Shown: positions 1 through 61,044, counted from the first letter of the whole stretch. The stretch: 61,044 bases of DNA, filler included, from Basidiobolus ranarum (GCA_040143965.1; 4 parts of 4 records of this genome joined end to end with filler, not necessarily neighbours in it); one strand, 5' to 3'. Numbers and translations: made by a program. The notes: generated by a model not told the origin, from the letters alone.

Positions 1-239
<239 letters not shown>

Positions 240-668
240 CTCTAAGACGAGAGAACAAGGGAGAAGGAAAGATCTGAATTCAATCTCAAGTTACTTTTGA
301 AGACTCAGAATCCTCCATGTCACATGATCCACCAATTGATTTCTAATGTGCAGTCCAAATTTTTTTCCTTCAAATTCAGATCTCGCACCGATAATTTGGT
401 GATTCATAAGCCTGATCCAGGATTTTACTTTGTAATCAACAGTATCGCAGTAGATTGTTGGTGATCAGAGTGTGATACGAACAACATCCAATTTCTAAGC
501 AAAATGAGCAAATATTGTTTAGACAGGCACAAAGGCACGAAAGGCACAAAAGGCGTGAGATAGGTGTGGATGGAACTCAAGGTTGATTTTATTAATTGCA
601 TTGGTCTATTTTACTATTTATTACTATTCGATACAAAAAAGGTTAGATGCATAGGTTTCTGACTGATT

Positions 669-2759
669 TCAATATCTGGACTTCTTGTTGGTGGGTACTT
701 TGAAGCTCATCTCCATACCACCCATAGCTGTGCGAGATACCCGATTGAAGCCCTTTCCAGAAAGCTCCTTGTTGACTCGGTCACCGAATGATTTTTGGGA
801 AGTTTGGCGTTGACCTCCAGCCTAGAAAAATGGTAAACAGTCAAAAAAAAATATCACCGAGCAAATGGGAACAAATGTACTAACCTTCATCTCATAGAAC
901 TTAGGAGGATGCTTGCGGTCTGCAACACCAGCTCTGATAGATCCAGAGCCAGCAGCTCTTCTCTGAGTAGCAGGCTTAGACTTAGGTTTACTACTCTTAC
1001 GAATTTGAGTACGAAGATCATCATTGTCAGAATCTGATTCTGAAGTGCTCTCATCACTTCCTTTGCCTTCGGGTTCACTTTCCTCTTCATCGTCATCGTC
1101 TTCAACCTCCACAAAGTTCTTGCTTGGATCTTGGCTTCGGACGGGTCTGAGCAATTGAAATTCGGTACTTTCCTCATCCACCTCGTATTCGGGGTTGTTG
1201 AATAAGTCGGTGAAACGGGTATCTTTGAGAGGGTTGAGTTGCTCTGCGGCATGCTCGCCATGCTTCTTCTTCTTCTTATCGTCTTCCTTAAGCAAGCGGG
1301 AGGCCAAAGCTTTATTGACTTTGGGAAGATTCTTCTTAGCACGAATACGACTTTCACGCTCTTTGTCCACTTTATCTTGAACGGCACGAGCGCGGTATTC
1401 TTCGTAGGCAAATGGATTGGCGATAAGTCTGGCTTTCTCGTACAAACGAAGATCCATGAAGAAACCGTGCATGTATGCTCTGAGCACACTAGTTCCGACC
1501 AAGTGATCAAGTCCCAAGGTATGTAACTCCTTGCGAGTGACGAACTTGTAATTCTCATAAACATTTTGTGAAGGATTCTCTTCGAGTTCTTCAGTAAGGT
1601 TATCCAAGAAAGAGGACCATCTAGGGGCAGGTCCCAAAGTAGGAATGTAGTAACTGTGAATTTGAATACCCTCATTGGCTACAAAGAGAAGACCGGAGTC
1701 TGGGACCACACAGACATCGTTGATATCTTGAGTAGGCTCAATAGATGTGAAGTGCTTTCCAGAGTCACGGTTCCAAATCTTAATAATCTTGCTATCGGCA
1801 CTGAGTACTTTTCCTTCTTCGCTCTCACTGTTACCGCCTTCCAACCAATGGAGGGACTTGATAGGGAATCCATACTGATGATCTTTGACCATCCATGGAC
1901 GATTGTTTCTAAGATCGTAGAGTAGAACGTGTCCAGTAGAGGTACCCACGGCCACAGACAAACCGTCACTTCGATATTTCATGCTTGTGATTTCCAATTT
2001 TGAAGAGTCCTCGACGAACATATCAGCAGGAAGCGTAGGAGCAAGCATACCGATTTTGGACCTGGATCTGGGATCCCAGAATTCCACTGTACCATCCTCA
2101 GTACCGAACCCGAACAATTGATGAGCTGGGTTAATTTCAACTACATTGACACCAGTGGAATCAGTCACCAGAGGATTCAAGAATCTACCCTGATCAAGGT
2201 TAAGACGGTAGACTTCGTTTGAAGCACCACCTACGAGTAAATCGCAAGAAGGAAAGTGATAATCCAGATCTCTACCAAACTTGGGAATTCTGGTACTATA
2301 ATGAATTCCACCTTGAGCATGTAACTCGACGGAACGATCATTTTGAAGTAAAGCTGACTTGGTCCAGTCATCAGATAATAAGACAAAATTTACATTTTCA
2401 GCGTCAGTGTGACGTTCAAACTTCATAGACATTTCAGCATACTCGAAAACTCTCATTTGGGGTTTATAGACACCAGTAGCAACTGCATATTTACCATCTC
2501 TAGTAGGTTTTATTTTGATGGAAGCCTCTGGAAACTCAAAATCCTGAATGAGTTCAATACGATGTCTCCATTCTATATCATCACTAGTTAGCTTGAACAC
2601 GAAGAAGAAGGTCTACAAACAAAACTCACACATACCTAGATCGTTTTTAAGGGCTCTACGTTTTCTTCTTGCCAACCAGTCAGGAATTGCTCTTGAGGTA
2701 TTAGTCCCTGATACTTGATATATCTTGACATTATTTGGGTTTGAGATCTGAATCGACAT
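669..2759 (-). CDS. ENP2: Ribosome biogenesis WD40 protein Enp2/NOL10, 3 exons (2759-2636, 2572-885, 821-669)
   Basis: Motifs RIELIQDFEFPEAS, ATGVYKPQMRVFE, TRIPKFGRDL, LGPAPRWSSFLDNLTEELEE and RAYMHGFF, plus a NUC153-like DTRFTDLFNNPEYEVDE. GT-AG introns at 2635-2573 and 884-822 join the frames; TGA at 671-669. Confidence 0.93.
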
Positions 2760-3982
2760 ATGTATGTGTGTACTCTCTTTGCAATTTTTATGTATATATG
2801 TGAAGTTTCGTTTGAAAATAAAAGTATATTCCACACCAAGTGTAATACGATATGCAACGAGAGTCCTTCTCACACTAATTCTTTTTTTTCAGATATCGAT
2901 TTTTTCTTTTTTTTTCAAGTCATTTTGGTCCGATCATTTGGCAGTCACGTTACCTTTTTTTCATCCCATCCACACTCGAGAGATAGAATTTTGCATTCAA
3001 AGGTGACGATTCTTTCCAGTATAAATTTAGTAGTGATGGGATTTCCTACATTGAACAAACTATGCTGTTAGGAAAGTAGAAGACAGAAGTGAATCTGAAT
3101 CCTTATTCCTACTCCAACTCATTCTGCAATATATGCAGCTCATTCTATTCTTGTATAGAAATAGCTGGATATAGTATTTAGGAATAGAATCAGTGTCATG
3201 CAGTAAGTGATGTAGTTCTAGTAAGAAACGTGGATGAATAGGTAGAAGTTCAATCAAATGGAAACCTATTTTGCTGCTTGGGTAATACTTGTCTCAGCTA
3301 GTTGAGCCCAATGCGAAACAGTGAGCAATCAAGATGTTGTATGAAAGCAACGAAATACTCCGACAACGCCAAGAAAGGCATTTATATAGAATACATATAG
3401 TTTGTTGTATAAGGTGTGTTGAGGAGTAAATAGAGTGTGAGTATATGCAGTGTATATTGTATATTATATAGGATGTATAGAATTGTGGATCAATTCATAA
3501 AAGTTGTAGTGGCTAATCGATTCAAATATTCGATTCATACCAAGCAGCTGAACAACTGGTATAGGCGTACAAATGTATATTCCTCAACTAGTACAAGGGA
3601 AACAGCTCTAAATACTTCACTAATATAAAACATATATAAACATTTAATCGGAGATCACAATCAGGTGAGATTTAATTGCTTCGGTATAGTATATGTATAT
3701 ATAAATTGGTTTCCGTTCACTGCTTCTCACATCTATTGGAAATAAAGCAATTCAAGAGAAAAGGAAAATTATTTATATAACAGACAAAGATTTCAAAGGT
3801 AGCAAATTTGAATAGAATGGTTGAAGTGTTTATCCGGAAGTAGAATCGTTATTAAACCGATCCTTGATTATAGGTCAATCCAAAAAAAAGTTATTCCGAA
3901 TTGTATGAATGTTTTTCTTGTACGATCATGATAAAGAAGAATCTAAAGTTAGGCCTCTAATGAATCTGAATAGTCTTACAAA

Positions 3983-6900
3983 TTAATTAGAACTTGGTTG
4001 TGGTCCAGACAGCCGCGGTGATTGATGATGACCATTCGAGTTTTGGGGACCACCAAGAGGTGCTGAGCCAGGTCTATGGTCTTGATTATAGCCCTACAAA
4101 GGTTGGTTCGCTTTTTCAGTATTGTTATGGTACATATGCAAATGTATATAGACTCTTACATCTTTGACGTCAGGGTGTCGGCCCATACTTGCGGCTTTCT
4201 CACTAATACCAACTAATGCTTCTGCTCCATCATAGTCTTCGTCTACTTGGCGAGGTGGAATGCCGCCCATGGCAGGCTTATCGGATCGAGAAGAAATTGG
4301 GGAGTAACTATTAGGCTTATTGAGGTTATTCATTCCATCAGGTCGGGCATGATGAGGGTGTGGACTAGGGCTTTCTTTCATGTTACGGATTTCGGGTGGC
4401 ATGCTAGCCCTTTTGACATCAACATGTCTTCCATCATTGTGAGTAGGGGCAGGTGATGGCGTAAGTGTCCTAATATCTTTGATACCAGTCACGGGGCTAT
4501 TTCTACTATAATAGATAAATACCTTTAGTTTCTTAATGCCTACTGTAAGAATACAAAAAAAAGAAACCTACTTTCTTTCATCAGAGGGCGATATCATGTG
4601 GGATTTATGATCCATCATCATCGGCATTGATGAGGGCGTAGGTATACCAGGCCCAAGCGACCGTCTAGCCATATCAACGTTGTGAGGTGATTCATTGGGG
4701 TGCATTCTGGGCGATCTCTCGACCGATCCGGGAAGGGAGTGAACTTCATTTCTATGATATGGGTTCATCCCATTGCCAGGTCTATTTAGAGGCTCTTGTT
4801 TGACTTTACTAGGGTCCATTTCCATGTCATTTCTCCGGTCTCCAAAAGGTGATCCTCGGAGAGAAGCCTGCATAGGATGAGGGGGATGCATTTCTGAGGG
4901 TGGACGCATTACTGGAGATGGTGCATTAGGGGGTCTTAATGGCATTCGATAGTCTTGCGGAGGAGGGCCTGAGGAGAAACCGTCATTATTGGGAGGCTTC
5001 ATAGGTTGTTGCGGACTCATATAAGGTTGCGATCTTCCATCGGGGCCGTATGATCCTCTCATTCCACTTGCCATTTCAGGTATTCTTTGAGGGTCTTCAC
5101 GAGGTTGGTGGCTAAATGGTGGGGGTGTACGTCTAAAACCAGGAGGTCCTGGTGGCATGTCTCTACCACCCATAGATGATTCATTCGGGCCAGACTTGAT
5201 AGAGTTATTAGTAATAGATTCACAAAAAAATAAGGCACTCAAACTAATACCAGAGGTGGTGGAAGAGGGCCTCCGGGCCTACTTTCCGGTGGTCTCAGAG
5301 GATAGCCTGGCATACTTTGTGGTGGTCCTTGGGAAGCTGAGCCTAAGCTCTATATCAGATGATAATATCATAGACATAAATATGGAGTACTTGAGGAACA
5401 CCAATCAATCAGTTACTTACCTGACCAAATTGAGGTGGAATACCCGCCATAGCTGAAGCTGTACTGTTTTGGTACATGGTAAGATTGACATCTTGTGGAA
5501 CGGGGGCCGAGCTGCTAGGAGGACTAAATGTAGTAAAATATAGAAAACAGTTATTAGACATCTCAAAAGCTGCATAATGTAGTATTTCTAAGACTTTACG
5601 TACCCTCCGGCCTGAGCATTTCTTAATAAGAGCAACCTTTGTTTAATGTGCGGATTATTAGGGTCAAGCTCAGCAGCACGTTGATAGGCGTCAATGGCAT
5701 CGTTGATTTGATTGTTACAAGACTCATATAGGGTTCCCAAGTCATACCAGACTTCACTAATGTAGGGATTCAGTCTAATGGCTCTGCTATAAGCATCTAA
5801 TGCATCTCGATACTGTTGGCAATTGCATGTTAGGATGTATACCGACTATCCGTTCAATACTAGTTAATAGGTAACTAACCTGTTGTATCTGATAGTATAG
5901 AACACCAATGGAGCACCAGAAAGTAGGATTTTTACCGTCCCGGTAGCTAATTTGCAATTGTTAGCTTGACAAAACAACTGAAAACGATGTATCTAATACT
6001 TACACAGCTTGTTGATATGCTTCATATGCCTTACTATATTTTTGTTGAGCCATATAGCATCGACCCAACAAGTACCATGATTGTGCGTCGGCACTGTCTG
6101 TAAAAGAATGCATGATCAGTCGCTATATACTATACAAAGTTGATGCAACTCGACATACCAGCCTCCAGTGATTTTGTCAAATAGCCAATTGCTGTGTCTT
6201 GATTGGCAAATGGAGCATTTGGCTGATGACAAAGCCAACCCAATTGCTGTAAAACTTTAGCATGGTTGGGGTTTTCAGTAAGGACTCTTTCATAAGCTTC
6301 TTTGGCAAGTTGATACTACACGTGAATATTTAGACGATTAGAATTCCCAAAGAGCCCATACTTGTAATGATCTCACTTACCTCTTTTTGCTGCTCGTAAA
6401 CATGGCCAATCTGGAACCATATATCTACCTCGGTGAGAGGGCGAGGAGGAGAGCGAAGAATATATTGAAAACACTACGAAACAAATTTAGAAAATCTTGA
6501 CGCGAAGAGTAAAATAATCCTAACACTTACCTGTAAGCTAAGGTCGTACTTTTGTTGTTGCTTATAAATGATACCAAGTCTAAAATAAATCTCGTTGGCC
6601 TTTTCGAACTTGGGATCCATTCGTAACACGGCAGAAAATGCCTCTTCGGCATGTTCTAATGATTGATAACGATCATATAGTATTCCTATTCCATACCAGA
6701 GCTTGGGCTCCTATGAACAATGAGTTAGCGTCAGATATCAAAACGCTCAGGGAGAATGATTTAGGCAAATATGACTCATTGCTAAACACACCTTGGGATT
6801 AGGAAGATGATAAAGTGCTTGTTGATAGGCAGTATAGGCTTTTTGTAGATCATCCATCATAAGGTAACAATGACCCAATGCTCCCCATATTTCACCATTG

Positions 6901-7299
6901 TTTTGTTCGATATTGAGGATCCTCTGAAAATATTCGACCGCCTTCCTCAAAAAATTAAAAAAAATCTCCTGCAAATGGCATAAGAAAAATACTGACTTTA
7001 GGAAACTGCTCGCGTCCTCTACATAGGGAAGCGATTTGTGTAAGGGCGGGGATGGAATATGGATTGTGTCTTAGAGTAGCCTCATAAGCATTCATTGCGC
7101 GATCAAACTCCTGCATGAGCTCAGCCAACGCGCCTGGTTTATTTTAGGGTGAAGATGGCTCAATACTCAAAACATCCGCTGTGATAAGTTTACACAAAAC
7201 TTAAAACATCAACATACCTAACTGTAACCATGTCTGTTCGTTCATTGACACCAACTTTTGGGAAGGTGTCATTTGTTGGGTGGCCGAGGCTGTTGCCAT
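3983..7299 (-). CDS. SSN6: General transcriptional co-repressor Ssn6/Cyc8 (TPR repeats plus Pro/Met-rich low-complexity tail), about 13 introns; start codon uncertain
   Basis: Spliced exons give NEQTWLQLG, GEIWGALGHCYLMMDDLQKAYTAYQQALYHLPNPK, EPKLWYGIGILYDRY, IYFRLGIIYKQQ, NPTFWCSIGVLYYQ and EVWYDLGTLYESCNNQ. The last exon ends with TAA at 3985-3983. Confidence 0.9.
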
Positions 7300-10000
7300 T
7301 ACGGCTGGAGATGCACCTGAGGTGGACAGTTTGGAAGAAGAGAAAGTGGAAAAAGTACGATTTAAGAAACTATTGTCTTCGTCAATCAGGTCTAAAATGT
7401 TATCAGAATTTCTTTTAGTAAAGATTTCAATAAAAGGATAGGATCATTTGGTGATGGAATTAAAAAGATGGAGTAGTTAACGAATTAAAGAAATCAGAGT
7501 CAAAACACTGACATTACCCGAAGATAAACGGAGTATCCAAGAAAAAAAGGAACAAGCAGGTTAATATAATTTTGGTCCAGAAAAAAGGAGGGTAGGGTAA
7601 GTAACACAATACAATCTTCAAGCTAGAACACGGGAACGCTAAATTTGACAAAAGCTAGAATTGAGGCATCATTACGTGGCTGCTCAATGAAATTGATATA
7701 TTCTTAAAATAAATATCCCCATTCCAACTGATTCATTCTTGTTGCTAGTGATTCAAAATCATTGAACACGAATAAATGAGAGATTGTTTCGGCTCGAAAT
7801 ATTTTGTCATCCAATTTCAATGAATTGTTGTTCTACTTTAAAAGGCACTGTATTTGTTTCGTCAGTACGATAGAACCGAGATCGGCAAAGATTTTCCTTG
7901 ATGGCCAAGTTGTGTTAACGCGTGAAAAAGCCAATATCCACCAGGAAGATTCAGCGCATACTCAACACACTGGTTGGAGTCCTCTCTGAACTGCATTATG
8001 CCTAGATTATGCACACTGTAGAAGCTATGTAGTTAGAGTATAGTATCCGCGCAGGTATCTGTAGCTGTATCCGCACTCGTTTTGCCAACTGGATTGACTC
8101 TTTACACAGCAGTAACACATAATCGTTTTATATACAAACAATATCAGCGCAAGATGACACCTTCCCAAATAGGCACATTACATACTGAACGAAATGGTGA
8201 ATTTGGGTAGAGAATTTTGCATCTGTAATTCACTCAAAGTAGCAATTGAGATTTGTTCAAGGTGAATCAAGTTACCTAATGCCTTTGTATCAAAACTTAC
8301 CTAATGCTTTATATATCAAGAGAGTGACATGATCGGAACATGTATGCTAGTTATCAAATCTCTCAGGTAGAGTCGACCATACGGACTTGTTACAATGTTA
8401 CTAAATCAGATGATGCAACTTTGAAAGGGGAAGGTGATGTGGTGATTATCTTCAGTGCGATTAGCGGTTTTGGGTCTTTTGATTCTGCCTTTGAGTCCGT
8501 TGTTAATGACAAATCCACTTGACTTGGATCCGGACTCTGTAATCGAGGATCCCGTATCGAACCTGGGTAGATCTGCTCTGAATTCAGCATTTGAAGTTGG
8601 ATCCTAATAGTTGAAATATAATCGAGTACCAAGGACAACGTCCAAGTTTACATATATAGACATGGTATATCTCTATCATTTGTACTCAATTTTTAATCAA
8701 CTTGCCCCATTTGATGGCATTTTCCATTTTAGAACCACGCCGATGTTTAGACTGTAGTTCATATGCGTTTTCAGTATATATATAATAAATATAGTCTTCA
8801 TCTGGATGTTTGCAGATAACCTTAATGGTTTTGGGTGGTCGTAGTGACATAAATTAAACAGTGAATCAAGTCATGACATGAGCGTTACAAGCTAACTCAT
8901 TCATAGTTCTCCCTCAACCCAGCAGCTTGGGAATTTAGTCTAAAAATACCTTGAGCAGTGTTCGGTGCTCTTCTGTTTCTTGATCACATTATCTTGTGCT
9001 TTTTGCTGTATCGCACAAAAGGCAACTTGAGTCTTTTTGCCCAACCTTCGTTTTATTTGATACATAATTGAGCTGTTTAACTATATGCCCTTATTTAAAC
9101 CTCTTATTTGCACATTCTTAAAACAACCGAAACCTTTGCGTTGATCAGAACCGTAATCACTCAAACATGTTTGTGTGTCTTAGTTATACAAATTCATGCT
9201 CCACCTAACCCAGCCTGTGCATAATCGTGATCCTCATAAAACCGTAGAGGTAAGAATCAACTCCCAGACGATCGATTAATCGCACAGTGAAAGCGTGATC
9301 AGGACATTCAATGGATTAAGAGAAAAATTCTCCAGAAACCGTCACTATTATTGTTATATAACATGTACTGAATAATGAACGAAAAAAAGAAATGTGACGG
9401 GCCTTCGAACCCCATGTTCCAGCATTTTCGCAATAGCCAATGTGGTCCATGTATTCATTGATAATGGAATACTCTGATCAGAAGAGTCACTACTCATTGG
9501 CTATAGATGGTTTTTTTTTCGGTGGTGCATTACCAAATATTATCAATAAAAGTCAATTCAATTATATACTCAATTGGTGGAGGTGTCAAGTAGTTGGTAC
9601 AAAAAAAAATACTGGAAAAAAAAGAATAAGAAACCGAGGCTTGTAATATATGGTTTGCTGCTTGCCGACGTTGGCGAAATAGAAGTACTGGAAGAAGTTG
9701 CTATACTGTTCTCAATATCCAATAAACTCTTCGTCAAAATCTACTCATATACAAGACAGCCGGTTCGTTCAATATTCTTGTTGTTTAATGAGCCTGGCCT
9801 TTTTTCTTATTTTGTTTATTTCGTAGGTTTATCGCCTCTCATTGCCTTCACTACTTTTTTTGTTGAACAAAAAACATTTTCTTTATTCACTTCATTTTCT
9901 ATCATATAATCTTTATCAGCTAGGTTTGTATTTCAGGCCATTGTTTTCTTTTCCCTTTCATGATATACCAAGGAACTAAAGTGGCTTTATATTTAACAGA

Positions 10001-12307
10001 ATGGCTTCACAAGGAATAGACTCTCGTATCTCAGAACTCAGAGATTTTATAAGCTATTTTGCTCCGGGAAATATTGTAGAGTATGGTTCTTTTATTCATA
10101 AAAAGCAACCCTTCCGCAATTATTTCGAAGAGAGCCGTTTCACAAATCCTTCACGAAACTCTGGATACAGGCCTTATGAGAAAGGCTATGACCGTCGGTA
10201 TGAACCGACTAGAGACAAGGTATCTAAATGGTTATTTGGTATATGACTCTTTGGGTCGTTGTCATAACCTTGTTCTCAATGATATATCATAGAAGCCAAG
10301 ACATCCCTCTTGTTTCAACTCCAGCCGTGAATCCACTCCAGAGGATGCGAGTGATTCTCCTAGGAGTGCGTCCGAGTCAATCAGTAGTCCAGACTCAAAT
10401 CCCAATCCCACTCCTCGAGATACAGATCCTCTCCCATTATCTCCAAATTTAGATGTTGTTAAAATGCAACTTGAGGTATTATGCCTTTTTGTCAGCTACA
10501 TATCCCTAAAAATAGACTAACATTATGTTGAATTACAACAAAGGCCCTATCCCGAATTCCCTCTCCCATTGACGACACACTCCCACCCGCTGACGGTTTC
10601 AAACTCAATCAGGCCGGAATCAACAAAGCTTTTAAAGACATAGTTAGCTTGGAAAAATCACCTAGAGTCCATGTTGGTGGTAAGACAATCCATCCTCATG
10701 TAGGCGGTAAATCCCGAGGTAATTCTCCCCCACGTGGTATGTTGGGCGGGAAAGGGCTACCAATCACTTCACATCAAGTGCGCCCAAGCCAAGGTGGCAA
10801 AGGAACCGTCAGAGCTGTTACTTCTGGAAAGCAAATTCCCTATCATGGACTGCAAATGAGCTTATCTTCCGAAGATGAAAGTGATAGTAGCGTAGGTAGC
10901 GATAGTGATACATCGACTGACTCTTCGGATGAAGAGATATCCGTTGGCACAATCCCACTTGGCGATAAACCTGTGAGTGCTTCCAAAGGTGCATTTAAGT
11001 TGGCTCAAAGCTCCTCTCTTCAGGAAGAGGAAGAAGATACCATTGTTGTTGATGATTTGGATATCGAAACTGAAGGTATGGCTTATCGTTTATTTTTGAT
11101 TCCGATCGCTCGTCCTAACATCTTAATAGAAACTAAGCCTTCAAGCATAACTCAACGTATTGGAGGTGCCAATGCTTATGCCAAGAAACCCGTTGTCCAG
11201 AGTTATCCCAAATCCGAGATTATGTCTGTATCAAATCCTATTCGCCAAGTAGGAAAGTCTAAGCGCAAGATATCGAGTGATATGATAGTTATGGATGATC
11301 AAAGCGTAGCTAGTCATCCAGTTTTATCTACGGCTATGCCGCAAGAATCCTCAAGAAAGAGATTAATTGTGAGCTTGAAGTTACCAACTGTGAAGCAACC
11401 AAGACCCCATAAGAGTCTCATAGTGAAGCTTCAGATTCCGGCGCCTTCAGATTGCATCGACTCGAAGAAGCGGCCCATCTCTTTAGATAAGCGACAATTG
11501 TCAAGTATTAGTTTCAAGAAAGCTCACAGACCCGAGTCAGCGATAAAGCACAACAAACTCAACTCAGTATCGAGTGCTAACGATGTAAAGAGTATGCCAC
11601 TCGATAATAAAACTTCAAGCAGAACACTCTCGCATAAGCAACGAGCTGTTCAAATGAAGTTAGAAGCCGAGAGACTTTTTGAGAAAGGTGATGGTTATCA
11701 AGAGCGTGCCGTTGCAATACAAACGCACAGTCTGTTCCATCAAATCCTATGTTTTTGCGAACTAGAGGTAATACACTCATTACACATATCTTTATACCAT
11801 TCCTTCAACTCATCCAACTTTTCCCTAGCATAACAAGGAAACGTTCGAAGCAGCTTGTGACATAGCCCATGAAATAAGAATGAATGTTGGGGATGTCATT
11901 GAGCAACATGTATCCTGTGGCAACTTGGGAATAGCCGGTTTATTGTAAGTATATTAATCGTTTGTATTACCTTACAACCTGTCAGTCAACTTGGCCCTAA
12001 CCCCTATTTCTTCCAAAGGATGAAAATTGAATCAATTCTCACGTTCCGTATATTGAACCTTCAAAGCAGCCTCATCAAGACGAAGACTGTTGAAATGAAA
12101 TCACAAAACCCCAGGATCAGTACGAATTATTTGAATACTGTCCAGAAGTTTACTGAGGATTTTCAGTCTGTTACAAAGAAGTGGCATGATGCTGAAGCTT
12201 TCCTTTCACGGGATCCAGTGCTCATACCTACCACTCGTGACTCACTCTCCTTGTTTACTTCTCTATCACATATTGTGGAAGTAACAAAAACTGTCGTTCC
12301 TTTGTAG
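10001..12307 (+). CDS. Uncharacterised nuclear protein with AF4/FMR2 (AFF)-like C-terminal domain; 6 predicted exons
   Basis: GT-AG introns at 10220-10292, ~10476-10542, 11076-11129, 11768-11828 and ~11946-12018 join ORFs 10001, 10649 and 12020 into one frame. The N-terminal two-thirds is Ser/acidic and low-complexity; the C-terminus looks helical. Confidence 0.7.
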
Positions 12308-13160
12308 ATATCTCGACCCCTTCTCGACCTCTTCAATTCCTTTGTATACTTGCCATCAACACGAGTTGGTTTTGTTTAGAAGCCTATCATTATTCTTAGT
12401 TTCATTGGCTACTGTACAATCCCATCAATTTTACCAATAGAATACACCTTGAATCTAATTCCAATGTTAATCCAATGTTAGTTGAACTAAAATACCCCTT
12501 CATTGAAGGATAAATCTCACCCACCATGAACCAAAATGCCCCTTCATTGTTGAAGGATAAATCTCAGCCGCAACCTTATACTCTGCATACACATGCCATC
12601 AGGGTCCAATCCTTTTTTAAGGCCACTTTTCACGGTCACCTATTCCAGATCACCATGTGGCTCCTGAGATGTACACCATTCGGTCGCACTCATTGTTCCA
12701 GAAAATTAGGAGCATAGTCGAGAGCTTTCCCTACCTCCTTATTTCCCAAAAGAGACAGATTAATAGAGGAGATTAATCAAATATAAGAAGTGTTCGATGC
12801 TTCTATTCCACGTGCCACGTGATTCGATTTGATACAGATCTGATTATCTATGAAAAATTTTCTATTCCAGATTTTGAAATTTCAGTTTACCAGAAGACTC
12901 TATCCGATCAATCAAGGAATATCGATCAAACCTTTTTACCGTTACCTTCGTGCGTTACCGTGTTTTCTAAGCAATTTAGCCCAACGGTAGTTCATGTTTT
13001 GTAAATTTTGTCTAGTAAACATGGAGCATAAATAAGCTATATATTAAGCAATGTTAAGTCATTTGCTTGATCCCGAGTTGAATTGATCCGAGAAATAAAA
13101 ATGGTTTCTTGTTTTTGATTAGCCTCCCTCTTTACCCTGTTGCTTCATTTCAGCTTGAAG

Positions 13161-13242
13161 GTCAGTAATAACTCTAATACTTGTGTCCACACATCCATCA
13201 TCTAAAGATCATTCAAACATAACTAAATGTCTTCTTTTCTAG
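13161..13242 (+). other. Putative 5'-UTR intron of RPL15
   Basis: AG|GTCAGT donor, ACTAA branch-like site and CTTCTTTTCTAG acceptor 20 nt upstream of the ATG. Confidence 0.6.
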
Positions 13243-13262
13243 TTTGGTAAGTAACATCAAAT

Positions 13263-13877
13263 ATGGGTGCTTATAAATATATCGAAGAGTTGTACAAGAA
13301 GAAGCAGTCCGATGTTATGGGCTTCTTGCTCCGTGTTCGTTGTTGGGAATACAGACAATTGAACGTTATCCATCGTGCTTCCCGTCCTTCCCGCCCTGAT
13401 AAGGCTCGTCGTTTGGGATACAAGGCCAAGCAAGGTTACGTTATCTATCGTATCCGTGTCCGTCGTGGTAACCGTAAGAGACCTGTTTCCAAGGGTGCTC
13501 AATTCGGTAAGCCTGTTAACCAAGGTATCAACCACCTTAAATACCAACGTTCCCTTCGCGCTACTGCTGAAGAACGTGTTGGTCGCAAATGCGCCAACTT
13601 GAGAGTATTGAACTCATACTGGGTTAACCAAGACTCTACCTACAAGTACTTCGAGATTATTCTCGTTGATCCTTCCCACAAGGCTATCCGCCGTGATGCT
13701 CGCATTAACTGGATCTGTAACCCTGTTCACAAGCGCCGTGAAGCCCGCGGTCTTACTGCTATTGGTAAGAAGAACAGAGGTCACGGTAAGGGTCACGCCT
13801 TCAACAAAACCATCGGTTCTGGTAGACGCAACAACTGGATCAAGAGAAACACTTTGTCCCTTAGACGTTATCGTTAA
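13263..13877 (+). CDS. RPL15: 60S ribosomal protein L15 (eL15)
   Basis: 204-aa [35 protein letters not shown]...[17 protein letters not shown], with strongly biased codon usage. Confidence 0.99.
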
Positions 13878-14438
13878 ACTAAGTAGTCTATTTGAAACTG
13901 GGCTACTTGATAATAATAAAAGAACTATTCTCAGCCTCCAACTCCATGTTTTTTCGTTGTCATATACATCACGCTTCATCTATGAAACAATCGCCAAGGT
14001 ACATAGACGTAGATTTCTATAAGAATCAGGTAATGTTCCTGTAATTTGCTTGGCTGCCATAGCTAGTGTAATCATCAGATGGTGCTTGGATCAGGAACTC
14101 AGCTGGTGTTCATGTAGCGACATCTAATCTAAAAATAGAAGCCACGAAGAACAGCTCTTGAGATGCAGTGACAGCATTAATTTAAGCTTAAGTTTTGAGA
14201 TAGCAAAATCAGCCAAATCAGCCCCAATCAGCCAATCTAACTCAAATATATTGCTTTGTAAATCATGATGGCGTAAACTGTGGTCATATTCATTCTTAAT
14301 CCAGCTAACCACAATATTCGATGTGTATTAGTGACATCTTGGCTGGGTGACGTTGTAATGATTATAGGAGTCAAATATCCAATGACTACCTGATGAGAAG
14401 CTATATATACTGCTACAGTCTTTCTTTAAATCAAGAAA

Positions 14439-14684
14439 ATGCGCACTTCATCTCTGTTCATATTGCTGGCTTTAGTTTGCATCTCTGTCAAGAGTGCTCC
14501 TCTGTTCCCCTACAACCCGACAGACACCCCGACAGACACCCCGACAGACACTATTGCTAGGACGACGATACCACGTATGGATTTACCTAATCTGGATTTT
14601 GAGTATGTGTATCATTATGCTAAGCAAGAGAACGATGCACGTGCTTTCTTGGAAAATGAAATTGATTCAGAGGAGCTACTATGA
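14439..14684 (+). CDS. Small secreted protein (81 aa) with a (PTDT)x3 repeat
   Basis: Signal-peptide-like MRTSSLFILLALVCISVKSAP, TATA-like TATATATA about 35 nt upstream, and a 12-nt tandem repeat (CCGACAGACACC). Confidence 0.6.
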   Translation: MRTSSLFILLALVCISVKSAPLFPYNPTDTPTDTPTDTIARTTIPRMDLPNLDFEYVYHYAKQENDARAFLENEIDSEELL

Positions 14685-15011
14685 ATACTCCTTATTCCAT
14701 TGTCCCGAGTCGCTATTGATCGAGCAAATTTACCTCCTTCCATTCGCACTGTGCGATCTTGTATTCTAGCATCTTGTAAACTACGTAATGTATGCCACTC
14801 CTTTTGTAATCCTCCATTTCAAATTAACTCCATGCGCATATAGAATGAGCTGTTAAATATAAAATGATTCAAGTGAATTTTTTGTTACAGCTGCATTTAT
14901 GCTTTTAATAAAAGCTCCATGATATTGAATAGATCAATCGAAGTCTTTTTATTGTTTCTACGTCTATTTAAGTCCGAAAGTCTTTTAACTTCACCATAGT
15001 CATGTTCAAAA

Positions 15012-15216
15012 TCATGACAACTTCTTATCTACTATTTCTTTGATAAGTTTCCGAATTTTGAGATCCTTAATCTGCTCTAACCCTTTGTTCAGCTTGCTAT
15101 AGTCAAGAGAATCAGAGGATCCTCCCTGCTGGTCTCTAAACCCTGAAGCAATAACGTCGTTGGCAATTCTTTCCTTATCGTCATCAGACAGTTCACCCTG
15201 ATGCTTAGATATGCGG
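15012..15216 (-). CDS. 3' end of an unidentified coding sequence truncated by the assembly gap
   Basis: Open frame from the gap edge: RISKHQGELSDDDKERIANDVIASGFRDQQGGSSDSLDYSKLNKGLEQIKDLKIRKLIKEIVDKKLS*. Composition is protein-like. Confidence 0.5.
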
Positions 15217-15316
15217 NNNNNNNNNNNNNNNNNNNNNNNNNNNNNNNNNNNNNNNNNNNNTTAATTAATTAANNNNNNNNNNNNNNNNNNNNNNNNNNNN
15301 NNNNNNNNNNNNNNNN
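15217..15316. other. Assembly gap with artificial TTAATTAATTAA linker
   Basis: N-run flanking a 12-mer with stops in all frames; identical at 30521-30620 and 45788-45887. Confidence 0.97.
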
Positions 15317-15421
15317 TGCACTATGAATGTCAACTTTTTACTCAATAAATCAATAAGTAAAAACCATCAATCTCTCTAGCTTTTCAAAACACTTCAAACA
15401 GACTCCCAAAAAACTTTAGCA
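15317..15421 (+). mobile_element. 3' fragment of the ~340-bp LTR family
   Basis: ATGTCAACTTTTTACTCAATAAATCAATAAG...CTCCCAAAAAACTTTAGCA matches the 3' end of the copies at 45169 and 57152. Confidence 0.8.
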
Positions 15422-16084
15422 TTGAATAGTGACTTTATGTCTTCCCCTAGCTTCATTTTCAAATTACAAAATCACTTTCTTAGAAGCATCTTGTTGGCAG
15501 CAGAACATGATGAGTTGATGTCTTCCAATGCATTCCATACCTTCCTGGCAATTTTTGCTCTTGAACATGGAATTCACAACTTGTCTTTAACATTAGGACA
15601 AATTGTGTTAAAGGCACTTTGTACTTTTTTAACCTGCAGAAAAACTTCAGTTCCTGATGGTTTTGCATAGCTTTCTTCTCCTACTACAATGTCCCAAAGT
15701 CCTCTTTCTTGCAGTGTCCCAGACTCCTTTTTCTTGCAGCTGCATTTTCATTTTAATTTTCCAAATTTGATAATTGGTTTCATCCAATTTTTCAGAAGAG
15801 GGAAAAGTTCCAGAAATTTGAGTAGACATTACAAATAGTGCAAAGTTGACATCTAGAATTGTCATGATGTAAGCAAATAAGCATGAAGGATGTATTAAGA
15901 AAAGTCCCATGAACATGTGTGCAATGTTTGGGGCTTCTAGACAAGTTATCAAAACTTATATATCTGAGAACTTCCAAGTGAATTCCAATATCAAATAGTG
16001 GTAGATACCCTAGTGAAATACAGAGTAACTAAATACTAAGCAATATATGACTATGTAGATGTTTAGGCAATGCTTAATTCAACA
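15422..16084 (-). mobile_element. Decayed Ty1/copia retrotransposon 5' end: partial LTR (16084-~15845) plus gag pseudogene (ATG 15829)
   Basis: KLDETNYQIWKIKMKMQLQEKGVWD fits the copia gag N-terminal motif. Downstream, frameshifted segments read AKIARKVWNALEDINSSCSAANKMLLRK*FCNLKMKLGED. The LTR-family sequence begins TGTTGAATT at 16084. Confidence 0.85.
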
Positions 16085-18560
16085 AGTCCAAGAAACTAAA
16101 ATCCCCGATGTCATATTGGCAACCATATAGTATTTCTTATTGATTGATATTGAAACGAGTGTATGTTTATAGTAAGTTGCCCACACTGAAATTTTCCAAA
16201 GCTACACGTAGTTGAGATGAGGAGCCCGCGCCAAATACAAGATTACAAGAGTGTTACTAAATGCTTGCTGCAATTGATTTAGGAGAGTATCTCAGGAATG
16301 TATACTAGATTTCCCCTGAAGGAGATTTGAGACTGGCTGCTAACCAGACTAAACATGATTTGATGCTTTAGGATTGTTTCGATTGAAATCAGTTTTTACT
16401 ATTGCTATCAAAACCAATTATTCATTGCTATCTCTGATGCCGAAGGTATGCTTCACTGGCATGGAACATCTCTGATTATAAACTGCCTCCGATATACCGC
16501 GACTATGAGCAGAGTATTTCCTGCTTATATCATATCGCTAAAGACGTGAGTAGAGTATTCTGCGGATAATCACATTTAGAAATCAGATCAAAACCACTAT
16601 TCTTACAATTGGATTCATATCTGTTTGCCAATGGCTCAAATACCTACATGACGGGCTATGCACCTTTTCCGAGCAATAAGATCACAGTCCCATCTCAAAT
16701 CCTACCTCACGAACTCTCTTCCAGCACTCTCCTTGAATATCCAAAATTTGCCAACAATTTCCAAAATGGGACGTTCATGCAACCCCATAGATTGGATGCT
16801 ACTATGCGCACTTATGTATGTACTGGATATGGAATAGCATATCCGTTTAGAGAAATGGAGTTGTCGTGGTGCATTCGCATGTGTTGCAAACTCCATGCCG
16901 AGGAAAGAAGAGCTAAAGCATGATGAATTCCATATATATAAAGAATCAGTGTTGGATTCGATTCTGCGCAGTATCATTTTTGTACCAACTTCATCGTAAT
17001 TAGTGTAACCGAATGTTTCTGCCTAGCTGTAATATGACTTATTTGGGTTTGATTGATAGATAGCAAGCTATCCAATGAAGTTGCAATATGCATTATTGTG
17101 TAGTCGGGACTGTTCGTTCCTAATCACCAACGATAGTCAAGTTCTATCCCACGTTTTGCCTCGCTCTCTTGTAACCATTTCGACGAACTCATCGAGGTGA
17201 TGCAATACCTCTGTCGTTTATCTCCCCTTGTTCATCGTTGCTGACTTGTGACGATCAACATGAGTTATTATTCTGAGTCGATCGTTAAGTTACCTTGGTG
17301 GAAAACAAGTTCAAGGATCACCACCAGCTGGTAAAAGTCTAAGCCTTGCAGCATTTCATTGGTAATTATGGCGAGGCGTGAACTACAATGAGGTCAATAG
17401 TTTTGAAGTAATTAGGATCGTTTTCTCAATCAATACGATCTCCCCATGTTTCTTCAGAATTGCCGTCCAACGAATGACTCGGATAAAATCCATATGCATC
17501 AGGAGCAGTGCATCCTCTACATACTAGTTTCTCAGTCTGGAGGCTGGCGGCTTTTAAAAGTACCACAATCGAGTCTTGGTGGTAGCATGTGAGTCACCAT
17601 GCAAACTTTAGTTGATATTATGTATAGAATCTCCTAATCGGGTGTAAGAAGTTGGATTTATCAATTCACGTTCGCAATGAGATTGCGCTTCTCCAGCCTT
17701 TCAACAAAAATAATTATGGGCAGATTGTTTCATTTAATTACTTTTTAAGCACCACTATAAGAAACGTTCATTTGGGCAGGTCGACCTCCATCCAAACGCT
17801 CCCATTGCTCAATCTCCTACCTGTAATATACCAATAATGTAACCCTTTCTAAAACCAAGCCTAATTCATCAAATCTAACAGTTGCCAAACGATCGAAAAT
17901 GGATGCAAGCAGGAAAGATGGTTACCTTTAAGAATATCGTCATATACACTGATACAGCATAAGAAACTTCAGGAATGTCCATATGTGGTGTACACCCGTG
18001 AATTTATAATGGCCAATATTTGCTTTCTCCTACTGTATATACCACACCCCTTTTGAATTCCCCTTTATGAAATACGATGCATTTGAACTCAGTTTTTCCT
18101 AAAACCCCTCGCCATACAACTCCCATTTTTGGTGTTGACGTACAGCTTTCACATCTACTCCCCCTGTTTCGCAAACCTTTAGATGCTGTGGTGACTACTT
18201 GAAATACCTTAACGAAACTTACCATTTATGTAGCTAGTTATCGCAATTTTTCCTATAAAAATCTATTCAAGTACTTTAATTCCCCCGCCCTACTCCCGCT
18301 TCCCCAAATCCTTACACTTCGCACAACTGCTACTTCATCTTGGTTTTTGCAATACCTCTTCTACCCAATATATCGGAATTCGTGGTTTAAAGATCAAATC
18401 TATTCACTGGGTATACTCTCGAACTTGATTGAACCAATACCCTTCCATAACAAGATTAGCCGCGAATCTTATACGAGAGTTGACTAAGAGAGTTCGAAAC
18501 TTGCTATTGTGCTCTAATATAACCGTTCGTTCTTCCTATACATACTGCAGTATTCAACCA

Positions 18561-19606
18561 ATGGTGGTATTGAGGGAGGATTTCTATGTTGTCCAAGCTT
18601 CACAGGCGCAAAAATACGGGGGGAATGGAATCATTCGAACCGTACTGGTACCGGCTACTTTCTCCTTACTTCAACTTCATGTAGTGATTCAAGAACTATT
18701 TGGATGGATCGAGACAAGACATTCTTATCATACTTTTAGACATTTCCCGTACACAAAAAATGAGAATAATCTTACCACAGAGAACCCTGATGTGATCTAT
18801 CAGTTGGTTACTCCTGACACTTGTGAGGGTTGGATAAAGAATATAGCCCCAGGTCTATTCATAGGTAAACATTGGATTCATTTCGTACTTGTTCTAAATC
18901 ATTCAAAAAATTTCTGACTAAAATCCTTTCACTCATCCCATTAGAACACACTCACCCTCATGATCCTGCACCACTGTTTTCTTTACACAATCTAGCGCAA
19001 CCAAGGGACCTTCTGACAATGCGCATCTTAAGAGATGAGCGAGTATATAAGTTACGCCATGTATTTGGAACGACTCCAGTACTCGAATATGAATTCGAGA
19101 CTGGCATAGAAACCCATCCAGCTCATAAGCTTCATTTAACTCATATGGAGACAATTGCCCTAGACCGGACGTTATTAAAGGAGCCTGGTAGATACCCGAT
19201 GGTTCTGGAAACTCTGAGTAAAGATATCACACAACCTAGAAAGGCAGAGGATGGAGATATTTGGAATATACAAGAAAGGTTGAATGTCGCTCATACTAAT
19301 GGTGTAAACAGTTCACGGTGTTATTTGTGTAGAAGATATCGCGGAGACTGCGCTAAAGGTAATACGACATCAGAGCGAGAGAAGTGCTGCGATTTTTGTC
19401 TGCATCATTTAGATCAAAAAATCGAGCCACTACAAGAAGACCTGGCGTATATGGCTTGGGTGCAAGGGAAGCAAGAGTTAATACTAGAACGCATCAAGTT
19501 TTTGAATCGACATGACGAAGAAACTCAATGTGAATGGTGGGAAGAAAACGATGAACCATGTTGTTTCTGTTCTTCATCTATATTTTTCGCGCCTACTAAA
19601 GGCTAA
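18561..19606 (+). CDS. pRiA4b ORF-3-like (MM3350-like) domain protein with Cys-rich C-terminus; 2 exons (intron 18865-18944)
   Basis: IIRTVLVPATFSLLQLHVVIQELFGW...H matches the R-x-x-x-V-P...L-x-x-L-H-x-x-I-Q-x-x-F-G-W motif. LEYEF and RYP follow. The intron joins ORFs 18429 and 18872. Confidence 0.7.
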
Positions 19607-20896
19607 GACTACCTACAATGTTACTTAATTTCAAACTGTCTTTTTATGTCACTTCCAGAATCCCTTGCTTCCTTTCCCTTTTTTTAGACTCATATTTTGA
19701 GCTGTGGTTACCCTAGCTTTGTGATTCCTAGTTTTTTTGTGTAGATTAACTTTCTTTCACCATCTATTATATTCAGCTATAGTTATTATTTGGAATATTT
19801 TATAAATTCGAATAATTTGTATAAAACGTTCATCTTTTTCAGTCATTCCATGTTAGCCATGATTTCGCTTCACTTCTCTTGATGGGTTAAGATACTTTGT
19901 TTCTGCATTATCTGCGTTCTGGGTGCAGAATGATTGGTATTATAAACTCAATCCTAGGCCTATCTCTTTCTCCTTAGGTTTTGGAATATAGGAATCAGAA
20001 ATCAAAAGTACACTACACTTCTTAGATCTTACACCATTTTATTCGACCCTATCCAAGTTTACTGCACCTGTAACGCTTCGACCTACCAAGACACCATTAT
20101 TCGGTCTCAGTACGGTATTTCCCCTCCATCCAAGTGGCTTTGGAAATATTATGACATATCAATCAGGATACCCTTCCTGACCAGACCTGACAGAGAATGA
20201 AATTACTTGAGAAGGGTACCTGCTTAATCGTATTAAAATCAAGAGTCACAAAGTCTGAAATTAGTACCAATTCCACCTATCGCTAGAATATACATCCCCT
20301 ACCGCTCGCATTTGCAGAGGAAATGCCATCACGTAAACATAAGAACCGACTTGGCCAAGGGATTTTACCATATTCATGAATACGCCAAAACACTAGGTAA
20401 AAGGGCCACCACCAATCATCGATATTTAGATATAAATAGTAACTGACCACTCGATACTTCATTTTGCTTGACTAAGAATTTCGAATTTCTTATGGATGTA
20501 ATGAAATCAAGAAAATATAGTTTTAACCTTTCTTCAGATATTTGATTCAGCCAATGTGCTTATCGTTACTTGAAGTATGCTGATTGGTGAATTTCATGGG
20601 TGATAACTTGTTGGAAAGCTGTGGCCAAATTCTTAGAACAACGGCTAGTTAATTAAGCATTCATTGGTAGAACTGAAACGCTTTGGGTATGGCTACAATC
20701 CATATTACCAGCCACATGGACCAGCATATGAAGATGATTTGTTGATTGATGTCAATGAAATTTGTGTTACGATAGAAAAGGTAAAGCTGATGATCTAACA
20801 AGTAACATATTTAAAGAGGCAAAATATGCTCTACATTGAAAAGTACGCACACTTTGTACATTGCCTCTCTTCATTACAACTAACACGCCTTCCATC

Positions 20897-21166
20897 ATGA
20901 TTAACATTTCTTACGATCTTTCGGATGTCGCTTGGACATTGTTACTTTTAGGGGGTTGGTTTCTTGGACGTCCTTATTTGAAGCGTTACCTGGAGAATGA
21001 TGTACGTAATCATCAAGCCGAACTGAAAAAACAAATGGAGGAACAGGAACGTATCTATAAGGAGGAGTTATTGAAGGAAACCCTCAAGATTCAGGAATTA
21101 ACAGAAGAAGAAGCTAAGGAGCTTGAAGAAGAAGAAAAACCCATCCAAGACAAAAAGATAATTTAA
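20897..21166 (+). CDS. Small single-pass membrane protein, PGA2-like
   Basis: One TM helix (VAWTLLLLGGWFLGRPYL) followed by a charged coiled-coil tail. The GG-x-x-x-x-RPY pattern recalls the PGA2 family. Confidence 0.55.
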   Translation: MINISYDLSDVAWTLLLLGGWFLGRPYLKRYLENDVRNHQAELKKQMEEQERIYKEELLKETLKIQELTEEEAKELEEEEKPIQDKKII

Positions 21167-21763
21167 TCCTAAAGCAGCCGTATTTATCCAGCATTTCCGT
21201 ATCAAGAATTTTTTAACAGAAACACGAGACGTCTTCTTCCATCACACCCGGCTCTAATACTATGTGTTTGTCAGTAGAATTTGTAGTTAAACTTCAATAT
21301 AGATAAAATAAACTAATCATAATAACCTATTTCTCATGTACATAATCCTTGTATATCATGAGGCTTATCGTGACAAACAAGGAGTCACTTGATTATCATC
21401 GTTAATAATAGCACAGCCGGGCCCTTGAATGTCGGGATTGCTTAATTGTTCCATTGGATCGTTTCTTTTCAGCCTGATTAATTGTAAATATATCTTGCGT
21501 GAATAAGGAGTGGCTCATGCATTGACAGTGAGACTTAAACAAAGAGGTGTAGATTTTGTGTTAGTTATTGTCGAACCAACCCAATCTAACATTAGGATGT
21601 ATTTCGGGGGGCTTCCATATAAGGAAGAGTTCTAGAAGGGGCTTCAAACAGGTTGAGAAAGTAGGGATGAAGGGACATATGCATAGGAAAGTCAATTGTA
21701 CTTACTACTCCATGTGACGTTCGAGGTATATAAAGATTGACGATCTATACTTCAAGTCCAACT

Positions 21764-23338
21764 ATGTTTTTCTCACTGGTTATCACTTTTCTTGCATTGA
21801 ATGCACTTTTTGGAGCGTTCAGAGGTGAGAACAAAGCAAGGTTAATTCGAACTGCTTTCAACTCCACCGGCGAGTGGCTCAGTGAATCTGAAGTCAACGA
21901 GCTAATACGAACAAGAAGGCGGTTTATGGATATCACTAATGGTGAAATGGCCAGAGTTCCTATAAATTCCCCTAACTATGGTATTTCAACGTATGTTTGG
22001 TATTCGACTTGACTAGGATCTAAAAGTACTTTTTCAGATATCCCATCTGCATTGATCGCTCAACATGAAGTGCAGTTATATATAAAAGATATCGAGTCAG
22101 CACTGATGACGCTAGCTCTCAAGCATCTAACTCAATTCAAGAATCGGTATCACAACTCTGAGTTCGGGGTAGGGTTCAGCAGTGCACAGGACTACATTTG
22201 AAGAAAATAATCACCAATTGACTTACCGAAATCATATCTTAGCTTGCAGCATCAGAATGGCTCTACCAGCAACTTGAGTACATAATATCCAGTAATCCCG
22301 AAGCGAATGTAAGCCTGAATTATTTCACTCATTCGTGGATGCAAAAATCCATCATCGTGAGATTTGAAGCAGGTACCAAGAGCAACTCTGAGAGTATTAT
22401 TGTAAGCGGATCGCTCGACTCTTTGAACAAATGGCTCCCAAGGTAGATCCAATAAGTATCAGAGTGTAGAAACTTTCATTAATTGTCGTTAATAGCACTG
22501 GTGTAGCACCTGGCGCAGGTATTAATTTTCATCATAGAGTTTGATTAAATGCATTTATTGAAGTTGCTCTCAAGATGATAGTGGAAGTGGGGCAGTTTCG
22601 ATGCTAGAAGCATTTCGTTGCTTAATTGACGGTAGCTATAAGCCAAGTCGCTCAGTTGAGTTTCACTGGTAAGTCTCGAGGTAATGGGCTCTACGGCAGC
22701 TCCAAGCATACTTATGAATCTTTAAGGTACTCTGGACATGCCGCTGGCTTAATAGGTTCGCAAGATGTAGCTAGGTCCTATGTCGCTCAAAGTCGGGAGG
22801 TGATCGGCTTGTTGCATGTTAGTAGTCTAGAATATGCTAGCGCGCAACATATTTATTCTAACTGACTTTTTTCACGGCAGTCGGATATGACGGGATTTAC
22901 TCGCTACTCAAATGAAGTAGGTGTAGTTACCGACGTATCTGATCCAGACCTATCTACACTAGTGTTGTTGATAATCTCAGAGTATACTAGCTTGGTAGGA
23001 AAGGCGATGAAATGGTAATCTTCAAATTAGTTTAAAATTGTATATACATACTATAATTGACTGTTATGTTTATTAGTGAATTTGCATGCTCGGACCATTT
23101 GTCTTGGCACCTTTCTGGGTATCGATCAACTTTCCAACATGAAAGTAAGCTATACTACTACTTGACTATCTCATATCTCAAATATCCTCATCCATTTTCT
23201 CCAGGTCCATCTTTAGATTTCAATCCGTTCACGAGGACTGGTTCCGATACTATTCAAAATATCGACTTTAGTCGCATGAAAGAATTTACTAAAGTACTCA
23301 TTGGTTTTGTCATAGAAATGAATCAACAAATTAGATAG
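21764..23338 (+). CDS. Secreted M28 leucine-aminopeptidase homologue with degenerate active site; 9 exons
   Basis: Signal peptide, then RRFMDIT, FKNRYHNSEFG, HSWMQKSII, APGADDSGSG, VEFHWYS, GLIGSQ, DMTGF and ACSDH. All exons join in frame through GT-AG introns. Confidence 0.85.
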
Positions 23339-23644
23339 CCTTTGAGTTACCACCCGAACAGTCGTATTGCTTTCTAGACGCTACATTAAACATTATTTAA
23401 GTACATTTGCAAATTTATGACTTTTCATGGCTGGATACGCATATCGGACTGAAATGATCATTATGCATTACTGGTTTTATGAGTAAATAAAGAGGTATAA
23501 TATTGTGCTTTATATGACATACAATAAAGATAAATACAATATAAAGCGACAATATCAATGAGGAGGTTTTTCCATTTGGGGTGTATACAAATAGCATCCA
23601 TTTTATTTTCTCAAATCACAAAATAAGTTAATTCATTGTATATA

Positions 23645-24526
23645 TTACTTTGAGTTGGTTTCGAACTTAGGAGCCTTCTCTTTTAAATCGGCACGAATTT
23701 TATATACAGACTCGGCATCTTTAAGTATGTCAGTGTCTACTTCTTGGACAAAATATCCTTCCTTGGAATCCGGTACGGATCTAAGAGAGCCTTTGAAAGG
23801 CACAGTTATTTGAGAACAACCTGCCGAGTGGATGATCTCACCCACTTGATTCTTCTCTGTATCAGGGTCTTGTTGACTATCACCAAAGTTGGCAAATACA
23901 AATATTATCTCATTCTCGAAGGCCCTAGTAACACACAAAGCATTTAACAAAGTGCGTTCTGAGAGTGGATTATGTTTGAGTCCAATGCCGGCATCTTCCA
24001 AACTCCAAAATGCGGGTGCAATAATCATCTCAGCATCCTCCTCTATTAGCTTATGAAAGCCTTCATGAAATATCAAGTCCCAGCATATCAGCAACCCAAC
24101 TTTACCGAAGCGTGTGTTGAAAGTAGGACAATACGTTGTGCCACTCTCGAAATGATCTCGTTCTGGATGCCACAAGTTAACTTTTTGGTATTCACCCAAA
24201 ACTCTCCCCTCTCTATCGATGTAGTATCCAATGTTGTAGCAATTCGAGTTTTCTGAGTTTACTTCTAGTATGGACCCGGGAACTAGATCGATCTTATATT
24301 TACAAGCCAGTACTTTGAAGCGTTCTAAATGAGTTTTACCAAAGTCCTGAGGAGCGTGTCCCGTTTCTGGGTCTGGATGTACATGACTAACTGAATATTC
24401 TGGAAAGACAACCAAATCAGCTCCTTCCGTAGCTACTTGATTTATGTACTCCTCCATACGTGCGAAATTTGCTTCGACATTTAGAGGTAGTGGATGAAAC
24501 TGGATGACTGCGATTTTAAATTTCAT
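23645..24526 (-). CDS. Carbon-nitrogen hydrolase (nitrilase superfamily), intronless
   Basis: Glu-Lys-Cys triad motifs VVFPEY, YQKVNLW and GLLICWD; also RAFEN. Confidence 0.92.
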   Translation of the reverse strand: MKFKIAVIQFHPLPLNVEANFARMEEYINQVATEGADLVVFPEYSVSHVHPDPETGHAPQDFGKTHLERFKVLACKYKIDLVPGSILEVNSENSNCYNIGYYIDREGRVLGEYQKVNLWHPERDHFESGTTYCPTFNTRFGKVGLLICWDLIFHEGFHKLIEEDAEMIIAPAFWSLEDAGIGLKHNPLSERTLLNALCVTRAFENEIIFVFANFGDSQQDPDTEKNQVGEIIHSAGCSQITVPFKGSLRSVPDSKEGYFVQEVDTDILKDAESVYKIRADLKEKAPKFETNSK

Positions 24527-25099
24527 TTTCGTTTAGAGAGAAAATATTTGAGAAATAATAAAAACGTGTTTGGTTTTATTGCCTTTGTGGTATCAGTCCT
24601 TTGCAATACCCAACTGTATCCTTTTTCTGCGTGATGTCACCAGTTAGTGAAGTGGTCATAACATTTCCATGTTTAGTTAATATTCCTCATAAAAGATCAT
24701 AATTCACAATGATTTCTAAATCTAACTGTAATTTCTTAATTTAATAGTGTGATATTACCTAATATTACGATAAACAAATGTCATAACCCAATGAAAAAGG
24801 AGATTTCATAAAATGAGTGATTTGGGTTAATTTAATCTTAATTCAACATGAAGGGCGTAAATAGAACTTTCAGTATTTTTAGGATGTAATGTGTTTAGTT
24901 CCCAACTATACTTCACTATTATAGCTTACTTTGTAATATATTAACATATACCCTATGTTTCGACTTCTTTAATCAGAGTATCGAGTAGCTAAGCCATGAA
25001 GATATGAAAAAAAGTGATTTGATAATGTTAGTGGCAGAAAAAAAAGTATAATGAACTTAGTATTGTCATCCATAATGGTTCAGTTATTTACTAGTGATC

Positions 25100-25600
25100 A
25101 TTATGCTAATTCATTCATGTTACTGTCAAAAGTGACAACTCCCATCAGGAATGGTGAAAGGCAAACAGTGAGCTCTCATGGAATCCAAGGCTCTAATCAG
25201 CAGTGCAGTGCAGAATTCTACACTGGTAAAATAAATGCACTATTGCTCTTCACTACTTTCAACATATTTATGATCAAATTTGAATGTTAACTGTATGATA
25301 AATACATAACTAGTAGTTCATATATATTTAAGCAGCAGTTCCTGAAGATATAGTATTGCTTGCATTATTTATCCCTATGCTATCAGTACTTAAATGCAGT
25401 AATTATGAAAAGTCAATCTTAAGTGCATTTATTTTTCATAGCCCATATTTTGAAAAACTTCATCTTTTAAACTAAATCGTTGGAATAGTTGCATCTGCTT
25501 GTTGATAACCTTTTTGATTCCAAGTACTTTCTTATGACCTGAAATATGTACTCTGAAAGACTATCATTACCAGGAAAGACGGAATTCATCTACAGCATGT
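25100..25600 (-). mobile_element. Highly decayed non-LTR (LINE-like) reverse-transcriptase remnant
   Basis: Minus-strand fragments FPGNDSL, LKIDFS and LSPFL occur in the order of the RT motifs PGxDG, DFxKAFD and QGxxLSPxL. Many stops; boundaries approximate. Confidence 0.35.
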
Positions 25601-28600
25601 GAGACAACAAGAAACGTGCCTATCTTCCAGGCGAAAGTATTTGATAATAATTTGTAAAGAAAAGGAGGTATAAAAAGTACTGACAACAAGCTTATTAAAC
25701 AAAGACATTGGCAAACTAATTGTACTCAAAGGTGGTTTAGCAACACTATAAGCTTTCATATTGAGTAACATAGTAGTTAATGAAATCAGTAACATTCTAA
25801 ATGAATATATGTATCAATCAAGTACTAACATGTAGATAGATTCAGTATGGCAACAAATCAATTGACCAGTCCAAAGATTGCTGATTTCTGAATTTGGTGC
25901 TCAATCCATGAAGCAGTTATGAGGGACAGCCTATATCCTTTGAATAAATTAGAAGCATTAACAATTGCCTCAATATTGCGCTACCAAGTTACTCTGAGGT
26001 ATGTTGAAAAGTAGTTGATACCAAATGCATCAAAGTCAAGTTAGTGTGCTTGCAGGTGCCAAGAATAGTTTAAATTTCTCACAAATATCCTTTCCCAGAA
26101 ATGCTAAAGATACGAAATACAGGAATATAAATGAAACACTTCTGTTGGAGCATATAGAAGCATCAATAGACACACTCAATCAGCTCTATTGTCTCATGGT
26201 GCTTCGCAGTGTTCATATTGAAACCTAAAGCAGAATAGAGAATAAAAAGTGAGCATAGTACTTTATAGAGTGCCACTTTCCTTTCATTATGTGTGAGATA
26301 GTCAACTATTGGGGTATTTTAGATGATTTACTTGTTTCACCCACTAGTCACATAGATTAGGACTCCAGATATATCATTACTATATTGCTTCCTTGCTACC
26401 TATCAATATGCGGCCAGTGTATCAGCAGTTGATAATACCAAAAGAATCACTGTCTACCCAGTCATGCATTGATTTTTATCTCACAATTGTTGATATCTTA
26501 TAAAGAGTCACTGAAACGTGCCTGATCAAACCCAGTATTAATAAACACATTGCTAGCGTAATGAGAAGGAACCTGATTAGGTTTCTGTTCTAAACTGGGC
26601 TCGATATATTTTACAGTGGTTGAGTTGAACAAACGACTCATCATAAAAAACAACCTCACAATTGACCAGAGTACATATATCTCATGACTTTATATGTGCC
26701 GGATTATAAAACTTTCTCACAACAGTTGATTCAACGCTCATGGCAATCCGAAGTAAGGTTAGCATCAGAATCAGTATTAATTAGCGATGAATAGAACACT
26801 GGTTGATACCAGTTACTTTAATAGATCGAGTTATTCCGGTCCATATTCTGTATATAGCACCTGTGACTATATGGCTAAATGCCAGCTCATAACTGGCTGA
26901 ATGATATGATAGATGTCCCAGTACAACTAGAATTGCTTGATATGCATGGATAGATAATGCATACCACAGCTTGAAACTCATCATTGATTTCGCTTGATTT
27001 CACGGAGTATATATATTCCTGTATGCGTAGATACTTTATGTTTACGAGATAGCCTCCATGGATAGCATCTTTCTATGTGCCCAGCAAAAAAGTATACACT
27101 AAATAAGCCCATGGCATACTGTCCAATACAGTAAAATTAAATGTTACGAAGTCGTTAACGATGGCTAGCCCTTAGCGATTGAATTTCAGTTCTAAGGCCA
27201 TCCAAGCTCTGGTATCTGACCGCAGATCCTAATGCTGTACTGAACACCCAACAATCTACCGTTGATAGATCAGGGGCTTCCATCACTCAAATCAGAGTAA
27301 AAATCACGGGCTCTATGTATCTGATCTATATCCTTCACATCAAGTCCTATTTATAAATATACTGCTACTTCCAAATGATTCTGTTTTTTCAGGAGATGCC
27401 AAACCTTATCAAGTAATGATGAGTACATAGATATGCTACGGACTAATTATGTTTAGTAGCTTTGTTGATGGGCTTTCCATTTCAATACTTCCTATATACT
27501 CTTTGTTAAACCGACAGTAACACAGTACATCCTGGCTGCTCCATACGACTTCATGACTAACTGCTGATGTTTTATCCTATGTTGATTTTTCACACCAGGA
27601 AGCGGTAGTCTGTTGCTCTTTTGAAATAGTAGCATATCTTCTGAGATCGGGATCACTGCTGAGTATATGATATAAGCAAAAAATACAATTCAAAAAAGGT
27701 AATTTACAAAACTTCGCGAAGTACTGCCTCTTTAGTATGTATACGCTTAGGTCACCTGAAGATTTTTATAGAGCCGTAGTATATAAGTGTTGGACATCGG
27801 ATCAAGAACTTGATCGTAAACTGGCAAAAGTAGGAGGATATTTCCTTATCAAGAATTCGTTTATTCATCACATACTTTAAAGTGGGCTCTACAACTTTAA
27901 TACACTGCTAATACGGAAAGAATCGTAAAGTTCAGGTGTACTAAAATGCTTAAAGTCAAATTCAAGATGGCTCTGAATTAGTGATCATAACTATATTGGG
28001 AATAGATTAGGCGTTTTATCACTTTTACATATTCAGTGATTCGAGTGATCAATGAGGTCAGCGATTTCCACTACTATAGGATCTTCAGTCATGTTGACCC
28101 AGTATAACGTTCAAGAATGAGTTGGTAAGTTACGTGTGATTGTGGTCTGATCTCGTTACGACTATTTTCTACAGATAACTTTATTAAATGCTGCTTAGGA
28201 TATTGTTGTGCTTGGTATTAGGGAATATCTCACAGTAGACCAAGTTGCAAACCTGTACAAATCACGATTACTAGCTGTTGGCTTATTTTCTGCTTTAGCC
28301 GAGTCCAAAAGAGCTTTCCAACTTGGTCGCTGTTTCTAAAGTTCTCTTCTCGTGACAATTTCAATACTCATACAATAAACCGGTTTATGCACTATAGTCC
28401 CCTGGAGTTCCAGGGATATAGGATATTTATCAGTTTTAAACTTAGAGAAGCAGAGCTGGTGATCATCATTCTATAGTGTGCTATTTGTATAAAATAGGAC
28501 GGCACTCTCTTAGGTGAGACATTTATTATATAAATCTAAGAACTTCATATACTGATCTGAGTTTTGTTCAATGCAGGCATGTTGAGATGATCTATAGTAT

Positions 28601-28692
28601 TCTTTGTTTATGCGAAGAAAGTTGCCAACTATATAAGGCTTAACTGCTGGCTGTTCAAGTCATATTATTAAGCTTCATCCACGCCGAGTATC

Positions 28693-29218
28693 ATGGAGAT
28701 CCACCGGCTCTTGAATTTCACTCATAAAGAGCAATACTTGCCTTCTCCACCAACCATCAATTCCTATCCCAGTCCAGATTCGGAGTCAAGTCTTCGAATG
28801 AGAGCGTATTCGTGCTATTGTGGCAAGTCGTTTGGGCGTAAGACCGATTACCATAGACATCTTCGAATCCATACTGGAGAAAAACCTTTTCAATGTACTC
28901 ACTGCGGAAAGTGTTTCTCCCAAAAGTCCACACTCACTGTTCATTGTAGGATCCATACAGGGGAAAAACCTCATGTATGTAACATACTAGATTGCCATAA
29001 ATCATTCATTGATGTAAGTAGCGATTTTCGTATTCTTTTATTACGGTGGTACAATCTCAAAGTCAATTTCACAGTCTTCGTCCTTGACGCGGCACTATAG
29101 AACTCATAGCGGCGTAAGGCCTTTTTGTTGCCCTTATGAGCACTGTTGTAAGCAGTACACGCGCAGAGTCAACCTGACAAAACATCTTCAGAAACACAAC
29201 TCCAAAGCTGTCATTTGA
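28693..29218 (+). CDS. Small C2H2 zinc-finger transcription factor (4 fingers); intron 29014-29074
   Basis: HTGEKPF, HTGEKPH and HSGVRPF linkers. The spliced second exon completes fingers 3 and 4; TGA at 29216-29218. Confidence 0.88.
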
Positions 29219-29548
29219 ATTTAAGTTATGATTTATCGCTTCGACCTTGGTGTGTAGATGCTCTACTTTCCTGAAGAGTCACTGCAAAGATGATTATCAG
29301 TCAATCAGCTATCATTTGCTCTGAATTCCCTGATACTCGCTAAGCCTCATTGCAAGGTCAACAATCACTTTGAGATCTGTAATATGAGCTTTATACTCTC
29401 TACCCCCAAATTGAGATGGATTATTGCATCTTCATATATTGACTAGATATTTGGTGTATATATATTATCAGTGGCAAATAATTTTCTAATATTAATACAT
29501 TTATTTTTGGGAATTTTTATTTCCTAACTTTATTAGTATGACTAAGTT

Positions 29549-29877
29549 TGTTAAAGTACTTTGGGAGCCTGTTGGTAGTGGCTTGGAGAAATATAGAAAT
29601 TGGTGGTTTTACTTATTGATTTATTGAATATTCAGTTGACATTTATAGTTTCTTCAATATGTAAACAAACTAACGTAAAGAATGTGTTAAGGAAGGTTCC
29701 AGGGACATGTGAGCCAAGTTTGGGGCTTCTAGCACAAGTTTGAAAAATCTATATATCTAAGGACTTTGAAGTAAATTTTGATTGAGAATAATCGGTGATA
29801 TCTTAGTTCAATATAGGATAACTAAATACTAAGCTATATATGACTATATAGGTGCTTAGACAATGCTAATTTTAACA
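29549..29877 (-). mobile_element. Solo LTR, ~340-bp family
   Basis: TGTTAAAG...TTTAACA termini and full-length similarity to the other copies. Flanks AAGTT/CTGTT give no clean TSD. Confidence 0.85.
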
Positions 29878-30055
29878 CTGTTTACACGGTCTTGTGATAG
29901 TTTATTACATTTTACACCTAAATATTTCTTGATGAAATTGTTTCATTATACCTCTCATATCACTAATCTGTTAGCCCAACGAGAACTTTCCTAATTATAT
30001 GATTGGTAGGTAGGAGGGTGATGCGAGAAAGTAGAAGCGAAGTTAAAGACACAAT

Positions 30056-30280
30056 TGTTGAAATATTTTGGGAGCTTTTGGAAGTGATCTGGAGAACTAG
30101 AAGAATTGGGGGTTTTACTTAATGATTTACTAAGTGTAAGTTACATTTATACTTTTGTCAATAGATAGACAAACAAACGTGTAGAATTTGTTCAGGAAGG
30201 TCCCAGGAACATGTGTACAAAGTTTGGGGTCTCTTGGACAAGTTTGAGAAAACCATATAATCTTCAAACTTCCAAGTTGG
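30056..30280 (-). mobile_element. Truncated copy of the LTR family
   Basis: TGTTGAAATATTTTGGGAGC...GGAAGGTCCCAGGAACATGTGTACAAAGTTTGGGG matches the family. Confidence 0.8.
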
Positions 30281-30520
30281 TATCTGCATATGCCAAGTTT
30301 GATAATATAAACTAAGCAATTACAATCCAGCATTCAGTGGCATGACCTAATGTAATAGGTGAATCTGCCTACCCTCATTCTCTAATGGTTCAAGAATTTC
30401 CAATTAACTTTCCAGCTTGAGAAGCACACTTGCATATCTACACCACTTTTCTGTATTGTTGACAGCATAATGGCTGGGAGTAAACGACAGTTGTCAAGTT
30501 GCCACATTTGAGTATATCGT

Positions 30521-30620
30521 NNNNNNNNNNNNNNNNNNNNNNNNNNNNNNNNNNNNNNNNNNNNTTAATTAATTAANNNNNNNNNNNNNNNNNNNNNNNN
30601 NNNNNNNNNNNNNNNNNNNN
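30521..30620. other. Assembly gap with artificial linker
   Basis: N-run with TTAATTAATTAA. Confidence 0.97.
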
Positions 30621-31359
30621 ACTGCGACAAGGAGCTCCTTTCTAAAGTGGATGTTGGTATGGCAAATATTCACCCCTATTTTGCAGGTGTTGCTGCTGAG
30701 AATGGTGCCAATTGGACGTTTGAATACCTTGCTAGTACTGATGACGAGACAGTGTGGGAACTGACGCCTCTACAATGCCTATTGCAATTGGCTATTGGCG
30801 TGTGTATTTGTCAATGTACTCCTCATCTGAATGGTGAGAATTCTCCATAGTCATTCGTAAATATGACCTAATCATATTAGATGAATTTACAGTGCTACGT
30901 TGCCTAAATTTTGTTAGATGCAACAAATGTCGGTATACTGAGAACATAACAACTGTAGAGTTGAGGGGGTGTTCTACATTCAAAAAAGTCACATTCGGTG
31001 AATTGGTGAGAATTTAAGTAGTGCCAAAGATAGACTAAGAATTATGTGTTCATAATCTGAAAGTATGTTCGCTCTCCATTCTCTGATATACCATGTAGTT
31101 CGTAAAATCCATGATTTTGTGGCCAAAATATATGAACTTCAACCCACCTGAGAACAATATTTAGATGGCTTACGATATGGAAAAATTCAATTAATATCTC
31201 ATTTCTTTCTTTATGTAATAGGATGAAAGGGACTCGATTGAAATAACTAGTAAATGTGATGTGGATGATGTTTGCATGGTAATCGGAATAAATGAGATGT
31301 TTGTAGACATGATGGAATATATTAAAGTAATGAATTACAGCTAAAAGTGTGGTAAAGGC

Positions 31360-34300
31360 TTATAAATATCCCATTTCGCTCAAAGCCTTTCTCTTCTCAA
31401 CATCGATAGAGTTCCACAAATTATTTCTTGCTTCATCGCTAATCCCTCCGAGAATTGCCTTCAATGAATTAACCATGCGAGAGGCAAGCTCAGCGGGAAG
31501 AATTGCTGCAAACAAAGTATCAGTAAAGACAGAGACTAACTTGGGAATATTCTCGTTATTGGCTCCTAACACGGCGGGATGGTGAGCATCCAAGAGATCC
31601 AAAAGATAGGTATAGACATGGGGTGCTTCCTCTTCATCATTTTCAATGGGCAAAGAGGCGAACCAGACAGGTATAACGGTGTTGACATCAAATTTGCTGC
31701 TATTGTATTTGCAGACTTTGGTGACGGCTGCAATGGCATTCTCAGTAACATACACGTTATCGGAATCACGAGCGTTAGGTGCGTTAATCAACTGGAAGAG
31801 AGGAGTGATGGCAGCAAAACAAGCGTCAGCATAGTCTACACCGCCGAATTGGGCACACATACCAATACCATATGCAGCAGCTTGTCTAACATCCGCACCA
31901 GTATCCAACAAAGATTGGATCATACCTTGTAAGAAATGACCTTGGTATTTGAATGAGGCTGGGCCGGTGAACTCAACCAAGTCATCGAAAATACAAATCA
32001 TCCATTGTTTAGTACCAGGATGGTTAAGGGATAGAAGCTGTGATATGATTGGTAAGAGTTGATCGAACCATGGTAAATACGCAACGCCATGTGTCTTGAA
32101 AATAGTATGAATGGCTTTGGATAATTCGCCAAGCATAGCCTCTTCAGTAGCTTCCTCTTCTAAGATAATCTCTTCATCTTCAGGGTCATAATCTTCACCA
32201 TGTTTACCTTGCTCTCTAACTTCTAAGCGGCTCTTGTATTCTTCAAGTTGCGAGATAGTAGCTTTGGTAAATGCTTCCATTTGAGAAGCATCCATAGAGT
32301 TGGTACCCACAACCTCGAGTGATTCATAATACGCCATAAAGAGTTGAATCAAGTAGCTAGGATCACTTTCTTCCATCATAGCTTCGATGATCTTTTGAGT
32401 AACCAATTGCCACATCTTGGCAAGATATTCTGAGCTTGGTTGAGCTAATTTAACACAGTTCAAAAGTTGAGGAATGGTGGCAGCTGCGGCATGACGGACA
32501 CCGTCATGGAAATAGAAACGCAAAAGCGGCAAGATAATCTCTAGAATTTGTTCGATATAAGGTGAAAATCCAGCGCCGAGCTCACGTGAATAACAGACGA
32601 ACATCTAGATTGCAGTTCATTTTTCTTGAAGAACAGTGGTCTAAATACCAACCTGTTGGCCATCAACTCCAACGAACTCCCAGCCATCTTCAGGAGAATA
32701 TTGAGATTCAACATCTTCATCCATATCCAAAACAGCGAAATCGGGCTTGAGTTTAGCGGATTGGAGGAGAGGAGGCATAACGACAGACAGATAAGGAATG
32801 AAATCTTGACCTAACACCTTACAAATGCGAGCCCAGGCAGCAAGGAGATAAGAGACTTGAGGATCATCAGCTTCAGTGATGGCTTCTTGTGTTTTGACTA
32901 ATAGATCAATAAACTCGGAAGCATTGGGAGCGAAGGCCTCTTTGCCAACTGCCAAAGCAATCAAACTGGCACATTCCATGGCCTTTCCTCTAAGAAGTCT
33001 GTATTCCTTTTGGGTAGCTTGTCGAAGAACATTAATAAGAAGAGGCATAATTGCAGAGTAATATTTTGCAAATCTATCTTCAGCACTATCAGCGACGGTA
33101 GCGATAGTTGTGATAGCTTGCTCCTGAACGTAAGTCTTGCTGGAGTGAAGAAGAGTCAAAAGTCTTTCAAAAATAGTATCAAGATAAGGCTCCAAAATCT
33201 TCTTGGTAGCTGACTCACAGAAGTTAACCATAGCAGCGGCAGCATGGGCCTGAACTCTAGGACAAGATGTGTCATCCATTACCGGAATTAAGTTTGACAA
33301 AATAGGTTGATGGAATTTCTTTTGTAAAGTAGAAGCAAAATCCGAGGACATCTGGCCGATAGCATTACAAGCGGCATAACGAACTCTAGGATGTTGGTCA
33401 ACAAGGTAAGGTATGACAAGGCCAATAACCTTCTCTAACTCGGCTTCCATAATTTTAGCACAGCCCTCGCCAATAGCAGAAATTGCCATTAATGCAGCAT
33501 GGCGTTGTTGCCATTTATCACCACTAAGCATTGCAGGAATATACTGAAAAGAGACAGGGAGCACTTGTTTGCCACCAAGGTAACGAGCTAATCTGTCCAT
33601 AGCATGTTCACCGATAACATAATTTTCGTCATTATCCTCATCATCTAAGTCATCAGTGTTATACCATTCTTGATCATCATCAACGTCAGTCATCATTTCC
33701 AATGCAACAGGAATAATCATACTACAGAAATTGGGAGTCTTTCTAGCCATACCAGGGGCAATTTCACTAAGAGTTAATAATAACTCAAGGGAGGTTTGAC
33801 GGGTACTGTTTTCCAAAGAGGTATCCTTCATGATCTGGACCATGAAGTTTAATAGCTGAGGCATAACTGGTCTGAAGGGCTTAGTGAGATTTTCACCTAA
33901 TTCAATTAGAACACTGAGGGCATCGGTCAAATTGGTATCATCTTTTTGAGAGTATAAAGGCTCAAGAACTGTGAGCATCTCAGGCATAAGCGAACCCAAT
34001 GCATTTTTGGATTGAGTGTCAGCTTCAAGCATGTAATAGATTGAGGCCTTTAAAGCAGCAAGACGTACTCCAACACTTTGGGGATCTTGAAGACCGGCAG
34101 TAAATGCAGTTTTAAGAGCATCGGTGTGTTGATGAGCAATCAAATAAGGAACGGCGGCAAAGATACGGAAAGCAGCCTCTCTGTGATCGGGAGATGAAGA
34201 CTTGCTACATTCAAAAAGGGCAGGTAAGATTTCATTCCATGGTTCGTCTCTTGCGAGGCCTCCTTTAACAACTTCAGATATGGTATCGCAAAGCTTATGG

Positions 34301-34718
34301 CGGACAGTTACGTCCGATTCTGAAGAGAGTGACTGTAAAAGTTCGTTTTTAACGATATCCCTAGTTTCAGGTTGTACTATATCCCAAGGAGAAACTGTGC
34401 CATCATTGGTTTTTTGCTCGGCAAGAGGTTTGAAGGAAAGACGGCGGAATAATACAGCAGAAAAAGAACGAAGCTAATTAAAAAAGAGTGAGAAAAGCAA
34501 GCAAGACTACAAATTAACTTCGAAAAACATACATGAACATCCTCACTGGTGCGGATAAGTTGAACCAAAGCTTGTAAAAACACATCAGGTTGTTGTGCAG
34601 CCCAGAAGGTATTCAAATGGTCTTCAGCGTGTGAACGCAACATATTATCAGTTGAAATCAAACTCTTCAAGAGCTCAACCAGCTGGCTGATGACTTCAGG
34701 GGTTACTGTAGTAGTCAT
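31360..34718 (-). CDS. PSE1: Importin beta-3 / karyopherin Pse1 (Kap121, IPO5 family); intron 34532-34474; interrupted by three in-frame stops at 32605-32643
   Basis: HEAT-repeat motifs WQQRHAALMAISAIGEGC, HPRVRYAACNAIGQMS, RVQAHAAAAMVNF, RLLRGKAMECASLI, FYFHDGVR and VRQAAAYGIG. ORFs 32641..34143 and 31360..32604 are in the same frame. Confidence 0.92.
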
Positions 34719-35668
34719 TATGGGCTAAGAGAAGATGAAATAAGTTAGTAATTGTTGTAAGAACTAATATGCCTACTGGCTGTAGCCAATTAATACAGTC
34801 AGTACAGAGTGTTATGAGAAACTTACCAATTAAAGAATACGCAATGAATAGTAATTTAGAGAAAATGAGTCAAGACCAACGTTTGTTTATGGTTATTAAG
34901 ATAATACTGAAGTGGCCAGTCAAGGTTATAGAGCCAAGATACACTCGAACCTAAAAATTGAATTTAATATTAATGTGGCTGCATGCTAACCAATCAATAA
35001 AGATAAAATATGCACTAGAAAAAAATTAGTTCAGTACTACTTGGGAGTCAGAAAAAAAGGAAAGAAAAATTACTTTGTCCCAATATGATACGTAATTATC
35101 ATGATACAAATATTTAAACGCTCATTACTCCTGCTGTTATTTGCCCCAAGTCCGTGTTCGAGTTAATATGGCGAAGTTCGAATACTCGAGTGCCATCAGA
35201 CTCGGTATTTTTGTCTATTGCCCATATTTGTTAATGATAACTCAGAAAAGAACAAACCATTCGAATTGTGACCTTTGGACCTCACCCTCTCTGAGTACAT
35301 TGGCCTCTCCAGCCAATGATATTGGATTCTTCTTTTGATGATAATAATATGTGGTGTGGGTCCAGCTCGAAGATGTTCCTATGTTACTTGATTATTTGTT
35401 TATCATTCACACATGAATGCAAATGCTGCAACAGCCTATGCCAGCCAATTTGATGGTTAACACAGTTACTAGGTCGAGGGAATAAATCAGTCATCTATTT
35501 ATTTTTGTTTTGACCTAATTCAACTCAGCCAATGATGAGTGGCAAACGTTGAATAAATAAATGATGTACACAATTACAAATAAATTTGCATGGCAACTAT
35601 CGCTTACTTCAAACTCATACATATCATTTGTCAAAGCCAACCTATCCTTATCACACAAAAGTAATATA

Positions 35669-36403
35669 ATGGCTTCAAGACTTGTAACCACCACCCCACA
35701 TCGTCGACGGGGTCAAATCACACTTCCCAAACTTGACAATGAGAGAACTTCTATATTCGATCTACTCGAAAACCCCATTGGCGAGCTTCTGACGTCTTTT
35801 CAGACTCTTCAGACCAATTTTGAGCAGATGCGTGAGATAAACGATTCTTTAACAGATTTCAACTTAGCTTTTGGTGGTTTCGTACAAGGGTTGCAGTTAA
35901 ATGCTGTCTGCATCAATTTTCCCGAGGCACCCAACGAAGAATCCTTCAAACTACCAGAGTATGAAGCACAATTAGCAAATTTAGAATCAATAGTAGCCCC
36001 ATCGGAGCCTGAAGTTGCCGAGGTACCTACTGAGCCAGTTATTGCGATGGATGTTGATGTTTCTGAGAAACCAGTATCAAGGAATCAGGAAAAGCCTACT
36101 GCCAGAGTGATGGTTAAGAAGGCTCCTGTATTTCCACTGAAAAGAATTCTAGACAGCTTACCAGATAGGTATCGCGAACAGAATCATCGTAAAAACATCG
36201 AAGCAATCCTGAAGCTACTACGGAAGTCCTCCGATGGTGTTTATCTACAAGATATCATCAAATTCACCGACACACCCAAGAATTGGTGCAATATCTATCT
36301 AAATATGCTCTGCAATGAGAAACACCTGGAGAAAATCTCAAAGAAAGGATTACTTTATCGTTTGGATCCAGTCAAATATCCTCCTTTGAAATCTTCCAAA
36401 TGA
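35669..36403 (+). CDS. DAM1: DASH/Dam1 kinetochore complex subunit Dam1 with C-terminal extension
   Basis: ELLTSFQTLQTNFEQMREINDSLTDFNLAFGGFVQGLQLNAVCINFPEAP matches the Dam1 core (FN..F..F..GL..NA.C..FPEAP). TPHR near the N-terminus is a CDK-type site. Confidence 0.82.
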   Translation: MASRLVTTTPHRRRGQITLPKLDNERTSIFDLLENPIGELLTSFQTLQTNFEQMREINDSLTDFNLAFGGFVQGLQLNAVCINFPEAPNEESFKLPEYEAQLANLESIVAPSEPEVAEVPTEPVIAMDVDVSEKPVSRNQEKPTARVMVKKAPVFPLKRILDSLPDRYREQNHRKNIEAILKLLRKSSDGVYLQDIIKFTDTPKNWCNIYLNMLCNEKHLEKISKKGLLYRLDPVKYPPLKSSK

Positions 36404-37710
36404 TAGTCCTGCTTTTATTTCGTATCTCGCAACAGAAACGATCTTTGTAATGCCCCATACATATTTACTTTCCTGATATTCCGTTAACGTTAAAGTTTAT
36501 GCCATATTTCTTTTATCTAGAGGGATGAAAACTATATGATATTTCCAAGTCAAGGCAAGTCACCTGTTTAAAGATTCAACATAAAATAGTCTCACCGACT
36601 TTAAAGTTTTAATGTACCTTTCAAAAGAGTAACAATATATGTATAATTTTAACCAATCAATGCTGGTACATATCGAATAAACAGTTGATGCTATAGACAA
36701 CTTGCACTAAAACTTATACACCATATTCATTGTAGAAGCTAAGTGCAACTTATATGGAAAGTGTGCACTTTACTGCCATATGTAAAGATTACCAACAACG
36801 GATACCATGATTAAGGCTATACCCTGAGTTATGATCCAATACTTGAACTTGGGTTCTAGATCACCTCTTCGATACCACCGTGTCTATAGTAGAGTGATGA
36901 CAATCGTTAAATTAAACCCAAAAGCCTTATAAGTAATCAAAGCGTAAATACCACTTGTATCTGACAACTTGCAAAGACTAATAAACTCAGTCCAAAGAAT
37001 ATATGAAAGAGAGAGCGGGAAACACCATTTACGAAAGACAAGAGTATAGTCAAAAAAGTAGGGAGTATGACTATACAGTCGAGTATCTTCTCTGTGAGTG
37101 TTGACTTCGAGTAATGAGCTTATTAGAGAAAGAGGAGGAGATTTTTAACCAATATACATACCTGAGAACGATACTCAGCAAACTGCTCTAGCATTTTTCG
37201 AAATCGCAACATGGAGCTTGTATCGATCATTGAAATATCGTGTATTCCTATATATTATCTATCCCCGCTCCTGATTGGCTTAGGTGCCTCCAATCCATCA
37301 CTCCAGCTCAATGATCCAAGCTTATTTATAAATGAACAGGATAGTGAAGTGACCTCAAGAAAGTATAACGATCTTGTCAGCAATATACTTGAGACATTGA
37401 ACTCGTGAAAATAATAGCTCAGCAGTCTTGAGACTAGTGTAAAACCAGTAATGAAATGATGTTCTATAGCTACACTTGTTCGATCGAAGCTGTCTTTCAG
37501 AGGCTGATTGCATACAAGGTGTTTTGTGAATCAAACCTCCTATTATAATCAATCACGTAATCTCTTCATCACATACCTGTTGTAGAGATAAGTTTTACTT
37601 GATATAACCTTGACATGGGGATTCGTTTTCAGCAGACTGTTATAACCTACTTGCATTGCATTAGAATACATTTCACAGCATTATATTGATATAGCATGTT
37701 TGCTACAATT

Positions 37711-37976
37711 TGTTGAAATTTACATAGCCTAAGCATCTATAGTCATATATAGCTTAGTATTTAGTTATTCCATGTTGAACTAAGATAGCACCTCAAGAGG
37801 AATTGACTTAGAGATTTGAAGATATATAGATTTTGAGAACTTGTCCTAACACATTCTACACGTTTGTTTGTTTACATCTTGACAAAACTATAAATGTCTA
37901 CTTTCTACTCAATAAATCAAAAATGAAAACCATCAATCCTTCTAGTTCTCCAACAAACCCTCAAAATACCTCAACA
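37711..37976 (+). mobile_element. Solo LTR (internally deleted) with perfect 5-bp TSD CAATT
   Basis: CAATT|TGTTGAAATT...CCTCAACA|CAATT. Confidence 0.9.
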
Positions 37977-38648
37977 CAATTATGATATAACTATCACCGG
38001 ATGAGGTAGTTCATATAGTCTCAATATGTAGAATATGTGTACTGTGCTTATTACTGTCGTCTGGTCTTCATGATGGCTTTTCAAGGATAGTACATCCACT
38101 TCGTAGTATCTCTATTAGGGAAGAGTGGCCTAACCATCTGATATCATGTTGCAGTTCAGCATGCCAGACATCTTACATAGCGAATTCATTGGTAGCCAAC
38201 ATTCAGTAGGTGTGTCCAAGGTTCTCTAATGACTGGTCAATTTTATATTCAGATATATGGGGATATTCCGATTTGTTACTTAATCATCAGGCAATTAGCC
38301 AATCAGAGAACTGCTTTGTCTCTAATTGATTTCAATCGGATACTAAAGTATATCTGCGTAAGTGGCTAGAACATATTAACATATTGTATGTCATTTGATT
38401 CTTTTTATTCTAACTTCTGCAACTGAATGAAGTCAAAATAGTGATACAAAAGATGCCTGATCTGATACCGAGCATTATTGGTTATTGGCTTTCGGCATGA
38501 AATGCATATTTGTACGTAACAAAGTAGATGGGATTATACATATTTAGAAATCGGGAACAATGATGAGGATAGTAGGAGTTATACATGCTTTCGTCAAAGA
38601 GATTGTCGATTGATGCCACATTTAACATCAACACCGTTGATGGGTACT

Positions 38649-40004
38649 TTACTTCTGCTTGGTGGAAGCAACCATAGCAATTAGAGCAGCACCAACGCAG
38701 CCTCCATCTCGGGCCAATTCAAGCTTGATACGATCACTGCGCTCTTTACCAAGGGATATTTCCATAGCTCTACGAATACGGTGGGAGAAATATGGGTAAA
38801 ATTCGTACACAGATCCGTCAATACCAACAGTAGTGGCTTCTTTGTCGAGATCGATTGTAGAACCGTTAGCTTGTAAAAGAAGAGCACCAATGGCGGCACC
38901 AATAATGCTGGCAGAACGACTGGCAACAAGCTTACAGATTTTATGGATAGCTTTACGTTCCTCGACCGAAACTGGCTCAACAGTGGGGAAATGTTTTTCA
39001 AAAATGGCACTTACTCCCTCTAAGGATTCACTCTGGTCGGCCTCAATGGTAGACATAAACAATGTCTTGAATTCGTAAGGCTTTTCCAAGTTTTCGGGCA
39101 TTTTACCACCAAACAAGGCCCCTTCATTGATACAATCAACCAAGATACGACGGGTAATTTCGCCCATGTACATACCAGAAGTCATTTTCTCCAGTCTTTG
39201 GAAACCGGGGATAGTGGTGACAGCGTCGAGTTCCCTATCATATTTAGTGAAAGGAAGTCTCTTGCCAAAAACGGAATACTCGGTATTTAAAATCATTTGA
39301 TCGGCATTAAGCCCAGGGTATTTTGCTAGTTTAGCACCGGATTCAACATAGGCAGCGTTAGTACCAGTGGCCAAAATCAATCCGACTCTGGTGGAGGGGG
39401 AAACATACGCACTGGAAACCAAAGTTCCAACGGTGTCGTTGATGATAGCGGCAATATCAATATTAAGGTTCTTGCGCTTGAAACCATCCTCAAGCATGTC
39501 TTTAAGGTCATTACCGATAACTCCTTCAAGATCAAAACCCTTTCCCATCTTCATAACGATTCCATGATTAATAGCGGTTTGGTTTAGAGCAAAGGAGAAG
39601 GTAACGCCCATATGCATATTGGCAGCCCCGGTACTGATGGTAGTATCTTCAAGAAGTTCGGCAGTACAATCAGCAATCCAATCGAAGAGTTTATTGGCAG
39701 TACCTACACGGATACTGTCGGGAATAGAATACTTGCGCATGTTAACGCCAACTTCACCATCACCAAGAAGAGTGACGGCAGCGGTACGAAGGTTGGTACC
39801 TCCCAAGTCAATTGCGAGATAAGTTCCAACCTCCTTACCAGTAGGGAGAGCAGTAACGTAAGAGGGAATTTGGCCAATGTAGCCAGGCTCTTCATTGGTT
39901 AGACCATCCTCAAGATCCTCAATTATATCTTGGGTGACATCTCTGATTTTCTCTTCAGACAGAGTGAAGTCGGATTCAATTTGGTTCAAGATGGAAACGG
40001 TCAT
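38649..40004 (-). CDS. Hexokinase-family sugar kinase (NAG5/HxkC-like variant), intronless
   Basis: Motifs LAIDLGGTNLR, GVTFSF, INDTVGT, TGTNAAY, EKMTSGMYMGE, IDGSVYE and DGGCVGAA. Confidence 0.93.
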   Translation of the reverse strand: MTVSILNQIESDFTLSEEKIRDVTQDIIEDLEDGLTNEEPGYIGQIPSYVTALPTGKEVGTYLAIDLGGTNLRTAAVTLLGDGEVGVNMRKYSIPDSIRVGTANKLFDWIADCTAELLEDTTISTGAANMHMGVTFSFALNQTAINHGIVMKMGKGFDLEGVIGNDLKDMLEDGFKRKNLNIDIAAIINDTVGTLVSSAYVSPSTRVGLILATGTNAAYVESGAKLAKYPGLNADQMILNTEYSVFGKRLPFTKYDRELDAVTTIPGFQRLEKMTSGMYMGEITRRILVDCINEGALFGGKMPENLEKPYEFKTLFMSTIEADQSESLEGVSAIFEKHFPTVEPVSVEERKAIHKICKLVASRSASIIGAAIGALLLQANGSTIDLDKEATTVGIDGSVYEFYPYFSHRIRRAMEISLGKERSDRIKLELARDGGCVGAALIAMVASTKQK

Positions 40005-43000
40005 TTCGATTAGTGTGTTACTACAGTGAGTGAAGCAATTGAAGATAATCTGCTTTATAGTCTTGAGCTGGGTATAAATAGAGATTTTTCACGTTCGGGA
40101 GTCGTGTTGTGTCCCAATTTCGGTGGTACAAGAAGTTGACTAATATGGATAAATCAGAATATTTCACCTCGACCTCTCCAAGTAGTATCCAAGTATCCTG
40201 ATGTTGTATCATTGGCCCTTTCATTATTCCACAGAAATCCAACATATTAGCCGTCACTGCCGACTCTTTGTAGGTTGATAAAGCCTACCTATTTTGTACG
40301 ATTCCACCAAAGAGTAGCGAGGTGGTTTCGATGGATTGTGTCCTAAAAGCCATAGATTTTTAATTAATCGAAATAACTAGTTAGTTTAGCGTTTCAATAC
40401 TCTATGATATCTCCAGACTAGAGACTGGTTCTAAATATGTACTCTCGTATTCCAAATATGCTTGTTTTCTCGCTAGCGTGAATGTTTTTCCTTATTTCGT
40501 CGTGACGATTGCTCTTAAGTCTACATCTGCAAGGGCAAGGATCTTGCTGCGAGTGGTTCAGCTACAGCTTTCATTTGAATGCGACAAAACTACTATTTTC
40601 GTGTATAAGATGTACAAGCAGTACAGCTGTGAGGTATAGCGAAAGTGAGGGGTATTGTTGATCTTTCGTAGTGCCGCCCAAGACAAAGTTTTGTGAAGTT
40701 GCGTGTTAGAGACCGAGGATCACTAGCGAGTTAGATTGACACGTATCCGCTCTGTGCTTTTCTCGTCACGAAATGTAAGAGATTTGAATGGCCAAGTGCA
40801 CCGCGACGCACTGCCAAAAATTGTTGCGAGTAAGGTCTCAGACACTAGAGGCTGTAACGAGTTATTTGGGACATATTATTCCATCTTCAAGTAACCATTA
40901 GAAATCAAGGTTTACGAAACCCCGATCCTATACAATTTTGTATTAGTTTATGATTTCAGCCTATTGTATTCAGAAGAATTTCCTGGCAACTCCGAATGGT
41001 GTTGATAACGAAATGGTTAAGGCGCACGCCAGGTTTCTCACGAAATATCGTCGGATCTGGAATTTTACTACCATATATGGTATGAGTCTATGGAGTTCCA
41101 TGATGGCCCAAATAATAACTTAACCAAGTAATCTGCTCCAGATACTTTGACCGAATCCAAGATATAATCCAAGGAACAATGAATTGGAGGGAGAAGCGTT
41201 GCAAAAGCATCGCCCTATACTCCGTGGCGAGAATAACCACCAGAAAATCTTCAAGCGTGTTATCCCACTAGTGGTCAGATCGTCATAGTGCTATTTCTGC
41301 ATTCTATTATTCTGGGAGTCTTTACTGCTCATTATTGTAGAACGAATACAAATTTGAGCGTACCTGTGGTTCGTCCTTGATCGCTTGAGATTGGATGAAA
41401 ATGGGTATTCGCAACATGGATACTGTCGGATACAATATTCCCCTCTCTTTTACCTGTTATATGATGAGGCAAGCCAAAATCGACGCTTGAATGGAGAAAC
41501 CTACCCATCTAATCTATGTATATAGATTGGATTCGGTATTCATTAATCCCACCAAATGAATAGCCAGTCGGTTGTGGAGGAACTAATTGGATCCCACCCA
41601 TGACAACTCAATCCAGAGCATGTTAAACAAGTCGTGCCTGGGTGGCAGTAAAAACCCCATGTAACATGACATACAGTCGAGTTTGAGTCTGTTCGGAATT
41701 ATTGAACTTTAGCATTAAGAGGCTCCTCTAATTGCTCCTCTTTCATTGAAGGAACTGGTTCATCTTTTAATGAGGGGAGATAAGCATGGTGTATACAACC
41801 AGCATACCCATTGCTATTGTTTCTAAAAATGGATCCTGTTACTAAACAGCCGAATAGATAAGAGTTTCTAAAATCTAATCTGGTTTTTTCGCATGCATTT
41901 CTTCATACGGCAGGTGACACCGTGCCAATATGACCATACTTCGGGATATATACTTTTGTAAGTAGTTCTTGGCCACCAGATCATCGCCCAGATTCTGGTT
42001 AGTATTAATAACATATCCAACGTAATGAATCAAAAATTCATCCAAGAATCTTACGTTATTAACATATAAATAGAGAGATGTGTGGCTTGGATAATGTTTA
42101 TCCTCAGCAACCTGGTCTTTTGGTGCGTAACCTGTAACAATCAACTCAACCAGTCATGATTTATATCGTGGGCTTATCTTTCCTTAATCACTCAGTATAG
42201 CTTTCATATCATATGTTGCTACCCCAATCAGTACCTTAGATATGTAGTCTGAATCGGTAAACTCCGGTCTACAAGAGCCGCAAGTAGCTAGCAGAGTTTG
42301 CTTAGGCAGTGTTGCATAGTATCCGATATAATTAACCGCAGGGGTCACTTGAGTATGATATTCCCCTTGGCTCAATGATGGGCCACGAGAGTTGTAACAT
42401 TTCTATTCAGCCTATACTCAGCGCTACGTTTATGTTTCTGACCAAATGGTTACTTCTATTTGATTTTAGCTATTCTTTCCGTGGTAGTACTTGTGTTCTC
42501 TTTTTGAGTTCGTTTTGGCAAAGATCTTGGGATACCAATCTCCTGTGGCTGATAGAGTTCCTGTTTTACTCTGGTTTGTTGGTGTTCAGTAGGGTACACA
42601 TGTTTCAATGAAACTGATTTTTGAAGAGCCCAGGTAATCTCTATACTTGATTGATAATAGTGGAGCCGGAATTGTGCTTTGAATTTAGGAAAGGGTTGCA
42701 AATTTTGCCTAGTCACTCTCACTCTTCTACCGTGTTCTCAACATAAGAAAATTGTTAGATATGAGCGCGCTTTAATGACTATGTGACCCACAGTATTAAA
42801 CAGCGCCTGAATGAAATACAATGGTGCACAATTAGCCAATCAACCGATTCGGGTATATAGAATCCACGAAGGATACCTTTGCCGGGTCAGAATAGATAGC
42901 AGGAATATAGACCTAGCCTGTCAGATCGGGAGTGATCGAACCTCGGCTCATTATATTGACACTGGCTAAAGTTGAGTAGGCATAAGTGACAGATAGTAAA

Positions 43001-43399
43001 GAATTAACCCATATTTAGGCTATGCCATCCAATACCAAACAAACTGCACTTGATGACCAAACGGAATCAACTGTTTACTGTAAAAGTTGGAATAATTGGC
43101 AAATAAGCCAACACAGGTTGATTGCTTCAAATCTCTGGGATGCGGTGTTGGAATATAATAAGCCAATCCTATTTCTTGTGTGTATTTACAAGAGGAAATC
43201 ACGCATATCTTCTGTGTTTACTGCGAATACCGAAAAAGGGGATAATTGCCGGGCTTACCAATCTCTAGACGATCCTCCCATATCCTGAAATAAGCAGTAT
43301 GCACTAACAAAATACTGTGAAGACAAAATGGCATCGCCAGTCACAGCATCTAAAGGCTATGAGTCATTGCATATCTATATATTAGGTTAAACTTTACAT

Positions 43400-44300
43400 A
43401 AAAGGGTATAAATGTTGAAGTTATGCACTTAAATATTTATGATTACATTTGGTTTTGGTTTGCAGAATATGTACGAGTGAACATCAGCACTTTATAGATC
43501 TTGTTTAGCATACTAAATGTTTCTTTGTATATTATTTCCAAGTTAGTTGAAATTTGTTAATCAAATAATACACTGCTCAACATTGGTACATATATGGAAT
43601 CATCGGCCGTGTTGATCTCTAAATTTCGAAGTTATCTAAATTAGACCCATAGTTCAATATTTTACTCCCTTGGATAGCCAACTTGATAATCACAATAATT
43701 ATCAACATCATCATCAAATTTCTCAATATTATATTTGTGACCGTCAAATGGGGATAAATGCAAGCTATACACGATGGTTTTGACTTATGGAATATCCCTT
43801 GAACAAGTATTTGGTTTGCTAAGCATTATGTATAAATATTGAGCCTAGCTGCAATGTTCCAGCATCAATTTTGTTATTTTCATAACTAAAGGCAACGACA
43901 CTGAGTAATCTAAGAAATATCAAGGTGTATGCTATGCTTATGATTAAAAAGTACTTTACATGAGCTACAAAAACAATTGAAATCTACCTTTACATAGTAT
44001 GCAAATATTTTTCGCCAGTTCTCTCCCCTACACCTCATTATTTACCTTTAAATTCTATTAGCCCTTGACCTTTAGCACTATCTATCAATATCGCTGGTTG
44101 CCAGTTGATTTTCAGAATAGTATGATGAATCATTTGAGTTATTATACACTGTTCACTTCGAATTGGAGTTGCGATCCGAAGTAACAACATCACTAGCATA
44201 AGGATTAAAAACCGGTGATACATTTGTTTGCTTCTGATGTTGATACACAACATAGATTTCAGAAATAGTGCAAGAGAGTTGTTGGAGTAAAGTGCATATA
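43400..44300 (-). mobile_element. Highly decayed LINE-like reverse-transcriptase remnant
   Basis: AT-rich and stop-riddled. Minus-strand fragments resemble GxPQG, KF(A)DD, IN and KDL in RT order. Boundaries approximate. Confidence 0.25.
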
Positions 44301-44373
44301 ATAATTTGACCAAATATTGTAGCTCTACATATAGTGTACCCAGATATATAAGATTTTGACTAAGCCATTACTC

Positions 44374-44991
44374 TATTGAAGTATTTGGGAGTTGTTGGAA
44401 GTGACGTAGAGAACTAGAAGAGTTGGTGGTTTTCACTTACTGCTTTATTGAGTACAAGTTGACATTTATACTTTGGTCAAGAAGTAGATAAACTATTGTG
44501 TAGAATACAAAGTTTGAGAAGATTATATAATCTTCAAACCTCCAAGTTGGTAAAAATATTCCAGGTAAATTCCAAGTAAGGATATTGAATAATTGTTAAA
44601 GTATTTGGGAGCCTGTTGGAAGTGGTTTGGAGAATAAGAGGAATTGGCGGTTTTCACTTATTGATTTATTGAGTAGAAAGTTTACATTTATAGTCTTGTC
44701 AAGATGTAAGCAAGCTAGCTTGTAGAATGTATTAAGAAAGGTACAGGAACATGTGTGCAAAGTTTGGGGCTTCTAGCATAAGTTTGAAAAATCTATATAT
44801 CTGAGACCTTCTAAGTAAATTCCTTAGGAGAATAATGGATAATATCTTAGTGAATTATAGGATAACTAAGTACTAAGCTTTATATGACTATATAGGTGTT
44901 TAGGCAAAGCTAATTTCAACAATAATAACAGTGAAATTTAGGTAGCTAGCTATATTACTATATAGATGTTTAAGCAATGTCATTTTCAACA
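44374..44991 (-). mobile_element. Older LTR-family copy (TSD TACTC) interrupted by a younger copy
   Basis: TACTC|TATTGAAGTATTTGGGAG ... CATTTTCAACA|TACTC. Confidence 0.85.
44594..44921 (-). mobile_element. Nested solo LTR with perfect TSD ATAAT
   Basis: ATAAT|TGTTAAAGTATTTGGGAG...AATTTCAACA|ATAAT. Confidence 0.92.
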
Positions 44992-45168
44992 TACTCAATG
45001 AGTGAAAGAGTACAAATGTACATTTAACTAATAGAGAGAGCTCTTGAGATGCTATAAATGCTTCACAGTTTTTTGAGTGACCTGACATATTTAACTTGCA
45101 TCAGTGTTAACCTGCTTTAAAGGAAAGTATCAATTCTATAGAAATTAGCAATGCCTAAACATCTATAT

Positions 45169-45516
45169 TGTTGAAATTAACATTGCCTAAACACCTATAT
45201 AGTCATATATAGCTTAGTACTTAGTTATCTTATAACTGACTAAGATATTATCAATTATTCTCAATTGGAATTTACTTAGAATATTTTTACCAACTTAGAA
45301 GTTCTCAGATATATAGATTTTTGAAACTTATACTATAAGCCCGGAACTTTGCACACATGTTTCTGGGACTTTCCTTAACACATTCTACATGCTAGCTTGT
45401 TTACATCTTGACAAAGCTATAAATGTCAACTTTCTACTCAATAAATCAATAGGTGAAAGCCACCAATTCCTTTAATTCTGCAAACCACTTCCAACAGGCT
45501 CCCAAATACTTTAATA
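45169..45516 (+). mobile_element. Solo LTR nested in another family copy (host ~45141-45579, probably resuming at ~45900-45959)
   Basis: TATAT|TGTTGAAATT...TACTTTAATA|CATAT, a 4/5 TSD match. Host sequence GCCTAAACATCTATAT...AGTCATATATAGCTTAG continues on both sides. Confidence 0.85.
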
Positions 45517-45579
45517 CATATAGTCATATATAGCTTAGTATTTAGTTATCTTATTTTGAACTAATTTATTACCTGTTAT

Positions 45580-45787
45580 TGTTGGAGGATCTTGACATAA
45601 TGGGGGTAGACTTAGAGTATTAGAAGCAACTTATGATAGTGTGTTTTAGTTAGTTTATTCTCAAGAGTATATGGTCACTTATATAGTAGAAAAGTAAATC
45701 AATTGTTTGAGATATTCAGGAGTTTGTGTAATAAGATATAATAGATAAGTGGGGGTAATAAGACATACTTGTTATATAGATATAGAG
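45580..45787. mobile_element. Possible end of a second, unrelated LTR inserted in the nest; truncated by the gap
   Basis: Abrupt TGTTGGAGG start interrupts the host element; the sequence does not resemble the main family. Confidence 0.4.
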
Positions 45788-45887
45788 NNNNNNNNNNNNN
45801 NNNNNNNNNNNNNNNNNNNNNNNNNNNNNNNTTAATTAATTAANNNNNNNNNNNNNNNNNNNNNNNNNNNNNNNNNNNNNNNNNNNN
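45788..45887. other. Assembly gap with artificial linker
   Basis: N-run with TTAATTAATTAA. Confidence 0.97.
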
Positions 45888-46857
45888 GTGCTTATCATCC
45901 CCCAACCAATTTCTCTAATTCTCCAAACCACTTCCAACCGGCTCACAAATACTTTAACACCCTAAACTTGCTTCCTTTATTCAACAAGCTAAGAAGCCCA
46001 CCCTTGCCTACCAGGAATATTTGGTTCACCTTTGGCAGCAATATCTTTGGAAACACACTTTATGCTTCATGTCAATCCTGGTCTCTTTCCATTAGCTTCT
46101 ATTGCTGATAAACTACTTTTACCTTTGTTACTCACTCCCACTCCACTTAACAGTGTCTCAGACTCTACCAGCTTGATGTTTCCACTTTGCAATATTCATA
46201 GCAATACTCCAGATCTTTATACTTTAATTAAGAAACTACAAACGTAGTTATGGGTTCTTTGTTTTGTTTGAAATAAAGATTTCACCTGTTGGTGACTGTC
46301 TCTCCCCTAACCATAAGAGTTTTATCAGTAAAGGCTTCAGCGAAACAATTCATGGACTTTCGCAACTATCTGACACTGAGTTGCTTGATCCCTACCTATT
46401 TTAATGTCATCAACTACACTTAGGCGCACTCAATGAGAATGTTTTTTCTTGGTTATCAGAACATATATATAGTAAGGTATATAACATACTCCTCTTTTTT
46501 TCTTGATCATATGTACAAAAACATGGATAAATAGTGATAATGGCTAAAATCTTTTGAACCCGTGTTTGGCTAAATAATAATTTAATCTATATTCTGAATA
46601 GGAAATGCTAACAAGCAAGATTCGGAAAGGTATTCAATACAGTACTGTACATTAGACACATCAAACCAAGGGAAATTTCAGTGTACCATGCTTCGTAACC
46701 ATAACTTTTGTATTTTACTTCGGGATCCAAAAGTTTATTGAATGAACTAGATTCATTGAGCCACTTTCAAATGAGTGCTTCAGTATATATAGAACTCTTT
46801 AGCTCATATTTCAAAGTATCCAACCTTAGCTACCTCGATATCCACCAATCTTCTACT

Positions 46858-47301
46858 ATGCAATTATTTATCACGCTACTAGCTTCTTGTGGTATTCTCT
46901 TGCAAGTTACATCGGGTGTTCCGGCCGGCTATTATCCCTACCAGTATCACCCACAAGTGTATAGCCGATATGTAGGTAGTCCATGTATTCAACCAGGATA
47001 TCTTTGTGGCCAAGGGATTCAGACAAGAGTAGCACCAGTAGCTAGTGTCCCAATACTGAAACAGAAATTTGTCACTATTACCCGTAAGCATGATAACCTC
47101 AATACTGCTAAAGCTAGCAACAGGAAATCAGCTAGGGTCAAGTATCAGGATGGACCCAGTGCTGAAATTGAAGGTGAGCAAACGGTGTCAGTTTATGCCA
47201 AGAAGCGTGGTGGTGAGCACTCATTCAACCCCATATTCGGTCACGAGCAGTTTGGCCAGGTGTTGCCTTACACTCAAACTGAACCGATACAATCAGAGTA
47301 G
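46858..47301 (+). CDS. Small secreted protein (147 aa) with Tyr/Pro-rich N-terminus
   Basis: Signal-peptide-like MQLFITLLASCGILLQVTSGVP, TATATA about 70 nt upstream and AATAAA downstream. Confidence 0.6.
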   Translation: MQLFITLLASCGILLQVTSGVPAGYYPYQYHPQVYSRYVGSPCIQPGYLCGQGIQTRVAPVASVPILKQKFVTITRKHDNLNTAKASNRKSARVKYQDGPSAEIEGEQTVSVYAKKRGGEHSFNPIFGHEQFGQVLPYTQTEPIQSE

Positions 47302-48483
47302 TAAAACCCTTCCATTGAGCAATAGTTGAAAGGAAGCAGCAATGTTTCTGAGATGGATTGAAAATAAACTTCAGTATTCGATCAACCTTTAATGCTTACA
47401 GCGTATCTGAAAATAGCATAATTTGTGGTATTTGGGCAATATTCTTTAAGTATCACTCTTACTGGATCAGCACTCTAACGCCGTGTTGATTCCAGCAAAG
47501 GCAGGGAACTAAACTGAAGTTTGGATATCAACATTGAAGCAAAGCTGATTTCTACGCACATTTAGACAATGTACTTACTCGATCGTCGATTGGAACACAA
47601 AAGTGACGTTGATTCATTATTCTTGATCTTAACCCGGTTGTTGATTCTTGTACTTTTTTTATTTTATCTTATAGGCCTAGTGTATTGCATGCATTAGTAG
47701 TCGGACATATATATAACACTAGAAACATAAACACAATTGTAGATAGTAACGTAAAGAATTATATGTGATATTGGGTTGTTATCCAGCGGTGGTTCTGGAA
47801 GTTAAAACGACATTGAAACGGATCTCTTTGCCTCCATTATAGATTATTTTTCAGAAATATACCCACATAAAGTCTACATCCCTTAGTGTATTTTCCTCCC
47901 CCGAAGATAATATCCTTTGAGTGACCGCTCTCCTCCCTGACCTCAATCTAAACATATTAAGGAACGAAGGGTTAAATCCCAATTCATTAGAAATTATCAA
48001 AAAATATTGTTTGATGTTGATTGGATAGATCACTAAACAATGACTACACTACTTGGTGCTTTCCTTCCCCTGGAAATATAGGGCTAATAGACGTGAAGTA
48101 GAAGCGGACAAGATGACTGGAAGATCGCGGATTTGGTAGAGCTGTCAAGAGAGCGCGACTGTGTGCATACCATGTGACTGCTTTCACATCAGCATTTGCT
48201 TCCATCATGCAGCTCCGATTGGATTAGAAATAAGCGTAGGCTGTAACTATTCCCATAACTTATCAAGAAACAAAAGAACCTTCATGTTACCATGCAGAGA
48301 ATAGGAGGTACCTTGCGCGAGCTTACTCGTCAAGATGGTCGATTCGTCACCTGCAATAGAGCTCCGGTTCGGATCATCTGGAACACGATACCATCTAAAT
48401 TTTAATAGTTTACTTGTCGAATATGTCGGACCTTTCGCATCTCTCTTATTCGTAATGATCCTAAATTCGAGGAAACTATTAGC

Positions 48484-48693
48484 TCACTTAGGACTTATGT
48501 AAATTGGTGTCTGTATATATCCTTTTTGCAAGCCTCTTCTCTTCGCCTTGTAATCGTCATTGCAAGTGCAAAATATTGAATCACTCTGGCAAATTATACA
48601 GACGTCATCGCACTGTGGTTTTCTTTGAGGACAAGTTGACCAAATATTGCATGCCCGGCTGACTCGCTGCCGATTGGGCTTACCTTTATTCAT
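48484..48693 (-). pseudogene. Decayed Zn(II)2Cys6 (Gal4-type) transcription factor remnant
   Basis: RQRVSRACNIWSTCPQRKPQCDDVCIICQSDSIFCTCNDDYKAKRRGLQKGYIQ resembles R-x-R-V-S-R-A-C...K-K-R-G-P-x-K-G-Y-I, but cysteine spacing is disturbed and the frame stops early. Confidence 0.6.
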
Positions 48694-49329
48694 TGGTACT
48701 CTATGGTATTGATATTCGCAGCCTCTAAGGTTCAAACAGCGCTTCAAATGGTTAGACTAAATTTATGACGGCTCAGTCAATGGCAATATGATAGTATATT
48801 CATCACGACGCACAATCACCCTAGTATTATTTTGACAGATTTATCCCAATAACCATTATTTATTTCAACGGATTCACCTGAATCGCCATATTTTTGGGCA
48901 GATTCATCCGAGTTGCCGTGGAGAAAGAGGGTTAGGAAAACAAGCAACTCATATTAAGCACTGCACTTTTGCCCGTGATAGGTCTGAACATTCATGTTCT
49001 TTTAATTGGTTCACTACACCTCATTATAATGGTTCCAGCATAATCCCAGAGCTTTGGTCGACTTGGAATCAATGATCTTTGGATAAATCAGCAGCATTTG
49101 AACTCGGGAATTTCGGGATTCAGCTACTCTAGCTACTCCAATCGAAACAAGGTTCTCCATCAAAAATGGCTAGCCAGTTAGATTATAGTCTTGTTCCTAT
49201 TGCTCTTGTTCTTGGAGATTTTTCGGTTCGGAATGCTACCTCTTCCGCTTTGGGAGCCGCCGTAGAATATAAATCGCTGAATCCTCCTTAGCCATCAACT
49301 AAGCATAATAGAGGCGATCTGGTGAAAAG

Positions 49330-52300
49330 ATGTCCAAAGCAATGCTTTCAAAATTAAGAGCAATATGTCCGACCTATGGTCAATTCAAAAAAGTTCTCAA
49401 GGCTGATATCGCTCTAACTGTTACCTTAGTATTGGTGTTTGATCTGGTCACTAACAGAGGTATTGGTCAAGGAAATCTCTTAGTCTGCGTAGCAATGATA
49501 TTTCTGTGCCCAGTTAAACCAGTTGGACTACATCTGGAGGTGAGTACTGTTGCTCATGTGAATTTGTGACCTGAACTAAACTATTGCTATGTAATAAGGC
49601 AACGATCCTAAGTGGGTTAGGTGTAATGATTAGTGCTGCTTGGAGTTTTCTTGGTGCGTATTTCTTGCTGGAAACCCCATGATCAAATGGCTCACACTAT
49701 TACGTTAGGCATGTATCTTGCGAATCTTTCTCGGGACCACACCAAGTCGAGCCCCTTTCAAGTAAGCAGCGGGGCCATCCTAGCCGCATTCCTACTGGTG
49801 GGAACCTTCTTCTTCAACTGGCTTAGAGACACCTATCCAATGAGTAGGTACTTCATCAACTTTCACCCTTCCACCTACTAATCCTATTCATCATATTAAG
49901 CCAATTTCGCCAGTATTTTGGGTTGTGTACTTCTTATCTTTGTAATGACCACTGCGCCAGCTATTCCTGGGTTTTTACCTCAGATTGTGGTAGGTTGAGT
50001 TGTAGAAGTATCAGTTTTGTTATTACACATATACTTATTCATTTTCGTAAGTGGGCGATGGTTATTCCAATTATGGTGGGCATTGGTGTATCTCTCATCG
50101 TTGACATAGTGGTATGGCCAGAATACACTGTCAATAATTACCTAGATGTATTCTCGAGGACCCTCAACTCATTCAATGAGCTGCTTACTCTGCAAGCCGA
50201 GGCATTTTTGAGAGATCCAGAGGCAGCGCTTGCCGAGCCTGCAATACCTCTGTCTGCTGTTGGGCGGCAGTTACAAGGAAATGTACTGATGCTAATCGAA
50301 ATGAAGGATGCTGTCCAGCGGGAAATCCTGTACTCCAGACTGAAAGCAAAGGATTTTAGCCATCTAACCAGAATTATCAAGTCAATGACAGTACCATTAC
50401 ATGGTATTAGTCTCAGTCGGGTGATGCAGCAGGATATGTATAACACCCGAGCTTATGGAAACTTTTATCAGTGGCTAACAGGTGCACATGAGATTTCCTC
50501 TTCTAAGAATGGCCTCGACACAAATGAGCTACTGGAAAAATATAGAGATATATTGCGTACACTCCGACCGATATGTAATGCGTTAGTACTAGCGTGTACA
50601 TCTACCCTGTCAGAATGTATCAAATGTCTGAGCCGTATGAACGATGGAAAGACTAAAAATACCACGGCTGATGACCAGACTCACATATCGCGTTTAGTTC
50701 CAAGACTAAGGGAGGCAATTCAAACTTTCGAGAAATGCAGAATACGAGACATGGCTAATATATTTCCATCAAAATACAACACAATGCTATTGCCGTTCTT
50801 GTTCCAGTTTAACCTTCGTGAATACGCAGAAAGGGTGCTGAAAGTAGCGGAGTCCATAGCTTCTTTGGAAGAAGATAGACGCGAGAAGCAGCTACGTTGG
50901 CCCAAAATGACATTAAAAAAATGGATCAAGGGGAGCACTAACGAAGAGGATATCACTGCCAAGGATAATCAACTAAGCCCAGGAGACGATGAAGATAAAT
51001 CCGTGGATAAATTGTTGGGTCCATCTTCTTTAGAGCACGATCATGCCGGCAATATACGCTGGCGTGATCCGGATGTTCTTGCACCATCTTCACGCTGTGA
51101 AGTATTTTTTTTCAAGCTCTATAAACTCAAGATTTGGCTATTACAGCCCCAAATACTTACCGTGTTGAAGACTTCCATTGGGTGCATTCTTTTATCCCTA
51201 CCAGCATTCTTTGCGAACTCTGCTAAATGGTATGCAGAATGGCGAGGCCAATGGACAGTTATTACCGTTGTGTTTTGGATGTTTCCAAGTTCCGGTTTAC
51301 TAATTCTTGGGTAAACTTCGTTTTGCCTTGCAGCATCATCGATTGTTATTGCTAATTGGGTTTGTTATTAAGATTTTTCCTTCGGGTTGTTGGTACAGTG
51401 GCCGGCGCGGTTTTCGGAATAGTGATTTGGGAGATTTGCCAAGATGTATCCTATGCTCTGTGTGCAGTCTTGTTTATAGTTAATTATGCACTATATCACA
51501 TTTATTTCTTCAGGCCGTTCTGGCGGGTATGTATCTTGATGACGCAAATTACAATGATCTTGGTAAGTTACTCACTTCTTGATATTCATCATAATTATCT
51601 ATTGACCTGAAAGTATTAGGTTATTGTATATCGATACAACTACATTTTAGAGCACAATACAGACCCAGTGTGGAAGGTGGCAGGAATGGTGAGTAAATTT
51701 TGTGCATAAATTAAAGTTCAGCGTACTCAGGTCTTTCTGCTACAGCGATGCCTTACGGTCATGATTGGTGTAGTAGCTGCCTCAATAATGTACTGCCTAC
51801 CCTTTCCGGATACGGGACGCGTTGCATTGAGACGCAGACTTGCTGGTACTGTTCGAGATATCAGTGTGCTGTATACTTGCCTGACCTATGTGCTAGAAAA
51901 CTGGTCTCCGGATAGCTCTACCACTGAGAGTCAAAGAAAGCAATTTGAGAAACTGGCATTGAATATATATCAGCAGATCGCCTCAGAAAGAATTCTTCTT
52001 GAGCACACAAAATATGAACCGCCTCTTCGCGGCAAATATCCAAGAGACAAATATATACGAGTGCTAGAGCATGTGGAAAATATGATAAATATGTTACAGA
52101 CTATTGTAAGCGTGACTATCGATGCTTTTACTATTTATCATCTGGTTAACGTGATTATATTAGGAGCTATCATTAGAAAAAATACCACAGAAATGGCGCG
52201 CGTCTCTGAAGCCAAGGGAACCCTATGTAAGCGAAACTATAGCTCGAAGATACTGACTCGTATTTAATCCTAAAAATCCATGGAATTATTATAGGTTGCG

Positions 52301-52621
52301 ACTGTACTAGCAGGATTTAAATATATCTCTGCTGGGTTAGCGGCCAAAATTTCATTACCGCCATATCTGTCCTACCCCAAGGATACACTGTCCCAATCTA
52401 CATTGGCCAACTCCCAATATCCACCTCACGATGATCCGGAGTTCATGTAAGTTTATTCTTGAAGTATGGTATAGTCAGAGATATTAAACTTCGATACTAG
52501 TGTTTATGCCGCATTTTTGCTCTATAATGTTGCATTTGCCATGGAGGTGCAAAAGTTGCTAGAAGTAGTACAAGACCTGGTAGGAGTGGACACGCCTGGA
52601 GATTGGATGCAAATAGTCTAA
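49330..52621 (+). CDS. Multi-pass membrane protein of the ArAE_2/FUSC (aromatic acid exporter, BRE4-like) family; about 11 exons; start uncertain
   Basis: Two hydrophobic TM blocks with motifs VVWPE, WRGQW, FLRVVGTVAGAVFG, RRRLA and KYEPPLRGKYP. Numerous GT-AG introns; stop TAA at 52619-52621. Confidence 0.8.
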
Positions 52622-53223
52622 GCATATAAAATTATGTGTGGAAGAGCAACATCTGATGCAGTAGATTTCTCTGTCATTGTTCCACTAAACTTATTCACTG
52701 TACAATAATCAATAATATATGAGTAATTTTACTATCCTGGCCTGGATGTTTAACACTACACAACTTTTCTGCACATTGGTTTTATTATACTAGTTTGATG
52801 AATCAACCAGAACAGGACATCCAGAAAATTAACATGGACAATAATATGGGTGGCAATCTTACTTTCACATCCTATTGTCTTGATTCCTCTTGGAAAGTGT
52901 ACAAATTAGATCAAGAAGTATAGTTAATCTAAGTCTCCTGGAGTTAACCCAAAGTTTAGCAAACAAGACATCTCATGCTTATATATTCAATACTTTTGAG
53001 ATTAAGTTCATTATCAATAAGTTGCGATAACCGTCCACATTTATTCATATAACTGTCTAAACCCAATTGTTCTTAATTCTGTTCTATATTGTTCTATGAA
53101 CAAAGACTAAACCTAAGCGGTGCATTTCTCCCTTATGTTGATGATAACACTAATATGGGTAAACCACTTGATAGATAACCTTGCGTGGATAAAGCTCTTA
53201 TGCGTTGTTAGATCTTGTGTGTT

Positions 53224-54690
53224 CTAACGGATTTTCATCAAAGTTGCGTACTTGTTCAACAAAGTGTCTGTTTTCATCGCATCTGATCCATCTTCTTCTA
53301 CAGTTATGATAATAGTTACATCTCCAGTAGACTTCTGCTTCAGTAAACAAACATAGCCCGGTGGGAGAATACCTTCACCTCCAGTTGCTTCAAAAGGTTT
53401 TCCCCATCCGAAATCCATATCTTCACCTTCCAAATCAAATCGACACCAATTGGTAAATGCCAAATCAGCAGTCCAAAAAATTCGACCGGGAGGGATGATA
53501 TGTTCAGGCGCTTCCATAAAACGGATTCTATTTGCAATGGCTTCGGTCGAAAGTTGCTCATTTAGAGAGGATCTAATGGCGTGAGCTACACGAGAAGCTG
53601 ACTTAGCATCTGAAGACAACAGATCGGCACGAGGTACAGTGGTCATGAAAAGACAATTGAAGTTTCCGAAATATTGACCACCAGTCATGTTCTGATTGGG
53701 AGAGCGTTCTCGGCCATCCGCGGCCATCGCAATAGTCTCGGTTCCTGATTCCTCGCTAGAACCGCCAAATGAACCCTCACGGGAAACCTTAGCACTTGCG
53801 CGAGCGCGTGTGAGGACACCCCATAGCAGAGCAGTCAACGCATCACCTGATGAAATCCATGTATCGGAAGAATCTTTCAAAGCAAGTGTGAGATCGTTTT
53901 TCAAGTTGGTCAGTTCGCTGTCAGTAATTTTCCATTTTTGAACTATTCCTGCTGAGAAAGCAGGCATTTCTGTTGGTGGAGAAGGTAGTACTACGTAGCC
54001 TTTTGGAGCTGGTGGTGGGGACACTGCTTGTGATGCCGATTTGATGTATTCAGTGAAAAATCGGCCAGGAGTGTGAGACCAGTCTTGCAGTATGGTTTGA
54101 GGATCAATGGCTTCACCTCGAGCGATTTTAGCCCAGAGTCCAAGGAAATCGAGAAAGCCTCGTAGATCAGTGAAATAATGATGCATTGAGGAGGCTACGG
54201 CTATGGTTCCGCAAGAGAACTATTGAAACAGATTTTTAAGTTGAATGGCCAATATAAATAGCAAAATATTAAAGGTTACCTGAGTGACTCTTACTGCTAA
54301 TGCGCCTGATGGTGTGGGTAACAACAAGACAGGACGAGGAGACAAGTCTTCGGCATCGCCAGTAAAAGGTGAATCTCTCATTTCGACCTCAAAAATTGCA
54401 CCTTCCCCATCCAACGCAATATATGGTTCGCCCTTTTCATTCGCACGTATAGTGCCAGCAACAGGCGGATATAGTTCAAGCGCCTCAGCAAGAGAAGACT
54501 TGAGTGTATCGACTACATCTTGTTCCGTTAGATGTTCGGGGCGATGGAAGAAACGGTGGTTACTGATGTGAACAGGAGCAGCCATGAGATCAAATCCATG
54601 TAAAGTAACTGTTGGGGATGTGTAGGAGAGATTATGTTTGTTGGTTGGTTTGATAACAAAACTCTCTACAGATTTTGAGGTCATTGCCAT
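53224..54690 (-). CDS. BAHD/Tri101-type acyltransferase (transferase family); intron 54279-54220
   Basis: LKSSLAEALELYPPVAG, VTQFSCG, the HXXXD motif HYFTD, YFGN and DFGWGKP. Confidence 0.9.
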
Positions 54691-56407
54691 GATTGTACGA
54701 TTCAAGTTGGAAAGCAAAAAGAAGTATGTTGATTGCTAATTTTACGGAATGCGCAATCCAAAGCTCACTACCTGAACGTAATCAATTTATACTCCATTTG
54801 CAAATGCAGGGGGTCAGAAATGAGATTAGTACGGTTCCAAAAATAGTATCTATAATTGACTTAGGGTTACGCAGTGTGATGGCATCGTGTAACTATGGTG
54901 GTAGAAATACGTCATTCCAAGCTGTGCCGTTCATTTGGGATTATTTTAATGTACATTCCGATTTTTAATTAATCCATGAGAAATAGGTTGCTGCTTTTCT
55001 TCGTTGGAGCGTGGAATTTCAAAATCAATTATGCCTGTTGTATTAGCGAGAGCCATATTTTCATCGGACAGTACCCTGCAAAGTACGTACCAACTAAATC
55101 TTGCTTATTCGATAAAAAGCTTCCCTCTTCACTTAGTGGAAAATTAAGTGATCTGGATATAGAATACGCTACTGCGGTTGATCGGAAAATGTTTATAACT
55201 GAATTCTCAGCGGGGTTCGGGAGAGCTTCATCCACCAACGTGCTCGATTTAGTATGTGGATTGATTCTTTCACCACATATCTCAGTTGTGGATTGATCAG
55301 ATCTATGGGCGTAATCTAGAACCCGTGTTGGTATGTGCATCGGGTTCTGGATTGAAACTTGACTGCTAGCAAAAGTGAGCCCGAAAGAAACCTGGAACAA
55401 ATTCGTACTTCGTGAGAATTATGGAATGCTTTTCAAGCTGAAGGATAGGAATATCTAACCCTAACTAGTGTTATCAATTGAATTATTTGCCATCTAATTA
55501 AACCTTATTGACCATAAATTAGCTTAATTCGGAACAATACCGCTATTTCCAACCGAACCTTATTTAGACAGTGCTCTAATTGTTGATGAGTCAATGGAAA
55601 AGTGGATCACATAGGATACATATCAATAATTGAGTTGAACATGCTGTACTGCGGATAACCCATTCGACCGAGTTCTTAGAATATCGTGGGAGAATTGAAC
55701 TTCGAAGGTAATAAAGAAGATTGCGGCCTAGTTCCACAAATTTTTGGTGAAGTTACATACCGTAGTAACTAGAGTATATGACCAATAATCAGAATTTCTC
55801 TTGGATCAGGCGCCCCTGTTTCTGATAAACCTAACCCACACTACTATTCGGGCTATCCATGTGAAAACCAATATCACTAACACCTTAAGGATGTACATTA
55901 TAATCTAACTGGTTATATAAAACTTGTTCTGTTCTTGAGTACAAATTGGACTAAGTAGACTAGAATTTATGCAACCACTACGCAATATGCATCATATTGA
56001 CCCATTTCTAATACACCGCCATGTTTTGTGTTCTTGATGAATCAAACAATGTGCCTTTATATAATCTTAGGTTTTGTTGAATTTTTAACTTGAAAGCTTT
56101 ATGGATTAATTTAGCTGATACTTCAGTTCTTAATGCTTAGCAATGTATTCAGTTGTCAAACGACTGGCAATCTATACCAGTGACAGAGCTATGCAATTAA
56201 ATCACCAGCGTTCACCTCAGGATAGGTCGTAACGTTACTGACTTGCGCCGTTGTTAATAGGCTAATAAACAATTCTTAATTAGGATTCAATAATTTTATG
56301 CCTTGCATGATTTGTTGTCTGATGAAAGAAACATGATATACAAGTTATAGATATATTGTAACTGTTGCCTTCAGTGTTGACACTCTACCTCGAGTTGCTC
56401 CACATAC

Positions 56408-56727
56408 TGTTAAAGTATTTTGGGTGCCTGTGGGAAGTGGTTTGGAGAATTAGAGAAATTGGTGGTTTTCACTTATTGATGTATTGGGTTGAAAGTTGAC
56501 ATTTATAGTTTTGTCAAGATGTAAGCAAACTAACATGTAGAATATGTTAAAGAAGGTCCTAGTAACATGTGTGCAAAGTTTGGTGCTTCTTTGAAAAATC
56601 GATATATCTTCAAACTTCTAAGTAAATTCTGATATCGAATATTGGGTAATATCTTTGTTCAATATAAGATAACTAAATACTAAGCTATATATGACTATAT
56701 AGGTGTTGAGCAATGCTAATTTCAACA
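56408..56727 (-). mobile_element. Solo LTR, ~340-bp family
   Basis: TGTTAAAG...TTTCAACA termini; no matching TSD. Confidence 0.87.
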
Positions 56728-56786
56728 TATTAAAGTGTATTTCCTACGCTTGAATGGCAATTAAGCTTAAAATATATCAAAACTAG

Positions 56787-57117
56787 TGTTGGAATTAACA
56801 TAGCCTACACATCTATATAGTAATATATAGCTAAGTATTCAGTTTTTTTCATAATTCAGTAAGATATCACCTACTATTCCCAATTGGAACTTGTTTAGAA
56901 GTTTGAAAATATATAGATTTTGAGAACTTTCCCTACAGGCCCCAAACTTTGCACACTTGTTCCTGGGACGTTCCTTGGTTCCTTCTACACCTTTTTTTTG
57001 CTTACCCCTTAACAAAACTATAAATGCTAACTTTCCACTCAATAAATCGATAGGGTAAAACCATCAATTCTTTCAAGTTCTCCAAACCACTTCCAACAAC
57101 TTCCTGAATACTTCAAC
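56787..57117 (+). mobile_element. Solo LTR, diverged copy
   Basis: TGTTGGAATT start and CCAAACCACTTCCAACA...ACTTCAAC end. Confidence 0.82.
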
Positions 57118-57151
57118 TAAGAATATAACGCAAACACTTTACACAACTTAG

Positions 57152-57499
57152 TGTTGAAATTAACATTGCCTAAACACCTATACAGTCATATATAGCTTAG
57201 TACTTAGTTATCTTATAATTCACTAAGATATTATCTATTATTCTCATAAGGAATTTACTTAGAATATTGACACCAACTTAGATGTTCTCAAATATATAGC
57301 TTTTTCAAACTTGTGCTAGAAGCCCTAAACTTTACATACATGCTCCTGGGATCTTGCTTAACACATTCTACACGTTAGTTTGCTTACATCTTGACAAAAC
57401 TATAAATGTCAACTTTCTACTCAATAAATCAATAAGTGAAAACCACCAATTTCTCTAATTCCCCAAACCACTTCCAACAGGCTCCCAAATACTTTAACA
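57152..57499 (+). mobile_element. Solo LTR with perfect TSD CTTAG
   Basis: CTTAG|TGTTGAAATT...TACTTTAACA|CTTAG, with internal TATA-like and AATAAA motifs. Confidence 0.93.
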
Positions 57500-57967
57500 C
57501 TTAGGTAGTAGGAAAATCATAGTACTTGTATATTGTATAATATTTGATATACACATAGAAAGTATCTCAGAATGTAATGCTATTGTGTAAGACCTAAATA
57601 GCACTAAACCAGCTCTTTGATGATTCCTTTGCCAAACATGCTTTCTCCAACTACACAGCACACTTTTTTCTATGAGAATAACCTATTCTGTATTGGTTAA
57701 TATTGCTCGAGGGGACAAGTTCAAGGTAATATAGAAAAGTTATTAGCTAATTCATTTGGTTTACTCTAAGCGGCAACCAAGAAATTTCAATCTATCAAAA
57801 TGATGATAACTTAAGTATTGGTTTATTATTGGGTACTGGTAAATAGTGAAGATAAAGATGATTAAAATAATTACAATGATTAGACTCACTAGTTTAGAAA
57901 CATGGCACTGGGTTTAATACTCACGCGATCATTTACACGTGAAATAGATATTAAAGTATTCTTACAC

Positions 57968-59044
57968 TTAATGACAGCCAGCCTTGGGTTCAACTGAAAC
58001 TGTTCGGAACTTGGCAAACAAAAAGCTACCAACTGCTAAGCCAGTAATAATCGAGAAGAACAATGCCACATTGAATGTCATAGTAACCAACATAAGGGAA
58101 TATCCCACAGTAGCATCAATAAATCTCATGACTAATCTGATGGTATCCCGAGGTAAACTGGCGGTAAAGAAGCCCAAAGATATTGAAGAACTAGGTTGGT
58201 TAGTGAGTGCCCATTTGGACTCGAGGTTTCCGCGGAGAACACCGAATCCTTCGTAAAGCGCTCCAATGAAGAAAATTGCAAACCATGCTCCAACCAATTG
58301 ACCTTTGGACTTTGGGACCCAATTCTTGAACAAAATGTATTCGTGAATACCAGTGTGGAAGTACATAATCATGGATGGGGCAGGTTCTCCACTGCTAGAG
58401 GTGCCACTAGTACAGAAAGGGAGATCGGGGGTGGCATTACACATAGCGGACCACTTTTTGCATTGGCTCATCTCAGGCATGGATTTACACAAATCAGAGT
58501 AAGTAGAGATATTATCACAGCCTTTAGGATTAGCTATACATTTATCACATCCTGGCATATTCATCTCGGTACATATACTGGTGATGAAACCGAAGGCTTC
58601 GGCGGTAGTAGGGATGTTGGAAATCTCGGGCTCATTTTTACATTGCTTTACTACGGAGGTGCTATTTCCACACAACGATACCCAAGCTTTACACCCAGCC
58701 ATCTTCGGCATATCGTTTTGGCAGACATTAGCTACAATCGACATCTTACTGCACCATGGCTTAGCACTGTAGGCAGGCGAGTCGGTACATATTTTATTAA
58801 CGCTACATCCAGGCATATACGACATGGCTTTGCACAGGCTTAGAATGCTGGCATCTAGAGTAGCTCCCTCCATTTTGAAGTCAGCACAAGCAGCGCTCGT
58901 GGGATCGGTGTAGCATGGACTGTCCATAGGAAGAGTATTATTGTTGGGTGTGGGGCTCATACCTCCATGATTTGAGTGATCTTGTCCTTGAATAGCGGAA
59001 ACGATACAGGAGATGGCGAGAATTAAAGCATTAGAGAATCTCAT
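57968..59044 (-). CDS. Ctr-family copper transporter with signal peptide and Cys-Met repeat ectodomain, intronless
   Basis: MIMYFH before TM1, MLVTM (MxxxM) in TM2, GLAVG (GxxxG) in TM3, C-terminal GCH, and four C-x2/3-M-x1/2-M-x2-C units. Confidence 0.92.
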   Translation of the reverse strand: MRFSNALILAISCIVSAIQGQDHSNHGGMSPTPNNNTLPMDSPCYTDPTSAACADFKMEGATLDASILSLCKAMSYMPGCSVNKICTDSPAYSAKPWCSKMSIVANVCQNDMPKMAGCKAWVSLCGNSTSVVKQCKNEPEISNIPTTAEAFGFITSICTEMNMPGCDKCIANPKGCDNISTYSDLCKSMPEMSQCKKWSAMCNATPDLPFCTSGTSSSGEPAPSMIMYFHTGIHEYILFKNWVPKSKGQLVGAWFAIFFIGALYEGFGVLRGNLESKWALTNQPSSSISLGFFTASLPRDTIRLVMRFIDATVGYSLMLVTMTFNVALFFSIITGLAVGSFLFAKFRTVSVEPKAGCH

Positions 59045-60149
59045 TATTATACGGATAAAAGTGTGATGATGATTACTGTATTAATAGGAATATCCGATAA
59101 ACTCTGAACGAGTCGACTCTCTTTTATACCAATATCTTAGTAACACAGTCAAATCATTATCCAGTCAGGTCTTGATGGCTCCCCCCAACAATAATCAGAT
59201 AGTTATTCTCAACTAGAAATTATTCCTTTTCGTCCAGTTCTGCTAGTGCATTACCAAACTCCACTTAGAGGTTCCAGAAGTGCTGAAATGTAGTGCAAGC
59301 TGCATAGATTCACAAAACCTCTGTTCCTTGCGGTCAAATTGGTATAGTTTAGGTGGCGGCAGGGTGTGTTTATTGTAGTTACTATATATGGAAATGGTAT
59401 GGAAGGAGTCTCTTGAGGTATTCTGGAAAATAGCCTTTTTCAAAGGGGCTTGTGCACCTTGGTAATGCTAAATATAGAACAGAAAAAAAGTCGAGTGCAT
59501 AGGCTATACACGTTGCTGTATCCAAATTCATTGGCTTTCTCAATTGGGCGAATGAAGTAGTTCTCACATAGGTTGTCACACTACATAATTTTCAATGATG
59601 GGCATAAACGGAAATCATCTAGAACTAGCACCCACTTTGTTAGAACACTGCTCATTTGTTCGAGATTCTAGAAATCTACTTGAAAAGGAAATTCGAATTC
59701 ATATGGTGAGCTCTAACCCTGGTAAGCTCCTACCCACATGTTCAGATTCTTTAGTATTAACCAATATCACTCGAAAGCCGAAGAAATTTCAATATGAAGT
59801 GTCGGATGTTTCCGGAGTAGCAGTTGAAAGAAAGTACTACGTCAATCTATGAAAGGCGAAGCGATTCAAAAACTTTATCCGCTTCCAGGTTGACGAGAAT
59901 ACAGATATTCAAATAGAGCAAGAACAAAATGACCAGTTGCCCATTCCTAGTATCTAATCGCTTAGCCGAAAACCTACAAGTATTAATTGAAGAATCTTAA
60001 TGTTTGATACAAATTTTCCACTTGAAAAATTTCATCATGGTCTAAAGCTTAGCGAAGGACATGAGACTGCAACAATGTCAAACTCAAAAGGGTTGCTCGA
60101 AAAATTTATACTCGGATGTTAGATGAAGAAAAAAAATAAGTCATGGCGG

Positions 60150-61044
60150 TAAGGTAAGGAAATACGCGATCCATTTGGATCAACAGAGTTCAATATCCAG
60201 TTGATTGTAAAAACACCAAATCTTACACATACTGCAAATTACCCCTGTGGCTTACTCAACTACTATTCATATCGTATTTCATAGATCACCAGGATACAAT
60301 TAAGCACTCTTACTTGTTTTTTATTGGTGTTTAGTACAGGCGTAAGTATGATTGAGATTCATGATGAAGCTCAACACTCTTTTCAAGAAATTACTTCTTG
60401 CACATATCACTTTTCAACAATGTAGACAATCTAGAATTAACAAGTTGAACGTTCATGTATCACATATTGTAAGTGCTTTTACTGTCTATCAAAACATGTA
60501 CATTGGATAGAACTCATGAATGCTGAGAAAAGACAAAATTTACTAACTCTTTCAATGAGCCCAAGCATTATATTTGACTTGCTTACAATCCTAGATCTAT
60601 GTAATCATCTGGCTTCATGTATGCTTTCTTACTACTCTTCAAGTGGTCCAAATGCTCGATAACAAAAAAGTTACATTTTGCTTATATCTAAGACAAGCTT
60701 TCCATTATGATAGCAACATTTTGGGGGTTTATCTCTTGTTTACGAACTTACTAGAATATGTATTGCTTTAATAGTATCTCAAGTCTTCAAACTCATTATG
60801 CCTATGTCTGTCCCCAAAAGGATCTAATGGCAATGTAAAGTTTGTTATTAATGTAGATCATTCTTGAATATAATTCAGCTAATATATCCCCATTTGTATA
60901 TTTTTATGATGCAAATATATATTAGGTACATGCAAGCTCCATCTTGCAACATGCCTTTCTTGTTTATCAAAATATTCTATTGCAGGTGAAAATTCCACCA
61001 AAAAGAGCTTAAAGAAATTGAGTGGATTACGCAAGCGGAGCATG
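60150..61044 (-). mobile_element. Highly decayed LINE-like RT/C-terminal remnant
   Basis: Minus-strand fragments YHNGK and RIVSKSNIMLGLIER resemble the IVxKAxxMLGxIxR motif downstream of LINE RT domains. Many stops. Confidence 0.3.

Follow-up and report, generated by a model that had tools for sequence, protein, structure and literature searches.

A probable AFF/Ebp1-family scaffold with tandem candidate ET-binding motifs in the early-branching fungus Basidiobolus ranarum

A gene of Basidiobolus ranarum (phylum Basidiobolomycota) encodes a 658-residue protein that, as judged from its computed gene model, fold and family relationships, very probably belongs to the AFF/Ebp1 family; searches by structure, by sequence profile and by language-model features converge on this assignment. 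In animals, the complex that frees paused RNA polymerase II (Pol II) has AFF proteins as its scaffold; MLL leukaemia and HIV Tat both hijack this complex. Our preferred reading, to which we give a probability of about 0.6, is that the Basidiobolus protein is a scaffold whose tandem motifs dock a Taf14-type chromatin reader and which works together with ELL and EAF, possibly also recruiting P-TEFb. Candidate Taf14 and cyclin sites on an AFF protein of an early-branching fungus bear on whether the full super elongation complex (SEC) is ancient. Fungal AFF homologues were already known (Ebp1, with relatives in many fungi), and the Basidiobolus gene is a further member of that family; what is new is a conserved N-terminal island resembling the cyclin-T-binding helices of AFF4, a match made post hoc, and a probable second, longer type of AFF-like gene.

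The gene lies in a window of 61,044 nucleotides, the whole stretch of DNA that was analysed, which consists of four separate pieces joined by N spacers (15217-15316, 30521-30620 and 45788-45887); contig C388, which carries the gene, occupies bases 1-15216. A preliminary description, made from the sequence alone, had flagged positions 11350..12307. The gene is real, but this interval is only its 3' part. All five C-terminal peptides quoted in that description are present, in the same order, in the spliced product; the C-terminus and the motifs had thus been found, whereas what had been missed are the gene's 5' half with its conserved island near the N-terminus, and the three other family genes of the genome. 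All five introns are of the GT..AG type (54-74 nt), and the single open frame, with no internal stop, gives a product identical to P0001, an independently deposited, uncharacterised protein of B. ranarum. Both introns within the protein's C-terminal homology domain (CHD) are shared, in position and in phase, with a paralogue on contig C7148, and the deposited model and the homologues both support the splice junctions. The features are as follows (window coordinates):

10001..12307, plus strand: AFF/Ebp1-family scaffold gene, six exons, 658 aa (deposited model P0001), from splicing and identity to P0001
10001..10219, plus strand: exon 1, aa 1-73, from splicing
10016..10096, plus strand: N-terminal island of conserved sequence, aa 6-32, a candidate for cyclin-T/P-TEFb-binding helices or else for an ELL-binding helix, from identity to P0003 and the AFF4 contact pattern score
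10293..10475, plus strand: exon 2, aa 74-134, S/P-rich and of low hydrophobicity, from splicing
10544..11075, plus strand: exon 3, aa 135-311, low-complexity, with conserved islands (aa 222-244 and 291-312) flanking an acidic Ser-rich tract, from splicing and comparison of homologues
11130..11767, plus strand: exon 4, aa 312-524, carrying both motifs and CHD helices 1-2, from splicing and the predicted model
11363..11383, plus strand: candidate ET-binding motif 1, LIVSLKL, aa 390-396, from its fit to the Taf14-ET consensus, which is perfect in P0002, P0003 and the C7148 paralogue
11417..11437, plus strand: candidate ET-binding motif 2, LIVKLQI, aa 408-414, from its fit to the Taf14-ET consensus
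11621..12304, plus strand: AFF CHD, aa 476-658, encoded across exons 4-6 and predicted to have seven helices, from the AlphaFold2 model, fold searches and profile search
11768..11828, plus strand: intron 4, phase 0, at a position common to the C7148 paralogue and, by manual register, the C6908 gene, from splicing
11829..11944, plus strand: exon 5, 116 nt, as is the paralogue's exon, from splicing
11945..12018, plus strand: intron 5, phase 2, two codons 5' of a conserved K-I/L-E/D in all three spliced genes, from splicing
12019..12307, plus strand: exon 6, with the second half of the long central helix, a short loop, the W-bearing helix, the last helices and the stop, from splicing and the predicted model
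4568-7443, minus strand: multi-exon TPR gene (Pfam TPR matches), in divergent orientation to the AFF-like gene and about 2.5 kb away from it, which we take to be Cyc8/Ssn6-like
13263-13877: ribosomal protein L15 gene (Pfam E 2e-88), downstream of the AFF-like gene

Within exon 3, at 10664-10858, a tetrapeptide unit of the (V/T)GGK type is repeated several times, with variations, ahead of a conserved SGKQIPYHG island; the paralogue has two similar units.

Residues 476-658 (183 aa) were modelled by AlphaFold2 from a two-sequence alignment, giving seven helices with a pLDDT of 80.2 and a pTM of 0.77. The preliminary description had proposed homology to the AFF CHD and Ebp1, and a comparison of such a model with the AFF4 CHD by Foldseek; the AFF4 CHD entries 6R80, 6KN5 and 6K7P indeed took ranks 1-3 (prob 1.00, TM by query 0.72-0.76, E 0.003-0.02), with no row reaching E 0.001 and a TM of 0.29 at rank 4. 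Amino acid identity to AFF4 is 15-17%. A profile built from four Basidiobolus sequences (P0001, P0002, P0003 and P0005, the last being a protein of the long type described below) retrieved three matches at E<=10 from 177,635 PDB sequences, all of them AFF4 CHD (E 0.16-0.17), and its alignment reproduced the residue register of the L-C-L-R-C-E-S motif that the preliminary description had quoted. The PDB searches with exon 6, P0001, the two-sequence profile A2 or P0005 gave chance matches only, and AFF4 was found neither with P0001 alone nor with the two-sequence profile. Pfam was silent, with no family for P0001 at E<=10 and no AFF/Ebp1 family for the exon pieces, P0002, P0003 or P0005. AFF-family genes of non-Dikarya fungi thus escape Pfam, so that claims of absence drawn from profile scans are unsafe. 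In the ESM Atlas, the features of the window protein placed an AFF4_CHD cluster first (0.88, 201 of 256 shared) and a cluster bearing Ebp1_C fifth (0.82), which we regard as a lead; the structure search of the same resource, queried with a poor model (pLDDT 0.46), named no family.

Upstream of the CHD, residues 1-475 are of low complexity by composition and probably disordered, with four conserved islands and the two motifs standing amid flanks that are 11-12% identical. One island, aa 298-309 (window 11024-11075), is acidic-hydrophobic, is kept in all three homologues and is itself a candidate binding motif. The best-conserved stretch outside the CHD is the N-terminal island, in which 23 of 26 residues (aa 6-31) are identical to P0003. 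In AFF4, residues 34-66 bind cyclin T1 (PMC3589825). A pattern of the 11 AFF4 contact residues named in PMC3589825 and PMC8022399, with a gap of 0-10 allowed, found its best site in P0001 at aa 6-32, with six of the 11 positions identical, four hydrophobic-for-hydrophobic and an insertion of eight residues (score 30). This score was reached by one of 3000 shuffles of aa 1-475, three of 2000 whole-protein shuffles and two unrelated proteins among 572 real ORFs, rates that are optimistic because the pattern was picked after the likeness had been noticed. The island lacks the upstream L34-P38 strand of AFF4, and has neither a Pfam match nor a PDB sequence match beyond chance. Co-folding of the N-terminal 44 residues with cyclin T/K gave scores of 0.34, 0.25 and 0.22, the median being below the 0.34 mark, and was weighed neither for nor against such binding. 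In a scan with the AFF4 ELL-binding pattern, taken from PMC5290273, none of four proteins had a significant site; the island is the best such site of the window protein (210 of 3000 shuffles, not significant). The island is a strong candidate for a binding site; that its partner is the cyclin of P-TEFb is a tentative suggestion.

Three further genes of the genome fall into or near the family, so that AFF-like genes probably number four if the long type is counted. The paralogue on C7148 (L006:947-2700, minus strand), found at E 1.3e-7, splices to 504 aa and keeps the N-terminal island, both motifs, both CHD introns and the handle helices, but its first CHD helices are degenerate; it could be a truncated-CHD partner or modulator. 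P0003 is its counterpart in B. meristosporus. The long type is represented by the C6908 gene (L005:2701-7694), which is rich in K/R/D/E/S and whose last 244 aa are 94% identical to P0005 (1267 aa), and by a second copy on C10415 (L033; 91%). This type has a conserved N-terminal 95-aa region, a conserved helix-plus-PKFTxFxIP island and three D-Phi-x-Phi-K/R-Phi-K repeats, with no Pfam annotation. In ESM features the long type places AFF4_CHD first (0.89), and C6908 has two intron positions in common with the window gene, the phase-0 one by manual register. Direct comparison of the A2 and P0005 profiles gave a probability of 0.5% (E 0.11), a weak result, and 13 of 1000 shuffles equalled the local alignment score. 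The fold searches with the P0005 domain, which listed no AFF entry, started from an unreliable single-sequence model (pLDDT 48) and carry no information. We consider it probable that the long type is AFF-like, a second gene type with an AFF/Ebp1-like C-terminal domain. It has no ET-motif match in P0005 and one LxVxL-type stretch in the C6908 ORF; in P0005, aa 149-176 resemble the ELL-binding segment of AFF4 without significance (469 of 3000 shuffles). Two other candidates were set aside: P0004, a tandem-repeat sequence and an artefact, and L003, a coiled-coil protein from the AFF4_CHD search of the same genome.

This distribution bears on a different assignment of roles, in which the window protein is of the AFF family but a divergent, Basidiobolus-specific paralogue outside the ELL complex; the long C6908 type would then be the working Ebp1 counterpart, and the short type would dock Taf14 in other chromatin or general-factor complexes. 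Relatives of the window gene were indeed confined to Basidiobolus in our searches (three real among four matches from 1.84 billion representatives, and two of 582 candidates; none in 598 metagenome stretches), the only match of the Ebp1_C profile in the genome is the C6908 gene, and that a weak one (15 bits, cut-off 26), the ELL-binding pattern went undetected, and the paralogue's first CHD helices have decayed. The long type, however, likewise has relatives only in Basidiobolus (one of 316 candidates), and the restricted matches therefore reflect fast divergence of the family; moreover, it is the short type, not the long, that has the AFF-like layout of ET-type motifs and N-terminal island. 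We thus consider an exclusion of the window protein from the ELL complex rather unlikely, and favour its action together with ELL and EAF.

The preliminary description had called for a search of the genome for ELL, EAF, AF9/Taf14 and cyclin T. ELL, EAF, cyclin T/K and Taf14-type genes were found, but no long protein of the AF9/ENL type was seen. Two genes are ELL-like (L018:1468-2280, G000:C63, and L024, G000:C868); one has a C-terminal occludin-homology domain above the Pfam cut-off and the other is cut by a contig end. The occludin-homology domain of human ELL2 binds AFF4. An EAF gene is also encoded, together with two intron-free cyclin T/K genes (L025:1447-2181 and L026:1057-1791), which are 92% identical and each carry the two cyclin boxes in a single exon. 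These are about equally similar to human cyclin T2 (E 1.5e-42) and cyclin K (6.4e-42), and in that alignment they differ at the positions of Leu163, Trp210 and Tyr224, the residues that hold AFF4's upstream strand. A YEATS profile gave seven exon matches in four genes: two are Taf14/Tfg3 types with an ET domain, one of them splicing to 264 aa with an ET exon that is weakly BET-like, and the remaining two are, by reading, a Yaf9 type and a YEATS2-like protein. L007 (G000:C6971) encodes a large protein that has a YEATS domain and, towards its N-terminus, a long acidic region, and that reads as YEATS2-like. A search with an AHD profile gave no match in the genome, which need not mean absence. Two BET genes with BET-type ET domains are present; two copies each of ELL, cyclin, Taf14 and BET were found in a genome in which duplicates are common. 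DOT1-family methyltransferase exons above the Pfam cut-off occur at L034/L035 (G000:C163); human DOT1L binds the AF9 domain through a motif of the same kind. The partner classes encoded (ELL, EAF, P-TEFb cyclin and a YEATS protein with an ET domain) are also present in S. pombe, so that their presence does not discriminate an animal-type SEC.

The two hydrophobic motifs noted at the outset (RLIVSLKLP and SLIVKLQIP, about 11359-11440) are present as described, and were then read as two AF9/Taf14-binding sites. The Taf14-ET consensus is Phi-x-Phi-basic-Phi-basic-Phi, and two such motifs of Tfg1 act synergistically (PMC7442819); the AF9-binding consensus is LxVxIxLxxV/L (PMC8022399). Both LxV/IxLxL/I motifs match the former at 5-6 of its 6 positions, and three homologues retain them. 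Each window motif is one basic residue short of the strict consensus, which motif 1 satisfies in three of four proteins (P0002, P0003 and the C7148 paralogue, not the window's own); the other five of the eight motifs differ at one basic position. The seven-residue core of the AF9 consensus is matched by all eight under a relaxed pattern, and the full consensus by none, the xxV/L tail being missing in 8/8. Identity to P0003 is 5/7 and 4/7 within the motifs, against 8/76 and 7/59 in the flanks. Single loose matches are frequent (seen in 21% of shuffles, and at 0.64 per 475 aa in real ORFs), but two or more occurred in 2.2% of 100,000 shuffles of aa 1-475, and among 64 long ORFs (20,169 aa; window and fetched loci) only the window gene and its paralogue have a tandem pair. 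Of the earlier reading, the fit to an ET-binding consensus is thus supported, which makes the motifs candidate sites; an AF9-like partner is so far not borne out, given the missing tail, the AHD profile without a match and the short Taf14/Tfg3 type of the YEATS genes with an ET domain.

The likely partner of the motifs is a Taf14-type ET domain, with BET as the rival. Were both motifs of an AFF-family scaffold to bind the ET domain of BET bromodomain proteins (Bdf1-like) and not Taf14, the two BET genes and the absence of an AF9-type tail would fit, and BET and YEATS-type ET domains do take structurally similar beta-strands. Against this, the motifs match the Taf14 consensus, the Taf14-type motif of Sth1 bound the ET domains of Taf14 and AF9 but, in the experiments described, not those of Bdf1 or Bdf2, and a YEATS-type domain is what animal AFF proteins use; we therefore hold BET to be an improbable partner and Taf14 the preferred one. 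Similar motifs may also occur in ascomycete Ebp1-type proteins. If so, the tandem motifs would not single out the Basidiobolus lineage.

The CHD model was also compared with 48,161 chains by VIA-align, in which helical models can reach a Z of about 13-14 by chance; 6KN5 came first with Z 15.1 (rmsd 4.5, 174/183 residues aligned), the next match having Z 11.2 over 73-120 residues, and re-alignment gave Z 15.6 for 6K7P and 6R80. Across runs, 172-174 of the 183 residues aligned to the AFF4 CHD, a fold made of a TPR-like base and handle helices, whose structures were the top matches in all three fold searches. It was because of the chance level that the fold match was cross-checked with the sequence profile. 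That level, the silence of Pfam for P0001 and Z scores of 9-11 for TPR and MIT domains could be taken to mean that the domain is a generic TPR-like helical bundle, similar to the AFF4 CHD by convergence, in a protein unrelated to AFF; with the AFF4 CHD first in structure, profile and language-model searches, nearly the whole domain covered, and a disordered-plus-CHD layout with motifs that agrees with AFF, we regard this as highly improbable. An erroneous gene model or an unexpressed gene can be given hardly any weight: the deposited P0002 model does lack the first 238 residues, but the canonical introns, open frame, identical deposited model, orthologous CHD (73% identical), common intron positions and the presence of the same N-terminus in a paralogue all speak for the gene.

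The AFF4 CHD dimerises through cores at Phe1014 and Tyr1096, and loss of Tyr1096 makes AFF4 monomeric (PMC7026398). In the four-sequence profile alignment, Leu1011 and Phe1014 of AFF4 correspond to F572 and L575 of the window protein, the AFF4 numbering being deduced from the residues named in the paper. If Thr1100, Phe1103 and Thr1107 are set against T608, F611 and T615, a register that we infer, Tyr1096 becomes Val and Leu1104 becomes Gln. On this basis the hydrophobics of core 1 look kept (F572 and L575 by the profile; F607, F611 and T615 by that register), and core 2 looks altered at the Tyr1096 position. The chances that the CHD forms homo- or heterodimers seem to us slightly better than even.

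Taken together, we propose that about 475 residues of low-complexity chain with short conserved docking motifs precede a folded AFF CHD. As a beta-strand, each LxV/IxLxL/I motif would lie in an ET-domain groove, for which the YEATS proteins of the Taf14/Tfg3 type, the fungal counterparts of AF9/ENL, are the likeliest source; the tandem pair would provide avidity, as in yeast Tfg1, and docking would tether the scaffold to chromatin with acylated histones. By analogy, we judge this docking with avidity and tethering to be fairly likely. In Pol II elongation the protein would, as Ebp1 and AFF4 do, act together with ELL/EAF, a role that we hold to be equally likely, although the pattern scan identified no ELL site; the N-terminal island might bind the cyclin of P-TEFb. 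We infer every binding step in this scheme, while fold and motif conservation are computed results.

AFF homologues have been reported in Arabidopsis, Dictyostelium, Acanthamoeba and some yeasts (bioRxiv 10.1101/817833); among the literature matches listed (the best 20 of 3046, 10 of 281 and 15 of 702, most subscription papers lying outside this scope), none described an AFF protein from Basidiobolus or from another early-diverging fungus. The motifs resemble the Taf14-ET motifs of Sth1, Snf5, Ino80, Taf2, Sas3 and Tfg1 (PMC7442819) in their four alternating hydrophobics and basic spacers, but one basic position is Ser in motif 1 and Gln in motif 2. Tfg1 also has them in tandem, the pair being synergistic (KD 0.33 uM vs 9 and 17 uM; PMC7442819), with a spacing of about 70 residues against 18 in the window protein. 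Among the Taf14 partners presented in the accessible text of that paper, there is no AFF/Ebp1 protein (PMC7442819).

Human AFF4/AFF1 (PF18876; 6R80, 6KN5, 6K7P) share with the window protein a long low-complexity N-terminal region followed by the CHD fold (Z 15-15.6, spanning AFF4 residues 916-1156), an LxV/IxL/I-type motif upstream of the CHD and, possibly, N-terminal cyclin-binding helices. The window protein differs in its size (658 aa) and low identity, in a shorter loop of its 183-aa CHD, about seven residues long where AFF4 has 38 disordered ones, in having two motifs without the xxV/L tail where AFF4 has one characterised AF9 site, and in lacking an L34-P38-like strand and a recognisable ELL-binding segment; its candidate partner is a short Taf14-type protein.

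The preliminary description had named, among yeasts, only the distant Ebp1 of S. pombe. As a view of fungi that premise is too narrow: the C-terminal half of Ebp1 has homologues in numerous fungi, though not in S. cerevisiae (PMC6212713). Ebp1 of S. pombe, the one fungal relative that has been studied, forms with Ell1 and Eaf1 a three-subunit 'rudimentary SEC', proposed as an evolutionary precursor (PMC6212713). A bolder reading, in line with the more animal-like SEC suggested in the preliminary description, would have Basidiobolus keep a full animal-type scaffold, with an N-terminal P-TEFb site, tandem AF9/Taf14-type ET sites and a dimerising CHD, so that the complete SEC would predate the animal-fungal split and the S. 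pombe complex would be a later reduction, not a precursor. On this reading, which we regard as doubtful, the tasks of the scaffold may be split between the two gene types, the short serving P-TEFb and Taf14 and the long ELL, joined by CHD heterodimers. Ebp1 itself (SPAC6G9.15c; PF21204; 498 aa) is, like the window protein, fungal and of similar size, with a disordered N-terminal half, an AFF-like C-terminal domain, and ELL and EAF in the same genome. The Ebp1_C profile does not detect the window protein, whose language-model features lean, at the level of a lead, towards AFF4_CHD over the Ebp1_C cluster; and whereas Cdk9/Pch1 (P-TEFb) and Tfg3 were absent from the Ebp1 copurification (PMC6212713), the window protein has candidate sites for both.
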